Positions 1 through 64,000 of a stretch of 64,000 nucleotides of DNA are shown here, in pieces; the stretch's first letter is position 1, and each line of letters starts with the position of its first letter. The translations under genes and the position numbers were made by a program. This DNA comes from an uncultured Myxococcales bacterium (GTDB taxonomy: Bacteria > Myxococcota_A > Polyangia > Fen-1088). The notes beneath the pieces were generated by a model. That model made no database searches. It saw nothing but the letters and a program-made list of their open reading frames with translations, and was not told the DNA's origin. The stretch spans positions 10,221 through 74,220 of the forward strand of contig CAZPUH010000492.1 in assembly GCA_964589215.1 (NCBI GenBank). The letters run 5' to 3'.

Positions 1-1049
1 AACCCGTGAGTGTTGCCGTCGATCGGATCGGGGTCGCAGGTGAAGACCGTGGGCGCCTCGTTGTTCCGGAAGAACACGCCCTGGCCGAAGTAGCCGAGCA
101 CCAGCGACTTGTAGTGCACGTAGTTCGGCAGCGACTGGTTGAGGCGCTGGAACTCGTTGTCGCCGAAGACCTGCATCTCGCTCTGCGGGTCGAGGTGCCA
201 GTGATACAGGCCGTCCTCGTGGGTCGGCACGTTGGTCGCGCGCAGCTGCGCGATCACGGTTCGGATGTCGCGCACCGAGAAGGTGTCGGTGGAGTCGATC
301 GAGTCGATGCCGTTGCCGCCGCCCGAGTAGACGATCTGGCTGCACTTGGCCGTCTGCACGACCGCGCGCGCGGCGACGTTGGAGGGCAGGGCCGGCGTGA
401 AGGTGATCACCCCGCCGTGGATCGGGTCACCCGCCACGTCGGGGGAGACCGCCGTGATCAATCCCGTGTAGCCGATCGACGGAATGCTGAACGGAATCGG
501 GTTCGAGGCCGAAACCGGCTGCTGGGAGCCGCCGAACAGGTTCGTGGTGAAGCCCGTGATGTTCACGAGGTGCAGGGTGGTGGCCGTGCTCGACCCGCCG
601 GTGTCCGTCACGGTGTTGCCGGCCACATAGGCGTTGTAGCCCTTGTCCCGGATCACGCGGTTCAGCGACTGGCCGGCCTGCAGGCCCAGCTGGTGGATGT
701 TCCGCATGAACTGCGAGGCGATCTGCAGGTAGCTCGTCGGCATGTTCGTGCTGATCGAGTCGTTCCACTTCTGAGCCGTGGCGCTCCACTGCTCGACGCC
801 CCAGGTCTTGCCCACCGGGTCGACGTTCGCCTGGGCGGGGCGCGTGCGCGGCTTCATGAGGCCGGGCCGCGAGAAGGTCGCCGTGCCGCCCAGGTGGATG
901 CCCCAGAGCTCGCGCATCGCCTCCATCCGGAACAGCAGGTTCGGGTAGAGCGCGTCGCGATACACGCGCTGGAGCGTGTTCTGCTGGATCGTCGCCGCGA
1001 TCGACGGGTTGAAAATTACTTGGAGCGAGCCGTCGGGGAAGTTCGCCAT
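1..1049 (-). CDS. major capsid protein (putative; C-terminus beyond window edge)
   Basis: Own minus-strand translation from ATG 1049: MANFPDGSLQVIFNPSIAATIQQNTLQRVYRDALYPNLLFRMEAMRELWG..., open to position 1 with high GC3. GAGGA lies 8 nt upstream. It directly follows the scaffold-like gene. It is absent from the ORF track because there is no stop in the window. The + ORF 6..1295 is its antisense shadow. Function is from position only. Confidence 0.55.
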   Translation of the reverse strand, partial: MANFPDGSLQVIFNPSIAATIQQNTLQRVYRDALYPNLLFRMEAMRELWGIHLGGTATFSRPGLMKPRTRPAQANVDPVGKTWGVEQWSATAQKWNDSISTNMPTSYLQIASQFMRNIHQLGLQAGQSLNRVIRDKGYNAYVAGNTVTDTGGSSTATTLHLVNITGFTTNLFGGSQQPVSASNPIPFSIPSIGYTGLITAVSPDVAGDPIHGGVITFTPALPSNVAARAVVQTAKCSQIVYSGGGNGIDSIDSTDTFSVRDIRTVIAQLRATNVPTHEDGLYHWHLDPQSEMQVFGDNEFQRLNQSLPNYVHYKSLVLGYFGQGVFFRNNEAPTVFTCDPDPIDGNTHG

Positions 1050-1107
1050 TGTGTCGTGTCCTCGTCGTTCAGCGTCTGGTGGGGCCCAGAATTCCTGGGT
1101 CCATTCG

Positions 1108-1137
1108 ACTGTCGGGCAGGTGACAGTCGCCCGTCAA
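1108..1137 (-). promoter_or_regulatory. class II promoter-like element TTGACG-N18-GACAGT
   Basis: CCCCTCTTGACGG (gene orientation) upstream of the capsid gene. The same TTGACG context recurs at 2625, 4205, 7638 and 51888. The transcript would be leadered, with a GAGGA SD. Confidence 0.35.
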
Positions 1138-1174
1138 GAGGGGCAGCCGGCGCTGAACGACGGGACACGAGCTG

Positions 1175-2026
1175 CTACGGCAGGCCGTTGGCCCGCTTGT
1201 ACTTCGCCCACTCCTCGTCGGAGAGTTCCATCGCGTTGAAGGGCTTCGGCTTGTCTCCGGGCTGCTTCACGGGCGGGGTGGTCTCGCCGGGCTGACGCGA
1301 GGCGGGCGGCGCGGTGGTGGGGCTGATCGGAACGACGGCCGGTGGCTGCTGGCCGATCATGGGGTGCTGGGCGCGGATGTAGGCAAAGACGGCCGCTCCG
1401 TCGACCTCCGGCTCACGCTGAAACGCCGCCTTCACCTCTGGCGCCACACCATCGGGGTTCGCGCTGAACGCCGCGAAGAGATTGCCGTACTCCGCCATCG
1501 CGAAGTCGACGTAGCGGTCGAGGACGCCGGCGGTCTTGGCCTCCATCCGCATCTCCATGCGGGTGGACTCGCGGACCTGGCGGCGCTTCAACTTCGTGAT
1601 CCGGCGGTTCTGCTTCGCGATCCGCGCGTCCCGCTCGGCGATTGCGGCATCTCGTGCGGCGATCTCGTCCAGCAGCTTCTTCTCCTTGCTGCCTGGCGCC
1701 TGGGGCTGGGTCGGCTGACCGGGGGCGGGCGCCGCGCCGGCGGCTGCCTTCTCGGCCAGGAGCTTCTTCACCTGCTCGAGGGTGACGTCCGCCCCGAGTT
1801 CCTTCCGGAGGATGCGTGACGCCTCCTGGCGGATCCGCTTCATCTCGGCGGGCCCGAAGGGCTTCGGCGTCGCCGCCTGCTGCTGGGCTGGCCTTCGCGC
1901 GGCCGGCGGCGTCGCCGGCGCCCCGGCGGGCGGCGCTCCCGCTGCGGGCGTTCCGCCCGTGCCGGGGTCCGTGTTGCCGCCCTCGCCCCCTGCCGGCGCG
2001 CCCGCGCCTGGATCTGCATCGCCCAT
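1175..2026 (-). CDS. scaffolding protein (putative)
   Basis: 283 aa. A/P/G-rich N-terminus, then a charged helical core (AARDAAIAERDARIAKQNRRITKLKRRQ). GGAG lies 8 nt upstream of ATG 2026. It sits immediately upstream of the capsid gene. Confidence 0.5.
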   Translation of the reverse strand: MGDADPGAGAPAGGEGGNTDPGTGGTPAAGAPPAGAPATPPAARRPAQQQAATPKPFGPAEMKRIRQEASRILRKELGADVTLEQVKKLLAEKAAAGAAPAPGQPTQPQAPGSKEKKLLDEIAARDAAIAERDARIAKQNRRITKLKRRQVRESTRMEMRMEAKTAGVLDRYVDFAMAEYGNLFAAFSANPDGVAPEVKAAFQREPEVDGAAVFAYIRAQHPMIGQQPPAVVPISPTTAPPASRQPGETTPPVKQPGDKPKPFNAMELSDEEWAKYKRANGLP

Positions 2027-2145
2027 GATCGATCTCCGTACCCGCCGCGTCTCAGCCCGGTGGTGCTGCCGCTCGCTCCGGATGTCGATTCGCGCGCCGG
2101 CCCCGGTGCGAGCGGGTCAGCCGGCCGGCGCGCGTCGAAGACCGC

Positions 2146-2565
2146 CTACGGCGCGCTGCGGATGCCGGGCGAGCGCTGAAGGACACCTGCCGTCGTGTCG
2201 GTGTCCTTCAGGTACAGGAAGCTCGCCGCCGTCACGGCGTCGGCGCTGTTGAACAGCACCTTCACGCCGCCGTCCCAGACACACACGCCCGCGGGCGGGA
2301 TGATGGCCTGGGCGCCGGTGATCGGCCCGATGATGACCTCCTTCTCGTGCACGGTGCCGGTTTCGGCCGTCGCCAGCGCGCGCAGCAGACCGAGCGAGCT
2401 CGGCTGGTTGGCCAACGTCGCCACGTTGGACGACGGAACCACGCCGGTCTCGGTGAAGGCCAGCCCCTTGATCAACGCGTTCAGGAGGCCCCCGAAGGGC
2501 ATCTCCCGCAGCAGGTCGAAAGTGCTGTTCGGGGGAACGGTGTCCAACTGGGTGCGGATGCTCAT
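2146..2565 (-). CDS. hypothetical head-module protein
   Basis: 139 aa, MSIRTQLDTVPPNSTF...; GGAG SD; high GC3. Confidence 0.6.
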   Translation of the reverse strand: MSIRTQLDTVPPNSTFDLLREMPFGGLLNALIKGLAFTETGVVPSSNVATLANQPSSLGLLRALATAETGTVHEKEVIIGPITGAQAIIPPAGVCVWDGGVKVLFNSADAVTAASFLYLKDTDTTAGVLQRSPGIRSAP

Positions 2566-2600
2566 CGCGATCTCCTGATCGGGTGGTGGTGCCCGAAACG

Positions 2601-2630
2601 ATTCAACGCGCCCGCGACCCCACCCGTCAA
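2601..2630 (-). promoter_or_regulatory. class II promoter-like element TTGACG-N18-TTGAAT
   Basis: GCCCTCTTGACGG context between 2644..3048 and 2146..2565. Leadered, with an SD downstream. Confidence 0.35.
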
Positions 2631-2643
2631 GAGGGCGGAGCGA

Positions 2644-3048
2644 TCAGGACACGTCGCCGAAGACCGCGTAGGCGATGTCGCACGCCTGGCTGCCCGTCGA
2701 GATCGACATCGACAGCACCTCGTCGCCGGGGTTGCGCACGCGCAGCAAGAACTGATCGGAGACCGGGATCGTGGCGGTGCCGAGCGCGGTCACGATGTTC
2801 AGCTTGAACGTGGCGCCAGCCAGCAACTTGAAGGCGATCACGCGCGCCTTGGTCACCGTGCCGAACGGCACCGCGTAGGGTGACACGTCGCTCGACACGA
2901 GGTTGGACAGCGTCCCGTCCTGCTGGCCCGTGTAGGTGTCGCAGAAGGCGATCGGCAGGACTTCGGTCAGCCCGCAGGAATAGAGCCCGGACGCGGCGGG
3001 ACCGCCGACCAGGACCCCCTGGAGCTGAACGCCGATCGCCTGAGACAC
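2644..3048 (-). CDS. hypothetical protein, paralog of 52119..52508
   Basis: 134 aa. The C-terminal IPVSDQFLLRVRNPGDEVLSMSI aligns with IPVSDLLLIRAQNAGDQLTAIKI of 52119..52508. Confidence 0.65.
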   Translation of the reverse strand: MSQAIGVQLQGVLVGGPAASGLYSCGLTEVLPIAFCDTYTGQQDGTLSNLVSSDVSPYAVPFGTVTKARVIAFKLLAGATFKLNIVTALGTATIPVSDQFLLRVRNPGDEVLSMSISTGSQACDIAYAVFGDVS

Positions 3049-3055
3049 CGCGGTG

Positions 3056-3226
3056 TCAGCCGGCGCCGGTGCCGCCGTCGTTCAGGTTCTTGAACGGCGT
3101 GGGTGTCTCGCGCACGGGATTCTGACCGGTTCCCCAGGCGTCCTCGTCGGACAGCTTCGGGGGAGCCGACCCCTTGGCGATCTCTTCGTCGTGCTTCGCG
3201 TTCGGGTTCTCGCCGTCGGTCGCCAT
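3056..3226 (-). CDS. small PxPFK-motif protein a
   Basis: Own translation, 56 aa: MATDGENPNAKHDEEIAKGSAPPKLSDEDAWGTGQNPVRETPTPFKNLNDGGTGAG. GGAGA SD. Below the track size cutoff. Confidence 0.5.
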   Translation of the reverse strand: MATDGENPNAKHDEEIAKGSAPPKLSDEDAWGTGQNPVRETPTPFKNLNDGGTGAG

Positions 3227-3235
3227 CTTGGTCTC

Positions 3236-3394
3236 CTACTCGCCGCTGCCGGTGTTCGTGATCTTGAAGGGCACCGGCTCCGCCTGATGCTCCTTGTCCG
3301 ACTTGATGTCCGCGAGCCGCGGATCCTCGCCGCGCGCGCGCTGCTGGTCATACGCCGCGTTCGGGTCTTGCCCCTTGCCGCCGTCGGTGTCCAC
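3236..3394 (-). CDS. small PxPFK-motif protein b
   Basis: Own translation, 52 aa, GTG start: VDTDGGKGQDPNAAYDQQRARGEDPRLADIKSDKEHQAEPVPFKITNTGSGE. GGGAGG SD. Confidence 0.5.
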   Translation of the reverse strand: MDTDGGKGQDPNAAYDQQRARGEDPRLADIKSDKEHQAEPVPFKITNTGSGE

Positions 3395-3395
3395 G

Positions 3396-3584
3396 TCAGC
3401 CTCCCTGGCTGCCGACCTTGAAGGGGGCAGGCCCCTCGCTGGTCGAGTTGGTGGGGTTCGCGCGGTAGTCCTGCTCCCGCGGCTGCTGGCACTGCGGCGG
3501 CAGTCCCTCGGGGACGCTGCGCGCCTCCCGGAACTTTCCGGCCTCGGTGCCGATGCTGATGGCCTGCTCTCGTGGACTGGGCAT
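3396..3584 (-). CDS. small PxPFK-motif protein c
   Basis: 62 aa, MPSPREQAISIGTEAGKF...EGPAPFKVGSQGG. AGGAGG SD. This is the 3' part of track ORF 3396..3734. Confidence 0.55.
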   Translation of the reverse strand: MPSPREQAISIGTEAGKFREARSVPEGLPPQCQQPREQDYRANPTNSTSEGPAPFKVGSQGG

Positions 3585-3597
3585 GCTGCGCCTCCTG

Positions 3598-3780
3598 TCA
3601 GGGCGTGGGCGTGATTCGAAAGGGCTCGTCGTCGCGGACGGGGTTCTCCTCCGAGCCGTCTTCCAACCCGCCCGAGTTCCGCCGCTGCTCCTCGAGCAGC
3701 CGCGAATTGCGCCCGAGGCCGGGGCTCGTCTCATCGAGCCAGGGCATCGGGTTTTCTCCGGGCGCGTTGTTGATCGGCAC
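3598..3780 (-). CDS. small PF[KR]-motif protein d
   Basis: 60-aa track ORF ending ...NPVRDDEPFRITPTP. GTG start, 6 nt after the upstream stop. Confidence 0.45.
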   Translation of the reverse strand: MPINNAPGENPMPWLDETSPGLGRNSRLLEEQRRNSGGLEDGSEENPVRDDEPFRITPTP

Positions 3781-3786
3781 GACGGT

Positions 3787-4173
3787 TCAGTCCTCGTCCT
3801 CTTCGTCGTCCTCTTCCTCGTCGTCCTCGTCCTCTTCCTCGGCCGCCTCTTCGTGATCTTCCTCGTGCTCGTCGAGAAGATCTTCGATCTCGTCGGCCGA
3901 CTTCTCGAGGCTGTCCTGGAGCTTCTCGAACTTCTTCGTGAAGCTCTTGTCCTCGTCGTCGGGCAGCGTCACGCCCTTGAGCCCCTCGATCGCATCCGCG
4001 GTCTTCTTCAGCGCCGCGCAGGACGCGCACCCGCCATCGCCACCCCCGCCCTCGTCCCCGTCGGGCTCCTCGTGTCCGCCGGTGCCGCCGCTGGTCTGGC
4101 TGCCGCCGTGCGCCTCGTCATCGGCGCCGCCGTCCTTGGTTGCGTTCCGCACGTCGTTGAGCGAGTAGCCCAT
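3787..4173 (-). CDS. extremely acidic protein with poly-D/E tail
   Basis: 128 aa from ATG 4173 (MGYSLNDVRNATKDGG...), ending EEEDEDDEEEDDEEDED. Alternative ATG at 4185. Confidence 0.6.
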   Translation of the reverse strand: MGYSLNDVRNATKDGGADDEAHGGSQTSGGTGGHEEPDGDEGGGGDGGCASCAALKKTADAIEGLKGVTLPDDEDKSFTKKFEKLQDSLEKSADEIEDLLDEHEEDHEEAAEEEDEDDEEEDDEEDED

Positions 4174-4180
4174 GCGCGCC

Positions 4181-4210
4181 AGCATGCGGCCCCGCCAGAG
4201 CACGCGTCAA
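4181..4210 (-). promoter_or_regulatory. class II promoter-like element TTGACG-N18-CATGCT, 7 nt before ATG 4173
   Basis: GCCCCCTTGACGC context. The spacing implies a leaderless start at 4173. Confidence 0.35.
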
Positions 4211-4378
4211 GGGGGCGAACTCCGCGCCGGTAATCCGCCGGCGCTCGGACCCCTGCACGGAACGCCACGCCAGGGTGGGCGGGGGATGTGTCCGGCGCTG
4301 ATCAGCCGAGCAGGAACCAGCGCCCCGCCTGCGGCTGGGTGACCGTGCATCCCAGGTCCGCCGACGGATGTCGTTTAC

Positions 4379-4389
4379 GATTCTACGCG
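4379..4389 (-). promoter_or_regulatory. class I motif variant (CGCGTAGAATC)
   Basis: One mismatch to the 11-mer. Its TAG is the stop codon of 4383..4607. No start codon lies within 10 nt downstream. Confidence 0.35.
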
Positions 4390-4607
4390 CCAGGAGATGC
4401 CGGCGACCACCACTCGACATCGTCTCTCGTCGCAACGAACCTGCAGCCGCGCGGCATCAGCGCCCGCGCGCCATCTGGTCCGGTGGTGAGCATTCGCGCG
4501 CGGCTCGGTCTCAGCGCGACATCGAAGCCCACGGTGCGCCACCCCCATGATCTGGTTTCCCAAAACCCATCTCGGCGGCGCCGGATGGTCCAGAACGACG
4601 GCGTCAT
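4383..4607 (-). CDS. hypothetical Trp/Arg-rich small protein
   Basis: 74 aa, MTPSFWTIRRRRDGFWETRSWGW... ATGA overlap with the upstream stop at 4604. GC3 is high. Confidence 0.45.
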   Translation of the reverse strand: MTPSFWTIRRRRDGFWETRSWGWRTVGFDVALRPSRARMLTTGPDGARALMPRGCRFVATRDDVEWWSPASPGA

Positions 4608-5239
4608 GCCGGCGCTGGATTGATCAGCGCCAGAATGGCGCCCGCGGCCTGAGCCCGTGTCGCGATCGCCGATGGCGACTGGTCGCCGCCGTTCGCCGCC
4701 CGGGCCAAGTCGACGCAATAGCGCACCAGGTCGACCATCGCGATCTCAATCAGATGCTGCGTTCCGCCCGCCGTGTAGGCGCGCGCGGAGAGCTCGCGCA
4801 GGAAGCGCGCGCGCGGACCCAGCGGACTGCCATTCCGCGCCTCTGCGCCGGGCCGAGCGAAATCCTCGACCTTCCAGGCGACCTGGATGCCGTACCGGGC
4901 ATAGATCACGGTCTTGATGGCCTCCAGCTTCCGTCCGTCGTACACCGCCGACGTGGACGCCATGGTGCTCTGCGACCCCTCCGGGCGCTTCACCTCCACC
5001 AGCTTGGTTTCGGCGTTGAACGACCAGACGATGTCGCGCGGCTCTGTCATCCAGCCCGCGTCGTAGGACAGCAGGCAAACGAAGGCCCGCAGATCAGGAT
5101 CGGCCTTCCAATCTTTCTCCGGCTCGGCGGGCGCCGCTGGGGTGGCACCCGGCTCGATCAGCGCGGCGGCGCGGCCCGTCGGCGCGGGCTCGTCGGTCAG
5201 CGGGGGTCGAAACTTGCCGCGTTTCTTCGGCACGGTCAC
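4604..5239 (-). CDS. hypothetical protein
   Basis: 211 aa from GTG 5239, with a GTGA overlap on the upstream stop at 5236. The 5' part of the track ORF overlaps the previous gene. Confidence 0.55.
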   Translation of the reverse strand: MTVPKKRGKFRPPLTDEPAPTGRAAALIEPGATPAAPAEPEKDWKADPDLRAFVCLLSYDAGWMTEPRDIVWSFNAETKLVEVKRPEGSQSTMASTSAVYDGRKLEAIKTVIYARYGIQVAWKVEDFARPGAEARNGSPLGPRARFLRELSARAYTAGGTQHLIEIAMVDLVRYCVDLARAANGGDQSPSAIATRAQAAGAILALINPAPA

Positions 5240-5577
5240 GAGGTGCCTCGAAAGCCTGCCCGGATGATTCGATTGATCGATTCGCCCGCTGCGTAGCCCA
5301 TCGCGCGCATGTGGGCTTTCGCCGCCTCGTTCGCATCGCGCGTCTTCGCTACCAGGTTGTTCACGACGAGAGGATCGGCACCATCGAGAATCGCCTGGGC
5401 CCGGAACGCCTCGAGCTCCGGCACGAAGTCCGCCGGCAACGGTCCCGGACCGATCCACGTCAGGGACGCGTGCCAGCGGTCGAGTCCTTTCAGATCTCGC
5501 CAGGCAACACAGGCCGCGGTGATGTCGTCGAAGACGCGCTCCTCCTGCGCGTAGCCGTAAATCAGCTTCCAGGCCAT
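5236..5577 (-). CDS. hypothetical protein
   Basis: 113 aa, MAWKLIYGYAQEE... The class I motif ends 7 nt upstream of the ATG. Confidence 0.65.
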   Translation of the reverse strand: MAWKLIYGYAQEERVFDDITAACVAWRDLKGLDRWHASLTWIGPGPLPADFVPELEAFRAQAILDGADPLVVNNLVAKTRDANEAAKAHMRAMGYAAGESINRIIRAGFRGTS

Positions 5578-5583
5578 GTCCGA

Positions 5584-5594
5584 GATACTACGCG
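5584..5594 (-). promoter_or_regulatory. class I promoter-like motif CGCGTAGTATC
   Basis: Exact 11-mer. TAGTAT ends 7 nt before ATG 5577. Its TAG is the stop codon of 5588..6529. Confidence 0.6.
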
Positions 5595-6529
5595 CCCAGC
5601 CCGGCCGTGGTCGGCTTGACCTCGCCGCCGCTCGCCACGGTCGCCGGCGCCCCCCATTCCGGCAGCCAGCTGACCATCACCTCGCGGTCGTGCGGACGGT
5701 TTGGCGGGTGCATGTACTCGACCGTTCGCACCACCTCGCCGGCGGCGTTCTTCACCTGCCAGATGAACGGCGCCAGGACGTCGACGGTCTGCCCGTCCAG
5801 ATCCTTCGAGTCGTCCCCCTCGCGCACGTCTCTGGTGGCGACCAGCCGTTTCATCAGCCGCGGCGTGGCGCGCCGTTTGAAATCGACCATCCCTCGCTGG
5901 GCGGCCGCGTTGGTGGCGTAGCTCATTTCGGTTCTGACGATGCGCTCCGCCCGCCAGCGCTGCCCCTCGAACAGGCCGTGCAGTGGGTTGGGATCGAGCA
6001 GGCGATCCACGGCCTCGTCCACGGTCTCGGCCTGCACCATCGACTGCGCGAGCCCGTTCCGGATCGCGTTCAGCGCCTGGGGCCCGTAGAGCTTGGAGCT
6101 GCGCCTGAAGCGATCGAGCAGGGTGGGCGCGATCTCCGGATAGACGCCGCGCACCACCGCCAGCTGGGTCGCCTGGATCACCGGCGTCATGCGGCCCATC
6201 GCACCCTCGACCTTGCCGATCATGTGCGCGACCTGGCGGGCGCCGGTGTTGGCGGCGAGCTCGCCCGTCTGTTCGATGTGCCGCCGGAGCGGTTCCTCCA
6301 TGTCCTTGATCGCGCTCGTCACCTGGGCCAGCACCGCCCGCAAATGCACCACGCTGAAGTTGTCGGCGCCCGCGGTCACCTGCAACAGGCGCAGGCGCTT
6401 GGCCAGCTCCTCGCGCGCCTGAACATAGATCGGCTTGAGCCGGCCCACCGCCCGGACGTCGGTCAGCCCAGCCAGTTGGGCGCGCTGCAAGTCAACAACC
6501 TGGCGGATGAGCGGGAGCGGAGACGGCAC
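5588..6529 (-). CDS. head morphogenesis protein, SPP1 gp7 / Mu F family
   Basis: 313 aa with the family-typical QRWRAERIVRTEMSYATNAA segment. Lies downstream of the portal. GTG start with AGGA upstream. Confidence 0.8.
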   Translation of the reverse strand: MPSPLPLIRQVVDLQRAQLAGLTDVRAVGRLKPIYVQAREELAKRLRLLQVTAGADNFSVVHLRAVLAQVTSAIKDMEEPLRRHIEQTGELAANTGARQVAHMIGKVEGAMGRMTPVIQATQLAVVRGVYPEIAPTLLDRFRRSSKLYGPQALNAIRNGLAQSMVQAETVDEAVDRLLDPNPLHGLFEGQRWRAERIVRTEMSYATNAAAQRGMVDFKRRATPRLMKRLVATRDVREGDDSKDLDGQTVDVLAPFIWQVKNAAGEVVRTVEYMHPPNRPHDREVMVSWLPEWGAPATVASGGEVKPTTAGLGA

Positions 6530-6538
6530 GCGCCGATC

Positions 6539-6685
6539 CTACATCGGAAGAAGTGCCAGCAGCCGCCGGCCCCTTTCCGTGACTTGGGCTCCGGAGATGC
6601 ACGGGCCTCCTGGAGGGGACGGAGCGCGGCGTCCCGCGCTCACGATGGCCTTTCGGCTCCACCCAATCCGGCTGGCTGCTGGCAC
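6539..6685 (-). CDS. possible 48-aa leaderless ORF, or the 5' UTR of the Mu-F-like gene
   Basis: GTG 6685 lies 7 nt after the TAGTAT of motif 6692..6702. The ORF is open to TAG 6539. Its composition is not convincing. Confidence 0.25.
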   Translation of the reverse strand: MPAASRIGWSRKAIVSAGRRAPSPPGGPCISGAQVTERGRRLLALLPM

Positions 6686-6691
6686 GCCGGA

Positions 6692-6702
6692 GATACTACG
6701 CG
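6692..6702 (-). promoter_or_regulatory. class I promoter-like motif CGCGTAGTATC
   Basis: Exact 11-mer, 7 nt before GTG 6685 and about 160 nt upstream of the Mu-F-like gene. Confidence 0.55.
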
Positions 6703-6712
6703 GCGGCGTTCG

Positions 6713-7606
6713 TTACTGCGCGCGCGGCGTGAATACCGCCCACTTATCCAGGTGGATCTCCTGGTTCGTGCTGCCCGCCGTGATCTCGGCGACCATGCGA
6801 GCCGACGCCGGCCCGTTGTTGAAGTTCGTCAGCGTCGTCATGGTCGGGCCAACCAGCGCACCGTCATAGATCAGCTGCAGCGCCGTGCCGTTGAAGTACA
6901 CGCCGACGTCGTGATACGCGCTGTCGAACGAGACCCCGGTGTCAACGACCGTCGTCGATCCTGCTGCCGCCTCGAGCAGGATGTGCGTCGTGGAGCGCAC
7001 GCCATCGATCATTGCGCCGACGTTCGCCGTCCCGCCCGTGAGCGCGGCGAGCTGGAAGAAGGTGTTGGCGTCCGGGGTAGTGGCGACCTTGACCCGGCTG
7101 ACGATTGCCCAGTGGGTCGTGGTGTCGTTCGCGACGAGAGCGTTCCCGTTGCTGTTGTTCAGGATGGCGACCGCAACGGAGGTAGCGCCGGTCTTGATCT
7201 GCAGCACCCCCCCCGTCTCGGAGGTCAGTACGTTGACCGCGCCCGTCGAGACGATCGTTCCAACCGTTGACGCCAGGGTCTTGGTCGCCAGCTCGTCCTG
7301 AAATGGAATCGAGTCGATAACGGAGTCGGTTCTGTTCAGGAAGGCCAGATACCGGCCGAACCAATCCGCGTATCTCGGCGTCTGCTGCCATTGATTGTTC
7401 CCGGCGCCGTACTTCTCCCACGCCTGCGTGCCAGCTCCATTGAGCACAACGAAGCCAAGCGGCGCAGCCAGACCGCCATCGGCGGTGCTCGGATCGAAAC
7501 TGACGTACTTTTCCGGCGGCGTGACGATGCCGACGCGTGCGTTGTTGCCGCTGCAGGCCGCGATCAGGGCCAGCGAGGCGAGAGTGGCCAGCAGGAGCTT
7601 TTTCAT
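6713..7606 (-). CDS. lipoprotein, beta-rich
   Basis: MKKLLLATLASLALIAAC lipobox. 297 aa from ATG 7606 (track start is 7618). Confidence 0.7.
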   Translation of the reverse strand: MKKLLLATLASLALIAACSGNNARVGIVTPPEKYVSFDPSTADGGLAAPLGFVVLNGAGTQAWEKYGAGNNQWQQTPRYADWFGRYLAFLNRTDSVIDSIPFQDELATKTLASTVGTIVSTGAVNVLTSETGGVLQIKTGATSVAVAILNNSNGNALVANDTTTHWAIVSRVKVATTPDANTFFQLAALTGGTANVGAMIDGVRSTTHILLEAAAGSTTVVDTGVSFDSAYHDVGVYFNGTALQLIYDGALVGPTMTTLTNFNNGPASARMVAEITAGSTNQEIHLDKWAVFTPRAQ

Positions 7607-7613
7607 ACGCAGA

Positions 7614-7643
7614 AGCATCCGCCTGAGCTGGCCCTGCCGTCAA
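7614..7643 (-). promoter_or_regulatory. class II promoter-like element TTGACG-N18-GATGCT, 7 nt before ATG 7606
   Basis: The spacing supports a leaderless MKKLLL start. Confidence 0.4.
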
Positions 7644-7649
7644 CCGGGC

Positions 7650-8114
7650 CTACGCGGCGCCGCGCATCGGTGACGGTTTCTTTCCGTCTTCGATCTGGTT
7701 CTCTCGCGCGTGCACGCCGCCCTTGCCCGTATGGCACTCCTCGCAGAGAACGTGGAGCGCGTCCACCTCGTTCACGTGCCCCAGTTCGACGCCCTTTTTC
7801 AGGTCGCCTCGCTTCCGGGCCTCTGGATCCTCTGCGATTTCCTTGGGATGGCCCGAGATGTGGTCGAGGGTGATGTCCTTCTTTGGGGTCGGGCAGTGGC
7901 TGTTGGTGCAGCGCCACTTGTCGCGGCGGAACACCTCGAGCGCGATCGCCGGGTCAACGCCCCCCTTTCCGTCCTGCGCCAGCGTGGCGCCGTGCTTCTT
8001 CGCCTCGCGTTGGATCTGCCGGACGATACGAGCGTTGCGGCGCGCCTTCAGCGCCTTGCGTCGGTCGCGCTCGCCCTTCTTCACGACTGAGGCGACAGCC
8101 TCGCGCGTCGCCAC
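7650..8114 (-). CDS. HNH endonuclease
   Basis: CTNSHCPTP...LTLDHISGHP...HVLCEECH metal-binding pattern. AGGAGG SD. Confidence 0.75.
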   Translation of the reverse strand: MATREAVASVVKKGERDRRKALKARRNARIVRQIQREAKKHGATLAQDGKGGVDPAIALEVFRRDKWRCTNSHCPTPKKDITLDHISGHPKEIAEDPEARKRGDLKKGVELGHVNEVDALHVLCEECHTGKGGVHARENQIEDGKKPSPMRGAA

Positions 8115-8117
8115 CGG

Positions 8118-8672
8118 CTATTCCTCCTTGGTCAGCGGCACGCTTCGCAGAGCAGGGGCGCCGCCGCGCCAGTGCGCGGCCTGGACCGGATCATGCGGGC
8201 TGACGCCCACCTGGGCGGCCGCCTCGGCGTCCGGCACCAGCGCATTGAAGAACTCCGGCGGCACGCGGTTGTCCTCCGGCATGATGTCGGCCAATCCGTC
8301 GAGCATGGTCTGGTAGGGATCGGCCAGGCTGCCATTCGCGTCCAGCCCCGGCCGCAGGAGCTGGGAGGAGCCGCGGCGGAGCGGCGCCAGCGCGTGTCCT
8401 GGCGGCAGGATGCCGGCCGGCACACCGGACGGAGCCGCGGGCAATCCGTGTGCGGGCCGGCCGCTGGCATCAACCAGCCGCGACGAGGGGGCCGGCGGTG
8501 CCGCGACCTGCACCATCCGGAACCCGTGAACGGAGTCCGGCACCCAGGCGTAGCCGTCAGGTGGCGCCGGGAGGCCCTGCTGCGGCTGTCGCGCTGGCTG
8601 CGTCGGCGCTGGGGACTGGCGCTGCGGCGGCCCCGACTTGAACATCCGCTGCAGGTCGGCTCGGCTCGGCAT
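8118..8672 (-). CDS. hypothetical Pro-rich protein
   Basis: 184 aa from ATG 8672 (MPSRADLQRMF...). The start is uncertain because it overlaps 8557..9129 by 116 nt. Confidence 0.45.
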   Translation of the reverse strand: MPSRADLQRMFKSGPPQRQSPAPTQPARQPQQGLPAPPDGYAWVPDSVHGFRMVQVAAPPAPSSRLVDASGRPAHGLPAAPSGVPAGILPPGHALAPLRRGSSQLLRPGLDANGSLADPYQTMLDGLADIMPEDNRVPPEFFNALVPDAEAAAQVGVSPHDPVQAAHWRGGAPALRSVPLTKEE

Positions 8673-9129
8673 GCACCGAGGATACACCCGGGCTTGGGTA
8701 GGCGGGAGCCAGGTGGATACCGAGTTCCGCTGCTAACCGCGTGAAATTAGGCTGCTCACTTTCATCGTCAATTATTGCGTCGACCAGTGGTTTGCCGGGC
8801 AGCGTCCAGGGCGTCATCAGGCTCCAGACCCCCTCCGCCTCAAGGAACGCGCGCATCTCCTCGAACAGCCGCCAGGCGAGCTCGGCGGCCTCCGGCGCGC
8901 GGCCGGTCTCCCAGAAATCCTCCGCCTCCCAGCCGCCCGGTCCTTCGGCGTTGGCCAGATGGCAGGCTGGCGCGCAGCGGCACGAGAACAGCCAAATCCG
9001 AACGCCGGCCGCTGCGCAGCCCAGCACGAACTCCTTGGCGCGCGGCCGCCAGCGCATGGGCGCGCCGCGCTCGACCATGGTGGCGTCGAAATCCAGCGCG
9101 ACGACGCGCGCGCCGTCAGCAGCCGGCAC
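8557..9129 (-). CDS. HAD-superfamily phosphatase-like protein
   Basis: VVALDFDATMV (DxDxT motif) and GKPLVDAIIDDES (C-terminal HAD motifs). The low-complexity tail may be over-extended. Confidence 0.55.
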   Translation of the reverse strand: MPAADGARVVALDFDATMVERGAPMRWRPRAKEFVLGCAAAGVRIWLFSCRCAPACHLANAEGPGGWEAEDFWETGRAPEAAELAWRLFEEMRAFLEAEGVWSLMTPWTLPGKPLVDAIIDDESEQPNFTRLAAELGIHLAPAYPSPGVSSVHAEPSRPAADVQVGAAAAPVPSADAASATAAAGPPGAT

Positions 9130-9222
9130 GACCCACCCTGGCGCAGGTGGCGTCGCAGGCGCTGCATCGCCACCAGGACGTCCTGGCCCGCCGCCACATC
9201 GGCGGCGTCAACCACTTCCGCT

Positions 9223-10944
9223 TCACGGCCGCCCGCCGACCGCGGCCGCCCGCTCCAACTCGCTTTCGTAGGTCCCCAGCTGGTCGGCTGCGGCCTGCTT
9301 CGCCTCGGCCTCCGCCTTCGCCACCTCACCCTCGACGTCCTGCACGCCGTAGAACGGCGCCACCCGGCGTGCCGCCGTCGCCCGGGTGATGAACAGCGCC
9401 GCCTGGGCCTTCGCCGCGTTCTGGATCACCTGGCCCTTGTCGGCCTCGGTCGGCGGGAACCATGGGCCCCACAGGATGCTGACGTAGCCCCCCTCGCCCA
9501 GCGTGTACGGCTCCAGAGATTCATCGCCGGTGTCGGGGTCCTTCTTGCGCCGGAGCGGCAGATCGAACTGGACCACACCGATCCGTGGGTTGCCGTCCTC
9601 GTCCGGCGGCAGCTGACGTGGCGGCTGGCTCAGGAACTTTTGCGCCATGAAGACCACGATCTCCATCAGCGCCTCGATCGCCTCGCCGTACTGCTCGCGC
9701 AGGTCACCGGCCTTGGCCAGCATCGGCGCAAACCGGAGCTCGAGCGCCTCCGCGCTCTGCGCGGCCGCCATTGTTTCGTCGTTCGGAATCACCACCCCCG
9801 TAATCGTGTCCGTGTTCGCCTGCAGCTTGGTCGACAGCTCCAGCCCGGTGGTGACGCCGGCGCCTGACATCTCCATGTACTTGGCGCTCCCCTGCAGGCC
9901 GGTCTCGATGCCGTAGCGGGAACCTTTCTGCAAACCCTGTTGCTGCGCGACCTGGTTCACCGCGTGCGGATCGGTCGACGTCACGACGGTGGGGTCCATG
10001 TTTCCGAGCGTCGAATAAGCCGCCTGCGACAGGATGCGGTCGTCGGTGTCGATCGACTGGTAGGCGCCGTCGCAATCCGACTGCCCGTCCTCGGTCCCCT
10101 CCTCTTCGACAGCAGTGTTCAGGATCCATACGCCAGGGAAGCGGCCGAGATTGTGTTGAACCGCCAGCCCTTCTTCCGGAACCCACGACGCTGCTGGGTT
10201 CGCGATCGCGTCGTCGAACGCGACCTCCTTGTAAATGATGTCGCTCTTCTCGGTGATGATCCGCCGACACAGGTAATCGACCATCTCCGTCCCGATGATC
10301 TCGCCCTTGTCGTTGACCTTGTTCCGCTCGCGCACCGTCCGATACATGATCAGCAGGCCCGCCAACGAGCGATCCCGCGGGTCCTTCCAGACGGGCGTGC
10401 AGAACTTCGAGTTGTGCACCTCAAACGACCAGCGCCCCTCCCGCAGGTGAACGGTCATCGCCACCGATCCGATGCCGCCACCCAGGTTCCGTGCCGCACG
10501 CATCTTCGACCAGAACTTCGCCTTCTTGCGCACCGCCTCGAGGAAGGACGTCGTGTCCTCGTCGCCGTCGACCACGATCTGCGGCTTGCTCCGTTCGTTG
10601 AAGAGCAGGTTGGTGAACCGCTCGGTGGTCACCTTCGCCCGCCGCGTCGGCGCCGTCGGCCGCTTGTCCCTGACGTCGAGTTCTGGCCCGCCGCCGGTGG
10701 GAACCGTGCCACTCGGGTAGACGGCTTCGGCGGAGATCGTCTCCTTCGCCCGGGCCGGCATGTCGAACCAGTCGGTCTCTTGGTGGTCGTACTCCCGGCA
10801 GGTCAGAAACGCGTGCTTCCGATCGAGCGCTTTGAATCGCTCGGTCTCGTGGAAGACCGCCGTCCTCTGCAGGTGCTGGATGACCTGGTCGTCGGTGGGC
10901 TTGAAGGGTGCCGGCGCCGGCCGGCCATCAACGGTGGTGCTCAC
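9223..10944 (-). CDS. portal protein (putative)
   Basis: 573 aa, upstream of the Mu-F-like, scaffold and capsid genes. GTG start lies 7 nt after a TAGGCT hexamer. The N-terminus carries RPAPAPFK. Confidence 0.6.
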   Translation of the reverse strand: MSTTVDGRPAPAPFKPTDDQVIQHLQRTAVFHETERFKALDRKHAFLTCREYDHQETDWFDMPARAKETISAEAVYPSGTVPTGGGPELDVRDKRPTAPTRRAKVTTERFTNLLFNERSKPQIVVDGDEDTTSFLEAVRKKAKFWSKMRAARNLGGGIGSVAMTVHLREGRWSFEVHNSKFCTPVWKDPRDRSLAGLLIMYRTVRERNKVNDKGEIIGTEMVDYLCRRIITEKSDIIYKEVAFDDAIANPAASWVPEEGLAVQHNLGRFPGVWILNTAVEEEGTEDGQSDCDGAYQSIDTDDRILSQAAYSTLGNMDPTVVTSTDPHAVNQVAQQQGLQKGSRYGIETGLQGSAKYMEMSGAGVTTGLELSTKLQANTDTITGVVIPNDETMAAAQSAEALELRFAPMLAKAGDLREQYGEAIEALMEIVVFMAQKFLSQPPRQLPPDEDGNPRIGVVQFDLPLRRKKDPDTGDESLEPYTLGEGGYVSILWGPWFPPTEADKGQVIQNAAKAQAALFITRATAARRVAPFYGVQDVEGEVAKAEAEAKQAAADQLGTYESELERAAAVGGRP

Positions 10945-11109
10945 GCGCTCCAGCCTACGCCGGGCGGCCCATGTACCTCAACACGACCCGTCCGAGCCAG
11001 CGCAGCGCGCGCCGCCAAGCCCGCGGCCGAACCGGTGGCGCCGCCTGCCCGGCGACCCATCGCTCCAGCGGCGTGGGCAGGGTCGGCGCCGTCGATGGGT
11101 AGATCGGGA

Positions 11110-11568
11110 CTACTTGCGCTCGCGGGACCGGATTAGATCCTGCTTCGAGATCTTGCCCGCGCGCAGCTTTGCCTGCAGCTTGTAGTCCCGCAAGTACCGG
11201 TCCAACGACTCGGGCCCCTCCGGAAAGCCCGTGGCCAGATCGCGCGGCGTGAACGCCAGCAGGGGTGTCGGATTCGGCCATCGCCACTCGCCCTCCGTCT
11301 TGAGCTCGACGCCCGGCAGCTGCAACGCCTGCAGCCGCGCCAGCGGCCACCACTGGAACCCGTGGTACTCCAGGCACTGCCGATAGGGCTCGTCAGTGCG
11401 GCCCTGGGCGTTGTCGTCCTGCCACTCCCTCGCCTGCTTCGGGTCGAAGATGGGCTTGGTGACCGTGTTCGTCGCGTCCTCGCCACGCCGGATGCGGTCG
11501 AGCGTCTCCGCGAACTCCTTGTCGCCACTTCGCGCGGCGTCGACCGCCGCCTGCTCGAGAAAGCCCAT
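11110..11568 (-). CDS. hypothetical protein
   Basis: 152 aa from ATG 11568 (MGFLEQAAVDAARSGDKEF...). Confidence 0.55.
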   Translation of the reverse strand: MGFLEQAAVDAARSGDKEFAETLDRIRRGEDATNTVTKPIFDPKQAREWQDDNAQGRTDEPYRQCLEYHGFQWWPLARLQALQLPGVELKTEGEWRWPNPTPLLAFTPRDLATGFPEGPESLDRYLRDYKLQAKLRAGKISKQDLIRSRERK

Positions 11569-11573
11569 CGCAG

Positions 11574-11864
11574 CTACTGGCCCCGCGTCACGAGCTTGTT
11601 GATCGCGTCGCGGATGTCCGTCCGCCCCATGTCGTGGGCGGTCATGGCGGCGTTGTCGATGGCCGCGTCGCGACCCTCGATGAAGGCCCGGCAGCGTCCG
11701 AACGCGCCCGCCCACCAATTCTTCAGCCAGACGGCTGCGCGCGCGGCAAGTGGCGGATGGTAGACCGGACCGTCCTTCTGTGGCCGCGCCAGCCCCCGCA
11801 GGCGCCGCGCGAACCGGTCCGGCGCTTCGTTGTCGAGCTGCTCACGGATGTCGTCGCCACGCAT
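11574..11864 (-). CDS. hypothetical protein
   Basis: 96-aa track ORF with GGAG upstream. Confidence 0.55.
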   Translation of the reverse strand: MRGDDIREQLDNEAPDRFARRLRGLARPQKDGPVYHPPLAARAAVWLKNWWAGAFGRCRAFIEGRDAAIDNAAMTAHDMGRTDIRDAINKLVTRGQ

Positions 11865-11867
11865 GGC

Positions 11868-12149
11868 TCAGGGGCTCCGGCGCGCGTTCCGAGCCGCGAT
11901 CTGCTCCTCTTCCGACGTCAGCCCCGGATTCGTCGCGAAGAGCGGCTCCAGGCCGTCGGTCTTGCAGCGCTCCAGCACCGTCTCGGCGGCCTGCGCCGCC
12001 TGCGTGCTCGACGCCCTGACCTCCAGCCTGACGTAGTCCTCCGGCTTGGCCTGCCAGGTCTCCACGCCCGCCTTCCGGCAAACGACGTGGAAGTCCTGCA
12101 TGTGCTCCACCCGAAACTCGGCGTTCTTGTCCTTGGGCTGCTCCGACAT
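11868..12149 (-). CDS. hypothetical protein
   Basis: 93 aa from ATG 12149 (MSEQPKDKNAEF...). A TAGCCT hexamer lies 7 nt upstream. Confidence 0.55.
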   Translation of the reverse strand: MSEQPKDKNAEFRVEHMQDFHVVCRKAGVETWQAKPEDYVRLEVRASSTQAAQAAETVLERCKTDGLEPLFATNPGLTSEEEQIAARNARRSP

Positions 12150-12192
12150 GCCGACAAGGCTACGCCGGCCGACCCAGGCGGGGAAGCGCGAT

Positions 12193-12717
12193 TTACGTCG
12201 GCTGCTGACAGACCTGCGAAGCCGGACAGTGCCCCGGCCGGCAACCGCCCAGACATTCGCGGCAGGAACAGTGAACGCCGTCGCCCGGCGGGCAGCGCTC
12301 GTCGTGACACGCCTGACCAGCATGCCAGTGCAGGTTGTCGCCGGTATCGATCTCGTCGTCCGGCAGCGTCCACAGACTCAACTTCCCCCGCACCGGCTTC
12401 GAGCTCGCCGGCCTGACGTCCGCCAGCTGCCATCCGAACGGACCGACAAAGTGGATGTTGTTCGCATCGGTCACGACCCCCACGACGCGAACGGTGCAGA
12501 CGATGACGCCGCGCGGGAAGTCCTTTCGGTCGAACTTCTGACCGGTCAGCTTCTCGACGCGCGCGGCTCCTTCAGCGTCCCAGCCCTGTCCAGCGTGAAT
12601 CGCGAAGCGCGTGCCGTCCGCAATGGCCCGCGGCGGAGGATAGCTCCGGTTCTCGAACGCCTTCACGCCGCGCGCGATGAGCGTCGCCCAGGGCTGTTTG
12701 ACTGTCAGAACTCTCAC
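12193..12717 (-). CDS. ASCH domain protein with Cys-rich C-terminus
   Basis: VRVLTVKQPWATLIARGVKAFENR. GTGA overlap with the upstream stop. Confidence 0.6.
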   Translation of the reverse strand: MRVLTVKQPWATLIARGVKAFENRSYPPPRAIADGTRFAIHAGQGWDAEGAARVEKLTGQKFDRKDFPRGVIVCTVRVVGVVTDANNIHFVGPFGWQLADVRPASSKPVRGKLSLWTLPDDEIDTGDNLHWHAGQACHDERCPPGDGVHCSCRECLGGCRPGHCPASQVCQQPT

Positions 12718-13040
12718 TGGCGCACCGCCCAGCGCACGAATGATGAGAACGACGCGCGCCGCTCGGCTTCCGGAGTCTTCTCGGGGAACCAAGCGGCCAC
12801 TTCGATCTCGCGTCCGAACGGGGCGCAGATCGCGACCGCTCGCACCTCGCCAGTCGGTCGGTAGAACGGCCCGACCGCGTGCGGCCCCCGCCTGACCTCG
12901 GCCTCAGCCTCGTCAAGCGCCTGCTCGCGCGTCGCGTTTCCGGGCACGTGCAGGATGCGCGTGCCGCCCACCCATGCCTCGCCGATCCAACTGGCCGCCG
13001 ACCGGTACGCGCGCAGATCGAATCCGCCAGACCACTTCAT
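12714..13040 (-). CDS. hypothetical protein
   Basis: 108 aa, MKWSGGFDLRAYRS... ATGA overlap. Confidence 0.55.
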   Translation of the reverse strand: MKWSGGFDLRAYRSAASWIGEAWVGGTRILHVPGNATREQALDEAEAEVRRGPHAVGPFYRPTGEVRAVAICAPFGREIEVAAWFPEKTPEAERRASFSSFVRWAVRQ

Positions 13041-13228
13041 CGTGCACCTCCGGACGTTCTGACGTTGGCGAGAATGCTGACCGGCCGCGACAGCAGCCGC
13101 GCGAAGTCGCGTTCCGGCCGCGCCTCCGGCCGGATGATCGCGAGCTCGAACGGCCTGGCCAGCAGCGCAGCAAAGACGCTGCTGGCTTCGGCCGCGCCGG
13201 CCGGCCGAGTCTGCACCGCGGCGTTCAC
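13037..13228 (-). CDS. hypothetical protein
   Basis: 63 aa. GTGA overlap. Confidence 0.45.
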   Translation of the reverse strand: MNAAVQTRPAGAAEASSVFAALLARPFELAIIRPEARPERDFARLLSRPVSILANVRTSGGAR

Positions 13229-13746
13229 GCTGCACCCCCGACCGATTCACGGGTGTCGCACGGCGCGCTGGCGGCGTTGCCGCGCGCATGACCGGCGCAG
13301 AGACAGCCCATCGACGCGGCGCACGGCGGGATCGCGCGCTCCGGCACGCGCGCGACGTACTTCGATCGCGACCGGAACGACACGATCGCGGTCAGCGACG
13401 GCCGCGCGGACGGGGCTGCAACGGGCGCAGCCTGCGCCGGTTTGACGATCGCCGGCGGCGGAGACAGCCGGCGCGCCGGACCGGCCTTGAGTCCGAACAT
13501 GATGGCCAGGTCGTCGTACGTCACGATCTCCGAGCCGGTTCGGTGCACGACGCGGAAACTGGCCCCCTTGAACAGCTTCTGGTCCGACCACTTCCGGACG
13601 ATGCGCGTGGCCTTCGCGGTATCGTTCGCGTCGGCGTTCACCGACATCTCGAACGTTCCGAGCTTGCAGACAACGCGCGTGACGGTCTCTGGGATGTTCA
13701 GCACGGGACGGCGTTCCTTGGCCGGTCTCCAATTCAGTCGCGACAT
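13225..13746 (-). CDS. hypothetical protein
   Basis: ATG 13746 has AGAGG 7 nt upstream (track start is GTG 13752). Confidence 0.55.
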   Translation of the reverse strand: MSRLNWRPAKERRPVLNIPETVTRVVCKLGTFEMSVNADANDTAKATRIVRKWSDQKLFKGASFRVVHRTGSEIVTYDDLAIMFGLKAGPARRLSPPPAIVKPAQAAPVAAPSARPSLTAIVSFRSRSKYVARVPERAIPPCAASMGCLCAGHARGNAASAPCDTRESVGGAA

Positions 13747-13862
13747 GGACACACCTCTGACGTTGAAGTTGCCGCGCGCGTCGTGCGCGCGGCTGGAGTC
13801 GAGCTACATGGCTTCGTGGGCTCCGTGCGGGCCCCGACCGGAGTCAGGGCCCGAGGCGGAAA

Positions 13863-14906
13863 CTACGAAGCGAGGAACGTCTGGGCGGCCGCCGCCAGCG
13901 TCCGGTCGCTGACGTCGCCGAACCACGCGTTGCTGAGGCGCGTGTCGTTGTCGTTGCCGCGCTGCCAGGTCAGATACTCCGTCGCCGCGTTGTAGGCGGC
14001 CCAGGCCGTGCCGCGAACGCCGGGGGCATCGTTGCCGCGACCGGACTCGAACAGCTGGGAGACCGTCTCGAACACGCGCGATTCGCGCTCCTTGGTCGTC
14101 GTGAGCGTCGAGCCGGCCGAGACGAAGTCACGCGACATGAGCGCGTCGAAGCTGTCGCCCTCGACGGCCGACTGAGCGGCCGCGATCGCCGCGTCGCGCT
14201 TCGCCTTGACGCGCCGGAACACGCGGTCGACGAAGGTCCGGAGCGAAGCCTCGGTGACGTTGACACTGGCCAGTGCGCGGAACACCTCGGCCGCTTTCTC
14301 GAAGTCGTGGTCAACGCGATCGATCGTCTCTTGCACGAGCTTCAGTGCGTCGCCGCTCTTCGCGGTGTGCCGGATCTTGATCGTCGCGGTGCGACGGTCG
14401 GCGATCGACGCGCTCAGCGTGTTCTGGCAGACGACGCGAATCGGAGTCAGACCGACGTGCAGGGCAAGCGAGCCGTCGTGACCGTTCGCGACCAGCAGGT
14501 ACTTGGCGACGCGGTCACCAGCCTTCGGAACGATGACGGAGTCCTCGCGAGCGATCTTCGCGAGCATCCAGACGCGCGCGCCCTTGCGAAGAGAACCGGC
14601 CGTCTCGATGCTCACGGCGCGTTGCTCGACGAACGGCGCGAAGAACTGAAACGCGTCGGCGTTCTGGACCGGACGGTAACCGCAACCGACCGTGCCGAGC
14701 ACGCGGTTATCCGAGCTCCGGATCGTCGCGTAGCGGTCGACCGCGGTGCCGTCCGCCAGCTGCAGCTGTTCGAGCCGGACCGACCAGTCGAGACCGGCGA
14801 GCTTGAGCGCCTCGGCGATCGACTCCGGCGCGGTCTGCAAAGCAGTGCCGAGACCGTGCCAGGGGGTCTCGCCGACAAACATCATGTTCTCGATCTCGTG
14901 TGCCAT
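13863..14906 (-). CDS. DUF932 / phage-plasmid TIGR03299-like protein
   Basis: The N-terminus MAHEIENMMFVGETPWHGLG is characteristic of the family. 347 aa. GAGGAG SD. Confidence 0.75.
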   Translation of the reverse strand: MAHEIENMMFVGETPWHGLGTALQTAPESIAEALKLAGLDWSVRLEQLQLADGTAVDRYATIRSSDNRVLGTVGCGYRPVQNADAFQFFAPFVEQRAVSIETAGSLRKGARVWMLAKIAREDSVIVPKAGDRVAKYLLVANGHDGSLALHVGLTPIRVVCQNTLSASIADRRTATIKIRHTAKSGDALKLVQETIDRVDHDFEKAAEVFRALASVNVTEASLRTFVDRVFRRVKAKRDAAIAAAQSAVEGDSFDALMSRDFVSAGSTLTTTKERESRVFETVSQLFESGRGNDAPGVRGTAWAAYNAATEYLTWQRGNDNDTRLSNAWFGDVSDRTLAAAAQTFLAS

Positions 14907-14972
14907 TTGACGTCTCCTCGGTTCGGTGGCGGTGGGGTTCCGGCTCTTCGTTTCGTGCCGGCTACACGAGAC

Positions 14973-15000
14973 AGTCTAGCTTCTCCGTAATTGTTGTAAA
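14973..15000 (-). promoter_or_regulatory. class III sigma70-like promoter TTTACA-N16-TAGACT
   Basis: AT-rich island. Shares ATTTACAACAaTTACGGA with the copies at 24027 and 49710. An approximately 65-nt leader runs to the SD of the DUF932 gene. Confidence 0.6.
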
Positions 15001-15040
15001 TGTCTTTTCCCCGTCAGCCAGGGAATGGTGACGCCGGGCG

Positions 15041-15415
15041 CTACCAGCTGGCTAAGTCCGCAATACGCGCGGGGATAGCCACCGTCAATCCGGCTGGCTG
15101 CGGCCGGCATTCGCGCATCTGCAGCATTTCAATGAGCTCGGCCAGCGGCACGTTCCGGACGCCGAGCGGCCGGTTACCGTGGTAGAGAACCGCTTCCGGT
15201 CGCCGCAGCGCCGCGATCCCGTTTTCGATTGCTTTCGGTGACGTGACCGTCCACCAGCCGACGATGACCAACAGGTCGCAGCCGTCGACCAGCCGCAGGA
15301 AAAATTCCTTTTCGCGGTCGCCGAGACCGACGGCATCGAAGTCGACGCACCAGCGCAGGCACGGTGCCTGATCCATCAGCGACAGCATCAGCCCCGTCCC
15401 GCAAGCGACCAGCAC
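15041..15415 (-). CDS. hypothetical protein
   Basis: GTG 15415 is the first in-frame start after the upstream stop. Alternative ATGs at 15388 and 15376. Confidence 0.5.
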   Translation of the reverse strand: MLVACGTGLMLSLMDQAPCLRWCVDFDAVGLGDREKEFFLRLVDGCDLLVIVGWWTVTSPKAIENGIAALRRPEAVLYHGNRPLGVRNVPLAELIEMLQMRECRPQPAGLTVAIPARIADLASW

Positions 15416-15495
15416 GCCGGAGCTTCCGCGGCGCCCGTAGTCGACGATCGGGACGTCCGCGATCCGCGCTGCGGTGCCCGGATCGATCCAACGAC

Positions 15496-16647
15496 CTACG
15501 TGGCCGGCATCTCGGCGCAGGTCTCGAGTAGCTCCTGCGCCGCCAGCGCGGGCATCGCCGGACCCACGTACTCGAAGCTGGCCGTCATCCGGAGCGCGGC
15601 CCGCGTGCCCTTCATGCGCTGCCGCAGATCCGCCGTTCCGCCACCCGTCGGGTTCAGGGACGGCGCGCGCCGCAGGACGTAGTTCTTGTTCTTGAGATTC
15701 GCCGCGATCTCCGCCGGGTGGGCCGTGTTGCAAAACGCCCTGTATCCTAACCCGACCCACATCGCCGACGTGAACTCCCGCAGCGCGGCGCCGATGCCGA
15801 CGCCCTGAAAGTCGGGCAGGCACACCGTGCGGTGCCCGCGCCGGATCTTCCGCTCGTCACGCGTGCGTCCGACGAACGGCAGCCACGAGTGCCAGGCGAC
15901 CGGCTGACCGCGCCAGAAGGCGACGAAGCACACCGCCGCGGCGCTGTGGGCGCCGGTCAGATAGTGATGCGGCTTGAAGAGCCCCCACGCGGAATGATGG
16001 ACGCGGTTGATCGTGAGCTCGATGGGCGGTCGCCGTCGAACCGACCTCCATGTGAAGCGCCGCTCAGCCGGACGGTAAACCCAATCCGGTTGAAGCCAGC
16101 GTTCCACGTCGTCGTGACAGGTCACGGCGACCAGCTTCTGGTTGCGGCGGCGCACGGTCTTCGCCAGAGCGGCGCTCCCGATCTGCGCCACCGTGCGGTC
16201 GACCACCGAGGTGAACTCGTCGATCACGGCCAGCTCCGGAAGCTCCGCCAGAAGGCGCGCCAGCGACACACGGAACTGCTCACCGTTCGACAGAACGTGA
16301 AAGGGACGCACCCACGCCGGCGGCGAGCTGAAACCCACCGAAGACATCAGCGCGGTCACGTCCTTGATCGACATCGCGGCGGGGAAGGCGTCGAGGACGC
16401 TGCGGTCCTTCGGCCAGCGCATCTCGCGTCCCACCAGCTTTGGCCAAAAGTGGCGCGCCACGCTCGACTTGCCGCAGCCGCTCGGCCCCGTGATCAGCCC
16501 GATGTTCCAGGACTTCTTTTCGATCGGCAGGTCGGCCTCTAGCACCACCTCCGAGCGCTCCGCCGCGGGCACGTCGAAGATCCCTGACATCTGCTGGACC
16601 CGCGGCGACACGATGATCGGCGCGCTCAGCTTGATCGTCGCCTTCAT
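15496..16647 (-). CDS. ABC-type ATPase fused to a GNAT-like domain
   Basis: Walker A GPSGCGKSS, signature LSNGEQFR, Walker B LAVIDEFTS. The C-terminal half has HHYL... and LPDFQGVGIG (acyl-CoA-binding-type motif). Confidence 0.65.
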   Translation of the reverse strand: MKATIKLSAPIIVSPRVQQMSGIFDVPAAERSEVVLEADLPIEKKSWNIGLITGPSGCGKSSVARHFWPKLVGREMRWPKDRSVLDAFPAAMSIKDVTALMSSVGFSSPPAWVRPFHVLSNGEQFRVSLARLLAELPELAVIDEFTSVVDRTVAQIGSAALAKTVRRRNQKLVAVTCHDDVERWLQPDWVYRPAERRFTWRSVRRRPPIELTINRVHHSAWGLFKPHHYLTGAHSAAAVCFVAFWRGQPVAWHSWLPFVGRTRDERKIRRGHRTVCLPDFQGVGIGAALREFTSAMWVGLGYRAFCNTAHPAEIAANLKNKNYVLRRAPSLNPTGGGTADLRQRMKGTRAALRMTASFEYVGPAMPALAAQELLETCAEMPAT

Positions 16648-17261
16648 CAGGTCACGATCGCCCGGGTCTTCAGCCCCATCGCCTGGAACCGCTTGAGCAG
16701 CTGCACCTGCTGCTTTTCTCCCTTGCACTCGACCACGATCGAGTAGGTCGACTTGATCTCCGGGATCGCCGGCTCTCCCACCTTTGCCAGGAAGCTGACC
16801 AGCTCCTTCTCGCGCACGCCTGTGCCCACCAGATCGCCGTCCAGCTCGGCTAAAATCTTCCCCATCGCGGCGTTGTCGTACCCGCCGATCTCGCCGATCC
16901 GCTGGGTCAGGACGTACTTCTTCAGCTGGCGCAGGTTCTTGAACGACATCCCGCGCATCGTCCAGACGAACCACTCGCCATCCTTGTCCAGCACGCGCGC
17001 TGGCGGTGGCTCGCCTGCCTCCTTCATCGCCGCCAGCTCCTCGACCCGCCCGTGCCCGGCGAACAGGAAGCCGCTTTTTTCGTCGATGCCAGGCGTCTCC
17101 ACGGCGCCGTGTTCGCGGTAGCTGTCGCCGATCAGATCCAGCGCGTGCTTCTTCGGATTCCACGGCGCGCGCCGCTTGAGGAGCTCGGTCAGCGCCACGC
17201 GCTCGAGGCGAGGTTCGCCAACCGGTTCGATCTTCGCCGCCTTCTTCTTCGCGGCCGCCAT
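16647..17261 (-). CDS. ParB-like nuclease domain protein
   Basis: LTELLKRRAPWNPKKH...FAGHGRVEE resembles ParB/Srx N-terminal motifs. Confidence 0.5.
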   Translation of the reverse strand: MAAAKKKAAKIEPVGEPRLERVALTELLKRRAPWNPKKHALDLIGDSYREHGAVETPGIDEKSGFLFAGHGRVEELAAMKEAGEPPPARVLDKDGEWFVWTMRGMSFKNLRQLKKYVLTQRIGEIGGYDNAAMGKILAELDGDLVGTGVREKELVSFLAKVGEPAIPEIKSTYSIVVECKGEKQQVQLLKRFQAMGLKTRAIVT

Positions 17262-17674
17262 CAGGCTTCGCCGATTTCGTACGCGTGCAGCTCCTCGCCG
17301 TCCGGCAGCACCACCAGGGTGGCCGGGTGGGGGTGCACGAGGTTGCCCAGGATCTGGCCGACCTGCTGCAGCCAGCCCTTTTCGGCCGCGTCGACCGACT
17401 TGCGGTGGATCGTGAAGATGACCCCCTTGCGGTCGCCGCCCAGGTTCACATCGATCCGCTTGACCGGCAGCGCGTCGCCGGCGATCGCCTCGACATCGAC
17501 CGGCGCCACTTCGACCACCCGCACGTGCTTGGTCGGCCGGTCGGCGTCCTTCGCGCGCTGTTCACAGACTGTGCAGCCATTCTTCACGGTGCGCGTGGGC
17601 TTGCCCAGGGTGGGGCAGCGACATTGGGCGATCACGCGCCCGCAGGAACAAATGACCGTCGCGTGTTCGTGCAT
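17261..17674 (-). CDS. hypothetical Cys-rich protein
   Basis: 137 aa, MHEHATVICSCGRVIAQCRC... A class I motif lies upstream. Confidence 0.6.
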   Translation of the reverse strand: MHEHATVICSCGRVIAQCRCPTLGKPTRTVKNGCTVCEQRAKDADRPTKHVRVVEVAPVDVEAIAGDALPVKRIDVNLGGDRKGVIFTIHRKSVDAAEKGWLQQVGQILGNLVHPHPATLVVLPDGEELHAYEIGEA

Positions 17675-17682
17675 CTGCCCCG

Positions 17683-17693
17683 GATACTACGCG
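17683..17693 (-). promoter_or_regulatory. class I promoter-like motif CGCGTAGTATC
   Basis: Exact 11-mer. TAGTAT ends 9 nt before ATG 17674. Confidence 0.6.
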
Positions 17694-17700
17694 CGGTCGC

Positions 17701-18453
17701 CTACCGGCGGGTGAAGTTCCGGCGCAGCGGCACCCCGCCCCCCTTAGGTGACCACTTCGCCAGCGCATCGCGACTAAACCACCACGCCATCACGCCGTCG
17801 CTCGTGGCGAAGACGGGGTAGTTCTTCACCTCCTCCTTGAACCGGCACCAGTGGCACGGGCAGGTCGACTCGTGCCCCTCCCATTCGCCGCCCGGAAAGA
17901 TCCAGGCGCCGTTGTTCATTTCGACCTCGAGCACCGGCAGGCCGACGTCCGGATCCGCCTTGTTCGAACCGGTCGTGAAGGACTCGACCTTCGGCCAGTA
18001 GGGCAGGTCGGCCTCCTTCACCCAATCGACCAGCGCCTCCTGGTATCCGTTGTTCTCGACCTGAATCCACTGCGGACCCAGCTCCTGATCGACGATGCCG
18101 ATCTGGCGTGCGGTCTCGGGCGAGCTCCAGGCGCCGAACCGGACATCCAGCAGCCCGCGCCGGTTGTTCGCCATCAGCCCCACGGTGACGATCGCCACGC
18201 CGGGCCGGCGCTTGCCGGACAGGTCGACCCCCGTGTAACAGAGCGGCTTGCGGGCCCGGAGCTCGCCGGCCGTCAGGCCGTGCTGGATGCATTTCTCGAA
18301 GCTGGGGAACTTCAGGTCGCCCGGCGCGACCGCCTGCATCAGGTAGCCCTTTTGGAAGGTCGCCATGTCGATCATGGCGTCCTGGAGCTTCTGCTTTCCG
18401 TGCTTCAACTCCCAGATCGGAAGAGACGGCAGCCGGATCGAGTGGTTCGGCAC
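17701..18453 (-). CDS. terL: terminase large subunit, nuclease (C-terminal) half
   Basis: RNase-H-like terminase nuclease pattern: YTGVDLSGKRRPGVAIVTV, IQVENNGYQEALVDWV, FTTGSNKADPDVGLPVLEVEM, TSDGVMAWWFSRDA. There is no ATPase domain in this ORF. Confidence 0.7.
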   Translation of the reverse strand: MPNHSIRLPSLPIWELKHGKQKLQDAMIDMATFQKGYLMQAVAPGDLKFPSFEKCIQHGLTAGELRARKPLCYTGVDLSGKRRPGVAIVTVGLMANNRRGLLDVRFGAWSSPETARQIGIVDQELGPQWIQVENNGYQEALVDWVKEADLPYWPKVESFTTGSNKADPDVGLPVLEVEMNNGAWIFPGGEWEGHESTCPCHWCRFKEEVKNYPVFATSDGVMAWWFSRDALAKWSPKGGGVPLRRNFTRR

Positions 18454-18456
18454 CGG

Positions 18457-19956
18457 CTACCCCGTCGTGAACGCGGGCGGCATCGGTGCCAAGGAATCGG
18501 CCAGCGCAATCGGCGGCACCACCGCGCCCGCCACGCCCGCGGGGACCGCCAGCGGCGAGACCGGCAGCAGCAATGGCGGGACCCGCGCCTCCACGACGCC
18601 CCACGCCACGTTGCGCCACCACGCGGCAACGTAGGCATCCTTTCTGAGCCCGTAGTCGGGCATCCAGGCGTGCTCGGCAGCGTCCAGGGCGACGATTACA
18701 GGCGCGTTCGCCGGCGCCCCGCTGTCATCCCCCTCGAGGACCATGTTCCGCAGCCTGCCGCCCCGGCCATCGCGAACCGCGAGCACCCAGCTGGCGGCCG
18801 CGCGCGCCGCCTGGCGGAAGTCCGCCGCCCAGGCGTCGACCGACCCGAAGGCTTCGACCGCCGCGGCCGTGAACGCCGGGCCAGGTCCGGCGGCGCCCGC
18901 GCCGCGCGCCAGCCCCTCGAAGTAGAGTTCGTGCAGGACGACCGCGTTGTGGACGGCCGGCAGGCGCCGGCGGGCGGCATCCGCGGGGCTGGGCCCCGCC
19001 TCCCGGCCCAGGAATTCGCCCACGGTGAAGTCCAGCGCAGTGAACGGCACTCGGCGGCCCACCCGTTTGATCGGCGCGGGTCCGTAGGCCATCCCCTGGC
19101 CCACCAGCATGTCCTCAACCGCCAGGAGCTTGGCCAGCGCGGCGGGCCGGTCGGCGTAGGTCTCCCGCCACCGCGAGCCGGGGTCCAGCCAGCAGGCGAA
19201 CGTCTCCGCCCAGTCCTCGTCGGGGTGCTTCTGGCCGTAGTGCGCCAACGGCGCGCTGGCGTTCTGCGCGATGTAGGACACGTAGGCATCGCTGGCGGCC
19301 GGGTCGGGCGTGAAGTCGTCCTGGTAGGGCGCCGCGAAGTTCCCGAAGGTCTCCCCCCACTTGATCCGCTGGTACAGCAGGTAGGCGTAGCCCAGGGCGT
19401 GTCCGAGCTCGTGACGCAGGATGCGCAGGACGTCGTCGACCGAGTACCGCAGGAAGTTGTCGTTCACCAGCGCCCAAAGGGCGTCGCTCGCCAGGTACCA
19501 GGGCAGGTTGATCGAGACCGCCTGATCGGCCGTCCAGAAGTCGGAGTCGCCCACGTACCAGGACGGCCGCCAGGTGATGCCGCGATCCTGCAGCTCCCCC
19601 TCCACCTGGGCGATGGCTTCGGCCAGCTTTCCGGTCGGCTCGAGCAACGGCAGGTCCCGCACCGGGGTGACCAGCAGCTGGTGGGCTTCCGCCGCTGGCA
19701 GCCCGCCGGTTGACCGCGCGCTGGCGCCAGCCACCGCGTCGAGCTCGGCCATCTCAACGACGTAGCGCCGATAGAGCTCCAGATGGTCGGCTAGCACCCG
19801 GTCGGAGATCCCGACCAGACCGCCCGTCAGGAGCGCCGTGAAATCACGCGGCGCGGCCGGTGCCGGCGCCTGCTTTTCCTCGGCGGCCCAGCGGCGCGCC
19901 ATCGCGGGGTGTGTCGCCCACATCCATCTTCGTTGCTTGGCGCTCTGCCATGGCAT
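18457..19956 (-). CDS. zinc metallopeptidase-like (HELGH) domain fused to a Fe/Mn-SOD-like domain
   Basis: RHELGHALGY. C-terminal FGSVDAWAADF...ASWVLAV...LDAAEHAWMPDYGLRKDAYVAAWWRNVAWGVV parallels the SOD pattern FGS.D..F..GSGW.WL..D.WEHAYY..R..Y...W.vvNW. Confidence 0.6.
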   Translation of the reverse strand: MPWQSAKQRRWMWATHPAMARRWAAEEKQAPAPAAPRDFTALLTGGLVGISDRVLADHLELYRRYVVEMAELDAVAGASARSTGGLPAAEAHQLLVTPVRDLPLLEPTGKLAEAIAQVEGELQDRGITWRPSWYVGDSDFWTADQAVSINLPWYLASDALWALVNDNFLRYSVDDVLRILRHELGHALGYAYLLYQRIKWGETFGNFAAPYQDDFTPDPAASDAYVSYIAQNASAPLAHYGQKHPDEDWAETFACWLDPGSRWRETYADRPAALAKLLAVEDMLVGQGMAYGPAPIKRVGRRVPFTALDFTVGEFLGREAGPSPADAARRRLPAVHNAVVLHELYFEGLARGAGAAGPGPAFTAAAVEAFGSVDAWAADFRQAARAAASWVLAVRDGRGGRLRNMVLEGDDSGAPANAPVIVALDAAEHAWMPDYGLRKDAYVAAWWRNVAWGVVEARVPPLLLPVSPLAVPAGVAGAVVPPIALADSLAPMPPAFTTG

Positions 19957-19965
19957 GCGCCCCAG

Positions 19966-19976
19966 GATACTACCGT
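19966..19976 (-). promoter_or_regulatory. class I motif variant (ACGGTAGTATC)
   Basis: Two mismatches in the GC-rich extension. TAGTAT ends 10 nt before ATG 19956. Confidence 0.45.
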
Positions 19977-20194
19977 CGTGTCGCCCGCCGTTGAAGCCGG
20001 TCGCGCTGGCCGATGACCAGACACTCCGGACAGGTCACCATCGACAGCTCCACCGTCAACGGCGCGGCCGGAGACCAATCCGCACCGCACCGCGCCCGGA
20101 AGTTCGGCCCCAGCAGGTGCATCACGCGCGCTGGCCTGTGGTCCGGCTTTTCCCTGCGGCCGAACAGGCGCCGCGCCCAGCTGAACAAGCCCAT
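19970..20194 (-). CDS. hypothetical protein
   Basis: 74 aa. A class I motif lies 6 nt upstream. Confidence 0.5.
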   Translation of the reverse strand: MGLFSWARRLFGRREKPDHRPARVMHLLGPNFRARCGADWSPAAPLTVELSMVTCPECLVIGQRDRLQRRATRR

Positions 20195-20199
20195 GCCCA

Positions 20200-20210
20200 G
20201 ATACTACGCG
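20200..20210 (-). promoter_or_regulatory. class I promoter-like motif CGCGTAGTATC
   Basis: Exact 11-mer. TAGTAT ends 6 nt before ATG 20194. Confidence 0.6.
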
Positions 20211-20237
20211 CTCACAGGAGCGTCAGCTGCGGCGGCA

Positions 20238-20735
20238 TCACGACGACCTCGTGACCGCGGTCAAGCCGACGCTCCTCGAGCGGCGTCTGCCGCAGCAGAC
20301 GGATCCGCCCTTCGGTCCGCTCCCAGTCTGCCGGCCACAGCATCCACGCGTAATCGGCGCTGTCGCCGCCGGACGCTTCGATTGACGCAGGAACTCGAAC
20401 GCCCACGTGTACGGCGGGTTGCTCAGCACCACCGCGACGTCAGGATCGGGCGCGTCGGTGACGTGCAGGAAATTCTCGATCCGCGCGTTGGCGCCGCACA
20501 GCCTGACTAACTCCGACCGTTCCTCCTCCCGAATCTCGAACGCGCGCCACTCCGGTGGCCGGTTGCCGGGCGACGCGTCCACGGTACGGATGATCGCGCC
20601 ATTGCCCGCGGCCGGCTCGACCCACGGGCCATGACGCGTCGGTCGCCATGCCTCGAGCAGACGTCGCACGCACCAGCTGGGCGTCGTGTAGAAGTCCTCT
20701 GGCTCTCGCGGGCCACCGCGGCCGGCGGCGCTCAC
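20238..20735 (-). CDS. DNA methyltransferase (NPPY class), apparently frame-disrupted after motif IV
   Basis: DFYTTP, VEPAAGNGAI (motif I), LSNPPY (motif IV). After AFEFLRQS this frame becomes R/C/G-rich nonsense, while the -1 frame (track ORF 20212..20406) reads protein-like. GTGA overlap at 20735. Confidence 0.55.
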   Translation of the reverse strand: MSAAGRGGPREPEDFYTTPSWCVRRLLEAWRPTRHGPWVEPAAGNGAIIRTVDASPGNRPPEWRAFEIREEERSELVRLCGANARIENFLHVTDAPDPDVAVVLSNPPYTWAFEFLRQSKRPAATAPITRGCCGRQTGSGPKGGSVCCGRRRSRSVGLTAVTRSS

Positions 20736-21457
20736 GAGTTGGCGACCTCGATCAGGACGCGTGCGTGGCAGACATCCGGCTCTCCCGGCGCCGGCAACGG
20801 GCACCAGCAGGCAAGGCTCCGACCCCTGAGCTCGCGCCGCGCCTGCGCGACCAGGTCCGGCATCCCTTCGAGCAATGCCCGGAACGCCTCCACGGCCGCC
20901 TCGCGCGTCGGATACCGCTCACAGACCCGGAACGGGTTGCCCCAGCGTCCCGGCCGGCTGACCACAATCGTGCCTTCAGGCTTCCGCCAGCCCTTCGCGC
21001 GCGAGAGCTGGATGCGCTTCGGCGGCGGCAACTGTGGGATCTCGACGGTCGCCCACGCCAGCATCCGCTTCCAGTAGGCGCCGTTCAGCGCGGGCGGGTC
21101 GAGCACCTGCGACCGACCGATCCACTTGTACCAGCGCACGCGCACCGGCGGACCGCCGCCGAGCAACTGCGGCTTGATCTCGAACTGCCAGCCGGTCTCG
21201 TTGCCGTCGTCGTCGACGTTGCAGTGCGGACAGCCGCCGTCACTGTCGTAGCAGTAGACGTGCATTCGAAAGCGGTCATTCTCAAAGTCGACGCCGTAGC
21301 CGTACCTCCCGCCAAGCGCACCGCCGCCCAGCTCGCCCAGACCAGCGCGCGCGAGTCGTTCCGTCAGGTCGCGCAGGTCGCGGGCGACGACGCCTTCCAG
21401 ATCTTCGCCCAGATCATCCGCGGTTGGCGCCGTGATGATGCGCAGGTCGTCCGGCAT
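20732..21457 (-). CDS. DUF4326 domain protein with N-terminal extension
   Basis: SRPGRWGNPF...LRGRSLACWCP...CHARVL is the DUF4326 pattern. Confidence 0.7.
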   Translation of the reverse strand: MPDDLRIITAPTADDLGEDLEGVVARDLRDLTERLARAGLGELGGGALGGRYGYGVDFENDRFRMHVYCYDSDGGCPHCNVDDDGNETGWQFEIKPQLLGGGPPVRVRWYKWIGRSQVLDPPALNGAYWKRMLAWATVEIPQLPPPKRIQLSRAKGWRKPEGTIVVSRPGRWGNPFRVCERYPTREAAVEAFRALLEGMPDLVAQARRELRGRSLACWCPLPAPGEPDVCHARVLIEVANS

Positions 21458-21463
21458 TCCGGA

Positions 21464-21474
21464 GATACTACGCG
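21464..21474 (-). promoter_or_regulatory. class I promoter-like motif CGCGTAGTATC
   Basis: Exact 11-mer. TAGTAT ends 7 nt before ATG 21457. Its TAG is the stop codon of 21468..22223. Confidence 0.6.
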
Positions 21475-22223
21475 GCGAGCTTCGGGTACGGCAGGCTCTT
21501 CGGCAGACAGCGGCGCAAGCTGCGGTCGAGAGCCCAGGCGTATTTGAGGTTTCCCGGGTGGCGCACCGGTCGCGTCAGGCGGTCGATGTCGCCGAGTTCG
21601 CCAGTCCCCCCGTAGCCGCGCAGCAGGCGAGAGACGTACTCGTGCCCGCGCTGCCGGTGCACCAGCTTCTGAATCGCCCGCCTCGGCAACACGCGCCCGT
21701 CCGGCAGCAAGCGCACGATCTCAGCCTTGCTCCGGCCGAGATAGACGCCATTCGTGGCCTGGTACACCGTGCCGACGTGGCCCGGGTGCACGAGCTCGCC
21801 CACGGCTGTCAGACGCGGCATGGGGTCCGAGAACGACACGATCCCCGCGACCTCGCGCCGGAGTTCTTCGAAGCATCGCGCGATAAACCAGGACTCCCCG
21901 TTTGCCGGCACATCGTCGAGCAACACGAGCCGGCCGAGTTCGGTGGCCTCGGTCGCCTTGACCGGAAAGACCTTCGTCAGCGTGACGTCATTCACCGGAT
22001 GAGAGAACACCGCCACACCCACCAGCTGTCCCGCGCGATAGAGCCCGAACCGGAACCGCGCGGCCGGAAAGCTACCAGAGTAGTGATGCCGGATGACGAA
22101 CGCCTTGGGCGTGTCGTCGTCTTCGATGCGGCCCACCTCATAGCGCCGCGTTTCGATCGGCTCACCGGCCGGACGGTACGACCCGCGCCGATCGCGCCAG
22201 CGCTGATTTACCGGTGTAATCAC
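21468..22223 (-). CDS. GNAT-fold, Mom-like protein (putative base-modification enzyme)
   Basis: FVIRHHYSGSFP, LVGVAVFSHP, ELGRLVLLDDVPANGESWF, SFSDP...GHVGTVYQATNGVYLG. This recalls the Mom-family/GNAT pattern from memory and is not verified. GTGA overlap start at 22223. Confidence 0.45.
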   Translation of the reverse strand: MITPVNQRWRDRRGSYRPAGEPIETRRYEVGRIEDDDTPKAFVIRHHYSGSFPAARFRFGLYRAGQLVGVAVFSHPVNDVTLTKVFPVKATEATELGRLVLLDDVPANGESWFIARCFEELRREVAGIVSFSDPMPRLTAVGELVHPGHVGTVYQATNGVYLGRSKAEIVRLLPDGRVLPRRAIQKLVHRQRGHEYVSRLLRGYGGTGELGDIDRLTRPVRHPGNLKYAWALDRSLRRCLPKSLPYPKLAA

Positions 22224-22426
22224 GGCGGCGCGGCGGTCTCCGTACCGCACTCGCCGCAGATGAATACGATCCGGATCAGATCGAGCGCCATCGGCTTGCG
22301 GCAACGTGGACACGGGCGCGGCGCTGGCGCCTTCGGACGTCCAACCCAGCCGGAGGGCAGAACCGGCGGCACATCATCGAGCTCACGCAGCCCTTCGCAA
22401 TCGCTGCATTCTCCCGTCGCGCACAT
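22220..22426 (-). CDS. zinc-ribbon small protein
   Basis: CSDC...CPRC...CGEC Cys pairs. 68 aa. Confidence 0.55.
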   Translation of the reverse strand: MCATGECSDCEGLRELDDVPPVLPSGWVGRPKAPAPRPCPRCRKPMALDLIRIVFICGECGTETAAPP

Positions 22427-22710
22427 CAGATGTTCCTCCGGCGGTAGGCTGCGCGCGCGAAATCCTCGGGACAGACGGTTGCCGTGTAGTCGGTCGGGAT
22501 CGCTCGCAGCCAGGCATCAGCGAAGCTCTCGAACCGTTCCGGCGCTGATTGCTCCAGCTCCCCCGTCTCGGTCTTGAACCAGCGGAACACCAGAATGCGG
22601 CCGGTCAGCAGGTCATCGTGGATGGTGATCAGCTCCGGCAGGATCGGCAGCGCTCCGGGCGTGACGTAGCCGGGGAAGCGGGAGACCAGGACGCGGGCGA
22701 TGGCGGTCAT
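22426..22710 (-). CDS. hypothetical protein
   Basis: 94 aa, MTAIARVLVSRFPGYV... ATGA overlap. Confidence 0.55.
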   Translation of the reverse strand: MTAIARVLVSRFPGYVTPGALPILPELITIHDDLLTGRILVFRWFKTETGELEQSAPERFESFADAWLRAIPTDYTATVCPEDFARAAYRRRNI

Positions 22711-22937
22711 CGCGGACCCCCGGAGTCCTGATCTGTCGTCTTCGGGATGGCTGTCGGAAGACGATCGGCGAGTTCCTGAAGCACGTGATACGCGCAGCGC
22801 GGCTGCTGCGGACACGGTTCATAGAGAGGTCGCCTACACATGCCTGATGCGACTCCAAATGCGCGCAGGACGAAACCTGCGGCTACGCTGGCCTCCCGCA
22901 ATAATTCGGCGTCGGCGCCGCTCGTTTCAGAATCCAT
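22707..22937 (-). CDS. hypothetical protein
   Basis: 76 aa from ATG 22937. Confidence 0.45.
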   Translation of the reverse strand: MDSETSGADAELLREASVAAGFVLRAFGVASGMCRRPLYEPCPQQPRCAYHVLQELADRLPTAIPKTTDQDSGGPR

Positions 22938-23097
22938 GGGCCGCCTTTTCCGCGCCGTCCGGCGTTCCCGCATTCCGAGCGACTCGGCGGCTTCCGTTCA
23001 CGCAGGCCGCGCACAGCTGACCGACGTCGGGCCCTACGATGACCACGCGCCCGGTGACGCCGCACGCGGTGCAGAATCCGCTGTTCGTCGTCTTCAT
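22927..23097 (-). CDS. zinc-ribbon small protein
   Basis: 56 aa, MKTTNSGFCTACGVTGR...CAAC. ATGA overlap. Confidence 0.5.
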   Translation of the reverse strand: MKTTNSGFCTACGVTGRVVIVGPDVGQLCAACVNGSRRVARNAGTPDGAEKAAHGF

Positions 23098-23384
23098 CGG
23101 GCGCCTCCATCCGGAGATCGCCACAGGATCGTGTTGGTACCGGAGAACACGAACGCCCTTTCGCCCAACCTGACGACCAGGTAACCCCGCAAGAAGCCAT
23201 CGCCGCGCGACGCATTCTCGATTCGCGTCGCCTGCCCGGCGGCCACGCGATGGTCCGTGTACGTCTTGTCGTGCAGCCAGGTCCGCCCCTTGCCGTCCAT
23301 GATGACGATCGCGAATTCGCGCTCTGCGGCGACCTTGGTCAGCCCAAGCGTCGCGATATCCCCGAGCCAATTCTCAGAAGCCAT
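23094..23384 (-). CDS. hypothetical protein
   Basis: 96 aa, MASENWLGDIATLGLTK... GAGGAG SD. Confidence 0.55.
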   Translation of the reverse strand: MASENWLGDIATLGLTKVAAEREFAIVIMDGKGRTWLHDKTYTDHRVAAGQATRIENASRGDGFLRGYLVVRLGERAFVFSGTNTILWRSPDGGAR

Positions 23385-23658
23385 GGGCGTTCTTCTCCTC
23401 AATGGCGGGCGCCGCGTCCGGCCCCGCGTCCGCCGCCGTGACAACCGGCGCCGCGTCGTCGTCGTCCGCCGAGCCGGCGATCTCGAAGCTGGGCGGCGGG
23501 GTCGTCTCGTGCACCGGCGCCGTCCAGATCGACGACCCAGCGCTGAGCGTTCCGACCGTCTCGACTGGCACCGGTGCATGCGCCGCACAGCCGGCCAGCC
23601 CCAGAAAGATTCCGAGCGCCAGCGCGAGCCGCATCACTCCGTGTTCCTGCCGGTTCAC
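23374..23658 (-). CDS. lipoprotein
   Basis: MRLALALGIFLGLAGC lipobox. Start is GTG 23658 (GTGA overlap) or ATG 23634. Confidence 0.6.
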   Translation of the reverse strand: MNRQEHGVMRLALALGIFLGLAGCAAHAPVPVETVGTLSAGSSIWTAPVHETTPPPSFEIAGSADDDDAAPVVTAADAGPDAAPAIEEKNAHGF

Positions 23659-24020
23659 AGCGCACCGTCCTGCTGTCGCTGCGCGCGATACTTCCGCATG
23701 AGCTCCTCGCCGGTCTCATGCTCGATCGGCGTCGTCTCCTCTTCGTCCGTCGCGACCGGAACGGCTTCGACCTCGGCGATCGGTGTACGTGCGCGGACGG
23801 CCGACAGCACCAGATCCCATGTCTCTTTACTCGGGGCGTTAACCTTCGCCTTCTTCGCAAAGATCGCTCGCTCCGGCACCGATAACGCGGCAAGAAACTC
23901 CGCGATGATCCGGTTTTGCTCGCTGGTCTCGCCGGTCGGAACGACCGACAAAATGGCCAGCACCTTGCGGCTGCGGGCCGCCTCTTCGTGCGGATTGCGT
24001 TTGCTGTTCGTCATCATCAT
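23655..24020 (-). CDS. hypothetical protein (candidate early gene)
   Basis: 121 aa, MMMTNSKRNPHEE... ATG lies 6 nt after the class III -10. Confidence 0.65.
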   Translation of the reverse strand: MMMTNSKRNPHEEAARSRKVLAILSVVPTGETSEQNRIIAEFLAALSVPERAIFAKKAKVNAPSKETWDLVLSAVRARTPIAEVEAVPVATDEEETTPIEHETGEELMRKYRAQRQQDGAL

Positions 24021-24026
24021 GAGACG

Positions 24027-24055
24027 AGCTTAGCGCCGTCCGTAAGTGTTGTAAA
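24027..24055 (-). promoter_or_regulatory. class III sigma70-like promoter TTTACA-N17-TAAGCT, leaderless
   Basis: The -10 ends 6 nt before ATG 24020. Shares a 19-nt block with the other two copies. Confidence 0.65.
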
Positions 24056-24074
24056 TGTTTTTTCGGGCGGCCGG

Positions 24075-24281
24075 TCAGGAAAGCTGGTTCCTTGCGATTT
24101 CTCGCTGCTTTCCAGCGACAGACGCCTGACACTTGCTGCAATTGGGACTGACATTGAATACGTGCTGACCGAGTTCGTGCGCGTCCTCGGCGATAGCTTC
24201 CGCGATCCGTCGTTCGAGCGCCACACGGTCTTCCTCCGCGCGGATCCGCTTGTCCATGCTGCGGCGCCAGCGGCGACTCAC
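24075..24281 (-). CDS. hypothetical protein
   Basis: 68 aa. GTGA overlap. Confidence 0.5.
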   Translation of the reverse strand: MSRRWRRSMDKRIRAEEDRVALERRIAEAIAEDAHELGQHVFNVSPNCSKCQASVAGKQREIARNQLS

Positions 24282-24454
24282 TCGTCCGGCTCCGGTTCAG
24301 ACGGCGCGATCTCGGCACTGCCGTACACGCGCGCGCCGTCCGGAGCCTGATGAAGAACGACCGTCACAGGCACCCCGTGTTTGGGGATCACGATGTCGTG
24401 CGCGTGCTGGACATCGTCGGCCGCGAAGTGAACGAAGAACCTCGGCGCGCTCAT
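24278..24454 (-). CDS. hypothetical small protein
   Basis: Own translation, 58 aa: MSAPRFFVHFAADDVQHAHDIVIPKHGVPVTVVLHQ... ATGA overlap. Below the track cutoff. Confidence 0.45.
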   Translation of the reverse strand: MSAPRFFVHFAADDVQHAHDIVIPKHGVPVTVVLHQAPDGARVYGSAEIAPSEPEPDE

Positions 24455-24978
24455 GTATGCGCGGCCTCCTGCTGTTCGCCCGCGTGCAGATCAGACCACG
24501 ACTTCCACCCGGCGGCCGTGAAGTCGCGCGAGTACACCTCGCTGCGCGGGAGCAGCGGCGTCTTGAAATCTGGCGCCGTAAAGACGCGGTAGTGCCACAC
24601 GTCGAAACGCTTTCCGTCCGGAGAGAACGGAGGCTCTGCCCAAATGAGCCGAGTCATTCCGTCGAAGAAGATCTCACACCAACGTTTCGCTTTAGCGTGG
24701 TCGTGCGGCGCCGACTGCATCGTCTCCCTGTCGAAGAACGACAGCGACAGATGAAGGCACTGATTGTAGTCGGGGTTTTTCCACCATCCCATCGCATGCA
24801 TGCCGGCGTCGCGCGTGTAGAGCAGCGTGCATCCGAACGCTGGCTCGACGCGGCGGCACCGATCGATGTACCTCGCCATGCGCCGGTCGCGATGGGCCAT
24901 CCCGTCGTAATAACCGTACTGCGCCACCCGTCGCATGTCGGAGGCAATCTCCTCCATCGTCTGGACGGGTCCGCTCAT
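24451..24978 (-). CDS. hypothetical protein
   Basis: 175-aa track ORF. ATGA overlap. Confidence 0.6.
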   Translation of the reverse strand: MSGPVQTMEEIASDMRRVAQYGYYDGMAHRDRRMARYIDRCRRVEPAFGCTLLYTRDAGMHAMGWWKNPDYNQCLHLSLSFFDRETMQSAPHDHAKAKRWCEIFFDGMTRLIWAEPPFSPDGKRFDVWHYRVFTAPDFKTPLLPRSEVYSRDFTAAGWKSWSDLHAGEQQEAAHT

Positions 24979-25247
24979 GTTCCACTGTACGGGCCCGCGA
25001 CCCGTCCCTTTCGCTCGGCGAAGAACTGCAGGATCTTCTCCGCTCGGTCAGCTGCGCGTCGTTCCGGATCTGCCTGCGCGATTTTCAGGATGCCGAGCAC
25101 CGCGTGGAACAGCGCCTCGCCCAGATTCTCCGGCGACGGCTCGGTCAGCAGCGCGGACGCGCGCGCGAAGCTGTGCTGGGCGGTTTCTAGCGCGTGCCGG
25201 AGTCGCTCGCCTGCTCGCCTGGTGTCGGCCGCCTTCGTTCCGTTCAC
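24975..25247 (-). CDS. hypothetical protein
   Basis: 90 aa. GTGA overlap with the Gp37/Gp68 stop. Confidence 0.5.
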   Translation of the reverse strand: MNGTKAADTRRAGERLRHALETAQHSFARASALLTEPSPENLGEALFHAVLGILKIAQADPERRAADRAEKILQFFAERKGRVAGPYSGT

Positions 25248-26386
25248 GGCGTCCTCGGCGTCGGAAACTCGCGCACGCGGAGTCCGCGAGGCCACTCGCG
25301 CAGATCGCCACCGTGACTGTCCATGAGTCTGATGCGCACCGGCGCACCCTGATGCTCCTCGCGAAAGCCGTTGATGTTCTCGTCGATCTGGTACATCTGT
25401 CCGTCCGGGCGTTCCGGTGGCCAGCCGTTCTCCTCGCCGTCCTCGAAGGCGCACGGCGCCAGCCGCCCGTCGTTCGGCACGACCACGTTGGCGCCCATCT
25501 GCTTCACGAACACCGCCACGCCGGCCGCCTTGCACTGCGCGACCAGCAGCTCCGCCCACGCTGGCTCGAAGCGGCGCGCGCGCTGACCGCTCTCGCCGCC
25601 CACGACCACCCAGTCGAGTTCGGGAGCGAAGCCCGAGCGAATCCACTTCGGGTTACCGCGCTCGCGGTCAATCTCAAGCCAGCTTCGCAGGTCCAGCTTG
25701 CCCAGCAGAGGTTCGGCGCTCACCCAGCGCACTGCCGCCGGCGTCGCCAGCAGGGCGGGGATGCGATCGTTTGCGGTCTCCTGGTTCTCGGCGGAGACGC
25801 CTAGGTGCACGTTCGGGAGCGGCCACTCCGGCGGATCCTCGATGAGAGGGTCCCCTCTTCCGGGCTCGAACCCGTCCTTGCTGTCGTGCTTCGTCAGGAA
25901 GGCGTTGACCTCGGGAACGCCGAACATCTCGGTTACGCAGGCGTGAATGCCGTCTCCGACCATGTCCACGCGCGACGCCCACTCGAACCACTTCCGCATC
26001 CGCTCCGCCCGCTTCGTCAGGATCTGATGCGTGTGCTGCTGCGTCGCCGCCATCACTCCGAAGCAGGCCGCGATCCATTCGTTCGACACCCAGTCGCCGA
26101 ACAGGTCCGTCATGTCGCACCAGAAGATTTTCGCTGGCCGCTTGCGTGCGAGCACTGACACCAGCTTCTTCGGATTCAGCGATAGGACAGGCATGTGCTC
26201 GCCTCGCTGCTCCTGGAACTGCGGCAGCCCGAAGCGAGGTTGCATGCGCGACGCGTAGCAGTTCTTGCAGCCGGGCGAGATCTTCTCGCAGTAGTGCCCC
26301 GATCGCGCAGCGCCCGGCGCGCTCGCGGGTCTCGCCTCGATGGGGTTGACGGTGAAATTGGTCCACTCGATGAGGGTGCGATTCAT
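25244..26386 (-). CDS. phage Gp37/Gp68 family protein
   Basis: MNRTLIEWTNFTVNP...CEKISPGCKNCYA is the family N-terminal signature. 380 aa. Confidence 0.75.
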   Translation of the reverse strand: MNRTLIEWTNFTVNPIEARPASAPGAARSGHYCEKISPGCKNCYASRMQPRFGLPQFQEQRGEHMPVLSLNPKKLVSVLARKRPAKIFWCDMTDLFGDWVSNEWIAACFGVMAATQQHTHQILTKRAERMRKWFEWASRVDMVGDGIHACVTEMFGVPEVNAFLTKHDSKDGFEPGRGDPLIEDPPEWPLPNVHLGVSAENQETANDRIPALLATPAAVRWVSAEPLLGKLDLRSWLEIDRERGNPKWIRSGFAPELDWVVVGGESGQRARRFEPAWAELLVAQCKAAGVAVFVKQMGANVVVPNDGRLAPCAFEDGEENGWPPERPDGQMYQIDENINGFREEHQGAPVRIRLMDSHGGDLREWPRGLRVREFPTPRTP

Positions 26387-26617
26387 TCAGGCTGGCCTCA
26401 GGTCAAGGAACGGGCATTCCGGTCCGCACGGTGTTGGATCTCCGGCCGAGGTGAACACCAGTCCGGTCTCGTCGCAGGTCTCGCAGCCCTCAGGCTGCAG
26501 ATTCAGGCACTCCGGGCAAAGATCGACCTCCAGCCCATGTCGCTCGTGCGCGTGCGAAAGCCGCGCGAGCTGCTGCGCCTCCGTTCCGATCCCCAGTCGG
26601 TCACCGCTCGTTTTCAC
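26387..26617 (-). CDS. Cys-rich small protein
   Basis: 76 aa with CPEC and CETC pairs. GTGA overlap. Confidence 0.5.
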   Translation of the reverse strand: MKTSGDRLGIGTEAQQLARLSHAHERHGLEVDLCPECLNLQPEGCETCDETGLVFTSAGDPTPCGPECPFLDLRPA

Positions 26618-26898
26618 GGCCCAATCGCTCCCTCCGCCCGCTGCCGCTGCGCGGGTCCAAACTGCGCTTCGATCGCCGCCAGCACCTGCTCGACATCGCC
26701 AAACGGCGCCCCCCAGGTCGTGCCCAGCCGCGGCACCTCGACCACCACCTGGCCGGTCTCCTCGACCACGCCCCAGGTCGACTGGTTGATCGGCCAGCCG
26801 GACCGGATCGCCAGCCAGCAGGCGTAGGCGCGCTGGACACGGTCCATCCGCGCGTGACCGGCGCGTCGCTGTTCGTCTGGCGGATTCAGATCGAGCAT
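26614..26898 (-). CDS. hypothetical protein
   Basis: 94 aa from ATG 26898 (MLDLNPPDEQ...). Confidence 0.5.
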   Translation of the reverse strand: MLDLNPPDEQRRAGHARMDRVQRAYACWLAIRSGWPINQSTWGVVEETGQVVVEVPRLGTTWGAPFGDVEQVLAAIEAQFGPAQRQRAEGAIGP

Positions 26899-27089
26899 CA
26901 ACGCCTGACCTTTTTGCACCGCTTGCAGGTGGCGCATCGCGGATCGAGCGTCCAGAGCAGCCCCCGCCGGCCGCCCGCCAAGCGCTTGGTCCAGTCGCCG
27001 ATCGGGCGCGCGCGGCGCTCGTGCCGGATGTAGTCCCGGCAGATGGTGCAGCCGCGTGGGCTGTGCTTCGTGGCGCCGGCGGGAATCAT
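26898..27089 (-). CDS. zinc-ribbon small protein
   Basis: MIPAGATKHSPRGCTICRD...CATCKRC. A class I motif lies upstream. Confidence 0.5.
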   Translation of the reverse strand: MIPAGATKHSPRGCTICRDYIRHERRARPIGDWTKRLAGGRRGLLWTLDPRCATCKRCKKVRR

Positions 27090-27100
27090 TTGACCCACCG

Positions 27101-27111
27101 GATACTACGCG
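27101..27111 (-). promoter_or_regulatory. class I promoter-like motif CGCGTAGTATC
   Basis: Exact 11-mer. ATG 27089 is 12 nt downstream (GTG 27098 is 3 nt downstream). Confidence 0.55.
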
Positions 27112-27129
27112 CGCTGGCGCGCGGCGCGC

Positions 27130-27381
27130 TCAGGTCCGGATCGGTTCGAGCCGCAGCCGAGCCACCGCGATTTCGTTCGTGGGCTTCACGTGCTGGATCG
27201 GCACCAGCGTCACCCGTCCGACCGGCACGTCCTCGTCCCCCGCCGTCACCTCGAGCTCGACCAGCTTGGGCTCGCCCAACACCTTCGTCGGGTAGCCCAG
27301 CATGATCGCCTGCACCGTAACGTCCCGCCCGCGGTGCTGGACGGTGGCGCGGACCTCAGCTCTCCGGTCGATCAGCGTCAT
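27130..27381 (-). CDS. hypothetical protein
   Basis: 83 aa, MTLIDRRAEVRATVQH... ATGA overlap. Confidence 0.5.
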   Translation of the reverse strand: MTLIDRRAEVRATVQHRGRDVTVQAIMLGYPTKVLGEPKLVELEVTAGDEDVPVGRVTLVPIQHVKPTNEIAVARLRLEPIRT

Positions 27382-27491
27382 CGCCCGTGCGATGCCGGAT
27401 GCGCGCCGCCCGCGTGCGCCAGGCCGATGACCGTCAGGCCGGCGAACGCCAGTGCGCCGGCCAGGATGATGGCGGACCAGACGCGCGACAT
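27378..27491 (-). CDS. small single-pass membrane peptide
   Basis: 37 aa, MSRVWSAIILAGALAFAGLTVIGLAHAGG... 1-nt TGATG junction. Confidence 0.45.
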   Translation of the reverse strand: MSRVWSAIILAGALAFAGLTVIGLAHAGGAHPASHGR

Positions 27492-27784
27492 CAGCGGCAC
27501 GCGTCGATCGCCGCGCAGCTGGATGCGGCGCTGCGGCAGCCAAGATCCCAGGTGGCGATCCCGGTGCCCTGCACGTTGGAGCACACCTCTTCGCATGACG
27601 CGCCCTGCGGCGTCGGCTGCGCGAAGGGGCAGCCGAGACGGCGCCCGTTCTGGCAGACGGCGGCGCAGGTGCCGGGCGCGGCGGCGGCATCGCTCGCATC
27701 TGGCGTCACCGGCGGGGGCGCGGGCGGGCAGCCGGGGCAGCTGGCCAGCACGAGGAATGCCAGCAAACCGATCGCGCGGATCAC
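27491..27784 (-). CDS. Pro/Cys-rich lipoprotein
   Basis: VIRAIGLLAFLVLASCPGCPPAPPPV lipobox. GTGA overlap with the peptidase stop. Confidence 0.6.
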   Translation of the reverse strand: MIRAIGLLAFLVLASCPGCPPAPPPVTPDASDAAAAPGTCAAVCQNGRRLGCPFAQPTPQGASCEEVCSNVQGTGIATWDLGCRSAASSCAAIDACR

Positions 27785-28647
27785 GGCGTCACCCCCTGGT
27801 AGTCGGCGAACCACAGATCGTTGGTCGACTCGTCCATCAGGTACTTCGGTGTCATCCAGAACATCCCCCGGTCGCCCCAGCCCTCGGACCAGGAATTGAC
27901 GACCCTGAATTTCACGCCGCCCACCACACCCGGGTCGAAGACGGCGCGGACGATCCGCATGCAGTGCCCCCCGTCGATGTCACCCGGATCGGGCGCGTCG
28001 ACCAGGAACCCCGGCGGGAGCCGGTTCGACGCGAAGGCGTTGGTGACGTTCGTTCCGAAGACGACCGGGCAGGGCTTTCCGCCTTTGCCTGCGGCCGAGA
28101 GGGCGCGCAGCACATCGTCTACCCGCCTCGTTCCCGTGCTCATGATCCGCCCGTAGTCGATTGGCGCGCGCTGGTCGTACGCCAACCGAAAGACGTCCGC
28201 CGGCGGCTTGCTCATCGCCGGGCTCGGGTTCGCGTCGGTGTATGGCAGCGCGCTCTCGGGAGGCAGTCCAAGGCGCTCCAACACCTCCGCCCCATCGCCG
28301 ACGTAGGCCCCTTCAAACCGGCTGATGTCGCCCTCGATGGCATGCATCAGGTACATCAGCCAGAGCCGCGACCCGAGCGTCGGGGACGGGTTCCCGTTGC
28401 GCTGAACGCAGTCACGGACCGCGCCGGCCCAGCCGTGGGATACGCAGTAGGGCGCTCCGCCCTGGTCGAGGATCCCGGCGGCCCGGATCGCGTCTTCATC
28501 GAGGCCGCAGTCGGTCGTCGGCACGGGGATGCCGGCCAGCGTCGTCGCCGCGTCCCGTCGCGGCGGCACGCCGAGAAGATGCCGCAGGTCGGGCTTGTAG
28601 CCGTGGCCCGCCTCGGGATGGCCGCGCTTCTGAAAGTCCTCGACCAT
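27781..28647 (-). CDS. papain-like (C1 family) cysteine peptidase
   Basis: QGGAPYC (Q-x5-C as in papain Q19/C25), DGGHCMRIV (His), VVNSWSEGWGDRGMFWM (NSWG..WG..G). Confidence 0.65.
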   Translation of the reverse strand: MVEDFQKRGHPEAGHGYKPDLRHLLGVPPRRDAATTLAGIPVPTTDCGLDEDAIRAAGILDQGGAPYCVSHGWAGAVRDCVQRNGNPSPTLGSRLWLMYLMHAIEGDISRFEGAYVGDGAEVLERLGLPPESALPYTDANPSPAMSKPPADVFRLAYDQRAPIDYGRIMSTGTRRVDDVLRALSAAGKGGKPCPVVFGTNVTNAFASNRLPPGFLVDAPDPGDIDGGHCMRIVRAVFDPGVVGGVKFRVVNSWSEGWGDRGMFWMTPKYLMDESTNDLWFADYQGVTP

Positions 28648-28649
28648 GA

Positions 28650-29186
28650 TCAGGTGCTCTTCTTCATGCCGAAGCTGAACACCCAGTGCAGCTCGCTCGG
28701 CAGTGACGAGACGCCAATGAACTCCTCGGCGCCGAACCCGACGCTCACCCAGTCGATGATCGTCAGGATCGGCAGCGCCTCGATCGCGAAGTATTTCGCG
28801 CCAGGGACGGAGCTCGAATTGTCTATCAGGCTCGCCTGGACGAAGACGTCGAAGGCGATCACGGCGTTGGTCATCGTCCAGCCCGCGGGCTTGTACTTCA
28901 GCCCATAGCCGATGCCCGGCACGATCCCCGTCACGTACTGGCGGCTCTTCAGGTCGATCTGGAAGACGTCGAAGCCGACGGACGGACCGAGCCAGAGGTC
29001 TCCCGTTGCACCGACCTTGACGTCCCCCGTTGCCCCGTCTGTCGGCAGCGGCTGGACGGGCTCCGCGTGCGGTCCGCTCAGGTAGGTGCGGCCAAATTCA
29101 GCGCGCGCCGGCGGCGCGCCACACAAGATCAATAGGGCCGCAATGGCCGGGAGCAAAAGGCGGGCGGCGTTCTTCATGCCGTCCAT
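28650..29186 (-). CDS. secreted beta-rich protein (possible outer-membrane protein)
   Basis: Signal peptide MKNAARLLLPAIAALLILCGAPPARA/EF, then alternating aromatic/Gly beta-like segments. Confidence 0.55.
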   Translation of the reverse strand: MDGMKNAARLLLPAIAALLILCGAPPARAEFGRTYLSGPHAEPVQPLPTDGATGDVKVGATGDLWLGPSVGFDVFQIDLKSRQYVTGIVPGIGYGLKYKPAGWTMTNAVIAFDVFVQASLIDNSSSVPGAKYFAIEALPILTIIDWVSVGFGAEEFIGVSSLPSELHWVFSFGMKKST

Positions 29187-29222
29187 CGTGCTCCCGGCCA
29201 GGATCGGGTGTCAACGCGTGGT

Positions 29223-29636
29223 TCAGTTCGGCTCTTCCTCGTCGTCGCCCTTGGGGCCCCGCTCCAAACCGGTGACGGGCATGAACTCCTGCAGCTCCTC
29301 GGCCGTCATCGCGCGCTCCTCGACCACCTCGTCGTTATCGTCGCGCCGGACCAGCACCTTCTTGTTTGCGAAGTGGAACTCATTGACCACGTACATGGTC
29401 CGGTTCTCCTTCTCCTCCTCGCAGTCGATCCGAAGCTGGGCGTTCTCCGCCTTCAGCGTCTTCACCTTGTCCTTGAGGGGGCGCATGTCCTCCTCGAGAT
29501 TCACGATCTTGGTGAGGTTCTTTCGGATCTGTGTCTGCTTTTCGGCGACCTCCTCCGGCGTGATGTCGACCTGAATCTCTTTCTTAAACCGCTTGCTTCG
29601 CTCGACGTCTCCGCTGCTGCTGCTCTTCTTCCCCAT
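29223..29636 (-). CDS. hypothetical coiled-coil protein
   Basis: 137 aa, K/E-rich, in a locally lower-GC region. Confidence 0.6.
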   Translation of the reverse strand: MGKKSSSSGDVERSKRFKKEIQVDITPEEVAEKQTQIRKNLTKIVNLEEDMRPLKDKVKTLKAENAQLRIDCEEEKENRTMYVVNEFHFANKKVLVRRDDNDEVVEERAMTAEELQEFMPVTGLERGPKGDDEEEPN

Positions 29637-29639
29637 CGG

Positions 29640-29999
29640 TCAGTTTCCCTTTCCGCTCTTTTTCTCGAGCTTGTCCCTCACCATCTCGCCGTACTTTGCG
29701 GCGAGCATCTTGCCGAGTTCGCGGCCGGCCGCCACGAGCTCGCGCCGATCGTCGGTGATCGGCAAGTCCTCGACGATGGCCACGATCGCCCCGTAGTGCA
29801 TGAAGACGGTCGCAACGTCGCCCGGGATCAGGCCGGCCTCTTCGATCCGGTCCTCGATCGCCTTGTTCGTGGTCAGGGTCTCGGTGACCACCTTCGAAAC
29901 CAGGGCCTCGACCATCTTGGGTTGCATGCCCCGGATGCCGCGGCACACCTTCTTGACGTCTTCCATTGCCTTCTCGACGTCTTCGGGGCTGAAGTTCAT
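29640..29999 (-). CDS. hypothetical protein
   Basis: 119 aa from ATG 29999 (MNFSPEDVEKAM...). The class I motif ends 7 nt upstream. Confidence 0.6.
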   Translation of the reverse strand: MNFSPEDVEKAMEDVKKVCRGIRGMQPKMVEALVSKVVTETLTTNKAIEDRIEEAGLIPGDVATVFMHYGAIVAIVEDLPITDDRRELVAAGRELGKMLAAKYGEMVRDKLEKKSGKGN

Positions 30000-30005
30000 C
30001 CCCGG

Positions 30006-30016
30006 GATACTACGCG
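30006..30016 (-). promoter_or_regulatory. class I promoter-like motif CGCGTAGTATC
   Basis: Exact 11-mer. TAGTAT ends 7 nt before ATG 29999. Confidence 0.6.
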
Positions 30017-30029
30017 GCAACGGACGATT

Positions 30030-32036
30030 TCAGACCGGAGAACCGACCGGATAGTCTTCGAGCTCGGTCCCAAAGACCTCCTGGTCGTAAAAATCCAGGC
30101 TCGGCATCTGAATTCGCTGGATCAGGGTCAACCAACGGCGATCATTCTTGATGTCGTTCGAGTAGTCGTCGGATGACCATGCCGTGGCGAACGCCAGCGC
30201 ACGGGCCTCGGGGCCATCGAGCCGCGACATCCAGGTGCCGGTCGCCATCTTCTTGATCTTCGCCCGGACGGCTGCCTCTTCGCTGTTCTTCTGAGTGCAG
30301 ACGTCGTCCATGAACAGATAGTCCGCCTTTGACCCGATGCCCTCGGTCAGCACCCCGCGCGCCTGGATCGTCGGATCGGTGCCGTGCCCCTGGCGCTCGA
30401 CGAAGGCGTCTTGGGTGTCCCACTTTTGGCCGCGCCGGATGTGAGGGAACACCCGGCGGTATTCGTAGCTCTCGATCAGGCTCTTGATGGACGCCACGCG
30501 CAGCTTGGCCATGTCGTCGTTCGCGCAGACGACTTTGATGCGGACCTGTGGGTTCCGGCCCACGAGATAGGCGGCCAGCGGCACCAGAAAGCCGGTGTTG
30601 TGCACGATCACGTCGCTGGTCAGATACGTGTGATGCCCGTCGACTTCCATCCCAAAGGTCGGTTGGACCCCCATGTCACGGATGGTGACGATTTCGTCCC
30701 AGAAGATCTCAGGAGCCGTCAGCTTCAAGAGATAGGCGTTGCCCTCTGCTTCCGCCGCCAAGCGGACAACGCCGCGCGCCGTGCCCATCTGACGGTGGTT
30801 TTTCGTTTTGGCCTGATCGAGCGATACGCCCGTGTTGACCTTGTGCCAATGCGCCGTCCGCTTCAGGTATTTGCGGTACCCCAGCGGGATGATGTCGTTG
30901 TTCGTCAGGCGTCCGGTAGTTCGCGGCCCGAAGGTGGCCAGCTTCTGTCCCTTTTCTCCAGGCACGGGAACACGTTCGCGGAACAGGTCGAGCCACGGCC
31001 GACGTACTCGAAGTCGCCACGACGCGTGATGTCGCCCCAGGTACTTTCCGTTCTTCGGGAAAACGACGGAAACAATGCCCAGCCGCAACAGCAGCGACTG
31101 GACATCATCGAGGAGACCACGATTCACCGAATAGAGTTCGACGTTCCCCTTTGCGTCCACGTGCCCATCGCAGGCCACGTACGCGCCGATGTATCTGGCG
31201 ATCTGGTCAACGGGGGCAGAGAAGATTTTCGGGGGCGTTACCTTCGTCCAGGCGGTGCAGTGTTCGTGGGCTTGTTGCTCCATGAACCAGCTCCTGCATC
31301 CGCCGAGAACTCTCACGCCAGGCGTTCTCGGAGGATAGTTGAAGCGGGTGCTTCTGAAGCCTGCTCTCTCTGCCGCCGCTGCAATCGCATCGAGGAGATG
31401 GGGATCGCCATTCGCGACTTCGATTCCGGTTTGCTTTACCGATCCATCTCCGACGATGAATCCGAACAACTCCGGCTCGCCATCTCGTAGGCGATGCGTC
31501 CCCATATTCGGCAGGTTGTTGGCTACCGCGACGCTTCTTCCAATGGCGAGATCGGCTGCCTTCACCCAGCCGTTCACCGTCAGGAATGGATGCTCTTCCG
31601 TGACGTCTATCTCGCGCCCGCTGCGCAGCCCGATGCGGATGACCCGTCTATCTCCGTTGCCGAATACGCGCGCCCAGGCCGGCGCAAATCGGCCGGTCTC
31701 AGCGTCATAGGCGACGACGCTGACCATCAGCCCACATAGGTTGCCGATCGCGGCCGTCGTTCCGTCAGAAAGTTGGACCTTCGAGTGCGCGGGCTGGCAT
31801 TTACCGGAACTGAACGGCGCCATGATCATCGCGTGCTTTCCGCGGTTCCAGGCGTGGTTGACGTGCACGATCCAGGCGCGGTGCAGGTAGTGCAGTTCGA
31901 CGGGCCCACCGTCCTCGTCCTTGGCGCAAAACTCGATGAAGGCAGCGAGATTCACCCGCGCCTTCCGGATCTGTTCTTGGACCAGGCGCTTGGCGACGAT
32001 CAGGTCTTCGATGTTCGCGACGGCGGTAGTGGCCAT
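30030..32036 (-). CDS. terL: terminase large subunit, ATPase (N-terminal) half, interrupted by an intein
   Basis: From ATG 32036. Extein: Walker A MAPFSSGK|T (split by the intein), Walker B ADYLFMDDV, then ATAWSS. Extein total is 267 aa with no nuclease domain. Confidence 0.75.
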   Translation of the reverse strand: MATTAVANIEDLIVAKRLVQEQIRKARVNLAAFIEFCAKDEDGGPVELHYLHRAWIVHVNHAWNRGKHAMIMAPFSSGKCQPAHSKVQLSDGTTAAIGNLCGLMVSVVAYDAETGRFAPAWARVFGNGDRRVIRIGLRSGREIDVTEEHPFLTVNGWVKAADLAIGRSVAVANNLPNMGTHRLRDGEPELFGFIVGDGSVKQTGIEVANGDPHLLDAIAAAAERAGFRSTRFNYPPRTPGVRVLGGCRSWFMEQQAHEHCTAWTKVTPPKIFSAPVDQIARYIGAYVACDGHVDAKGNVELYSVNRGLLDDVQSLLLRLGIVSVVFPKNGKYLGRHHASWRLRVRRPWLDLFRERVPVPGEKGQKLATFGPRTTGRLTNNDIIPLGYRKYLKRTAHWHKVNTGVSLDQAKTKNHRQMGTARGVVRLAAEAEGNAYLLKLTAPEIFWDEIVTIRDMGVQPTFGMEVDGHHTYLTSDVIVHNTGFLVPLAAYLVGRNPQVRIKVVCANDDMAKLRVASIKSLIESYEYRRVFPHIRRGQKWDTQDAFVERQGHGTDPTIQARGVLTEGIGSKADYLFMDDVCTQKNSEEAAVRAKIKKMATGTWMSRLDGPEARALAFATAWSSDDYSNDIKNDRRWLTLIQRIQMPSLDFYDQEVFGTELEDYPVGSPV
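30597..31799 (-). mobile_element. intein with LAGLIDADG homing endonuclease in the TerL P-loop
   Basis: 401 aa. Starts at Cys (codon 31799..31797) right after GK and ends HN, followed by Thr (30596..30594). Block B is VTEEHPF. LAGLIDADG motifs are LFGFIVGDGSV and IGAYVACDGHV. C-terminal end is SDVIVHN. Confidence 0.8.
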
Positions 32037-32058
32037 CTCGGCCCATGGTAGACGATCC

Positions 32059-32069
32059 CGCGTAGTATC
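32059..32069 (+). promoter_or_regulatory. class I promoter-like motif CGCGTAGTATC (only + strand copy)
   Basis: Exact 11-mer on the top strand. TAGTAT ends 7 nt before ATG 32076. Confidence 0.6.
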
Positions 32070-32075
32070 GAGCAC

Positions 32076-32441
32076 ATGACGTATGTGACCCTGACGCCGA
32101 AGACCAACCGGATCACGGTCCGCACGACGCTCCGCCCCAGCGCCGCCTACGCCCACCGCGACTTCGCCGTCAGCATCCAACCGGTGCACGCCGGCCTGAC
32201 GTTCACCGTGTGGGGTCGGACCGAGCCTGGACGGGCGAAGTTCAGGCCATGCACCGAGCTCGGCGACGACTTCCTCAGCCGGGTCGAGGAGGTCGTGGTT
32301 GGCGCGGGACTGGATGAACTATCCAAGCTGGCGCTCGGTCGGACCCAGGACGACGCCACCGTGAAGCGGATCATTGACGTGGTCCGCGATCTGCTCGAGT
32401 GCACGGCGGCGCCCGAGCAGAAGCTGGCGGACGCCGCCTAG
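32076..32441 (+). CDS. hypothetical protein (plus strand)
   Basis: 121 aa with very high GC3. Divergent from TerL across a 39-bp gap. Confidence 0.65.
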   Translation: MTYVTLTPKTNRITVRTTLRPSAAYAHRDFAVSIQPVHAGLTFTVWGRTEPGRAKFRPCTELGDDFLSRVEEVVVGAGLDELSKLALGRTQDDATVKRIIDVVRDLLECTAAPEQKLADAA

Positions 32442-32995
32442 GCCACCAGCGGCGGGCGAGCCGCCACCAGCGGCGGTGCGCCCGGCATCACGATCCCGCT
32501 GACCGTCTTCGGCGCCCGGCCCCAGGCCACGATCGCAGCCTCGATGTTCTCCTCCCAGCTGTCGTCGCCACCAGACGGATACGGCACCGCGCCAGAGAGA
32601 ATGTCGCGCGCGCTGATGCCCTGGAGCTGGATGTGCGGCTGTTCGAAGTTGAGATAGGTCAGCCCCACCTGGGCGGCCAACAGATGGAACTCGTCCCAGC
32701 TGTGGCCCGCCGGCGGCGTCCAGGACCACGCTCCGTTGAAGTACCAGACCCAGTCGCAGGCCAGGCCGTACTGGTGCAGCGACTGCCAGGCCATCTCGTA
32801 GGTGACCTTTCGACCGGGCGTCCCGACGCCCTCCACGCGCCCCTCGGTGTAAAGCAGCGCCTGCCGATCGGGCGAGCGCCACATCTCGAACGGCTCGATC
32901 GGAAGCCCCTTGCCCTGCACCAGCGCCAGAAGATCGGCGTTGAGCTTTCGGAAGGTCGGGTGCAGGTGGCTCGGGTCGACGTCGCGCGCGCTCAT
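32438..32995 (-). CDS. endolysin, peptidase M15 (VanY / L-Ala-D-Glu peptidase-like)
   Basis: RSPDRQ, SLHQYGLACD (SxHxxGxAxD), EQPH motifs. Confidence 0.75.
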   Translation of the reverse strand: MSARDVDPSHLHPTFRKLNADLLALVQGKGLPIEPFEMWRSPDRQALLYTEGRVEGVGTPGRKVTYEMAWQSLHQYGLACDWVWYFNGAWSWTPPAGHSWDEFHLLAAQVGLTYLNFEQPHIQLQGISARDILSGAVPYPSGGDDSWEENIEAAIVAWGRAPKTVSGIVMPGAPPLVAARPPLVA

Positions 32996-33005
32996 GCGCC
33001 GAATG

Positions 33006-33335
33006 CTACCCGAGCTTCGGCGTCACCTGGTAGCGGAAGAAGTCGCCAGGCGGATAGGTCACCATGCCGTCGTTGAACGTGACCAGCAGCAGGCCCGGGC
33101 GCGCGGTCTCGGTCGCCAGCCAACGATGCTGCACGTAGGCCCCTTTCCGATCGATGTAGTCCTGGGCGGGGTCCAGGGTCGTTTTGCTGGCGCCGCCGCA
33201 GCCATCGGCCGGCCGGACCGTGCAGGTGACTGTCTTGCCGGTCAGGTCGGGCGCCGTGCCGTCAGCGCCCAGCAGCTGGACCTGCGCCGGCGGCGCCGTG
33301 TCGCCCTGCCTGACCTCGCCGTCCGGGACCCGCAT
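33006..33335 (-). CDS. beta-sandwich (BppU_N/Ig-like?) small protein
   Basis: 109 aa, MRVPDGEVRQGDTAPP...DLTGKTVTCTVRP... The fold call is tentative. Confidence 0.5.
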   Translation of the reverse strand: MRVPDGEVRQGDTAPPAQVQLLGADGTAPDLTGKTVTCTVRPADGCGGASKTTLDPAQDYIDRKGAYVQHRWLATETARPGLLLVTFNDGMVTYPPGDFFRYQVTPKLG

Positions 33336-33679
33336 CACAAGTCCTCGGCGCCAACGGCGTCCCGGGCCTTGCGCTCCTGGATCACTCGCTGCTTTCGCGC
33401 CTGCTCGGCGTCTCCGGTCACGTGGATCGGCATCGGGATCACGGCCACGCTCATCACCACCAGGCCGCGCGGCAGCTCCCAATCTGGTCCGCGCACGATG
33501 TGGGAGACGCGGAGCATCACCTCGTCACCGGTATAGCACTGCTCGACGGGGTCCCACTCCTGCAGGAGCAGGCGGTGACCGTCCATGAACCCCCGGTCGT
33601 CCCGGCGGATTTCGCAGCGCTTGTCACCGCGCTTGACCGCCCGGAAAGCCCCTGGGTGCGCCTTCAGGCGGTGGGTCAC
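33335..33679 (-). CDS. DUF3850 (ASCH-like) protein
   Basis: VTHRLKAHPGAFRAVKRGDKRCEIRRDDRGFMDGHRLLLQEW matches the DUF3850 pattern. GTGA overlap start. Confidence 0.65.
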   Translation of the reverse strand: MTHRLKAHPGAFRAVKRGDKRCEIRRDDRGFMDGHRLLLQEWDPVEQCYTGDEVMLRVSHIVRGPDWELPRGLVVMSVAVIPMPIHVTGDAEQARKQRVIQERKARDAVGAEDL

Positions 33680-33900
33680 CGGCGAGCGGTCTGACGCTGA
33701 TGCGGGGGACAGTTCACCGTCTTCCCGTTGCCCGCGCACCTCCGACACAGCCTCCGCCCGCAGAGCTCGCCCGCTTTTCTTCCGCTGAGCGGGTACCTGC
33801 AGGTCGTGGTTGCCGGGTTCTGGCATCCGGGTTCACTGCATGATGCCTCACTTGCTCGAGGCGGGCAAAAGAAGATCGACGCCTGGTCAGCCTTGTTCAT
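33676..33900 (-). CDS. Cys-rich small protein
   Basis: 74 aa from ATG 33900, with multiple Cys pairs. Confidence 0.45.
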   Translation of the reverse strand: MNKADQASIFFCPPRASEASCSEPGCQNPATTTCRYPLSGRKAGELCGRRLCRRCAGNGKTVNCPPHQRQTARR

Positions 33901-34183
33901 GTTGCGGCCCCTCCTGCTGTCGCTTCGCACTCAACGCCTGCTGGGCGAGCGACGCGACATACCGCTTCGCCGCCTGGTCCCAGTAGAGCGCCATCGACTG
34001 AATGAACGCGTCGCGCCTCTGGCCCATTTGCAGCGACCGAACCGCCATCGCGCAGGCGGCCGCGTCGAATTCCAGCGCCGCCAACGCCTGGGCCTGCGGA
34101 TCTGCGTTCCAACTGGCGGCGCGCGCGGCCGCCCCCGGCAGCTCCTGGCCTTCCCCCTGTGATCCGTCGTCGTCTAAAAACAT
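33887..34183 (-). CDS. hypothetical protein
   Basis: 98 aa. A TAGGAT hexamer lies 8 nt upstream of the ATG. Confidence 0.55.
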   Translation of the reverse strand: MFLDDDGSQGEGQELPGAAARAASWNADPQAQALAALEFDAAACAMAVRSLQMGQRRDAFIQSMALYWDQAAKRYVASLAQQALSAKRQQEGPQHEQG

Positions 34184-34203
34184 CGGTGACTATCCTACAC
34201 CGC

Positions 34204-34659
34204 TCACCCGCGGCGCCGAATGAACGTCATGATCTCCTCGGCGCGCTGGCCGAAGGCGGCTCGAACGGCCATGACGGAATCATCCGCGGTGCGTGGCACA
34301 GGTCGAGTAGCGACCTTCCGGTTGGCGTCTTTGACGTACGGGTCCTCCCGAATCACGAAGACGATCCGCGCCCGCCGGTCGTAGCGCATGTGTTCCGGTC
34401 CGACCATGGACCGCAGACGATCTGGATCGTCGTCGCCTGCCCGCCTGTCCCGAACCTTCTCGGGGATGAATCTCCATCCCGCAAAGATCGCCGCCGCGGC
34501 CGCCGCCGCCCGCGCCTCCGGCGGCATGTCGAGCCAGCCCACGAGCTCCGGCGCGTCGACATCAAATGGACCCACTGAGGTGCGGCGCCGCATCTCCTCC
34601 AACTTGCGGGCCCTGGCAGCCGCGTCGGTCTCGACAGGCTCAGGCAGGGGTTTCGGCAT
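34204..34659 (-). CDS. hypothetical protein
   Basis: 151-aa track ORF. Confidence 0.55.
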   Translation of the reverse strand: MPKPLPEPVETDAAARARKLEEMRRRTSVGPFDVDAPELVGWLDMPPEARAAAAAAAIFAGWRFIPEKVRDRRAGDDDPDRLRSMVGPEHMRYDRRARIVFVIREDPYVKDANRKVATRPVPRTADDSVMAVRAAFGQRAEEIMTFIRRRG

Positions 34660-35038
34660 CTGACGCTGGCGCCTCCATCACCTCGACGTGATCGGCCGGC
34701 CACCACGCGCGCCCCTCTCGATCGATGATCACTTTCTTACCGTGCCGCTTGAAGAACCTGCTGGTGGCGCATTTGCACGGCTCGACGCCCTGAGCTTCTC
34801 CGGCTAGGCGCAGCCCCACGATCCCCTTGCCCCGGCAGGTGCCGCACTTCGGCCGGGCGAAAGGCGTGATGTCGGACGCCGTGACGATCCGGCCCCGTTC
34901 GACATGCAGGTTGCGGCTAGGATCAAGCGCGGCCGCTTCCTTCTCGGCGCGGCGAGTTCGGCGAGCGGTGACCTTGGCGCGTGCGCGGGCGCTGCGGGCC
35001 GCTTTCTTCGCGAGCTTTCGTTTCGAGGGCTTGCTCAT
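34640..35038 (-). CDS. hypothetical basic protein
   Basis: 132 aa, MSKPSKRKLAKKAARSARARAK... ATGA overlap. Confidence 0.55.
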   Translation of the reverse strand: MSKPSKRKLAKKAARSARARAKVTARRTRRAEKEAAALDPSRNLHVERGRIVTASDITPFARPKCGTCRGKGIVGLRLAGEAQGVEPCKCATSRFFKRHGKKVIIDREGRAWWPADHVEVMEAPASDAETPA

Positions 35039-35310
35039 CGTCCCTGGTCCCAGGTTTTGGTCGCCGGATTCCAACGTCGACCGCACCGTCGTGCGTTGCG
35101 CAGAACGATGTCGGCGATCTCACCCAGCAGCACACCACCCGGTTCATCCCAGCGTATGCGGACCATGTCGATGGCCTGCTGGCTCCGCTCGTCGAAGATC
35201 GGCCGGGCCGCTCGGTTCAATTTCACCAGCAGGGCCAGCAGCTTCTGGGTGTCCGTGAAGAAGTCCTGATCCTCGCGATGGCTTGTCGCGACCGTGATGG
35301 GATTCGGCAT
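35035..35310 (-). CDS. hypothetical protein
   Basis: 91 aa from ATG 35310 (MPNPITVATSHRE...). The class I motif ends 8 nt upstream. Confidence 0.6.
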   Translation of the reverse strand: MPNPITVATSHREDQDFFTDTQKLLALLVKLNRAARPIFDERSQQAIDMVRIRWDEPGGVLLGEIADIVLRNARRCGRRWNPATKTWDQGR

Positions 35311-35317
35311 GCCCGCT

Positions 35318-35328
35318 GATACTACGCG
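35318..35328 (-). promoter_or_regulatory. class I promoter-like motif CGCGTAGTATC
   Basis: Exact 11-mer. TAGTAT ends 8 nt before ATG 35310. Confidence 0.6.
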
Positions 35329-35348
35329 CGCCACGTCGTTCCCGGATT

Positions 35349-35897
35349 TCAGGTCACGTGTTCGAGCTCTTCCAACGTGCGCCCCGGCGGGAGCTTGCCC
35401 GGGTTTTGGCGCATGTAGGCGAGTTCGTCGTCGGTCAAGCTGTCCCAGCCACGCTTCGTCAGGGTTTCGACCTGAATGGGCGCAAAGTTGCCTTCGATCT
35501 GGGCGACCAGACGTTCGAACTGGGCCGTGTCCGCGTGCTTTCCCTTGGCGATGAGCGACCGTATCGTTCGGTGCAGGCGCGACAACTGTCGGGCCTTCAG
35601 AAATAGGCGCTCCGACGAATACTCCTCCTCGAGCTGCTTTCGGGCTCGAGCCATGTAGTCGTCGATGGTCCGGAGCGGAATCTCCCCGTAGCCCATCTCC
35701 TTGAGCGCCTCTTGGATCTGTGCACGGGCAGCGCCCGACACCACGGACGCGTAGACGGCGTTGCTGATTTGCATCCGCTCGGCCTCGGTCCCTTTCGTTC
35801 CCCAGGGGAGGCCGGTCTTGCCGATGCCGCTACGTTTTGCTGCCGCTTTGGCTTGTCGCGTCTTTGCTGCTACGACCACGGCGACCGATGCTACCAC
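35349..35897 (-). CDS. hypothetical protein (helical, possibly DNA-binding)
   Basis: 182-aa track ORF with an uncertain start. A small-terminase-like role is only a guess. Confidence 0.5.
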   Translation of the reverse strand: MVASVAVVVAAKTRQAKAAAKRSGIGKTGLPWGTKGTEAERMQISNAVYASVVSGAARAQIQEALKEMGYGEIPLRTIDDYMARARKQLEEEYSSERLFLKARQLSRLHRTIRSLIAKGKHADTAQFERLVAQIEGNFAPIQVETLTKRGWDSLTDDELAYMRQNPGKLPPGRTLEELEHVT

Positions 35898-35913
35898 CGA
35901 CGGCCGACGCTGC

Positions 35914-36225
35914 TCAAACCGGCGTCAGTCTCGATCGCACCCTGGCCACCGTGTGGCGCAGAACTGGGTCGTACCCGAAATGCTCGGTGATGACCGCAAT
36001 CAGGGCATCCATCGCGTCCTTTTGGCCAGCCACGAACCCGTCGTGATATCCCTGGCGCCGCCCGTTCTCAAATGCCGCCGCGACGTCCCCTGCGATGGGA
36101 TGGGGCGCGGTCACGGGATCGCGCGTCGTTACCGGGACCGGTAGCCGGGGGGCGTCGGTCTCCGTCGGCGCGGCGAACCACTCGGGGGACGCATCTTCGT
36201 CGTCGTCTGGTGGCAGACCGGGCAC
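35914..36225 (-). CDS. hypothetical protein
   Basis: 103 aa, GTG start. Confidence 0.5.
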   Translation of the reverse strand: MPGLPPDDDEDASPEWFAAPTETDAPRLPVPVTTRDPVTAPHPIAGDVAAAFENGRRQGYHDGFVAGQKDAMDALIAVITEHFGYDPVLRHTVARVRSRLTPV

Positions 36226-36336
36226 GTGCCCAGCGTACGCTCGCCGGCGCCGCCCGTCAGCGGGCCAGGCGCGCGCGCCCCATCTCGTCCCATCGAGCGC
36301 GCTCCTTCCAGCGCTTCCAGGCGAGGCGCAGCCAGG

Positions 36337-36534
36337 TCATGGGCGGACCCATCTTCGACATCGCTTGCAGCGTCGCCAGCAATCCCGGTAACACGCCTCG
36401 TTGCCACAGAAGGGCTCGCCGGGGATGTGCCCGCGATACCAGCAGGTCAGTGACAGAGCCGAAAGGCGAACGATCGCAGACGCCACGAGCGCCAACCAGG
36501 AATAGAGAACGACACGAACCGCGCACCAGATCAC
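36337..36534 (-). CDS. small membrane protein with Cys-rich tail
   Basis: 65 aa from GTG 36534 (GTGA overlap): VIWCAVRVVLYSWLALVASAIV... Confidence 0.45.
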   Translation of the reverse strand: MIWCAVRVVLYSWLALVASAIVRLSALSLTCWYRGHIPGEPFCGNEACYRDCWRRCKRCRRWVRP

Positions 36535-36752
36535 GGGCGGGCTCCATATACCGATGCCCGCCAGATCAGTCGAGCGCACCGAGCCACAAGCGGATCAATC
36601 GTCCTGTCGGGATGCCCTTCGCACCTGCCGAGTACCCGAGCGGCCCTAGGATGCGTAATGCGCTTGGCCGCTGGCTCGCGAAGGTCGAAAAGAAAGGCGC
36701 CGCAACCGTCATTCACGCAATCCCAGTATCGGCTTCCGTTGCGCTGGCGCAT
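36531..36752 (-). CDS. hypothetical small protein
   Basis: 73 aa from ATG 36752, with lower GC3 than its neighbours. Confidence 0.35.
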   Translation of the reverse strand: MRQRNGSRYWDCVNDGCGAFLFDLREPAAKRITHPRAARVLGRCEGHPDRTIDPLVARCARLIWRASVYGARP

Positions 36753-36768
36753 CCGATGCCGTCCCTGG

Positions 36769-37785
36769 TCAGCCCCCACGCTTCACCTCCCCTTCGCCGA
36801 GCAGCTCGACGGCAGCGGCGTCCATGGCGGCGTCAAGCCCGTAAGGCACGTAGGGTTCGACGTGGCGCCTGACGCAGGCGATGGCTTCGCGGGCGACGGC
36901 GTTGGCGAGGACGACCGCGTCGTCGGTCGTGACGAATCCGGCTGGCTCCCGCGTCGGCTCCTTCATCCACGCGTCCACGATTTGTTCCAGCTTCCCCGGC
37001 TTGGGGGCGGGCGGCGCTGGCTTGAGGCGATAGCGGGCCACCGACCAGCCGTCGCGCACGACGTGCCACGAACACGCAACGTCGCCGCTCCGGGGCATCC
37101 ACTCACCCCACGAGGACCAGTTGCCATCCTTGAGCCGCGAGGAAATTTCCACCGTGCGGCCCTTGCGATGAACCGCACACGCCTCCGCGAACGTCAGCTC
37201 TCCCGGCTCTCGTACGGGCGCCGCGGGGGCGGCGTGCATCTTCGCCAAGCAGTCAGGGCACGTGACGTCGTCTCGATCGTCCGTCCACGAACAGCGATTG
37301 GACGCCGACCACTTAACCCCGCACGGAGCGGTGGCACTCGGCGGCGGCCCCTCGGGGCAATACAACTCCAGGCCGGGAATGAAGTGGACCGGCTCGGGCG
37401 GCGGCTCTCTTACTGGGGCGGCGGCAAGCGCGCACTCCACGGAGCACAGCGTTGCGTCCGGGTTGGCCTGGGGATTAAACGCCTTGCCGCACTGACTGCA
37501 CGTCCGCATCCAAACGACATTCGCCTTCGCGGGCTCTCTTACTGGGGAGGCGGCGGGGGCGGGACCGACGTAGACCGCACCGCCAATATCGTCGGCGAAC
37601 CATTCCCTTTCCCGGTCCGCAGGGTCCTTCTCGCAGTGGACAATCACCATGTCTCGCCGGCTTCGCCGCAGGACCGTGAACTGCTCCCCGTCGGCCAATC
37701 GCCACACGTGACCAGGTTCAAACTGCGTCGGTCGCGCCCCTTCTACGGGAGCGGCTGGGGTGGGGCGGTTCGGGTGGTCGGTCAT
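36769..37785 (-). CDS. hypothetical multi-zinc-ribbon protein with AAPVREP linkers
   Basis: 338 aa from ATG 37785, with a class I motif 7 nt upstream. A(A/S)PVREP occurs three times. Confidence 0.6.
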   Translation of the reverse strand: MTDHPNRPTPAAPVEGARPTQFEPGHVWRLADGEQFTVLRRSRRDMVIVHCEKDPADREREWFADDIGGAVYVGPAPAASPVREPAKANVVWMRTCSQCGKAFNPQANPDATLCSVECALAAAPVREPPPEPVHFIPGLELYCPEGPPPSATAPCGVKWSASNRCSWTDDRDDVTCPDCLAKMHAAPAAPVREPGELTFAEACAVHRKGRTVEISSRLKDGNWSSWGEWMPRSGDVACSWHVVRDGWSVARYRLKPAPPAPKPGKLEQIVDAWMKEPTREPAGFVTTDDAVVLANAVAREAIACVRRHVEPYVPYGLDAAMDAAAVELLGEGEVKRGG

Positions 37786-38336
37786 GCCTCCGATACTACG
37801 CGGCGCCCGCGCCAGGATACCCTCTCGGCGGCAGCACGTTCCTCCCAGCCAGCGCGCTCCTCCGGCGACAGTGCATCCCAGGCGGCCCGCGCCCGGTTCG
37901 CGAGCCGCATCCTGACCATGTTCTGGCCGGTCCAATCGAGCTCCACGTACCACCAGCTCTTGCCTCCCTCCCGGCCGTCGATCCCCTTGTGGATTTGCTC
38001 GCACAGGCAGGCACCAACGTCGCCCACGTCGTAGCGCTTTCGGTCCGACAGGTGGGCGAACTCCCGTCGCCCGCGGCATCGCCGGTGTTCAATCCCCAGG
38101 AGCCGCTGCAGGTCGGCGTCCAGCTTCATCTCGCATCCGCGCGCGTGGCAGAACGCCATGAACCCCGCCTCCCGCGGGCGGCGTTCGTGCTTCGTTTTCT
38201 TTTCGCGAACGGGCTTGGGGTGGGCGAAGTCAGCCGTCAGTGCGGCCGACTTCTTCAGTTGGCGCCGCTGAACGCCCCACTCCTTTCGCCGGAGCGGCTT
38301 CGGCTCCTTCTTCCGTCGCTCCGGCTTCTGGATCAC
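37782..38336 (-). CDS. hypothetical Cys/His-rich basic protein (NinG/DUF968-like?)
   Basis: 184 aa with FMAFCHARGC...C.GRREFAHL. The family call is tentative. Confidence 0.5.
   Translation of the reverse strand: MIQKPERRKKEPKPLRRKEWGVQRRQLKKSAALTADFAHPKPVREKKTKHERRPREAGFMAFCHARGCEMKLDADLQRLLGIEHRRCRGRREFAHLSDRKRYDVGDVGACLCEQIHKGIDGREGGKSWWYVELDWTGQNMVRMRLANRARAAWDALSPEERAGWEERAAAERVSWRGRRVVSEA
37792..37802 (-). promoter_or_regulatory. class I promoter-like motif CGCGTAGTATC
   Basis: Exact 11-mer inside the 3' end of 37782..38336 (coding RRVVSEA). TAGTAT ends 7 nt before ATG 37785. Confidence 0.6.
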
Positions 38337-39142
38337 AGGATTAGACTGCCAAGTTGGAAGCCGGCCGCTTGGGCGTGCCCCCCTCCTCCGTACTTCTTTG
38401 CGATCGCCGAGACGTCGACATCGCCACGCGACCGCAATCCGTAACTGATAAGACCATCAGCGCGCCGCCACCAGCCGATCGAAATCGGGGCCGCCATGGC
38501 CAAATGCTCGAGCAGTTCAGAGATGTCGACCTGGGGCGCGTTGACAACCAGTGCCTGGTGCCCCTCAAACTCCGTGCGGTACGCGTTCTTCGCCACCTCC
38601 CGCACGTACTGCCCCGTCTTCGACTCGACCACTGCGCCGAGCCGGGTGGCAGTGTCGATGTCTCCGTCTCTGGCCTCGACGTCCCAGACGGTGAAGTCGA
38701 ACGCGAGCACGGACAGGTAAGCGTTCACCGATCGACTGTCCGGAAGCCGGTAGCGCCACAGGTCGCGGTCCTCTACGTAATCGACCATCCACGGCCGGCT
38801 GCGCCCGGGGAAGAAAAAGTCCCAGGCCATGCCAGCGCCGCTGCGGTTCATGTCGAACGTCGCGTACGGCGCACCGCGCAGCGCCTCCTCGGCCGTCTTG
38901 TGATGATCGATCACGGTCAGAGAGTTCGCTTCCTCGGCCATCCGATCCATCGTCGACCGCGGATAGCTGAAGTCGAGCACGTAGACCTCGCGGCCAGCTA
39001 CATCTGGCGGCGTCTGGCCGTGGGCGGCCGGGTAGAACTCCGCCTCGGCCAGCGCGCGCCGCGCCACCCATGCGGCGCAAAATCCGTCGCGGCACTGTCC
39101 GTGGTAGATGACCAGCGGGATCGGATTCGTCTGTTCGGTCAT
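38333..39142 (-). CDS. DHH-family phosphoesterase
   Basis: YHGQCRDGFCAAW, VLDFS, VIDHHKT (DHH), GGGHAQAAGF (DHHA1 GGGH). AGGAGGAG SD. Confidence 0.75.
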   Translation of the reverse strand: MTEQTNPIPLVIYHGQCRDGFCAAWVARRALAEAEFYPAAHGQTPPDVAGREVYVLDFSYPRSTMDRMAEEANSLTVIDHHKTAEEALRGAPYATFDMNRSGAGMAWDFFFPGRSRPWMVDYVEDRDLWRYRLPDSRSVNAYLSVLAFDFTVWDVEARDGDIDTATRLGAVVESKTGQYVREVAKNAYRTEFEGHQALVVNAPQVDISELLEHLAMAAPISIGWWRRADGLISYGLRSRGDVDVSAIAKKYGGGGHAQAAGFQLGSLIL

Positions 39143-39157
39143 GATCTTCTTCTCCTC

Positions 39158-39358
39158 CTAGTTCCAGATGTTGTGGCGCGCTCCGAACCAGATCGCGAGC
39201 GCGCCTGGAACCGACAGCAGAAGCGAGAACACAGCCGCCTTTGCCAGGCGCTGCCACTTTTCCTGTTCCCAGCCGGCCCTGCGCCAAGTGAACCAGTCGA
39301 GCCCGGCAACGATGACGAACCAGATCGTGATGTTGATGACCAGCACCTGGAGCAGCAC
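39158..39358 (-). CDS. small two-TM membrane protein
   Basis: 66 aa, VLVINITIWFVIVAGLDWF...AAVFSLLLSVPGALAIWF. Confidence 0.55.
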   Translation of the reverse strand: MLLQVLVINITIWFVIVAGLDWFTWRRAGWEQEKWQRLAKAAVFSLLLSVPGALAIWFGARHNIWN

Positions 39359-39361
39359 GGC

Positions 39362-39598
39362 CTACTCCTCCCCTCGAACGATGCGCCCGATCTTTACCTG
39401 CCAGGGCTCGACCGGCGGCATCGGCAGATCATCCTCGAGCACACGCTGCAGTTGCTGCCAGCGGACTCCCATGCCTTCCGGCGGCGTGAATTGCGCCGAC
39501 TCGGTGATGGCGGCGAGCCTGTGACGCATTTCCTCGTGCTTGCCGGCCGGAATCTCGGCCACAATTCGTTCGATAACCTTGCTGATGTCGCGTCCCAT
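39362..39598 (-). CDS. hypothetical protein
   Basis: 78 aa. The class I motif ends 6 nt upstream. Confidence 0.6.
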   Translation of the reverse strand: MGRDISKVIERIVAEIPAGKHEEMRHRLAAITESAQFTPPEGMGVRWQQLQRVLEDDLPMPPVEPWQVKIGRIVRGEE

Positions 39599-39603
39599 GG
39601 TCG

Positions 39604-39614
39604 GATACTACGCG
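39604..39614 (-). promoter_or_regulatory. class I promoter-like motif CGCGTAGTATC
   Basis: Exact 11-mer. TAGTAT ends 6 nt before ATG 39598. Confidence 0.6.
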
Positions 39615-39621
39615 GGCGCCA

Positions 39622-41208
39622 TCAGCGTTCGACGACGACCTTTACGTCCGGCTGGGCGCTGTAGGCGTTGTCCTCGACGAAGAACAGCCCCAGCGTGGCC
39701 ATCTCCTTCATCGCCTCCCACACACGCGGGTTCGCGGTCTTGTGACCCAGACGGGTGAGCTCCTTGAACACGTCGCCTGCCTTCCGTGGCTCTTTGAACC
39801 AGCCGCGCATGTACAGCGCCGCGATCTTGGCCTTCAGCGACCCGTCCTCGAAGCTGACCTCGCGACGTTCCTCGCGCACGTGTAGCTCTGGCTTGGTCGT
39901 GACGAGTTTGATCAATGTCGGCGCCTCCTTCATCAAGCGGGCGCGAACTTCGCGGTAGATTGCGTCCATATCGACGTTGCCCGCTGGCGCGTCAACGCGC
40001 GCGGTGGGCGGCGTGCTGACCGTTCCCTGGCGTTCGAGAATCTGCTCCATCCCGTCTAGCAGCCGGTCGAGCTTGTCTTCCTGTTCCTGCGTCATGTCGT
40101 CGTCCTTTGGTTCTGACCGCCGGAGCTCCGGCAGCTGTTCGGTTTGTTCCGTGGCGAGCATCGGGCGCGGGTCGAGATCTTCGAATCGTCCGGCGGCGGG
40201 CAGGCTCCGGCCGTAGTCGCCGCGGCTCGCGCCGTCGGCATCGCCACGCCCCAGCGCGATCTCTCGCGCCACATGCGCGTCCAACCAAGACGGCCGCACG
40301 TAGACCAGCCGCGCGCCGGCGGACGTGCATGCGAAGAACTGGCCCCGGCGAAGGCCGGCAACATCGTCCGGTTTCGGTTTCCGCACGCCGCCCGGGATCT
40401 GTTCGATCGCCCGCTTGACCTCGTTGCGCTCGCGCTGCGCGCCCAGCAGCCATACGGTCGCCGAGCGGAGCAAGGTCTTATCCACGCCGGCGATGTCCTG
40501 CGAATCAAACCAGACGAAGTTGCGCAGGTTGGCGCCCTTGCGCACCAGCGCCTCGGCGGCCGCCCGGACCGGCGTGCTCCTGCCCTGTGGCACAAATTCC
40601 CACGCCTCCGGGATCACCGTGATCACCCCGCTCTCCTTCTCGTAAATCTGCTCCAGCACGGTCCGGATGATCAGCGACTGAACCTCGGTCGAATACTTCT
40701 CCAGATCCATCACCCGCAGCCCCACCGCGCCCTTGAAATCGAACTGCTGTCGCGTCGGCAGTTTCGACAGCTGCGGAAGCACCCGATCCAGATACTCGCC
40801 CAGCAGCATGAAAATGTCGGCGTCCATCGAGCGCCGGGATCGGTCCTGCAGCTCCCGCGCGTTGCGCCGCACGTCAGCCAACGTCTTGGCGTTCTTCGCC
40901 GCCTTGATCAGCCAGGCGCGTTCGAACTTCATGCGCTGCCGCTGGGATGCCTCGAGCAGCGCCTCGACGAACGGCCAGTCAGCCTGGTCCTTGAAGTACG
41001 GCAGCACGCGGCGCGCGCTGGCGAACGACGCCTCACCGCGCTTGGTGACGAAGGCGATCGCCGGGGCCCCGGAGCGCTCGACCAGCGCCTCCAGCGTGGT
41101 GGTCTTTCCGGCCAGCTGGCTCTGTCCGGTGACGACCATGTGTCCGAGCGGGATCGAAACCTCCTCGCCGGTTCCAACCTCGAAGCCCAGGTGGACGCTC
41201 TTCTTCAT
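39622..41208 (-). CDS. HerA/FtsK-like P-loop ATPase with C-terminal winged-helix-like region
   Basis: Walker A GQSQLAGKTTT, Walker-B-like ITVIPEAWEF. 528 aa. Confidence 0.55.
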   Translation of the reverse strand: MKKSVHLGFEVGTGEEVSIPLGHMVVTGQSQLAGKTTTLEALVERSGAPAIAFVTKRGEASFASARRVLPYFKDQADWPFVEALLEASQRQRMKFERAWLIKAAKNAKTLADVRRNARELQDRSRRSMDADIFMLLGEYLDRVLPQLSKLPTRQQFDFKGAVGLRVMDLEKYSTEVQSLIIRTVLEQIYEKESGVITVIPEAWEFVPQGRSTPVRAAAEALVRKGANLRNFVWFDSQDIAGVDKTLLRSATVWLLGAQRERNEVKRAIEQIPGGVRKPKPDDVAGLRRGQFFACTSAGARLVYVRPSWLDAHVAREIALGRGDADGASRGDYGRSLPAAGRFEDLDPRPMLATEQTEQLPELRRSEPKDDDMTQEQEDKLDRLLDGMEQILERQGTVSTPPTARVDAPAGNVDMDAIYREVRARLMKEAPTLIKLVTTKPELHVREERREVSFEDGSLKAKIAALYMRGWFKEPRKAGDVFKELTRLGHKTANPRVWEAMKEMATLGLFFVEDNAYSAQPDVKVVVER

Positions 41209-41217
41209 CGCGAACCG

Positions 41218-41228
41218 GATACTACGCG
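41218..41228 (-). promoter_or_regulatory. class I promoter-like motif CGCGTAGTATC
   Basis: Exact 11-mer. TAGTAT ends 10 nt before ATG 41208. Confidence 0.55.
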
Positions 41229-41243
41229 CGCCCGGCTCGTGCG

Positions 41244-41444
41244 ATGCTGGAGCCCATGCGGATCATCCTGTCCCTGCTGGGCGGCCTGCTGACCATCGGC
41301 ACCGGGTGCTATGCCGGTCACGACTGCAAGCCCGGGCAGGCGTGCTGGACTAACTGCGCGACCGATCCGAACGGGCCCGGGTGTGCTGACCCCTGGCAGC
41401 CGGTCCCGATCGGCGCGCGGCCCGACGGCGGCGCCCGAGACTGA
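41244..41444 (+). CDS. small secreted/lipoprotein-like Cys-rich protein (plus strand)
   Basis: MLEPMRIILSLLGGLLTIGTGC... 66 aa with very high GC3. Convergent with dnaB. Confidence 0.5.
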   Translation: MLEPMRIILSLLGGLLTIGTGCYAGHDCKPGQACWTNCATDPNGPGCADPWQPVPIGARPDGGARD

Positions 41445-42866
41445 TCACCAGCGCAGGTCTTCCTGGGGATCTGGCTCGTGATCCTCGCGCTCCTCGAAGA
41501 CCGTGTATTCGGGCAGCCAGTCGACCTGGATCGTTCCAGGGTGACCGCCGCGGTACTTGCCGAAGATCAGCTTGGCGGGGTGCCGCCCCACCGCAGGCGG
41601 CGCGCTGTCCCACCAAGGAAAGACCACGACGTCCGCGTCCTGCTCGACGGCGCCTGACTCGCGCAGGTCGGTCAGGTTTGGCGCCCGCATCTTGCCGTCC
41701 TTGCCCACCATGTTCCGATTGAGCTGGCTGCAGAGCACCACTGGGCAGCCGAGTTGTTTGGCCAGCTTCTTCATCGCGCGCGTGATCTTGGCGACCTCGC
41801 GCTCGCGCGTGCGCTCGTCCTTGTCGGCCTCCACCAACCCCAGGTAGTCGACGATCACCAGCGCGCGCCCCTCCGGTGCGTGCCGCGCGCGCCAGCGCCG
41901 CGCCTCAGCGCAGATCTGCTGGGTGCGCAGGACGCGTTCGTCGACCCACAACGGGATTTCGTACAGCTTGCCCATCGCGCCCGTGAGGCGCACCCATTCG
42001 GGTCCGGTGAGCCGCCCGAGTCCGATCGCGTGACCGTTCACCTTGGCCGCGTTGGCCATGGCGCGCTCGATCAGTTCGTCTCGGCTCATCTCCAGCGAAA
42101 ACACCAGCGTGGGCACGCCCGCTCGAGCAGCCGCCACCGCCACCGTGTTGACCGCCCAGGCGGTCTTCCCGCCGCCCGGACGCGCGGCGACGATGATCAG
42201 GTGCTTGGCCCGAAGGCCGCCCACTTTGCGATCCACCGACGCGATCCCGGTCGGCACCAGGAAGTCCTCCGGCGCGCTGGCCCGTCGTTCGATCCGCTCG
42301 GTGACGTCGACCAGCACCTCGCCGATTCGCCGCGGGCCATCGTCGCCGCGCAGCTCGAGTCCCGCCACCGATCCCCGTAGGTCGTTCAGGAACGCCTCGA
42401 CGTCGGTTGGCCCCCCGTAGGCCACCGACACCGCCTCCAGGCATGTCGCGATCGCCCGCCGCAACGTTGCCTTGGCCGCGATCACCCTGGCGTAGTGCCG
42501 AACGTTCTCCGCCGTCGGCGTGTCATTCGCCAGCGAGACCAAGAACGCCTCGCCCCCGTCCAGCCGCTGCAGCCGCCCGCGAGCGCGGAGTTCGTCGGCA
42601 ACCGCCAAAATCTCCACCGGCCGACCCGCTGCGGCGACGTCCCGCATCACCTCGAAGATCTCCCGGTGCACGGGGAAGAAGAAATCGTCCACCCCGAGAT
42701 CGGTCAGGTCGTCGAGCGACGCAGGCCGGATGAACACCGACCCCAGCGCCCCCCGCTCCGCCCGTTCGCTGTGCGGCGGCACCTTCCCAACCAGGTCGAG
42801 CGTGGCATTTTTCCCCACGCCGTCAGACCGCCTGGCTTCGCTTCTGCTGCGCGCGTTCTCGTCCAA
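41445..42866 (-). CDS. dnaB: replicative DNA helicase DnaB
   Basis: PPHSERAERGALGSVF N-terminal motif, Walker A ARPGGGKT, FSLEMS, IVDYLGL. The start (TTG 42866) is uncertain. Confidence 0.85.
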   Translation of the reverse strand: MDENARSRSEARRSDGVGKNATLDLVGKVPPHSERAERGALGSVFIRPASLDDLTDLGVDDFFFPVHREIFEVMRDVAAAGRPVEILAVADELRARGRLQRLDGGEAFLVSLANDTPTAENVRHYARVIAAKATLRRAIATCLEAVSVAYGGPTDVEAFLNDLRGSVAGLELRGDDGPRRIGEVLVDVTERIERRASAPEDFLVPTGIASVDRKVGGLRAKHLIIVAARPGGGKTAWAVNTVAVAAARAGVPTLVFSLEMSRDELIERAMANAAKVNGHAIGLGRLTGPEWVRLTGAMGKLYEIPLWVDERVLRTQQICAEARRWRARHAPEGRALVIVDYLGLVEADKDERTREREVAKITRAMKKLAKQLGCPVVLCSQLNRNMVGKDGKMRAPNLTDLRESGAVEQDADVVVFPWWDSAPPAVGRHPAKLIFGKYRGGHPGTIQVDWLPEYTVFEEREDHEPDPQEDLRW

Positions 42867-42874
42867 GCCGTTCC

Positions 42875-42885
42875 GATACTACGCG
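42875..42885 (-). promoter_or_regulatory. class I promoter-like motif CGCGTAGTATC
   Basis: Exact 11-mer. TAGTAT ends 9 nt before TTG 42866. Confidence 0.55.
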
Positions 42886-42889
42886 CGCC

Positions 42890-43582
42890 CTAGGAACGCT
42901 TCGCAGGGCCAGGCTGGGCGGCGCCACGCATGCTGGCTCCGGCGATCGAGATGAACCGCCCGCTTTCACGGATGCGATCGGAGATCCGCTCCCGGTAGCG
43001 GTCCTTGAACTCGATCGCGCTCAGACCGGTGGTCATGACTGTCGGCAGCGCCCGGTCGTACCGGGTGTCCAGCACCTCGGTCAGCACCGACAGGAACCTC
43101 CCCTTCTGGTCGGCGTACTCGACGCCCAGGTCGTCGATCACCATGCGCGGCGCGTCCAGCAGCAGGTCCATCTGCTCCCGGTCGTAGCAGTCCCAGCGCG
43201 ACAGTGTGGCCGCCTTCACGAACAGGCAGCCCGGCTGCCAGCCGCCGATCAGCCAGAGCGCGGCGGCCGTCGTCTTGCCCACGCCGGGGTTTCCAGACAG
43301 CACCACCAGCGCGGCGCCGTCCTGCTGGGCCAGCAGCCTGGTCGCGTTCGTCTCGATTTTGCCGCCGCGCGCCAGCCGCACGTCTTTGGGCGGCACGCCG
43401 GCCAGCGCCATCTCGCGGTCCCGATCGTCGGCTGATGCCGTGGCGTCTTCGGCCGCCGCCCGCGCGCGCTCGGCCAAGATCCGCTCCTCCTGTTCCTTCC
43501 CCTCCGGCGTGCGCAACCAATCGGCCATCGCCGCCGCGAATGCCTCGGGCGTCGTGAACTCCCAGATTCGAGGCTTTTTCAC
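42890..43582 (-). CDS. DnaC/IstB-like AAA+ helicase loader
   Basis: LSGNPGVGKT, MVIDDLG, TVMTTG. GTGA overlap. Confidence 0.75.
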   Translation of the reverse strand: MKKPRIWEFTTPEAFAAAMADWLRTPEGKEQEERILAERARAAAEDATASADDRDREMALAGVPPKDVRLARGGKIETNATRLLAQQDGAALVVLSGNPGVGKTTAAALWLIGGWQPGCLFVKAATLSRWDCYDREQMDLLLDAPRMVIDDLGVEYADQKGRFLSVLTEVLDTRYDRALPTVMTTGLSAIEFKDRYRERISDRIRESGRFISIAGASMRGAAQPGPAKRS

Positions 43583-44475
43583 AGCGGCACGACCCCATTC
43601 GGCCGGTCGTAGACCCGTTGGTCGACGTGCCCGACCCGCTCACCCGCCGCAGCCGGCGCCGCCGGCTCCTTGGCCGGCACCAGCAGGCCGTTGAAGGCGG
43701 TGACGAACCAGGCCCATGGGTGTCTGGCCTTGACCATCCGCGGTGACCGGTCAGCCAGAAACTCCGCGAACATCACGGGAGCTCGGTCCTGCGCCGCCAG
43801 CCGCTGGCCGGGGGTCATGTGCCCCAGCAGGTCGCCGAGGGCGGCCGTGGCCTTCGTCGCCGCCTCCCCCCCACCAGGAAGCGTCAGCGTCTGATAGGCC
43901 GCCGACCATGCCGTGCCGAACTTTCGTTGCCAGACGAACTCGTTCCAGATTCTGGCATCCGGTGTGCTACGCGCGCCCGCCGGAGCCCCAGATCCAAGAG
44001 AAAGAGGATCAGATCCTGATCGCAGATCTGCTTCTGCTTGGGCAGACAGAGCGGGACTTTCGGGACTTGTCCCGGACTGTCCCGGACAAGGTGGGACATC
44101 CGCCGACGCACGCGCACGTTGGTCTCTCTTCCGCAACCGCTCGTATTCACGCCTGACCTCTTCGTCTCTGGCCTCACGGAAGCGTTGGTAGTTCAGGAGC
44201 AGCCAGCCCCGTTCAACCTCGCGAATCCGGCGCCCCTCGTGTTCTTTGCTGCGCGAGAACGGGTCAGGTGACGACAGCTTCTGAAGAGCCGCGAGCGTCT
44301 CCTCGATCGAGATCCTTGCGCGACCGGCCAGACCAGGAACGCTGGCTCCCACATAGCCGTGCTGATCGGCCATGGCCAACATTGTCACCCACACGATTCG
44401 GGTGGCGTTGTCCTCCGTCCAAATGCTGGAGTCCACGATCGACGAAAACAGTTTCGTAAAGCTTCGTTCGTTCAT
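43579..44475 (-). CDS. replication initiation protein (winged-helix N-terminus)
   Basis: From ATG 44475: MNERSFTKLFSSIVDSSIWTEDNATRIVWVTMLAMADQHGYV... Lies upstream of the loader and helicase. Confidence 0.55.
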   Translation of the reverse strand: MNERSFTKLFSSIVDSSIWTEDNATRIVWVTMLAMADQHGYVGASVPGLAGRARISIEETLAALQKLSSPDPFSRSKEHEGRRIREVERGWLLLNYQRFREARDEEVRREYERLRKRDQRARASADVPPCPGQSGTSPESPALSAQAEADLRSGSDPLSLGSGAPAGARSTPDARIWNEFVWQRKFGTAWSAAYQTLTLPGGGEAATKATAALGDLLGHMTPGQRLAAQDRAPVMFAEFLADRSPRMVKARHPWAWFVTAFNGLLVPAKEPAAPAAAGERVGHVDQRVYDRPNGVVPL

Positions 44476-44479
44476 TGCA

Positions 44480-44620
44480 TCAGCTCCCGCATGACGCGAT
44501 GGGCCTCGCGGTGACATCGCCGTCGGCGAGCAGAAGCAGCGTCAACCACACCCAGCGTGTAACCACTGGTCGACTGGGCAAGCTCGAGTCGAGTACAGCT
44601 TTCTGAACGCGAACATCCAT
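44480..44620 (-). CDS. 46-aa fragment paralogous to the initiator N-terminus
   Basis: MDVRVQKAVLDSSLPSRPVVTRWVWLTLLLLADGDV aligns with IVDSSIWTEDNATRIVWVTMLAMADQHGYV. Confidence 0.35.
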   Translation of the reverse strand: MDVRVQKAVLDSSLPSRPVVTRWVWLTLLLLADGDVTARPIASCGS

Positions 44621-44854
44621 TCCGATGCCTCTCGTGCTGCCCGGCCCCTGCGCCAACCTGCCCTTTTCTTCGATGTTTGCGCGCACCTCCGTCAGAGCGT
44701 GACTGGTGCAGGGACCGGGCAATACGAAAACACCGGAGGGCGCGCCTCGACCATATGCGTGGATCTGGGACAGCGGATCCAGATCTTTTTTTCGACTTCG
44801 TGACTTGCGTTTCGAACGCGTGGACTTACGCGCTGGCGTCCACAGCCTGTGGAT

Positions 44855-45568
44855 TCAGAACGTCGGATCGTCGTCGGCTGGCGTCGGTGGCTCCGGCGCG
44901 GGCGCCTGCTGATCCAGATCCTCCCACTCCGGCGCGCGTGGGTCGACCTCGCGCACCAGAGCGGCGATCCCATCGTTCGTCGCCTGGTCGCCGCCCGCCG
45001 CACCGACCAGCGCCTGCACGACCTTGGTCACCTGGAACGCGCTCGCGCGGTAGCCGCGCGCCGCGAACTTCTGCAGGCGCAGCAACGTCCCGCCGGCGGT
45101 GTTGTCGACCGGATCCATGTAGACCAGACGTCGGGCGGCCAGGTCGACGTAGAACCGCGGATCGCAGACCGACGCCCAGCCAACACCGTTCCGGCGCCAC
45201 CAGACCGCCGCCCGCGCCACGGAGAAGTCGAACGAACGGATCAGCTGCTCCGGCGTGCTGTATGACCAGCGGGTGATGAACTGCACGGTCCGCCGGTCGC
45301 GCGCGACGACCGTGATGGCGTTGGAGCTGTCGACCTGGCGGGCGGAGCAGAACGGCGGCAGCTTGGACTTGTAGGCGGCCGCTGCCTCCCGACATGCCGC
45401 CTCGTCGGCGCCGAAGACATCGATGTCGGAAATCTTCTCCCCCGTCACCGCCGCACGCACGACGCCGCCCGCCACCACGACGTCGTGCGTCTTTGCGATC
45501 TCGACGAGTTCGCCCGGCAGCTTCCGAACCACCCGCGCGACATCCCGATCGTCGAGCGTTGTCGTCAT
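44855..45568 (-). CDS. Pol-beta-fold nucleotidyltransferase (CCA-adding / poly(A) polymerase head-like)
   Basis: VVAGGVVRAAVTGEKISDIDVF resembles GGxVRDxxLGxxxxDxD. ATGA overlap start at 45568. Confidence 0.5.
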   Translation of the reverse strand: MTTTLDDRDVARVVRKLPGELVEIAKTHDVVVAGGVVRAAVTGEKISDIDVFGADEAACREAAAAYKSKLPPFCSARQVDSSNAITVVARDRRTVQFITRWSYSTPEQLIRSFDFSVARAAVWWRRNGVGWASVCDPRFYVDLAARRLVYMDPVDNTAGGTLLRLQKFAARGYRASAFQVTKVVQALVGAAGGDQATNDGIAALVREVDPRAPEWEDLDQQAPAPEPPTPADDDPTF

Positions 45569-46437
45569 GGCTTGAACGCTTCGATCTGGTCCGCCAACTT
45601 GCGCAGACGCCCCTGCGCCCATTCGATGGCGTCAGCGCACGGCTCCGCGAGCGCGGGCGCTGCCTCGGCCAGGGCGCGGATCCGGCCCGCGTAGACCCTG
45701 ACCTTCTCGACGTCCGGCGCCAGCGCCGCAAGGCGCGCCTCCTCCGCGCGGGCCCGCTCCTCGGCTTCAGCCGCCTCGCGCCGCGCGCGCTCAGCCGCCT
45801 CGCGCTGCTCCTGTTCCAGCCGTGCGGCCGCCTCCCGCTCCCGCAGCTCGCGCTCCCGCGCCTCCTGCTCGCGCCGCTGGGCCGCCAGTCGGTCACGTTC
45901 GGCCTGGGCGGCCGCCTCTTCCTGGCGGCGCCGCTCGGCGAGCTTGGCCTCCTCTTCGGCCAGCCTCCGGCGTTCTTCGGCGAGCCGCGCCTCTTCCTCC
46001 GCGCGCTTCTTCTTCGCCTCGGCCTCGTCGGCCTCGCGCTTGACCCGGAGCTCCTCCTCGAGCTTGATCAGCTCCGCTCGCTCCTCGTCCCGCTTGCGCT
46101 TGGCCTCGGCCTCGTCGACCGCGTCCTTGGCCGCCTGCAGCGGATCTTCGATGTCGGAGATGAGCTTCGTCAGCTCCTTCGCCGCGGCGTCGACCCGCCT
46201 GCCGTACTCCAGCGAATCGGCCTTGAGCTCCTTGCGCCGCTTCTCGACCTTGCCCCGCAGATCCCGCAGCGTCCCGATCGCCTTTCGGCCGACCTCATAG
46301 TTCGCTGGCGTGTCGAACGTGACGCCCTGAAATCGAGCTCGCAGCTCTGCGATCGCCTCTCCGGACACCCCGTACCTGGCGACCAGCTGGGTCGCCGTCG
46401 GGATGTCCGTGTTCGTCGTCGTCACTTCTTCAGCCAC
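45565..46437 (-). CDS. E/R/A-rich coiled-coil protein
   Basis: 290 aa with a long charged helical repeat region. Alternative GTGA-coupled start at 46425. Confidence 0.6.
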   Translation of the reverse strand: MAEEVTTTNTDIPTATQLVARYGVSGEAIAELRARFQGVTFDTPANYEVGRKAIGTLRDLRGKVEKRRKELKADSLEYGRRVDAAAKELTKLISDIEDPLQAAKDAVDEAEAKRKRDEERAELIKLEEELRVKREADEAEAKKKRAEEEARLAEERRRLAEEEAKLAERRRQEEAAAQAERDRLAAQRREQEARERELREREAAARLEQEQREAAERARREAAEAEERARAEEARLAALAPDVEKVRVYAGRIRALAEAAPALAEPCADAIEWAQGRLRKLADQIEAFKP

Positions 46438-47483
46438 GGCGGCGTCTCCTCGTCCGTCTGCGGGTTGCCCTTGGCCGGCTTGCGCGTCTTCTTCTCGCGC
46501 TCCAGCGCTTCGATCTCCTCCTGCGTCGGCGCCGCCGCCGCGCGGTCAGCCGCGTCGGGGTCGTCACCTGCGGGCTGGCTTTTGACCTCCGGCTTGGGGG
46601 CCGGCTCCTTGGTCTCCGGCTTCGCGTTCGCCGCGGACTCCGGGCGCTTGATCGGCTCGCGCTTGCCGACCTCTCCGGGGATCGGGGTGGCCGTCATGAT
46701 CTGGGGGAACACCTCGTCGACCGGCTCGCCGTCCTTCACGCGCGTGCCAAGACCGATCAGCACCTCGATGTCCTCGATCGTGACGTCGTCCAGATGCTCA
46801 CGCTCGACCACCGCCAACATACGCTCGACCGACACACCCATCCGCTGGCAGGCCGCGGCGATGTCCTTCCGCTTCTCCGGCATCGATTTGCCCTCGCCGG
46901 CGGCCATCTGTCGGACGCGCACGAAGATCTGATCCACCAGGGCCCGCGGCACGACTCGGAAGATCGCGTTTCGGAGCGCGATCGAGCTGGCCGCATTCTG
47001 GGTGAGGATGATCATGTCCTCGCTGTAGCGGTGACCTTCGGATGTCGTGATCCGGCGCTTCACCTCGGAGATCATGCGGACGTTCCGCTGGACGTCCCAG
47101 CAGATGCCCTGGCACGTCACCGTCGTTTCATCGACGTCCACCGGGCGCGCGGCGGCATGCAGGTTGGTGTACGTCGACGCCACGATTTCGGCCAGACGGA
47201 TCGACGGTCCGATGATGTACTTGATCTTGCCCTTCTCCCGCCGCTTGAGCGTGTACATGCAGCTCTTCGCGACCTCCTGACTGGTGATCGCGATCGAAGT
47301 GGCTTCGCGCACGAACGTGCCGACGCTACGCGGATACCGATGGGCCGCGTCCAGCTGGGCGTCGACCTCGCTCCGATTGAGGGCTGACAGCGTCTGGGTG
47401 TCTGGTCGGATCAGCTGCGCCTCCTCGTCCATCCGCATCAAGTCCGTGTTCACGTCGTCTTCATCGTTCGTCGCCATCGTCAC
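46422..47483 (-). CDS. putative single-strand annealing recombinase
   Basis: 353 aa, immediately downstream of the Cas4-like exonuclease, the classic exo/annealase pairing. I did not recognise a family. Confidence 0.4.
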   Translation of the reverse strand: MTMATNDEDDVNTDLMRMDEEAQLIRPDTQTLSALNRSEVDAQLDAAHRYPRSVGTFVREATSIAITSQEVAKSCMYTLKRREKGKIKYIIGPSIRLAEIVASTYTNLHAAARPVDVDETTVTCQGICWDVQRNVRMISEVKRRITTSEGHRYSEDMIILTQNAASSIALRNAIFRVVPRALVDQIFVRVRQMAAGEGKSMPEKRKDIAAACQRMGVSVERMLAVVEREHLDDVTIEDIEVLIGLGTRVKDGEPVDEVFPQIMTATPIPGEVGKREPIKRPESAANAKPETKEPAPKPEVKSQPAGDDPDAADRAAAAPTQEEIEALEREKKTRKPAKGNPQTDEETPPWLKK

Positions 47484-48640
47484 TCCTTGACCCGCAGGTC
47501 CATCAGCTTTTCGTTGGTCTCGGTCGTCACCGCTCCGGCCGCCTCAAGGGCCTCGGCAACAGCTTCGATCGCTTTCTTCTTCCCACCCTTTGGCGTCTTC
47601 GCCGCCACCGCGTCGTCGACCGCCGACATCCCGATCTTCATGCAGCCCAGGATTTCGTCTTCTGTCAGGTGCTCGCGAAGCACTGGCAGCCCCAGCTTCG
47701 GTGATACTACGCGCCGGGGGCTGTCAATGAAGCGCAGCTCCCGGCCGTCACCGTCCGGCAGCGCGCCGCCGGCCGCGCGCACCCGCTTCTGGACGGCCTC
47801 GTGCAGGCTCTTGCCCAGCCGCTCGACCGACTTCCAGCGCCGCCAGATAGAGACCACCTCGCTGTCCGACAGGTCGCCCAAGCCAGCCTCGACCTTCGCC
47901 GCCATGGCCTCGCCGCCGAACACCAGGACGTCCCGCCGCGCGGTCGTCGCGAGCGCCGGGCAGGCCGCCGCGCGCGGGCAGATCGAGCAGTGGCCCCCCG
48001 GGTGGTAGACGCCGTCCCACTGCACGACGCGCTCCCGAACCTCGTCCAGCCACTGCCAAAGATTCTCTCGCGTCATCCGCTCTACGCGCTCGGTCTGGCC
48101 GGACCGCATCCAGCCGACGAACCCGTCCACCTTCTCGACTGACGGGTAGTTTCCCAGCACCAGCGCCGAGTACGCGTGCACTTGATGCTGGTAGTCCCGG
48201 TCCATCCGGCCGAACTTCCAGTCACCGTGGGCCGCCATCAGCCGCGCCACCGCCAGCGCGTCGATGTGCCCGCTCAGCTCCAGGACGACTCCGGGCGCGA
48301 TCTCGAAGCTCGCCTCCAGGTAGACCTCGCTCTGGGCCGGCCGCAGCCACTCGCGCACGGACTTCCAGACCTTCAGCCCGATGAATGCCGTGATCTTTAG
48401 GTCATCGACATCCACCGACCAGCGACGCGCGATCGGTTCCAGATCGACCTCGTAGAGCGTGGTGGCGTCGGCGTCCACCAGCGCCGCCATGACAGCGTGC
48501 CCGGCTGACCCGCCGTCGCCGGCGTCGCTCACCGGGTCGACCAGAACGCCGCCCTCTTGCACCGGACGAGCCGAGCCGGGGCAGGTAAAGGCCGCCGGCA
48601 TCGAGCTCGCCCGAATCCGGAAAACGACGCGCTCGCTCAC
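47480..48640 (-). CDS. PD-(D/E)XK (Cas4/RecB-like) nuclease with 4-Cys cluster
   Basis: GHIDAL...DWKFG, QHQVHAY (QxxxY). Cys pattern is C(19)...C-x2-C-x5-C (HCSICPRAAAC). Confidence 0.65.
   Translation of the reverse strand: MSERVVFRIRASSMPAAFTCPGSARPVQEGGVLVDPVSDAGDGGSAGHAVMAALVDADATTLYEVDLEPIARRWSVDVDDLKITAFIGLKVWKSVREWLRPAQSEVYLEASFEIAPGVVLELSGHIDALAVARLMAAHGDWKFGRMDRDYQHQVHAYSALVLGNYPSVEKVDGFVGWMRSGQTERVERMTRENLWQWLDEVRERVVQWDGVYHPGGHCSICPRAAACPALATTARRDVLVFGGEAMAAKVEAGLGDLSDSEVVSIWRRWKSVERLGKSLHEAVQKRVRAAGGALPDGDGRELRFIDSPRRVVSPKLGLPVLREHLTEDEILGCMKIGMSAVDDAVAAKTPKGGKKKAIEAVAEALEAAGAVTTETNEKLMDLRVKE
47703..47713 (-). promoter_or_regulatory. class I motif copy internal to the nuclease gene
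   Basis: Exact 11-mer (coding SPRRVVSP), 220 nt upstream of recombinase start 47483. No start codon lies within 10 nt. Confidence 0.4.
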
Positions 48641-48957
48641 GACGCCGCCGGGATCTCGAACGCCTTCTGGAGAGTCGCCAGGTGGATCCAGACGTTGCCG
48701 CTGGGTCCCTTCTTTACGGGCGCGGGCCCGCCAACCAACTGCGGAATCGCCACCGTGTCGCCGTCCAGGTGCCGGCGCACGCGGTCATAGATGCTGGTGG
48801 CAGCTCGATTGACGGCGCGGGCGGCGGCGGCCACAGACACGTAACCGTCGCCGTCCATCTTGGCCGCCTCCGCCGCGTCGGGCTTTCGCCCGCGTGGGTT
48901 ACCGCCGCCGTGCTTCTTCTTCCTGATCTTCTTCGGTTTCTTCTGGGGCTTCGCCAT
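48637..48957 (-). CDS. HTH DNA-binding protein with Lys-rich N-terminus
   Basis: MAKPQKKPKKIRKKKHGG...YVSVAAAARAVNRAATSIYDRVRR. The class I motif ends 7 nt upstream. Confidence 0.6.
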   Translation of the reverse strand: MAKPQKKPKKIRKKKHGGGNPRGRKPDAAEAAKMDGDGYVSVAAAARAVNRAATSIYDRVRRHLDGDTVAIPQLVGGPAPVKKGPSGNVWIHLATLQKAFEIPAAS

Positions 48958-48963
48958 GCGGCA

Positions 48964-48974
48964 GATACTACGCG
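48964..48974 (-). promoter_or_regulatory. class I promoter-like motif CGCGTAGTATC
   Basis: Exact 11-mer. TAGTAT ends 7 nt before ATG 48957. Its TAG is the stop codon of 48968..49630. Confidence 0.6.
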
Positions 48975-49630
48975 CGCCGCCCCTCCGAGCCCTCGCCGAG
49001 CATGATGCGGATGTGCGAGACCACCGGATCGCGGCCGACAGCCTCCACGAACTGCCGCAGGATCGAGCGAGCCGTGAGCGGTGGCAGCTTGGCGCGGCGG
49101 GCCAGCGCGGACAAATCGGCGTTCCGCGCCGGGCCCATCGCCGCGCGCACCAGCTTCTGCCCGCGAGGCTCGAGCTTCTTCAGCAGCATGGCCGTGCGGA
49201 TCACGCGCTCTCGCTCGCCGCGCATCCCGATCTCTGGCGCGTCATCAGCGGACGCCGCGAACCGCTCCTCGCTCCGCTCGCCCTCCCCGCCCGTCCACGT
49301 CAGGGACTTCGTCCGGAACAGGTTGCTCGTGTCCTCCTTCGTCCTGCCACCGATCGCTCCGTCTGAAATCGTCAGCACCGTCGCCTGACGACGAAGCGCA
49401 AGCTTCGTCCGGCGGAACGCCGCCGTGCAGGCGACGCTGAACGGCTTGTCGAACGTCCGGTGACCGTACCGCTCCCGCCAATCTGCAGCCACCACGTACG
49501 CGACCTGCAGCGCCTCCTCGCGGTGTTCCCGGCGATATTTGGAGCTCACGTACCTGGCCACCTCGAGCGGCTCGACGGTGATGCCCCTCTTTACGGCCGA
49601 CTTCGAATCGACGACAGTTTCTGACTGCAT
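48968..49630 (-). CDS. sigma-70-family-like (ECF-sized) factor, putative
   Basis: Region-2-like EEALQVAYVVAADWRERYG...FSVACTAAFRRTKLALRRQ. Region-4-like LEPRGQKLVRAAMGPARNADLSALARRAKLPPLTARSILRQ. GAGGAGG SD. Confidence 0.45.
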   Translation of the reverse strand: MQSETVVDSKSAVKRGITVEPLEVARYVSSKYRREHREEALQVAYVVAADWRERYGHRTFDKPFSVACTAAFRRTKLALRRQATVLTISDGAIGGRTKEDTSNLFRTKSLTWTGGEGERSEERFAASADDAPEIGMRGERERVIRTAMLLKKLEPRGQKLVRAAMGPARNADLSALARRAKLPPLTARSILRQFVEAVGRDPVVSHIRIMLGEGSEGRRA

Positions 49631-49659
49631 GCGGACCTCCTCTTGGCGGTGGGGGTTCT

Positions 49660-49701
49660 GAAGAGGAGCGGGGTCGGATTCGTCCGGCCCCGCTCCTCTT
49701 C
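49660..49701 (-). promoter_or_regulatory. 19-bp stem-loop at the predicted 5' end of the sigma-like mRNA
   Basis: GAAGAGGAGCGGGGTCGGA-TTCG-TCCGGCCCCGCTCCTCTTC on the top strand. There is one non-Watson-Crick position. It starts about 8 nt after the class III -10. Confidence 0.5.
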
Positions 49702-49709
49702 TCTCCCGG

Positions 49710-49738
49710 AGCCTAGCGGCGTCCGTAAGTGTTGTAAA
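49710..49738 (-). promoter_or_regulatory. class III sigma70-like promoter TTTACA-N17-TAGGCT
   Basis: AT-rich island upstream of the sigma-like gene. Shares a 19-nt block with 14973 and 24027. Confidence 0.6.
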
Positions 49739-49744
49739 TAAAAT

Positions 49745-50275
49745 TCAACCGGGGGCCGCGATTCTCGCGTAATGCGCGAGCAACAGAGCGTCGGCCCTGC
49801 CCAGCAGCAGCGCGCCGCGCGGTGTTCGCAGCTGGCCAGCCACAGAAGGATAAAGCTCAGTGGCGCGCACCAAGGCGGACTCGTCTCTCTTCGGCAGATC
49901 GCGTAGCAGCGCGCGCGTCCAGGTGACCGGGCTGACGAGTCGATGAGTCACCATCTTCGCCTCCAGAATCCCCAGCCACACGCCGTAATCGCGCCCGAAG
50001 CCGAAGGCGCCGGATATTCCCTGCTTCGGCATGGCATGCACGTCCTCGATCACGGCATCCAGGCCGCCCTCGCCGAGGACGATGGCCGCGGAGATGATGC
50101 TCACCATGCCGGCTCGATTGCAGCGGCGTCTGATCTTTGGGTTGCCGCCCTTCGTCTTGGCGCCCTTGCGGTCGACCGTCGTCGTGAACGGCGTGTCCCA
50201 AAACGTCACCCTGTCGCCTGGACGAATCAGCGCCACCGCCCCCGTCAGCCCAGGGTCGATCCCCAGCCAGCTCAC
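49745..50275 (-). CDS. RuvC-like Holliday junction resolvase
   Basis: VSWLGIDPGLTGAVALI... and VIEDVHAMPKQG...FGFGRDYG. GTGA overlap start at 50275. Confidence 0.65.
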   Translation of the reverse strand: MSWLGIDPGLTGAVALIRPGDRVTFWDTPFTTTVDRKGAKTKGGNPKIRRRCNRAGMVSIISAAIVLGEGGLDAVIEDVHAMPKQGISGAFGFGRDYGVWLGILEAKMVTHRLVSPVTWTRALLRDLPKRDESALVRATELYPSVAGQLRTPRGALLLGRADALLLAHYARIAAPG

Positions 50276-50583
50276 AGAGGCCACCAGCGCGGCGTGAGTT
50301 CCCGGCGCTCTTCGACCAGCCCGAGGATCGTGCCGTCCAGGAACGACGCCGCTACGTTCGCGATGATGCTGTCGCCGGCCGTCCAGATCCCGGTCAGCTC
50401 TCGATGCCTCAGCATCATGTCGAGCGAGACCGCCATCTCGTGCCGGCGCAGCTTTCGCACGTAGTCGTTCCAAAGCCAGACCGCCTCGTCCCACTGCTGA
50501 CGCGCGCTTGCCTCGACCGGAGGCGTTGCTTGTGGCTGTGGCGGCTGCGCGCCGGGATGATGGTTCCGTGCTGCCCAGGTCAT
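50272..50583 (-). CDS. hypothetical protein
   Basis: 103 aa. The class I motif ends 7 nt upstream. Confidence 0.6.
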   Translation of the reverse strand: MTWAARNHHPGAQPPQPQATPPVEASARQQWDEAVWLWNDYVRKLRRHEMAVSLDMMLRHRELTGIWTAGDSIIANVAASFLDGTILGLVEERRELTPRWWPL

Positions 50584-50589
50584 GCCCGG

Positions 50590-50600
50590 GATACTACGCG
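50590..50600 (-). promoter_or_regulatory. class I promoter-like motif CGCGTAGTATC
   Basis: Exact 11-mer. TAGTAT ends 7 nt before ATG 50583. It is preceded by the hairpin GCCGGGC-AGT-GCCCGGC. Confidence 0.6.
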
Positions 50601-50652
50601 CCGGGCACTGCCCGGCCTCAAGCGTTACGGCTCGTCGGCCATCGCCAGAGCA

Positions 50653-50970
50653 TCAACCTCGATCGGTCTCTGCCTGACGACGCCGCGCGAAGTCCTCGAG
50701 CTGACGAGCGAGTTCGTGGGCCGTGTCGCCGAAGTCCCTGAAAGCGGCCGCGGCACCGAAGACGTACGAGGCCCGACGCTCCTGGTCAAGCGACTCCCAT
50801 TCTCTTCGAACCGCGCGGACGCGATCGAGAGTGCGCAGAACAGTCCGCTCAAGCCCTCCCCAGGCTGATCCAACAGGGGAGTCAGGACGTCGTGCATCGA
50901 GGTCGATGGGGGTTGAGGTGTCATCGGCAGCATCTCCGCCAGGGGGCCGCGTTGTTTGATTCGTCGCCAT
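50653..50970 (-). CDS. hypothetical protein
   Basis: 105 aa. I chose this over the overlapping frame 50625..51071 because its sequence is protein-like, although its GC3 is lower. Confidence 0.4.
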   Translation of the reverse strand: MATNQTTRPPGGDAADDTSTPIDLDARRPDSPVGSAWGGLERTVLRTLDRVRAVRREWESLDQERRASYVFGAAAAFRDFGDTAHELARQLEDFARRRQAETDRG

Positions 50971-50973
50971 GGA

Positions 50974-51414
50974 TCAGCGAAGTGGCAAGCGCGACCGTTC
51001 GACTCGATCTGGCGCGAGTCGTTCCCCATCGCGTGCAGGCGAAGCTGGAGCTTCCACGCCGCGGTCCGCATAAAACGACCACGCGCGCCGCACGGTGTGC
51101 CAGATGGCTCCTGCGTTTTGCACGGCCTTCACCGTGCCGGTCACAATCACGCCGACGCTGCCCGCCACGGTGGCCGCGGTCTTCAGCTCGCTCGCGCGCC
51201 GTTCCCACCAGGCTGTCCAGCGCGGCCAGGCCGCCTGCCGACGCTCCCGGCGCGCGGCGGCCAGTATCGCCTTCTGCTGGGCCCTCTCCTCGCGCTCGCG
51301 CCGGCGGATGTCCGCCTGCTCGAGACGCTTCAGGTCCAGGAAGTCTTTCACCAGATGCCCGACCGGCGCCAGCGCGGACCACGGTCCGAGGGGGGCCGAA
51401 GCTGCGAGCGCCAT
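50974..51414 (-). CDS. hypothetical protein
   Basis: 146 aa. GC3 is high over the first ~110 codons. Confidence 0.5.
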   Translation of the reverse strand: MALAASAPLGPWSALAPVGHLVKDFLDLKRLEQADIRRREREERAQQKAILAAARRERRQAAWPRWTAWWERRASELKTAATVAGSVGVIVTGTVKAVQNAGAIWHTVRRAWSFYADRGVEAPASPARDGERLAPDRVERSRLPLR

Positions 51415-51446
51415 ACGCCATCATGCGTTCCGTTCTGGATCGCTGT

Positions 51447-51857
51447 CTAGACCTGCGGGGCCGCCTGACGGTCGAGCTTCGCCTGGAACTTCTCGTTTGA
51501 AGGCACGGGGTTGCGCGCCAGGAAGCCCATGACGATGCCCGCCAGGCCGACCAGATGGAACAGCACCGTCACGTGCGGGTGGGACAGCATCAGGGCGTTG
51601 AGCCAGACGCCGTGCACGGTCTGGGTGGCCGCGATCAGGAGTGACAGGTAACCGAGCTTCTGGGCGGTCGCGACCGATACCACGACGGGCTGGAACCCGA
51701 ACGTCATCAGCACGCCCCCAAGGGCCTCCAAGCACGAAATCCCGCCGGGAGACATCGCCAGCTGACCCGCCATCGCGGCGCCCGCGACGGCGCCGACCAG
51801 CAGCGCGACCAGCGACATGAAGACCTTGAACACCTTGGCCAGGAGCGTGAGGTTCAT
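51447..51857 (-). CDS. multi-pass membrane protein (holin candidate)
   Basis: 136 aa from ATG 51857, with 3-4 hydrophobic spans (VFMSLVALLVGAVAGAAMAG, GVLMTFGFQPVVV, LGYLSLLIAA, LFHLVGLAGIVMGFLA). Confidence 0.5.
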   Translation of the reverse strand: MNLTLLAKVFKVFMSLVALLVGAVAGAAMAGQLAMSPGGISCLEALGGVLMTFGFQPVVVSVATAQKLGYLSLLIAATQTVHGVWLNALMLSHPHVTVLFHLVGLAGIVMGFLARNPVPSNEKFQAKLDRQAAPQV

Positions 51858-51863
51858 GACGTC

Positions 51864-51893
51864 ATCGTGGCAGGCAAAAAAAGACTTCGTCAA
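51864..51893 (-). promoter_or_regulatory. class II promoter-like element TTGACG-N18-CACGAT, 6 nt before ATG 51857
   Basis: Lies in a 260-nt non-coding gap. The spacing implies a leaderless start. Confidence 0.35.
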
Positions 51894-52118
51894 GATGCCT
51901 GCGCCTTGCGTTTTGTTTCGGCGTGCTTATGGGGGCCGCCGCGCCTTGACGATGTCGGAGCGAGGCCCACGTTGGCGGAACGATGGAAACCGCGGCGTTC
52001 GACAGCATTCCGGATGAGCATCCCACCGTCCTGGAGCCGGACGAATTCGAGTGGGTCGGCTGCGGGCCAGCCCGCGGCGCCTACGAAGAGGCGGTCCGCG
52101 ACCGCCAGGTCGAGCTCC

Positions 52119-52508
52119 TCAGGTCAGATTGCCGGCCAGCAGGTACTCGATTCGCCCCTGGCCGATGATCTTGATGGCGGTCAGCTGATCGCCGGCGTTT
52201 TGCGCGCGAATCAGCAGGAGATCGGAGACGGGGATCACTTGGTCGGTGCCTGCGCCGGAGGTGAGCTTCACCACCAGGCTCTGCCCATCGACCGCGCGAA
52301 CCGCGAACACGCGGATCGCGGTGATCTGCTGACCTAGGTTCGGCAGGAAAGGTGAGCCGGTCGTGCCGTTGATGCTGGCCGCGCCCGCGTAGGCGGCGTC
52401 GTAGGTGCCCCGGAACGCCAGGTCCAGGGTCTGCATGAGCGCGGCGGCGTCCGTCGGCGGCGCGGGCGTCGAGTTGACGGTCCCGCTCATCGACACGTCA
52501 TACGACAT
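52119..52508 (-). CDS. hypothetical protein, paralog of 2644..3048
   Basis: 129 aa, MSYDVSMSGTVNSTPAPP...IPVSDLLLIRAQNAGDQLTAIKIIGQGRIEYLLAGNLT. Confidence 0.6.
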   Translation of the reverse strand: MSYDVSMSGTVNSTPAPPTDAAALMQTLDLAFRGTYDAAYAGAASINGTTGSPFLPNLGQQITAIRVFAVRAVDGQSLVVKLTSGAGTDQVIPVSDLLLIRAQNAGDQLTAIKIIGQGRIEYLLAGNLT

Positions 52509-52960
52509 CAGGACGGGCCCTTGGCCTGCAGGACGATCGTCGCGACTCCCGTGCCACCGGAGCCCGTGAACTTGATGCGAATGTACTTGAATTCGTAGAA
52601 GTCGATCGGGATCGGGAATGTCTGCGGCGAACCGGAGGCCGCCGGGGGGCTGGTCCCCAAGGTGTAGGTGCCCCACTTCGCATCCGAAGTCGGATCGTCT
52701 ACCCCCGGCGAGTAGTCGTTGCTGTACTGGATCGACCACGTCCCGCTTGCCGTTCCGGTGGTGCGGACGGCGTACCCGATGACGGTGAGCGTATCGACGC
52801 GGTAGGCGGTGCTCCTGACCGTCCCTCCGATCGTGATCTGCTCTTTGGCGTTGACGCTCGAGACATCGCCGGACCCGACCAGATGGGAAGCATGACCACC
52901 ACCGGTCGCGCACCCGAGCGCTGCGGCCAGACACCACGTGAGAACGGCGACACGGTTCAT
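52508..52960 (-). CDS. lipoprotein-like secreted beta-rich protein
   Basis: MNRVAVLTWCLAAALGCATGG. ATGA overlap with the Skp-like stop. Confidence 0.6.
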   Translation of the reverse strand: MNRVAVLTWCLAAALGCATGGGHASHLVGSGDVSSVNAKEQITIGGTVRSTAYRVDTLTVIGYAVRTTGTASGTWSIQYSNDYSPGVDDPTSDAKWGTYTLGTSPPAASGSPQTFPIPIDFYEFKYIRIKFTGSGGTGVATIVLQAKGPS

Positions 52961-53580
52961 TTCTTCGTCCCTTCCTTGGTGCCCATCTTCGCCGCATCCA
53001 GAGCGGCCTTCAACCTGGCCTCCGCCTCACCCTTTTCCTTCTGCAGCTTGGCGTTTTCCGCACGCAGCTGCTCCTCGTCTTTGCCTTCTCCTGCGTCGAG
53101 TCGGCGAACGATGTCCGCCGTGACGTCCAGCGCAGGAGATACGAACGCCGCCGCCCCACCGACAGGAACGATGGCGGACAGATGTCGCGCTCGTGCAATC
53201 ACCGGGAGGATGCGTTTTACACGGGCGTCGATTTGCTGGTAGTTCGCGTTCGCTCGCTGCTGATCCAGTTGCTGGTACTGCGCCAGAATCTGCTGCTGGT
53301 AGCGCTCCTTTGCCTCAGCTTCCTGGCACGCCTGAGTCTTACCTGCGATCGGCTGTCCCGCTGTCTTGGCGCATGCATCAGCGGCTTTCTTCGCGTCGTC
53401 CGCAGCGCGCCCGATCTCGCCGTTCCATTTGGCCTCGTCAGTCTTCAAAGCATCGGCAGCGGCCTTGCTGTCGGCGCAGTCTGCATGGACCTTCGCGAGA
53501 TCGTAGTAGACGCCCTCCGCTCGAGCGGCAACGGGCAGCAACAGCATGGCGGTGATGAGGAACACGACGATGCGCGGCAT
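52957..53580 (-). CDS. Skp/OmpH-like periplasmic chaperone
   Basis: Signal peptide MPRIVVFLITAMLLLPVAARA/EG, a Q-rich coiled-coil arm, and C-terminal ILPVIARARHLSAIVPVGG...DVTADIVRRLD typical of OmpH. GGAGA SD. Confidence 0.5.
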   Translation of the reverse strand: MPRIVVFLITAMLLLPVAARAEGVYYDLAKVHADCADSKAAADALKTDEAKWNGEIGRAADDAKKAADACAKTAGQPIAGKTQACQEAEAKERYQQQILAQYQQLDQQRANANYQQIDARVKRILPVIARARHLSAIVPVGGAAAFVSPALDVTADIVRRLDAGEGKDEEQLRAENAKLQKEKGEAEARLKAALDAAKMGTKEGTKK

Positions 53581-53593
53581 TGATGGTCTCCGT

Positions 53594-56500
53594 TCAGGGT
53601 ACGAGCAGGATAGAACACATCATATCCGGACAGTTCGACGTCGAGGGGTCGCAGTTGTTGGCGCTTCCGAGCCCAGTCAGATCCAGCCCCCACGTGTCAG
53701 AAGTAGATGAACCAGCGACTGAGACCGTTGAGAAATACGTCCCGTCCGGAGTACCGGACGCGAACGACAGATTCGCGCCCGTGTCGACACCGTTCCTCGC
53801 GGCCTTGAAGGTGTAGTTGCCACCCGTGATCGTGGCGTGCTCGTATTTGCACGACAGCGTGACCTTCGACGCCGCGACGCCAGTCGGATACTCGACCTGT
53901 GTGAAGCTGATGGAACCGAGGGGATTTAGAGAGTAGCCGCCCTGAACCAGCTCGCCGGCGTTCAGCAGCGTATAGAGCCGCGTCGTGTAGTACAGGCTCG
54001 CGACGAGAGCCGGAGAGACGCGAAGGAATCCTGTACCTGTCGCAGCCGTCACCACGCCACCCGCCGCCAGGTCGCCGAACGCGACCCCACCGCTGGCTAT
54101 GTGCAGGGCGTAGAGACCGAGCCCGTGAACGTTAGACGATGTCGGCGCACCGTCGATGTACAGGGTCGTCGCTTCGGTCAGTGCCGGAAGGCTGACGCCT
54201 GTGTAGAGCGGCGCGCCGATGCGCAGCGTTGACCAGATGCCGGAGGTCCGGCCAGCCGGGACGGTCGTGTTCGCAGGGCTGATCAAGAACAGCGTGTTGT
54301 CCGGTCCGTCCTCGAGACCACCACCACCGACAAAGAACTGCGCGTGGTCGAAGTTCGCGTTGTTCGTGTGGCCGACGACAAACGCTGCGTTCGTCGGCAG
54401 ACCGACGCCATTGATCCCTACCTGGTTCGCCAACGCGAGCTGGTTCGACCCGTTCACGGTGTGGTTCGCGTCGATCAGCAACGATGCGTTGGTCCGGAAT
54501 GGGCCGCCGCCGCTGTCGGCCGCGTGGAGCGGCGCCTGGAAGTTCAGCGTCGCCTCGTTCGTGACCGGTACGCCGTCGGACTCGACGACCTGGATCGTGT
54601 TCGTAAACGACGCCGCCGTGACACGTCCGTAGATGTCGACGGTTATGGTTGGCGTGACGTAGGTCCCGGCGGTGACACCGGAAGTGACCAGGCTCAGAAG
54701 CGGGTCCGCTGTCGTTCCGATGTTCACGATGCCGTTCGTTGCCGAGACCGAATGCACGTAGTCTGTCCCTGCCGAGGCAGGCACCAGGACGTGGCTGCCA
54801 TTGGTCTTGACGATGCTGTTCACCGCCACGCCGTCGTCTTCGATGTTCGTCGTGGCGAAGGTGGAACCGTCGTAGATCAGACCAGCGGATTCAGTGAACC
54901 CGCCGTTCGAGCCGCTGCCACGCGGGATTCGGTTGATCGACGCTGAGAAGATCCCCGGCGTAGATTGCCCACCGGATACGACGTTCATGAGTACGCCGTT
55001 CCCGATCAGACCGAGGTTGAACGCGCTGGTGCTGGTGCTACCGGTGACGATAGCTCCCTGGATCGTGATGTTGGGCGCCGTGCCGCCGGAAGAAAATATC
55101 GGCGCCGTCGCCGTCACGGCGGTTACCGTTCCGCCGCCCCCGCCCGATCCGTTTGTCGCTACGGTGATTCGACCGTGAGCGTCCCAAGTGATGTTGCAAT
55201 TCGTGCAGCTGCCGACGCCGATGATGTTGGAGAGCCGGGCATCTGGCAGGGTACCGGTTCCGAGATCAGATGCCGATCCGGACTGGGCCACGGCTGCCAG
55301 CGCCGCCCATCCATCCTCGCGCAGGAAGCGCGTGGTGCCGGCTATCGAACCAGGATCTGGCACCGCGCCGCGGGCATGCGATGGTCCGCTGGCGACGAAA
55401 TCGCTGATCCCCAGCGTGCGGTCGGCGGAAAGATCTCCGCCGCCGGTCAAAGGCGGAGCCGTCGCGATCGTCCTCGTGGCGGGGACCTTGCTGGCCAGAT
55501 CGCTAACGAGATTCTGGACGACGCTTTCGGTGATGGTGCCGAATCCCAGCGACGATCCGGACTCACGCAGGACGCCGCCAGAACCGGCCGCGACGGGGAT
55601 GTCCGCCCAGTTCCCCGTGCTGTTGCTTGAGCGACCCGGGATGGACAGGGGTCCGCCCTGCTGAAGGAACGGATAGGTGACGCCGTTGGCGTCCAAAGCC
55701 CATGTGCGGTTCGCAGACAGGTCATGGGGCGCGTGGTCACCGCCGATGCTGATGGGTGCCGTACCCTGCACCGTGCGCGAGCTCGGCGTGAGCCCCGTCG
55801 TGTTGATGATGGGGTTTCCGGCAACGCCATCGGGATTCGTGATCGTGATGGTGCCATCGGTGTTGGTCAGGGTGCGGTTGGTTGTGGTGCCGACACCGGT
55901 TCGGATCACGAAGCCGTTCCCCCCTGTGTCCGGGAGATAGGTCGTTGTGTCGACCACCAGGCGGTCGCTGGTCGCGTTCACGTGTCCGGTTCCGAGCCCC
56001 GTAATCGACGTCCCCGCGGTGGAGACCGTCAGGGGCGCCCACGTCGAGCTGCCGACCTTGTTACCGCAGGCGTCGACGATGCCGGCCGATGCCTGCGCCC
56101 ACGTCACGATCGTCCCCGTGCAGAGGCGGAGGTCACCAAGGGTGCCGGTGACGGTCGGCTGCGTGACCAGCACGATCGTCGTGCTGAACGCCCCCGTGAG
56201 GTCGACGCCGACGTCGGTGTTTCCGGCGCTGCCGCTGACGAGGTTCAGCATCGTGACCCAGGACTGCCCGGAGATCTTGATCGCCGGATGCGCGCCGGCC
56301 TGGGTCGCGACGATCGCGCCGAGCGTGCCGTTCATGGAGTTCATTGACAGGGCGGCCGGCTGTGCCCCATCGCTGATGATGCGCAACGGCCGCTCGCCGA
56401 TCGCGGATGCGCCGCCGAGGGTCACGCCTGCAAAGCTGCCAGCTTGTTTGCCGCCGATCGCGAGCCTAGGGTAAACGACCGCGCCGTCGCCAACGTAGAA

Positions 56501-58429
56501 CGATTGCGAGTCGCTGACGGCAACCGGGGGCGAGCTCGTCCCGTTCAGCACGTATGCCGGCAGAGAGATAGCGTTGTCGCCGAAGTCGAAGTTGATGAAG
56601 CCATCGATCCGCCCCGCACCGCCCACGCGCGGAAACGACACGCCGTCGACATAGACGTAAAGGCCCTGGGTGTGCCCGGTCGAGTCGATCGAGAGGGGGA
56701 CGCCGTTGCCGGCGGACAGCCCACCGAGGTTCGAGAAGGCGAGGAACATGTCCCCCTGCGGGTACAGGAGGCCGGTCATGTTGATGCCGACGAAGAAGTT
56801 CGACATGAACCCCGTCAGTCCGTTGCCGGTGATCCTGAACCCCTGCGGAGACGTCGGCACCGGCGTCACGACCCCCGGCGCCTCGATGTAGAACACGTCG
56901 CCCGTTCCCGGCGTGGCCGGCAGGGCGGTGTTGTTGCTCAGCGTGAGCGTCGCGCCGGACGCTCCGACAATCGCCGCGGTCACATTGCGAAGTGCCGCAG
57001 TCGCCGTGCTCGAGGAGAACCGGATCCGGTACCCGACCGGGCTGCCCGGCTCGGCGGGGAAGGTGACCGTCCCGCCGCCGTTGATGCGGCACGGGATCAC
57101 CGTTGTCGTCGCGCCGGCAGTGGGGTTGTACCCGCCCGCGTTCATGCTCGGCGCCGTCACCGCACCGACGTAGATCAGGTCGGCCGCCGACCCGTCGAAC
57201 GCCGTCACGCCCGCGGTGGCGTTGGTTCCGGTGCCGCGCGCGACGAACTGCGCGTACCCCTGCATGCCGTTGATTGCGGCGAGGAGCGAGTCCGAATAGG
57301 TCCCCTGGTTCGAAACGACGGCCGCCCTCCGGCCCGCGCCCTGCAGCGGGAAGATGCTGCCGAACCCCGTGTACGTCTTCTTTGCGACGAGCCCGGCTGC
57401 CTGCGTCGCCGCCGCGACGTCGGCCGCCGAGGACGAGACCGGATCGGCGTACCCCTTGTTTGCGTCGTTGCCGTTCACGGTGTCCACCGCGTAGATGCGG
57501 GGAATGCCGATCGGCCAGTTGGCGACGATGCCGGAAGTCGCAGCCGGGCCGATGGGGCGGAACGCCACGGTGGTTCCATCGAAGGTTGCCGCGGTGTTGG
57601 CGGTGAGCGCCAGGATCGGTCCCGGGATGGCGGTGCCCGCGGCGGCGACGCCGAACAGCGAGGGACCGGTCTGCGTTCCGAATGCCGTGACGTTGCTTCC
57701 CGCGGCGGCCGTGACGGCGCCGCTCAGCGCGTTCCGCTGCAGGAGGCCACCAGCCACAGCGAGGGTGGCATCGAAGTTGAGCTGCAGGTTTGTGCCGGAG
57801 AGGGAGAGCGGCGCGGAAACTCCGATCTCCGACGGTGGCGCAGGGCTGCCCGTGGGGTTGCCGAGCAGCTTGTTCGCCCCCACGTTCTGGATCTTCTGGT
57901 AGGTGACCGCGCCGTCGGCGACCTTCACTGTCGTGACAGCACCGTCGGCCAACTTGGCGGTCGTGATGCCGCCGGTAGCGATCGACAACGTCCCCGTGTT
58001 CAGCGCGAATTCTGGCGCGAGCGTCAGGCTGTTGAGCAGGCCGGAGCCGTTGAAGTAGGCCGCGGTGTTCGGTGTTCCAGACACGCTGGTGCCCGGCACG
58101 ACGCCGACCTTGATAGTGCTCGGGGTCGGCATGACGATCGATCCATCAGCTGGCGCCAGCGGCGCCTGGACGTCTGCCCCGCTGGCCGCGTTCCCCAGAA
58201 CGCCGCAGCGGAACAGCGGCGATCCCCCAGTGAACCAGATGCCGCATGGCAGTCCCGATCCTGGCATGTCTCCCAGGCGGATCGAGTTGCCGCTCGTCGT
58301 CGGGACACCCTGGTTCTTCGCCACGTGCCCCTGATAGTCCTGGTCCGTGTACAGAAGTTGGTCGGCGTGAGCGGCGCCGCCCACGACCACGCACACCAGA
58401 ATGGCGACGATGATCTTGATGTTCTTCAT
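53594..58429 (-). CDS. giant fibre-like protein with N-terminal signal peptide
   Basis: 1611 aa from ATG 58429 (ATGA overlap with the upstream stop). N-terminus is MKNIKIIVAILVCVVVGGAAHA/DQ. Tail-fibre-type repeat ITTAKLADGAVTTVKVADGAVTYQKIQN. G/T/S/A/N-rich throughout. The track extension to 58615 overlaps the previous gene. Confidence 0.7.
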   Translation of the reverse strand: MKNIKIIVAILVCVVVGGAAHADQLLYTDQDYQGHVAKNQGVPTTSGNSIRLGDMPGSGLPCGIWFTGGSPLFRCGVLGNAASGADVQAPLAPADGSIVMPTPSTIKVGVVPGTSVSGTPNTAAYFNGSGLLNSLTLAPEFALNTGTLSIATGGITTAKLADGAVTTVKVADGAVTYQKIQNVGANKLLGNPTGSPAPPSEIGVSAPLSLSGTNLQLNFDATLAVAGGLLQRNALSGAVTAAAGSNVTAFGTQTGPSLFGVAAAGTAIPGPILALTANTAATFDGTTVAFRPIGPAATSGIVANWPIGIPRIYAVDTVNGNDANKGYADPVSSSAADVAAATQAAGLVAKKTYTGFGSIFPLQGAGRRAAVVSNQGTYSDSLLAAINGMQGYAQFVARGTGTNATAGVTAFDGSAADLIYVGAVTAPSMNAGGYNPTAGATTTVIPCRINGGGTVTFPAEPGSPVGYRIRFSSSTATAALRNVTAAIVGASGATLTLSNNTALPATPGTGDVFYIEAPGVVTPVPTSPQGFRITGNGLTGFMSNFFVGINMTGLLYPQGDMFLAFSNLGGLSAGNGVPLSIDSTGHTQGLYVYVDGVSFPRVGGAGRIDGFINFDFGDNAISLPAYVLNGTSSPPVAVSDSQSFYVGDGAVVYPRLAIGGKQAGSFAGVTLGGASAIGERPLRIISDGAQPAALSMNSMNGTLGAIVATQAGAHPAIKISGQSWVTMLNLVSGSAGNTDVGVDLTGAFSTTIVLVTQPTVTGTLGDLRLCTGTIVTWAQASAGIVDACGNKVGSSTWAPLTVSTAGTSITGLGTGHVNATSDRLVVDTTTYLPDTGGNGFVIRTGVGTTTNRTLTNTDGTITITNPDGVAGNPIINTTGLTPSSRTVQGTAPISIGGDHAPHDLSANRTWALDANGVTYPFLQQGGPLSIPGRSSNSTGNWADIPVAAGSGGVLRESGSSLGFGTITESVVQNLVSDLASKVPATRTIATAPPLTGGGDLSADRTLGISDFVASGPSHARGAVPDPGSIAGTTRFLREDGWAALAAVAQSGSASDLGTGTLPDARLSNIIGVGSCTNCNITWDAHGRITVATNGSGGGGGTVTAVTATAPIFSSGGTAPNITIQGAIVTGSTSTSAFNLGLIGNGVLMNVVSGGQSTPGIFSASINRIPRGSGSNGGFTESAGLIYDGSTFATTNIEDDGVAVNSIVKTNGSHVLVPASAGTDYVHSVSATNGIVNIGTTADPLLSLVTSGVTAGTYVTPTITVDIYGRVTAASFTNTIQVVESDGVPVTNEATLNFQAPLHAADSGGGPFRTNASLLIDANHTVNGSNQLALANQVGINGVGLPTNAAFVVGHTNNANFDHAQFFVGGGGLEDGPDNTLFLISPANTTVPAGRTSGIWSTLRIGAPLYTGVSLPALTEATTLYIDGAPTSSNVHGLGLYALHIASGGVAFGDLAAGGVVTAATGTGFLRVSPALVASLYYTTRLYTLLNAGELVQGGYSLNPLGSISFTQVEYPTGVAASKVTLSCKYEHATITGGNYTFKAARNGVDTGANLSFASGTPDGTYFSTVSVAGSSTSDTWGLDLTGLGSANNCDPSTSNCPDMMCSILLVP

Positions 58430-59316
58430 GGGGTGATGGTTCCGTTGCATTCGCGCGCGTAAGCCGTCTGCCCTACCGGGGACTTCATCGTGATCTGGAT
58501 GGGCACTGCCGTTCCGGGGTTCGTGAACGAAGCCGTGAATCCAGTCTTCGCGTAGGTCGCTGACGAGGTGACCGCAGGCGATCCGACTGCTGTTCCGCCC
58601 CCCGGCGCCGTCCACCGGTCGACAAAGTTTCCGCCCACGTACAGCTTGAAGGTCGTGGCGCCACTGGGGCTCTTGGCTTGGAAAGCGAAGTTCGCGGTCA
58701 GGATGCCAGCTGGACGAACGGCACCGTCGAAAGTGAACTGCCAGATCACGACCTCGTTGCCGCTGGCGTCATCGGGAGAATCGTTCGCGCTGAATGACTC
58801 GCCCCCCGTACCCCCACCGCCACCACCGCCCGCTACGAGCCCCCGCACGGCCTCGAGCCAGCGATTCAGCTGGGTCGCCCAGCCGAGCAGAATGGTGATG
58901 ACGCTGGTGTCCTCGAGCTGCTCGAAGCCTCCCAGCTTGCGCAGCGTGCGCACCCCTCCACCTGGTCCCGGGATGGCGATGCCGGCCAACCGGCAGAGGA
59001 TGACCCGGACCCTGGTCTCGCCCGGCGATCCGGGGTTGATGGTCGCCTGGACGACGTAGGTGCCGTCCGTCTTGAAGCTGCCAGCGTCGCTGTCGACCGT
59101 GAAGCTGGCCGTCGTGGCCACGGACAGCAGGACGGGCTCCGGTCCGGCGCCGCCCGCCGCGCTGCCCTCCGGGCGTCCGACGAGCTCCCAGCGCACGTTG
59201 GTGACCCCGACCAGGCTGGACAGAGAGAGGGCCACGAGGTCCCCGCTGACCAGATCCTCGCGGTAGCCGGAGGTAGAGCCGGTTCCGTTGCGGGTTGAAA
59301 CAATCGCGAGCGGCAC
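58426..59316 (-). CDS. tail/baseplate-associated structural protein (putative)
   Basis: 296 aa with a poly-Gly linker GGGGGGGTGG. GTG start lies 6 nt after a TAACAT hexamer. Confidence 0.55.
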   Translation of the reverse strand: MPLAIVSTRNGTGSTSGYREDLVSGDLVALSLSSLVGVTNVRWELVGRPEGSAAGGAGPEPVLLSVATTASFTVDSDAGSFKTDGTYVVQATINPGSPGETRVRVILCRLAGIAIPGPGGGVRTLRKLGGFEQLEDTSVITILLGWATQLNRWLEAVRGLVAGGGGGGGTGGESFSANDSPDDASGNEVVIWQFTFDGAVRPAGILTANFAFQAKSPSGATTFKLYVGGNFVDRWTAPGGGTAVGSPAVTSSATYAKTGFTASFTNPGTAVPIQITMKSPVGQTAYARECNGTITP

Positions 59317-59360
59317 CCCGCCATGTTAGGCGGGGGCCCGACGAGCCCGCCAGAGGGGGG

Positions 59361-60917
59361 CTACGTCAGGGTGGTCATCCCGATCATCCGAACCCGATGG
59401 GCGTAGCCCTTGACGCTGATGTTCACGGTGTCCCCCGTTGTGCCACCCTTGAGCCACAGCGCCCCCTGCCCCGGAGCCGGCCATGGAAGGCGGCCGTTCG
59501 TCAGGCCGCCGACCGCGACCGCGGGAATTGATGCCACGAGCTCCATCGGCCCATAGCCGCTGCTGAACTGCGGCGAGATCCCGCCAGCCGTGGTGTCCGG
59601 ATGGACGTTGTAGTAGCCGGGGGTGGAGCCGACCAGCGCCGCACTGAGGGACACCGAGGCCGTCGTGGGAAAGCCGATCTGGGCCGCCGACGGCGGCGTG
59701 CTGAACGGATCGGCTGCGGCACCCGTGCGGACGACGAAAATGCTGTTTCCGCCCGCGACCGCTGATCCGAAGTAGGTGACGTCGTCCTCCATGATGAGAC
59801 CGGCCCGACGCGTGGTGTTGGCGACGACCATGCCGAAGCCGATGTAGACGGCGCCGGCGGGCGCGACCGTCTGACCGTTCACGGTCATGTTGGCCGTCGG
59901 TTTCCCGGTCGAGAGATTCGGCGGCGTCAGGCTCTCGACGATCGTGATCGGAGACAGAATGCCCGACGTGGAGTTCAAGCTCGGCAGCCTGTTGTGGCGA
60001 CCGCCGACCGCGTAGACGTAATAGATCTTGTTCCACTGGGCAGGTGCCGCCACGGTGAACGGATTCGCTGCGGTGTCTTGAACAACGCCTCCGTTGACGG
60101 AATCCAAGACGCCGTAGAACTCGTGCAGCTCGCCGTCGATCAGCACTCGGTGGAGGCCCGATACTGACATCGTCGAGCTGGCCGAGGCGGGATTCGCGGC
60201 CAGGTCCCACTTGAGTCCGAGTCCCGACACGACGCCGCTCATCGCGGCGAACGGGTACTCCACGCGCCGCCAGGATGCACGCGCCTGCGCGAACGAAGCG
60301 GCGGAGCCGGCCCCCGGTGGCACCCACACGTAGAACAGCGCCAAGGCGCCGACAGGAATCGCCGGCACCACCGGATTCCCCGAAGGTGTGCCCGCGATGA
60401 CCGACAGCGTGGCGGTCGGGGCTGACGTCTTGAAAACGTTCTGCGGCGTGATCGTGCGCGCCACGGGATCGACGAGAATGTTGCGGCTCTGCAGGTCGGT
60501 GTCGACCATCGCGGCCGTCGCCACAATGACGTCGATCCGAGGATTGGTTCCGTCCGGATTCGTGTGGGTGACCGTGCCCACCGGCCAGCGAACCTGCAGA
60601 TATCCGCTGTCGTCAGCGGTCAGCGTGGAATATCCGGGGTACCAAAGCAGGCCGGATCCGGCGCCGATCGTCACCGAGAATCCAGAGGCGCCGGTCAGCG
60701 TGGGTGCCTCTTCGATGCCTGAGATCGGCGTCCCGTTGAACTGAAGCAGATCCGCCGGCCCGCCAGGATTCGGAACATCGGAGTCGAACGATCTCGCCCG
60801 AGACGCTTCCAGGTCCTGACGAGCCTTTGCGGCAAGGTACTGGGCGCGCATCAGGTCGCTCGAGGCCAAGACCTCTCGGGCGTTCCACTTCTCGATTCTC
60901 TCGGTCACTCCGGCCAT
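59361..60917 (-). CDS. tail fibre / receptor-binding-type structural protein (putative)
   Basis: 518 aa, within the baseplate module. A TAGCAT hexamer lies 6 nt upstream of the ATG. Confidence 0.55.
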   Translation of the reverse strand: MAGVTERIEKWNAREVLASSDLMRAQYLAAKARQDLEASRARSFDSDVPNPGGPADLLQFNGTPISGIEEAPTLTGASGFSVTIGAGSGLLWYPGYSTLTADDSGYLQVRWPVGTVTHTNPDGTNPRIDVIVATAAMVDTDLQSRNILVDPVARTITPQNVFKTSAPTATLSVIAGTPSGNPVVPAIPVGALALFYVWVPPGAGSAASFAQARASWRRVEYPFAAMSGVVSGLGLKWDLAANPASASSTMSVSGLHRVLIDGELHEFYGVLDSVNGGVVQDTAANPFTVAAPAQWNKIYYVYAVGGRHNRLPSLNSTSGILSPITIVESLTPPNLSTGKPTANMTVNGQTVAPAGAVYIGFGMVVANTTRRAGLIMEDDVTYFGSAVAGGNSIFVVRTGAAADPFSTPPSAAQIGFPTTASVSLSAALVGSTPGYYNVHPDTTAGGISPQFSSGYGPMELVASIPAVAVGGLTNGRLPWPAPGQGALWLKGGTTGDTVNISVKGYAHRVRMIGMTTLT

Positions 60918-60950
60918 GGGCCGATGCTACAGTGACCCCGCCGCGCGCGT

Positions 60951-61382
60951 CTATCTGGCGGCGCCCGCCACGTTCCCCGTGCCGGAGCCGCCGCATGTCG
61001 TGACCGGAATGCACACCGGGTCGAAGACGTTCCCATCCGGGTTGGGCGCGATGCGACATGGACACCCGGCCGCCTCTCCGCCACGGCCTCCCTCGCCACC
61101 GCTTCCAGCTGCCTGGGCGCCACCGGCGCCGGCATCCATGCCCGACGGCGCGCTCCCGCTGCTCCCGGCACCGCCAGCGCTGAGACTCAGCCCGCGACGT
61201 CCACCGGCAGCTTCGGCGCCCGCTCCGCCGGCCGCCGAGCGACCGGCATCCGAGGAGGACGCGCTAACGTCTCCGCAGCCAGCCGCGCTCAGCGCCAAGA
61301 CCGCCAGGGCCGCCAGAAGCACCACCAGCGCCACCCCCGTACGATTCGGGTTCTTTCGGATCAAATGGTCGATGTCGAGCAT
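60951..61382 (-). CDS. Gly/Ala-rich lipoprotein
   Basis: From ATG 61382: MLDIDHLIRKNPNRTGVALVVLLAALAVLALSAAGC. The class I motif ends 7 nt upstream. Confidence 0.6.
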   Translation of the reverse strand: MLDIDHLIRKNPNRTGVALVVLLAALAVLALSAAGCGDVSASSSDAGRSAAGGAGAEAAGGRRGLSLSAGGAGSSGSAPSGMDAGAGGAQAAGSGGEGGRGGEAAGCPCRIAPNPDGNVFDPVCIPVTTCGGSGTGNVAGAAR

Positions 61383-61388
61383 GGTCGA

Positions 61389-61399
61389 GATACTACGCG
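61389..61399 (-). promoter_or_regulatory. class I promoter-like motif CGCGTAGTATC
   Basis: Exact 11-mer. TAGTAT ends 7 nt before ATG 61382. It lies inside the tail module. Confidence 0.6.
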
Positions 61400-61418
61400 T
61401 CCCCGCCAATGCCTGAAG

Positions 61419-63056
61419 TCACAGCGCCATTTCGACCACCTCGACAGCAACGACGAGGTGCACAAGGTGCGTGCCGTCGCTGGTGATGTAGCCGCGAATT
61501 TGCGTGACGCGCTGGCTCGGTGGCGGAATGGACTGGGTGTCAGTGCCGCCGTATGGGCTCGTAATCAGCTGATGCCCGTCCTCGAGATCGGCATGCACCT
61601 CGTGAGTGGCACCTGCCACAGGCGACGCCGAGTCGTGACCAGCCCAGATTGCGTTCACGTACCAGATCTTTCCCGCCGGCGGAGTCAACGTGATGACGAG
61701 CGTGGTGCTGGCGGAGCTGCTGGACCCGGAGCCGATCTCAAGTTGATTCGGCTCCAGGAAGACGTCGAAGTTCACGCCTCCCGCGTGTTTGACGGTGACG
61801 TCCTGGATCATCGCCATCAGCGCCGCCGTGGTCTGCGGAGGGAAGACGTCGGTCGCTTCGACATACCCAAGGACGGGATCGTCACAGAACGCGTCGTCGT
61901 CCAGGAACATCGCGAACTGACCCGGATCGCCGACGAGCCCCTGCGCCTGAATCAGGAGGTAGGCGGTCATCGTTCGCCGATCGAGGATCGTGACGCCGGA
62001 CGCCGGGTCGTCGAGGAAGTCCACGTCGACCGCCATGCCGTCGAAGCTGCCGAGACCGTAGAAGCTTTTCAGGGCCGGCGTGGCCTGATCGCGGAATGGC
62101 TCCAGAACCATGAACGGCGGCAGCCCGTACTTTTGAACGGCCTGCTGAACAGTCAACGCGATCGCGATGGGGCTGACCGCGTCCGGGATGTTGCGGATGC
62201 GCGCGCGGTAGGCGTCGGTCTGCTCGCCCGGCTGGCGCAGCACGCCGCGCTCCTTGCCGTGCACCGACAGGTAATCGGCCGCCCCGCCTAGAATCTGGGT
62301 GCTCGACGCCACCTCAAACGTCGTGCCATCCACCCCCGCGGTCTGCGTCATAACCCCGCTGCCGTTGACCGCCGCCGTCACGGTGCCGTCGGCGTTGACC
62401 GTCCAGGTGTCGCCGACATCGTAAGTGCCGGACGCGAAGGTCAGGACGATCAGCGTCCCTGGGACGGGGAATGCGTAGCTGACGACGTTTGGGGTCAACA
62501 CCGGCGCGGAAGGGGGGCCGTTGTTGATGGCCCAGGTGAAGGACATGAAGCCGAGGTTCGCCCCCGCCGTCACGACGATCGTCACGACTGCCACCGGAGC
62601 CATCAGGACGCCGCCGGCGCCGCTCGATGCGATCGGCGGGCTGCTGGGGTCGACCGCGAACCCCGGGTCGTCCTCGGTGTTGACGAGCTCGGTCTGGCGG
62701 AGCGTCTGGACCGGAAGAACCAGGGTCGTCTGGGTGGTGACCGCCACCGCCAGCTGCAGGATCGCCTGGCAACCGCGCGCATCGCGAAATACGTAGCCCT
62801 GGGGGATGGTCCCAGTGGTGCTGCCGGAACTCCGCTTGATGGTGATCGAGGCCGTGCCCGGCGAGCCGCCGGACGCCTGTGATAGCGTCCCCTGGGCGAT
62901 GTTGTGGGGGATCGAGATCCCAAGCCGGGCGAATATCTGGACGTAGGCGCCCAGCACGGCGGCGCTGTCCGGATCGGCGAGCAGCGGCTGGAGCCAGCCG
63001 TCGTTGTCGGTGGTTCGCCGGAGCAGCGCCAGGAGGCTGTTGAAGTCCTCGGCCAC
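61419..63056 (-). CDS. baseplate protein (J-like / wedge, putative)
   Basis: 545 aa. GTG lies 4 nt after the upstream stop. Follows the baseplate J-like gene. Confidence 0.5.
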   Translation of the reverse strand: MAEDFNSLLALLRRTTDNDGWLQPLLADPDSAAVLGAYVQIFARLGISIPHNIAQGTLSQASGGSPGTASITIKRSSGSTTGTIPQGYVFRDARGCQAILQLAVAVTTQTTLVLPVQTLRQTELVNTEDDPGFAVDPSSPPIASSGAGGVLMAPVAVVTIVVTAGANLGFMSFTWAINNGPPSAPVLTPNVVSYAFPVPGTLIVLTFASGTYDVGDTWTVNADGTVTAAVNGSGVMTQTAGVDGTTFEVASSTQILGGAADYLSVHGKERGVLRQPGEQTDAYRARIRNIPDAVSPIAIALTVQQAVQKYGLPPFMVLEPFRDQATPALKSFYGLGSFDGMAVDVDFLDDPASGVTILDRRTMTAYLLIQAQGLVGDPGQFAMFLDDDAFCDDPVLGYVEATDVFPPQTTAALMAMIQDVTVKHAGGVNFDVFLEPNQLEIGSGSSSSASTTLVITLTPPAGKIWYVNAIWAGHDSASPVAGATHEVHADLEDGHQLITSPYGGTDTQSIPPPSQRVTQIRGYITSDGTHLVHLVVAVEVVEMAL

Positions 63057-63060
63057 CGGG

Positions 63061-64000
63061 CTACCCGAAGCTGATGTCCTGCAGCCGCAGTCGGATGATC
63101 GTGCTGTTGGTGGCGGGCACGATGTCGCCGACCGGAACGGGCAGGCTCGCGTCGGTCACGATAACGCCGGGCACCGCGCGCGCGGCCGCGATCAGGTCGG
63201 AGCGGCGCAGCGGCTGGCCCGGCTGATTGAACTGACTCATGGCCACGGCGGTCGCGGCCACCGCGGCGCTGGCGGCCTTGGTGTCGATCCCGGACTCGAA
63301 GTCGAGATCGTACTGAACCGCCTCGAACACCACCGTCCCGCCCGACACGAAGACCGGGATACCGGCCGAGCGATACCAGAGCAGGTTGTCCTTCACTGCC
63401 TGAATCATCAGCGAGGACGCGTTGCCGTTGGCGTCGCCGATCACGAGCTCGACCGCGCCAGCCGGCAGCGCGGTGCCGGGATTCACGATCTCGAACGCTG
63501 TCGCCACCGCCACCCCGGACAGGTACTGCTTTGTCTGGCTGGTGTTGGCGGGGTCCGACGTCTGGGCCGCCAGCTGGATCGCCGCCAGGATGCCGCGCCG
63601 GATGGACAGGAAGAAGACCAGCGCGCGCCCCCGGAACTGCGCGTCGCTCTCGGCCAGCGTGCCGCCAGCGGCGGGCGCGGGGTTGGTGACCGTGATCGTC
63701 GGGTCGAAGGTGCTGTCCACGAAGGCGGTCAGCGTGTTCACCTGGATGTTCTGGTCCGGGCCCACGACGGCCGCGAAGGCGGAGATCGGCGTGGTCACAC
63801 CCTTCACCAGGTCGGTGGGCCCGAACGGCACGTCGGTCTGGAGGGAGAAGATCGAGCCGCTGGCCGTGCTCATCCGCGTGCCCGCCGCGATCGTGCCACC
63901 GCCCGCGCCGAATGTCGGGCGCCGCAGGACGACATCCACCGTGGCGGCCGCGGCCGGGTTCCTTGTGATCCCAAAGTTGTCGTACACCTTCCGGTCGAGC
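63061..64000 (-). CDS. baseplate J-like protein (N-terminus beyond window edge)
   Basis: The frame stays open to position 64000 (..LDRKVYDNFGITRNPAAAATVDVVLRR...AESDAQFRGRALVFFLSIRRG). The architecture resembles gpJ/gp47-family proteins. Confidence 0.55.
   Translation of the reverse strand, partial: LDRKVYDNFGITRNPAAAATVDVVLRRPTFGAGGGTIAAGTRMSTASGSIFSLQTDVPFGPTDLVKGVTTPISAFAAVVGPDQNIQVNTLTAFVDSTFDPTITVTNPAPAAGGTLAESDAQFRGRALVFFLSIRRGILAAIQLAAQTSDPANTSQTKQYLSGVAVATAFEIVNPGTALPAGAVELVIGDANGNASSLMIQAVKDNLLWYRSAGIPVFVSGGTVVFEAVQYDLDFESGIDTKAASAAVAATAVAMSQFNQPGQPLRRSDLIAAARAVPGVIVTDASLPVPVGDIVPATNSTIIRLRLQDISFG

Follow-up and report, generated by a model that had tools for sequence, protein, structure and literature searches.

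Why should a phage carry the gene for a papain-like cysteine peptidase between the genes for a secreted protein and a lipoprotein? The question is raised by five minus-strand genes (g1–g5), all of which an ORF check found at positions 29186–27130 of the window, which is the whole stretch of 64,000 nucleotides that was analysed. The lysis of Gram-negative hosts is taught as the work of holin, endolysin and spanin, and we know of no case in which a C1A (papain-family) enzyme was shown to act in phage lysis. The phages of soil and those of the Myxococcota type are, to our knowledge, almost unexplored. An earlier note on this DNA had read the five genes as an operon and suggested that they form a distinct module directed at the envelope or at host proteins. 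We describe the cluster here as a portable cassette carried by an uncultured soil phage.

The third-position GC of g1–g5 was 0.84–0.90 (0.87 for g4 and 0.90 for g5) versus 0.75–0.78 in the longer alternative frames, which indicates that the five genes are coding and are not chance ORFs of a sequence with 67% GC. The junctions read exactly as the earlier note had given them: TGAtcATG, with a 2-nt gap, between g1 and g2, and overlaps of GTGA, TGATG and ATGA at g2/g3, g3/g4 and g4/g5, respectively. Searches of Pfam, NCBIfam, PHROGs and PADLOC with g1–g5 returned nothing but weak peptidase matches. The region had no blastn match among the GenBank phages, and tblastn gave only two distant matches, a jumbo uncultured phage and Burkholderia phage FLC9. 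A profile scan of the genome contigs with the closer alignment revealed no relative.

A search of the PDB with the single sequence of g2 (27781–28647, minus strand; 288 aa) matched xylellain (3OIS) with an E value of 1.3e-19 across residues 11–280. The profile built from 18 homologues matched 3OIS at 2e-52 and reached 163 C1A chains in total at E ≤ 1e-3, including actinidin and cathepsins K, L, H and B. The motifs QGGAPYC, GGHC and NSWSEGWG, in which the earlier note had recognized the Gln/Cys/His/Asn context of papain, are present in g2. Gln62, Cys68 and His228 were invariant across the 18 homologues (down to 26% identity), Asn251, Ser252 and Trp253 were at least 90% conserved, and the catalytic set follows the canonical C1A order, with Cys, His, the oxyanion-hole Gln and the Asn of N-S-W. 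By sequence, g2 is a xylellain-type C1A peptidase, and the assignment to the papain-like C1 family made in the earlier note is borne out by the 3OIS match, the family profile and the conserved catalytic residues. No peptidoglycan-hydrolase family was matched by g2, and the matches were limited to protease family C1A. In regards to Pfam, g2 did not reach the gathering score of PF00112 (Peptidase_C1); its only match was Peptidase_C1_2 (E = 0.017; 14.4 bits against a cut-off of 22), and precomputed PF00112 matches were present in 17 more distant homologues. The g2 clade is divergent, and its C1A membership was decided by tests other than Pfam.

A signal peptide was absent from g2, as had been claimed, and from 17 of the 17 aligned homologues. 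About 55 aa at the N-terminus of g2 form an extension that carries a GYKPD motif. Cys68 is its only invariant cysteine, and conserved disulfide cysteines are absent among the 18 homologues. A chromosomal xylellain-type homologue in a genome of the same genus (G008) is also leaderless and stands alone among housekeeping genes.

The gene g3 (27491–27784, minus strand; 97 aa) has a GTG start that overlaps the g2 stop, and its product opens with a lipoprotein signal (MIRAIGLLAFLVLASC followed by PGCPPAPPPV...). The lipobox (LASC) precedes a Pro-rich linker and a 58-aa domain with eight cysteines and four helices, and the mature protein of 81 aa is Pro-rich with Cys. The lipobox was present in 17 of 17 aligned relatives with an intact N-terminus (the copy in locus L090 is cut at its 5′ end), and these features uphold the earlier reading of g3 as a lipoprotein. 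In the AF2 model, residues 40–97 form a compact four-helix, 8-Cys domain with a pLDDT of about 95. This domain had no match in Pfam and none in the PDB by fold, sequence or profile; the PDB searches gave no similarity to the known inhibitor folds staphostatin, chagasin, Tai and Rap, and the only match in BFVD was an unnamed phage “Lipoprotein”. The g3 family comprises 1,547 cluster representatives at E ≤ 1e-3, with clusters counted at 50% identity.

The two genes g2 and g3 were adjacent in 17 of the 17 tabulated loci, in which the peptidase identity ranged from 31 to 89%, and their stop and start codons overlapped by 1 or 4 nt in 13 of them. The gene preceding g3 was a leaderless peptidase in every locus tabulated. 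Together with three more loci (L001, L004 and L090), the pair was seen in at least 20 loci. A search of 401 genomes based on g3 found the peptidase directly upstream in two of three foreign matches. Furthermore, the distance matrices of g2 and g3 were correlated (Mantel r = 0.53, p = 2e-4). These results indicate that g2 and g3 are coupled and inherited together. Stoichiometric co-expression with a periplasmic partner would be compatible with an inhibitor or immunity role, too.

The resemblance of g3 to an o-spanin, which the earlier note had pointed out, is limited to the lipobox and the small, Pro-rich mature protein with Cys. The periplasmic part of an o-spanin is largely unstructured, whereas that of g3 is modelled as a compact domain. 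The 88-kb contig yielded no gene like that of an i-spanin, whose product has an N-terminal TM segment and then a long coiled coil in the periplasm; the gene g0 described below encodes a coiled coil without a TM segment, and the product of g4 has a TM segment but a tail of 12 aa. Because g3 has no i-spanin partner, has a folded 8-Cys helical domain predicted with confidence, and travels and co-varies with the peptidase, it is not a classical o-spanin. A split u-spanin composed of g3 and g4 was rejected, since g4 lies in a different frame, its tail is very short and its sequence is not conserved. A 94-aa lipoprotein encoded at 23374–23658 was also considered as the true o-spanin and was rejected, as the preceding gene encodes no TM segment.

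The remaining members of the cluster are less constant. The product of g1 (28650–29186, minus strand; 178 aa) consists of a signal peptide (...PPARA/EF), a variable Pro-rich linker and a conserved 115-aa domain that is predicted to be all-beta, in agreement with the secreted beta-rich protein proposed earlier. It has 22 homologues. The AF2 model (pLDDT 78) contains six strands of 12–16 residues plus two short ones, and Foldseek gave no significant match to the PDB; the top-ranked entries were Ail, OmpA, OmpX and PagL, at E > 0.02 and TM < 0.3. The protein ends in ...HWVFSFGMKKST, and its terminal residue is not aromatic. The g1 protein is possibly a small outer-membrane beta-barrel; barrels of the OmpX/Ail/Lom type have a signal peptide, at least eight amphipathic transmembrane strands and an aromatic beta-signal at the C-terminus. 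In L089 and L006 the gene just before the peptidase encodes a g1 homologue, and in L012 a distant relative. The gene upstream of the peptidase encoded an exported protein in every g3-bearing locus examined, and the families differed. One such family has a member elsewhere in the window: a small Pro/Cys-rich lipoprotein of 66 aa (41244–41444, plus strand; ...GTGC/YAGHDCKPGQACWTNCATDPNGPGC...) is encoded on the strand opposite the cassette, flanked by the DnaB gene and a gene of 528 aa. Its family directly precedes the cassette in relatives, and the 67-aa lipoprotein of L094 is about 70% identical to it (mature part, by eye).

The gene g4 (27378–27491, minus strand) encodes a single-pass membrane peptide of 37 aa, N-in, with a C-terminal tail of 12 aa. 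Considered as a possible holin, it gave only weak PHROG matches (E = 0.045), to families of unknown function. Positional analogues of 38–50 aa follow g3 in L088, L089 and L094, and a tiny one-pass membrane peptide after g3 is found only in the closest relatives. The product of g5 (27130–27381, minus strand; 83 aa) has no signal or TM segment. It had no relative in any fetched locus (tblastn, E ≤ 1) and no match in Pfam, PHROG, NCBIfam, PADLOC or the PDB; sequence and profile searches of the PDB with g1, g3 and g5 gave nothing. Conservation of g5 in L001, where a gene after g3 looked similar by eye, was rejected, because tblastn at E ≤ 1 gave it no support. With no detectable relative of g5 and only positional analogues of g4, the functional unit is the g2-g3 pair plus an interchangeable exported protein and not a fixed five-gene operon. 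The conserved core is two genes and not five.

The extent of the transcription unit differs from the earlier proposal as well. A promoter-like 12-mer (CCGCGTAGTATC; 30006–30017, minus strand) lies 6 nt upstream of the ATG of a further gene, g0b, and the next copy (GCGCGTAGTATC; 27101–27112, minus strand) lies 17 nt past the g5 stop, with the ATG of the following unit at 27089. The 12-mer occurs 20 times in the window versus 4.9 copies expected, a count reached by 0 of 100 shuffles, and 23 times on the contig, with zero copies in the other 961 contigs. An ATG follows 5–9 nt downstream in at least 13 cases. The copy at 30006–30017 is the probable start of a transcription unit of the leaderless mRNA type, and the copy at 27101–27112 would mark the end of the cassette unit and the start of the next. 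This phage-specific motif suggests a seven-gene unit from 29999 to 27130. The genes and junctions of the proposed operon are real, and the five genes are probably not the whole of it, being preceded by g0b and g0. The gene g0b (29640–29999, minus strand; third-position GC 0.87) encodes a cytoplasmic protein of 119 aa with no match in Pfam, PHROG, NCBIfam or PADLOC, and L001 encodes a homologue with 36% identity about 1.2 kb before its cassette. The gene g0 (29223–29636, minus strand; 137 aa; GC3 0.88, GC2 0.29) encodes a highly charged coiled-coil protein with no significant family match, and L006 carries two paralogues before its cassette. A scan for sigma-70 promoters and intrinsic terminators found no gene-strand site around the cluster; its sole match was a plus-strand terminator-like site inside the coding region of g0b. 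The GC-rich stretch after g5 folded no better than its shuffles.

The settings of the cassette vary. It was found in Mu-like head modules, beside terminase genes or, in this window, beside DUF5131, which indicates that the cassette moves between phage types. In Mu-like relatives, which carry their own head protease gpI, it lies between the portal and MuF genes. In five of the closest loci it lies inside a Mu-like head module, far from visible lysis genes, a position that speaks against a part in lysis.

Lysis genes are close to the cassette in this phage and in several others. An M15/VanY-like endolysin candidate (32438–32995, minus strand) matched the PHROG endolysin family phrog_2649 (E = 5.5e-7), and its Pfam match to VanY was below the cut-off (E = 0.0027). 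It lies 3.3 kb upstream of g1, which agrees with the M15 endolysin that the earlier note had placed near the cassette, and only the intein-bearing TerL ATPase gene lies between it and the cassette operon on the gene strand. The holin candidate that had been named 23 kb away (51447–51893; 148 aa, 3–4 TM segments) received no family support. In L010 (E = 1.2e-7) and L012 (E = 6.7e-7), the second gene upstream matches PHROG holins, a label that is weak evidence in itself. An SLT enzyme directly follows g3 in L014, and an Amidase_2 protein lies 1 kb past g3 in L010, a complete 99.5-kb genome. A wall hydrolase was encoded within 3.5 kb of the cassette in three of five contigs by strict matches (chance probability 0.005) and in four of seven by all matches (0.002). 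In L018 and L022, the sole SLT match was 16–22 kb from the cassette, and a scan of L008 and L009 (contigs 94–96% complete) for six wall-hydrolase families detected none of them; the GH19 control of that scan gave no signal.

Around more distant phage C1 peptidases, an Rz-like spanin directly follows the peptidase gene in L024 and an XhlA-like protein in L045. Small membrane proteins and lipoproteins made up 30% of the genes within two positions of phage C1 peptidases versus 14% at four or more positions (odds ratio 2.65, p = 1.8e-7); this enrichment would be compatible with a superinfection-exclusion or moron region, too. In a PHROG census of 150 neighbours, lysis families were recurrent with only 2–3 members each, counts that are not clearly above chance. 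All-against-all clustering of the neighbours gave no large shared family. The envelope-directed module of the earlier note is compatible with the neighbourhoods of the relatives.

We propose, tentatively and at somewhat less than an even chance, that the cassette is an accessory, holin-dependent protease module that acts on the envelope at lysis. The compartment in which the protease acts, its interaction with g3, its substrate and its timing are what we infer here. During infection, three products would be exported: lipoprotein g3, beta protein g1 and membrane peptide g4. The g2 protease would stay in the cytoplasm, possibly self-inhibited through its N-terminal extension, as xylellain is by its N-terminal propeptide. 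Once the holin permeabilises the inner membrane, g2 would reach the periplasm and meet g3, which may anchor, activate or restrain it. The protease might then cut envelope proteins, such as the tethers between outer membrane and wall or other outer-membrane proteins, and so assist the M15 endolysin in the final steps of lysis. On this reading, the cassette would be an accessory component, neither a replacement of the endolysin nor a classical spanin. A bolder version, which we regard as possible and on balance doubtful, holds that g2 and g3 form an undescribed two-component periplasmic proteolysis device of the phages of diderm bacteria, which cuts outer-membrane protein links or proteins at lysis and does, or helps with, the job that falls to the spanin in model phages. 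The upstream exported protein, whether beta protein or lipoprotein, and the small one-pass peptide would then serve as exchangeable accessories, and the g3 family (about 1,550 clusters, with no Pfam entry) would be the hallmark of the device.

The same gene order can be read differently. A leaderless enzyme with a coupled small exported partner is the gene layout of effector-immunity pairs; Tai proteins inhibit type VI amidase effectors, and staphostatins inhibit staphopains. The cassette has this layout, with a leaderless papain-fold peptidase and, translationally coupled behind it, a small disulfide-rich protein that is exported. It might accordingly be an enzyme-inhibitor or superinfection-exclusion module, a reading that we consider rather unlikely. 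The lipoprotein g3 would be a periplasmic inhibitor that shields the infected or lysogenic cell from a protease acting from outside or delivered by phages that arrive or are released. Surface remodelling or exclusion, in the manner of lambda Lom/Bor or T5 Llp, would fall to g1, g4 and the small lipoproteins. Moron-like slots, mobility between phage types, interchangeable exported partners and the solitary, opposite-strand gene for a related small lipoprotein in the replication module are all in keeping with it, as is the position between portal and MuF in Mu-like relatives, where ejected head proteins are encoded. However, the unit shares its promoter-like motif with other phage operons and has no separate host-type promoter; PADLOC models of anti-phage defence matched neither g0b, g0 and g1–g5 nor the small lipoprotein; g3 resembles no known inhibitor fold in the PDB and BFVD searches; and in L010, L012 and L014 the neighbours (holin, SLT and amidase) suit lysis better.

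A free-thiol enzyme suits a reducing compartment, and g2, with neither signal peptide nor conserved disulfide cysteines, would suit one. It might act in the cytoplasm in host takeover, in destroying a host defence or other protein, or in processing phage proteins, with the exported neighbours as unrelated passengers. The leaderless, solitary chromosomal homologues of the xylellain type (G008) and the position inside the head modules of Mu-like relatives point the same way. We nevertheless find this quite unlikely: it leaves unexplained the overlap of g3 with the protease gene and their co-variation, the always-exported upstream gene and the excess of small membrane proteins near phage C1 peptidases, distant ones included, and gpI already provides Mu-like relatives with a head protease. 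That g2 is itself the endolysin, cutting the peptide stems of peptidoglycan, with g3 and g4 as a minimal two-part spanin, appears very improbable. C1A enzymes are proteases of L-peptides; an M15 endolysin candidate is present here, SLT (L014) and Amidase_2 (L010) enzymes are encoded beside the pair, and neither g4, whose periplasmic tail is 12 aa long, nor g3, with its folded domain, looks like part of a spanin. On the other side, g2 fills the endolysin slot in L010, L012 and L022 (holin, X, peptidase, lipoprotein), a C1 peptidase directly precedes the Rz-like spanin in L024, and six wall-hydrolase families, in a scan with a silent GH19 control, gave no match in L008 and L009. Other clan CA enzymes, CHAP and NlpC/P60, are endolysins (PMC10318531).

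A C1A peptidase in a phage is not new, since peptidases of this kind were already noted in tailed phages, having been acquired by Myo- and Siphoviridae (PMC10380794). The conserved partnership of peptidase and lipoprotein is new. Recurring in different phage types, this small, self-contained pair would suggest that proteolysis is a step in the breakdown or remodelling of the envelope, and no database describes the g3 family. If the accessory lysis role is true, it would be the first biological role for the xylellain-type C1A peptidases, for which xylellain itself has no known substrate (PMC12090721); an inhibitory g3 would instead add a new fold to the cysteine-protease inhibitors.

In comparison with known systems, g2 resembles xylellain and the “short” bacterial C1A peptidases, including Lpg2622, over its full length, with the same catalytic set, a size of about 280 aa and no signal peptide, and the G-Y-x-P-D motif of its extension lines up with N-terminal residues of the 3OIS chain. 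What sets the phage clade apart is its link to a lipoprotein gene of its own (g3) and to an upstream gene for an exported partner; the chromosomal homologue of the same genus stands alone. The order, first a leaderless enzyme and then a lipoprotein of the outer-membrane type that has a Pro-rich stretch, recalls the S-R-Rz/Rz1 genes of lambda and the holin-endolysin-u-spanin genes of T1, as do the small membrane proteins alongside, the holin-like, SLT or amidase neighbours in relatives and the endolysin candidate close by in this phage. Unlike such lysis cassettes, g2 belongs to a protease family and not to a known wall hydrolase family, g3 contains a folded helical domain with eight Cys and lacks an i-spanin partner, the g4 tail is 12 aa, and the g2-g3 cassette often lies outside any lysis cluster. 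A further shared concept is that of an extra factor which handles the outermost layer beside holin and endolysin: the mycobacteriophage LysB is an accessory lysis enzyme that cuts the anchorage of the outer layer (PMC5707550), and the “disruptin” of phiKT disrupts the outer membrane without spanins, which about 15% of the phages of Gram-negative hosts lack (bioRxiv 10.1101/515445). Their chemistry is that of an esterase or a cationic peptide in contrast to a cysteine protease, and there is no relationship in sequence or fold. A papain-fold peptidase gene with a small partner gene immediately after it is shared with the staphopain-staphostatin, Tae-Tai and C10 pairs; the Tai partner is also exported to the periplasm, such pairs are carried on mobile elements, and the protease-inhibitor pairs of the B. 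fragilis C10 enzymes sit on mobile elements (PMC2873492). The cassette differs from these pairs in that g3 has no staphostatin, chagasin, Tai or Rap fold similarity and no secretion system accompanies it. With the morons (lambda Lom and Bor, T5 Llp, and Cor) it has in common a small beta protein, here possibly of the outer membrane, and small disulfide-bonded lipoproteins in variable slots. Those morons include no protease and share no sequence similarity with the cassette, and, unlike them, g1–g5 appear to use the general promoter motif of the phage.

All five minus-strand genes named in the earlier note exist: g1 (28650–29186; 178 aa), g2 (27781–28647; 288 aa), g3 (27491–27784; 97 aa when started at the GTG overlapping the stop codon of g2), g4 (27378–27491; 37 aa), and g5 (27130–27381; 83 aa). 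The GC content of the window is 67%, and its minus strand carries nearly all genes. The third-position GC of each of the five genes was 0.84–0.90, clearly higher than that of the alternative overlapping frames, which marks them as coding in such GC-rich DNA. The junctions read from the sequence were, in order from g1 to g5, TGAtcATG, GTGA, TGATG, and ATGA.

In a direct scan against Pfam, g2 matched Peptidase_C1_2 at E = 0.017, under the cut-off, and its sole match in PHROGs was a "peptidase" family (3e-4). Where Pfam is weak, comparison with the structure database is decisive: g2 matched xylellain of Xylella fastidiosa (PDB entry 3OIS; E = 1.3e-19, residues 11–280), and a profile built from 18 g2 homologues matched the same entry at 2e-52. 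Matches of the family profile extended to 163 distinct C1A chains, among them Lpg2622, actinidin, and cathepsins K, L, H, and B. Homologues of g2 formed 54 clusters; all 18 that were aligned keep Gln62, Cys68, and His228, while Asn251, Ser252, and Trp253 are almost invariant, and the more distant homologues had precomputed PF00112 matches. Profile searches thus speak for the C1 family proposed in the earlier note, and the catalytic Cys and His are kept in the homologues. Judged by its sequence, g2 belongs to the C1A peptidases, and among these to the short bacterial, xylellain type. It has no signal peptide, as previously noted, and all homologues examined are likewise leaderless. Among 40 related genomes, one contained a g2 homologue (34% identical, leaderless, and alone among housekeeping genes); its occurrence in the host lineage is sporadic.

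The protein g3 consists of a lipoprotein signal (…FLVLASC), a Pro-rich linker, and a 58-aa domain with eight conserved Cys (C-x3-C … C … C-x3-C … C … C … C), which AlphaFold2 predicted from 18 sequences to form four short helices (pLDDT ~95). Neither the fold, using Foldseek, nor the profile matched any PDB entry, no model was found in Pfam, NCBIfam, or PHROGs, and the one Foldseek match in BFVD was an unnamed "Lipoprotein" from an uncultured phage. In a profile search of 1.84 billion representatives, 1,547 clusters reached E ≤1e-3, of which 471 reached E ≤1e-10; almost all of them are stand-alone proteins of 85–130 aa, and a few are tandem duplications. g3 is a member of a large, undescribed family. 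The lipoproteins P0080, P0081, P0082, P0085, and P0091 contain the Cys-rich domain twice in tandem. A bacterial lipoprotein at L098:1231–2256 (contig G400:C764) has a g3-like domain fused to FG-GAP/VCBS-like repeats (DLDGDG...) with no peptidase nearby, which indicates that the domain is not confined to the phage pair. At 6861–7373 of L001, an ENA nanopore contig, the g3 homologue reads on into 70 extra residues, probably through an assembly frameshift error rather than a true fusion. In regards to the resemblance of g3 to an o-spanin, two of the three tested features failed, as an i-spanin partner is absent and a folded domain is present; g3 is therefore not filed as a spanin, and it may nevertheless do spanin-related work.

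We fetched the DNA around homologues (the loci with L numbers) and compared the neighbours, with gene calls in the relatives made by simple rules. A g3 homologue followed the peptidase in the window and in L001–L004, L008–L014, L018, L022, L023, L088–L090, L094, and L095, at peptidase identities of 31–89%. The g3 start overlapped the peptidase stop in 13 of the 17 tabulated loci (RTGA in ten and TGATG in three), and the distance matrices of g2 and g3 correlated (Mantel r = 0.53, p = 2e-4). When 401 genomes of the phylum were searched with g3 as the starting point, three foreign matches emerged, and two of these have the peptidase directly upstream. g3 was not found beside viral C1 peptidases of greater divergence (~65 loci, some of them in giant-virus MAGs).

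The gene upstream of the peptidase is exported in every g3-bearing locus, and its family changes. Members of the g1 family occupy this position in L006, L089, and the window itself, and L012 has a distant relative there (hhalign 86%, E = 4.7e-6); a family of 130–320-aa Cys-rich lipoproteins does so in L001, L002, L003, L090, and L095, a second lipoprotein family in L009, L010, L018, L023, L090, and L094, and proteins of further kinds in other loci. A one-pass membrane peptide of the g4 type (37–50 aa, sequence not conserved) follows g3 only in the window and its closest relatives L088, L089, and L094, and no relative of g5 was found in any fetched locus. What recurs of the five-gene unit described earlier is the g2–g3 pair, and the other three members do not travel with it consistently. 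In L006, a 269-aa protein (5531–6340) with aligned Cys and His motifs (LGCC...GGHC...ETWG) comes after the g1 homologue and before a Cys-rich lipoprotein, which indicates the same cassette architecture with a diverged enzyme. The 269-aa protein gave only a weak alignment to the C1 profile (hhalign E = 7e-4) and may be a clan CA peptidase that is diverged or of another kind.

The 22 homologues of g1 are built alike, with a signal peptide, a linker that varies, and a 115-aa domain that is conserved; a bacterial chromosomal homologue lies in L007. The AlphaFold2 model of g1 (pLDDT 78) predicts six strands of 12–16 residues and two short ones, and Foldseek ranked the small outer-membrane barrels Ail, OmpA, OmpX, and PagL first, none of them significantly. 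We call g1 a secreted, predicted all-beta protein, possibly an outer-membrane barrel.

The cassette moves between genomic settings. It is flanked by the Mu-type portal and MuF genes within a Mu-like head module in L002, L003, L004, L094, and L089, the closest relative (peptidase 89% and g1 90% identical), ahead of TerS and TerL in L088 and L095, ahead of Gp80, HNH, and tail-fibre-like genes in L090, and near DUF5131 in the window and L001. A 66-aa Pro/Cys-rich lipoprotein, o-spanin-like in style and without a partner, is encoded at 41244–41444 on the plus strand between the DnaB helicase gene (41445–42866) and a 528-aa gene; in L002, L003, L006, L088, L089, L090, and L094, a member of its family stands immediately before the peptidase cassette. 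A 111–114-aa, possibly Ig-like protein (FTLGEGDTGV...) follows g3 or g4 in L002, L003, L089, L094, and L095. The cassette-bearing L012 (7349–8716) and the window (18457–19956) both encode a protein starting ...L(V/T)G(I/G)SDR(M/V)LA(A/D)HL....

The 12-mer sCGCGTAGTATC occurs 20 times in the window at ≤2 mismatches (expected 4.9; none of 100 shuffles reached 20), and 19 copies are intergenic and on the gene strand, with an ATG 5–9 nt downstream in at least 13 cases. Its minus-strand sites include 5584, 17683, 20200, 27101, 30006, 35318, 41218, 42875, 47703, 48964, and 50590, and a plus-strand site is at 32058. We read the element as a putative promoter specific to the phage, with TAGTAT as an extended −10 element, from which leaderless transcripts would start. 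One copy ends 6 nt upstream of the ATG at 29999 of g0b (119 aa), and the next begins 17 nt past the g5 stop, so that a seven-gene transcription unit is likely: g0b, g0 (a 137-aa charged coiled coil), and g1–g5. A generic sigma-70 promoter and terminator scan gave no site on the gene strand around the unit. An ORF for a 63-aa Cys-ribbon protein (CTIC...CATCKRC; 26898–27089, minus strand) starts 11 nt after the post-g5 copy and overlaps the start of a 107-aa ORF at 26614–26937. The whole contig C492 (87,962 bp, of which the window is 10221–74220) carries 23 copies from 594 to 87641, and the other 961 of the 962 contigs of the MAG carry none. Its GC content is 67.5% compared with 70.7% for the MAG, and no terminal overlap was found. 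Given the spread of the 12-mer and the GC difference, C492 seems to be phage DNA along its whole length that was binned into the MAG, and not a prophage between host sequences. The host was inferred only from one homologue labelled "Polyangia bacterium" and the GC content.

We examined the neighbourhoods for links to lysis. In the window, an M15-type endolysin candidate (32438–32995, minus strand; phrog_2649 at 5.5e-7, Pfam VanY weak) is separated from the cassette operon on the gene strand only by an intein-bearing TerL ATPase gene; a weak relative of the FTLGEGDTGV... protein (33018–33335; tblastn E = 0.005) adjoins it. Two genes upstream of the peptidase, L010 (1.2e-7) and L012 (6.7e-7) have a gene that matches PHROG holins; the corresponding match in L014 is weaker, and L022 has an unassigned two-TM 84-aa gene upstream. 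An SLT enzyme is directly 3′ of g3 in L014, an Amidase_2 protein lies 1 kb past g3 in the complete 99.5-kb genome L010, and L011 has a weak Amidase_2 match 0.7 kb away. The gene that follows a distant phage C1 peptidase encodes an Rz-like spanin in L024 and an XhlA-like protein in L045. Counting over-threshold matches, 3 of 5 contigs have a wall hydrolase no more than 3.5 kb from the cassette (chance P = 0.005); counting all matches, 4 of 7 do (P = 0.002). Of the genes no more than two positions from a phage C1 peptidase, 30% code for small membrane proteins or lipoproteins, vs 14% of those at least four positions away (odds ratio 2.65, p = 1.8e-7; the crude gene caller misses some). Counting against the link are the SLT genes 16–22 kb from the cassette in L018 and L022 and the head-module position in the Mu-like relatives, and a PHROG census of 150 neighbours of phage C1 peptidases gave no clear enrichment. 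Also on this side, none of six wall-hydrolase families was found in the near-complete contigs of L008 and L009, where the cassette could be the lysis enzyme or six families could be too few.

The tight, conserved g2–g3 coupling argues that both proteins act jointly in the envelope. Because the disulfide-rich lipoprotein g3 must fold in the periplasm, a leaderless protease cooperating with it would have to exit the cytoplasm. The usual exit for a leaderless enzyme in phages is the holin, and g2 may reach the periplasm by this route and work with g3 on the envelope. Taking coupling, holin route, and neighbourhoods together, our best reading, held tentatively, is an accessory, holin-dependent, envelope-directed protease module. 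The same coupling makes it improbable that the protease acts in the cytoplasm beside unrelated neighbours. A module of the inhibitor, immunity, or exclusion type, which the gene layout and moron-like mobility fit, is conceivable and rather unlikely; PADLOC gave no defence-system match for the cassette proteins. That the protease is the endolysin itself is very improbable.

The substrate of xylellain is recorded as unknown (PMC12090721). An N-terminal extension containing a G-Y-K-P-D motif is common to all the g2 homologues and can be aligned with the N-terminal region of the 3OIS chain. At least 88 viral loci in IMG/VR encode xylellain-type peptidases, and the literature notes acquisition of such enzymes by Mimiviridae as well as Myo- and Siphoviridae (PMC10380794).

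Follow-up and report, generated by a model that had tools for sequence, protein, structure and literature searches.

A probable class 1 intein with a nested LAGLIDADG endonuclease in the Walker A motif of a predicted two-gene, T7-type phage terminase

Introduction

The insertion of inteins into the P-loop of phage large terminases (TerL) is best introduced by the mycobacteriophages, for which Kelley et al. 2016 (mBio, PMC5050341) define a site, TerL1-a, that separates the invariant Lys from the nucleophilic Thr. In the same work, TerL inteins tested at sites b, c, e, f and g all spliced, and the two that were assayed for endonuclease activity, those of sites b and c, cleaved alleles lacking the intein. 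Lys/Thr P-loop inteins in TerL are therefore already described, and TerL inteins shown to splice (PMC5050341), and the case presented here adds another. This work deals with an insertion in terL-N, the gene of a terminase ATPase found in a 64,000-nucleotide stretch of DNA (hereafter the window). The original prediction, made from the letters of the window, saw here a probably active intein in the Walker A motif of an already split TerL and stated that such P-loop inteins are known from actinobacteriophages, a statement that the TerL1-a site bears out. The phage carrying it is an uncultured soil phage, the DNA of which has a GC content of 67%.

Results

The gene terL-N lies in ORF 30030..32189 of the reverse strand, the likely start being the ATG at 32036; the resulting protein of 668 aa has the length of its database copy, and an N-terminus as long as those of its homologues in alignment. 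In public data this product is labelled ‘hypothetical protein’ or ‘intein/homing endonuclease’. The features referred to throughout the text are as follows (all on the reverse strand; a slash marks a splice junction or insertion point).

30033..32036 (-): terL-N precursor coding sequence; its 668 aa divide into N-extein (79 aa), intein (401 aa) and C-extein (188 aa)
30030..30032 (-): terL-N stop codon
31800..32036 (-): N-extein, 79 aa, the last seven residues of which are the first seven of Walker A, APFSSGK (translation, and alignment with intein-less homologues)
30597..31799 (-): probable class 1 intein, Cys1 to His400-Asn401, 1203 nt, 401 aa (profiles, model and translation)
31797..31799 (-): Cys1 codon, with Cys in 40 of 41 aligned relatives
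31584..31604 (-): block B, VTEEHPF, with Thr67 and His70; among the aligned inteins the His is invariant and the Thr present in 37 of 41
31437..31469 (-): first LAGLIDADG motif, LFGFIVGDGSV, with predicted catalytic Asp118
31158..31190 (-): second LAGLIDADG motif, IGAYVACDGHV, with predicted catalytic Asp211 (Asp in 38 of 41 aligned inteins)
30597..30662 (-): blocks F and G, PTFGMEVDGHHTYLTSDVIVHN, where F:4 is Gly383, F:6 is Glu385 and the end is His400-Asn401
30033..30596 (-): C-extein, 188 aa, its first residue, Thr+1, being both the predicted nucleophile and the Walker A Thr (translation and alignment)
30300..30320 (-): Walker B, YLFMDDV, within the C-extein
17701..18453 (-): terL-C, encoding the TerL nuclease domain as a gene of its own, 11.6 kb downstream of terL-N

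The insert stands in frame between Lys79 and the Thr of Walker A (APFSSGK/T), so that the precursor reads ...HAMIMAPFSSGK/CQPAHSKV...SDVIVHN/TGFLVPL... and the insertion site, with its flanks joined, ...TTCAGTTCCGGTAAA/ACCGGCTTTCTGGTG... On translation, the boundaries first proposed for the intein, together with its 401 aa, the TxxH block, the two endonuclease motifs and the terminal HN/Thr, proved exact to the base.

With the intein removed, the predicted product is a TerL ATPase domain of 267 aa, and its placement among the T7-type enzymes is supported by several comparisons. The spliced extein matches the T7 TerL model NF033889 at E=4e-16, a score under the full-length cut-off of that model, and the profile of the intein-less family matches residues 53-222 of T7 gp19 (PDB 4BIJ) at E=1.6e-11, laying the AFRGIGKS of T7 over the APFNSGKT of the family and thereby supporting the interrupted motif as the Walker A of a TerL. 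Among Pfam families, Terminase_6N gives a weak match to the host, at Walker A.

The protein ends after the ATPase domain, and the nuclease would be supplied by terL-C. The latter matches positions 486-697 of the 760 of PHROG 38 at E=2e-7, gives no match in Pfam or among PDB sequences, and owes its identity to its alignment with residues ~270-515, i.e., the C-terminal halves, of fused family members (E down to 7.5e-55); the N-terminal halves of these fused TerLs of ~520 aa fall, in turn, in the terL-N family. In the relatives' loci L001-L004 terL-C is not seen, the flanks there being at most 10 kb, shorter than the 11.6-kb spacing and hence unable to show it. The ORF at 39622..41208, considered as the missing TerL half, was rejected, being a separate P-loop ATPase without a Pfam match. 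ATPase-only genes are common in the family (85 of its 150 best representatives), and in the tree terL-N of the window falls within a group of intein-less genes of this kind, so that the split is older than the window intein. Judged by these alignments, TerL is truly split into two genes here, one for the ATPase and one for the nuclease, as had been claimed at the outset.

As to the insert itself, profile matches, a confident structural model and the existence of colinear intein-less homologues agree with the first identification of an intein bearing a LAGLIDADG endonuclease. The profile comparison and the search for intein-less homologues, both proposed with that identification, support it. 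Against intein profiles, the matches exceed chance by a wide margin; they lie above the cut-offs for Pfam Intein_splicing PF14890 (E=2.5e-12, 47.3 bits vs 35.8), for Pfam LAGLIDADG_3 PF14528 (E=7.6e-18, over two stretches, above the gathering score) and for NCBIfam intein_Nterm TIGR01445 (28.1 bits vs 24.5), and the intein part of the NCBIfam model of an intein-bearing DnaB is matched at E=5.9e-41. The AlphaFold2 model of the intein is a confident one (pLDDT 93.3, pTM 0.92) and resembles solved endonuclease-bearing inteins; in Foldseek it matches TliVMA (7QSS) at a TM of 0.77, with further matches to 1DQ3, 2CW7 and 1VDE, whilst its endonuclease part resembles I-DmoI and the endonuclease domains of PI-SceI and PI-PfuI, and its splicing lobes superpose on those of DnaB and RecA mini-inteins at about 1-1.5 Å rmsd. 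The residues C1, T67, H70, H400, N401, D118 and D211 are conserved across the 41 aligned relatives: the position of Asp118 holds Asp or Glu in 40 of the 41 (and is conserved in all nine inteins of the TerL clade), and the His and Asn of block G, VIVHN/T, are invariant in all of them. The insert is thus, very probably, an intein of class 1 in which a LAGLIDADG homing endonuclease with two motifs is nested. A class 3 assignment was rejected, given the presence of Cys1, the Gly at F:4, the Val at G:5 and the lack of a Trp-Cys-Thr triplet. An antisense ORF of 368 aa running across the intein, 30384..31490(+), was likewise dismissed as a shadow ORF (GC1/2/3 of 0.75/0.43/0.64); the endonuclease is encoded in frame with the intein and not antisense to it.

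The statement that all canonical splicing residues are present holds for Cys1, TxxH, His-Asn and Thr+1, but fails for the Asp of block F. This Asp, at F:4, is typical of class 1 inteins, in which it is conserved yet not obligatory, and Thr is a less common +1 nucleophile than Cys or Ser. At F:4 the window intein has Gly383, as do all five TerL-clade inteins compared, as opposed to the Asp of 81 of 89 related inteins, and it carries an acidic residue two positions further on (Glu385, F:6). The Gly lowers the certainty of efficient, coupled splicing and leaves class 1 membership standing; its splicing steps may be coupled less tightly than those of a textbook class 1 intein.

With this reservation, known intein chemistry would predict the following path. 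The 668-aa precursor would be translated with a broken P-loop, unable to bind ATP, and the splicing lobes (about residues 1-104 and 362-401) would fold together. Cys1 would then attack the Lys79-Cys1 bond, assisted by Thr67 and His70, the N-extein would be transferred to the hydroxyl of Thr+1, and the intein would be released by cyclisation of Asn401 with the help of His400. An O-to-N shift would finally remake the peptide bond, yielding a 267-aa ATPase with an intact APFSSGKT, which would then have to work with the separately encoded nuclease subunit.

That the intein is competent for such splicing is held with high confidence, since its residues are conserved and an abundant phage needs an intact P-loop in its TerL. 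Should the insert fail to splice, terL-N would be non-functional and packaging would be powered by another ATPase, such as the 528-aa protein of 39622..41208. This P-loop ATPase, 7.5 kb upstream, does have a very weak match to a TerL PHROG (E=9e-4), and the missing Asp at F:4 also speaks in favour of a failure to splice. Nevertheless, the 39622..41208 protein has neither a Pfam match nor the architecture of a TerL, the frame stays open over 2 kb, the essential splice residues are all conserved across a diverged intein clade, and the phage is abundant in four samples. In addition, the exteins keep both Walker A and Walker B, have the third-position GC of a real gene (GC3 of 0.84) and are up to 74% identical to intein-less homologues. 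Loss of splicing is, for these reasons, hardly credible.

A different proposal accepts splicing and makes it regulatory: the intein would be kept as a post-translational switch, the condition-dependent splicing of which (by redox state, temperature, or binding to DNA or a partner) times the packaging ATPase late in infection. P-loop inteins of RadA and of mycobacterial DnaB are reported to be condition-sensitive (PMC4513877, PMC6195587), the intein, while unspliced, obstructs the ATP site and probably also the assembly of oligomers, as argued by Kelley 2016 (PMC5050341), and the atypical Gly at F:4 could alter the coupling of the splicing steps. However, no regulatory feature is conserved. By eye, the cysteines of the window intein that were compared (e.g., Cys22) are unconserved in the clade apart from Cys1 and Cys210, the latter falling within the second LAGLIDADG motif (ACDG/SCDG/ECDG), and a redox-trap reading was rejected on this account. 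Furthermore, most close relatives do without an intein, which makes it dispensable for the phage life cycle, and its patchy distribution suits a selfish element. A switch is consequently improbable.

The distribution of the intein among relatives bears on how it came to be in this gene. Twenty intein-less homologues, 44-74% identical, are colinear over GK/T and read SGK/T[ST] without a gap, and the empty site is visible in the DNA of the relatives L001 and L003, the intein-less alleles of which lie at 6001..6810 and 10001..10843, respectively. At the same site, inteins 42-53% identical to that of the window occur in four close and about six further representatives at the 50% identity level, with boundaries set by alignment, and two relatives carry mini-inteins. 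Within the 150 best 50%-identity representatives of the family, 11 have an insert at GK/C or GK/S, all 11 in ATPase-only genes. A scan of IMG/VR with the spliced extein, using exact peptide patterns, returned no relatives.

Intein and host gene do not share the same history. The five TerL inteins included in the intein tree group together in a single clade (support 100/99), whereas in the extein tree the window extein is nested, at 100/100, in a clade of 15 members in which it is the sole intein carrier. A single clade of intein-bearing exteins is rejected by the AU test (p=4e-59), and so is a sister relationship between the exteins of the window and of relative P0028 (p=5e-5), the inteins of which pair at 99/90. 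In composition, the intein has a GC3 of 0.72, as opposed to 0.84 in the exteins. Both the tree conflict and the lower GC3 of the intein fit acquisition by homing. In addition, the first ~22 residues of the C-extein (30531..30596) resemble a distant intein-bearing clade more than they do the closest relatives, with donor-like residues at three of the four diagnostic sites of this junction-proximal tract vs one of 48 elsewhere, although this proposed co-conversion tract was delimited post hoc, from an alignment already seen. One codon is absent at +2..+5 of the C-extein.

In such a cycle, the freed intein of ~45 kDa would cut intein-less terL-N alleles of co-infecting relatives at a specific site, and repair templated by the intein-bearing copy would spread the element. 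Contigs of up to 87.9 kb assembled from four soil metagenome runs carry an identical intein-bearing allele, with word depths reaching ~50x, which speaks for the viability of the phage, and no intein-free allele of the same phage was found among the assembled contigs of these runs, in assemblies that drop rare variants.

Whether the endonuclease can still perform its part is less clear than the splicing. In one scenario the intein splices but its endonuclease is dead, the element being a fixed, vertically inherited and immobile passenger at a late stage of the homing cycle. At just 53% identity, the nearest sampled intein gives no sign of recent transfer, the mini-inteins show that endonucleases do decay in the same lineage, and next to the junction the window's flanks are unlike the empty sites found in its closest relatives, all of which would suit such a passenger. 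Yet the endonuclease has suffered no frameshift or deletion, its catalytic Asp pair is in place, and both LAGLIDADG motifs are intact, as they are in all nine full-length members of the clade. Its core is almost as conserved as the splicing lobes (42% vs 50-56%), with a confidently predicted fold, and the intein departs from its host gene in composition and phylogeny. A dead endonuclease is accordingly possible but the less likely state, and on balance we favour one that is still active. No recent donor is known, which leaves room for an old transfer. Most likely, the window lineage acquired its intein horizontally, after the split of TerL.

Discussion

The intein described here leaves the understanding of how inteins work unchanged; its interest lies in where it is found. 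With it, the Lys/Thr P-loop hot spot takes in a TerL family of T7 type from uncultured soil phages of high GC, and unless the intein is removed, the terminase of these phages is easily overlooked. That a splicing-competent intein is retained in an ATPase-only gene suggests a stand-alone ATPase that works and is required, which would indirectly support the two-gene terminase as a working arrangement. Protein engineers might also find a use for this intein, which is compact, belongs to class 1 and combines Thr at +1 with an unusual block F.

The systems with which it can be compared share its position to different degrees. The TerL1-a inteins have in common with it the TerL ATPase as host, the Lys/Thr point of Walker A, the combination of splicing and LAGLIDADG domains and a patchy distribution, a likeness of site and make-up. 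Their host, however, belongs to the Terminase_1 family, whereas that of the window is T7-type, with its weak Terminase_6N match, so that the window intein is not a TerL1-a allele; moreover, its host is the ATPase-only gene of a split TerL, and its phage an uncultured, 67% GC soil phage and not a known actinophage.

Outside TerL, the best matches of the intein are P-loop inteins of RuvB and DnaB. The closest is that of Paractinoplanes atraurantiacus RuvB (P0029; E=9e-38), which the intein tree places beside the TerL intein clade as its sister (100/96) and which, at GPPGLGK/...HN/TT, occupies the same position in Walker A. It differs in its cellular host, in its shorter length of 336 aa, and in having Pro instead of Cys as first residue and Cys at F:4, which makes it class-3-like. 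Given that the TerL clade has Gly at F:4 with the acidic residue moved to F:6, and that its RuvB sister has no N-terminal nucleophile and a Cys at F:4, it is tempting to speculate that the Lys/Thr inteins of TerL-N are a natural class 1 lineage splicing without the block F Asp, and that, together with RuvB, they form one clade recording both a switch between the P-loop exteins of cellular and phage ATPases and a step between class 1 and class 3 chemistry; this is a doubtful proposition at present. After RuvB, the bacterial DnaB site-b inteins (Novikova et al. 2016, PMC4760082) match best outside TerL, at E=1e-36 to 1e-29 and 27-30% identity. They too are inserted directly after the Walker A Lys (ARPAMGK/C...HN/S), and share a length of ~400-420 aa, the LAGLIDADG core and a helical region behind it, but they reside in another host protein, have Asp at F:4 and form a clade of their own, apart from the TerL and RuvB group.

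Among solved structures, TliVMA (7QSS), PI-PfuI (1DQ3), PI-TkoII (2CW7) and PI-SceI (1VDE) show the same fold, a HINT domain with an inserted double LAGLIDADG endonuclease (Foldseek E=8e-23 to 4e-13, TM of at most 0.77), in spite of identities of only 12-18%, archaeal or yeast hosts and other insertion sites. For the splicing lobes, the nearest sequence with a solved structure is that of the Ssp DnaB mini-intein (1MI8; E=1.6e-12), in which blocks B, F and G align with those of the window intein and the lobes superpose at about 1 Å; 1MI8 is, however, an engineered protein without endonuclease, and at F:4 it has the Asp (VFDLTV) in the place of which the window intein has Gly (TFGMEV).

Results

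The original prediction placed an intein with a LAGLIDADG endonuclease inside the Walker A motif of TerL, at 30597-31799, and on translation of the minus strand these limits and each of the quoted motifs lie at the expected place. In this window of 67% G+C, where almost all genes are on the minus strand, the precursor reads ...GKHAMIMAPFSSGK / CQPAHSKVQLSDG ... YLTSDVIVHN / TGFLVPLAAYLVG... (slashes mark intein boundaries).

Features of the window
30030-32189, minus: ORF of terL-N, the stand-alone ATPase gene hosting the intein
30597-31799, minus: intein insert, 1203 nt or 401 aa (translation)
31584-31604, minus: intein block B, VTEEHPF (translation)
31437-31469, minus: first LAGLIDADG motif, LFGFIVGDGSV (translation)
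31158-31190, minus: second LAGLIDADG motif, IGAYVACDGHV (translation)
30531-30596, minus: candidate co-conversion tract, C-extein residues +1 to +22 (alignment, diagnostic sites)
30300-30320, minus: Walker B, YLFMDDV, in the C-extein (translation)
17701-18453, minus: terL-C, 11.6 kb downstream of the host gene; matches the C-terminal part of a TerL PHROG, E=2e-7
39622-41208, minus: P-loop ATPase, 528 aa, Walker A GQSQLAGKTT
32076-32441, plus: the only plus-strand gene nearby; GC3 0.89, clearly coding

The likeliest terL-N start is the ATG at 32036, since the public database copy has 668 aa and the N-termini of homologues match in length. It lies 39 nt from the start of the plus-strand gene (32076), and the gap holds, at 32059, a recurrent 11-nt phage motif oriented towards the latter gene; no copy precedes terL-N.

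The insert is a real class 1 intein, as the profiles, fold and conserved residues all indicate. It matches Pfam Intein_splicing (E=2.5e-12) and, in two stretches, LAGLIDADG_3 (E=7.6e-18), both above gathering score, and exceeds the cut-off of NCBIfam intein_Nterm. The top NCBIfam match is an intein-bearing DnaB model, in its intein segment (positions 398-826 of 886, E=5.9e-41), and the solved structures nearest in sequence are those of DnaB mini-inteins (1MI8, E=1.6e-12), which align at blocks B, F and G. An AlphaFold2 model from a 41-sequence alignment (mean pLDDT 93.3, pTM 0.92) falls, in Foldseek, on the full-length endonuclease-bearing TliVMA 7QSS (TM 0.77), PI-PfuI, PI-TkoII and PI-SceI, its splicing half on DnaB and RecA mini-inteins at ~1 Å and its middle on I-DmoI. 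H70, H400 and N401 are invariant across 41 relatives, and C1, T67, D118 (Asp or Glu) and D211 nearly so. The claim that all canonical splicing residues are present was nonetheless slightly overstated: the essential nucleophiles, TxxH and HN are there, but Gly383 stands at block F position 4 (F:4), where 81 of 89 related inteins have Asp. All TerL-clade relatives share the Gly of the window, and they have Glu or Asp two residues beyond it (TFGMEV vs YDLTV). Judged from its residues, the intein is very probably splicing-competent.

The spliced extein (267 aa) matches the T7-type TerL model NF033889 over positions 31-160 of its 500 (E=4e-16), scoring under the full-length cut-off, as half a protein would be expected to, and among annotated phages finds only podovirus terminases, ~25% identical. 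A profile built from 18 members of the family without an intein aligns to residues 53-222 of T7 gp19 (PDB 4BIJ, E=1.6e-11), pairing AFRGIGKS of T7 with APFNSGKT of the family. Together with the Walker B downstream, these alignments bear out insertion in the TerL Walker A.

TerL was also rightly described as already split: the host gene stops after the ATPase domain, and terL-C can be aligned over its whole length to fused family members, at their residues ~270-515 (E down to 7.5e-55). Every one of the 23 close relatives is ATPase-only and the closest ones lack the intein, so in this lineage the split is older than the intein. The protein at 39622-41208, considered as the missing half, was rejected as an unrelated P-loop ATPase; it belongs to no Pfam family and matches a TerL PHROG only marginally (E=9e-4), and its gene adjoins that of a DnaB-like helicase (41445-42866).

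Intein-less homologues do exist: 20 were found in a large protein database (179-306 aa overall, 262-306 aa in 18 cases), 44-74% identical and continuous across ...SGK/T[ST].... The DNA of two relatives shows the empty site (e.g., ...TCCAGTGGAAAA/ACGTCCACC... in locus L001), and four more homologues (668-684 aa) have an intein at the identical site (GK/C...VHN/[ST]). An exhaustive profile search gave 445 family representatives (50% identity) at E<=1e-30, the best 150 of which were classified by insert.

Inserts in the best 150 representatives
ATPase-only, without insert: 66
Normal fused TerL, without insert: 63
P-loop insert: 13
Insert elsewhere: 8

Eleven of the 13 P-loop inserts are at GK/C or GK/S, two of these being mini-inteins, 134 and 161 aa long, whose endonuclease has been lost; the remaining two precede SGKT, three residues farther upstream. 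Inteins 42-53% identical to that of the window occur in about ten representatives, and a second group occupying this site shares only 22-28% identity with it. With empty site, full intein and mini-intein in one family, all stages of the classical homing cycle are represented.

Among these 150, every one of the 13 P-loop inserts belongs to an ATPase-only protein and the 65 fused TerLs have none, a pattern that may just reflect relatedness to the query profile. Seven family members (P0159, P0163, P0161, P0121, P0204, P0135 and P0165) have intein-sized inserts at further sites: at APM[GS]/C...HN/SGKT (three residues upstream of the Lys), after KIVCN, at GIGGR/C just before Walker B, and near profile position 221-224.

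Discussion

Most likely, the window intein is a horizontal acquisition that postdates the split of the terminase gene. In the extein tree the window gene is the sole intein carrier of a 15-member clade (100/100); in the intein tree the five TerL inteins are monophyletic (100/99), and among them the window's pairs (99/90) with that of P0028, a relative whose host gene sits on a different deep branch. AU tests reject both monophyly of the intein-bearing exteins (ΔlnL 139, p=4e-59) and the window and P0028 as extein sisters (ΔlnL 110, p=5e-5), and GC3 is 0.72 in the intein vs 0.84 in both exteins. The first ~22 C-extein residues, a tract delimited after the alignment had been seen, are of the distant-clade type at 3 of 4 diagnostic positions, vs 1 of the 48 outside the tract (Fisher p=7e-4); V91, R93 and V101 are typical of the distant intein-bearing clade. 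The C-extein is also one codon short at +2 to +5 (TGFL-VPL vs TSTMAVPL in close relatives). This donor-like stretch is suggestive of co-conversion, and may alternatively be an adaptation to the intein.

The endonuclease core is nearly as conserved (42%) as the splicing lobes (50-56%), and both LAGLIDADG motifs are intact in 9 of 9 full-length clade members, which points to continued constraint; the endonuclease is probably still functional. Against recent mobility count the lack of a close donor among the sampled relatives' inteins and the junction-proximal flanks, which are unlike the nearest empty sites. Four soil metagenome runs gave identical assemblies of the intein-bearing allele, at up to ~50x word depth, which fits a viable phage with its terminase restored by splicing.

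The best matches outside TerL are, too, inteins directly after a Walker A Lys: in RuvB of Paractinoplanes (GPPGLGK/..HN/TT, E=9e-38) and at DnaB site b (ARPAMGK/C..HN/S, E=1e-36 to 1e-29); inteins of DnaE and dCTP deaminase and those at DnaB H4 sites are weaker matches. In the intein tree the TerL clade has the RuvB intein (P0029, Paractinoplanes atraurantiacus) as its sister (100/96); support is weak (74/67) for the grouping of two further pairs of P-loop inteins with these. The P0029 intein begins with Pro, not Cys, and has Ala for Thr in block B and Cys at F:4; its sequence is class-3-like, though the WCT triplet is missing its Trp and Thr. The Zot-like P-loop NTPases P0046 and P0118 (a Woesearchaeota archaeon record) carry inteins of the same broad group at GKRGGGK/C...HN/SY, a further case of unrelated ATPases having an intein at the Lys/Ser or Thr P-loop site.

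P-loop terminase inteins were, as stated originally, known from actinobacteriophages. TerL is the commonest intein host in mycobacteriophages, its inteins at the tested sites b, c, e, f and g spliced in a reporter, b and c cut intein-less alleles, and the TerL1-a site falls between the invariant Lys and the nucleophilic Thr (Kelley et al. 2016, PMC5050341); a 2025 preprint (10.1101/2025.01.02.630785) counts 293 actinophage TerL inteins and describes extein switching at nucleotide-binding sites, and inteins prefer P-loops in general (Novikova et al. 2016, PMC4760082). Both the type of element and the type of site are therefore already well known. What differs is the host, a T7-type TerL rather than Terminase_1, encoded as a stand-alone ATPase gene in a two-gene terminase of an uncultured high-GC soil phage, and the intein itself, which belongs to a lineage without the F:4 Asp.
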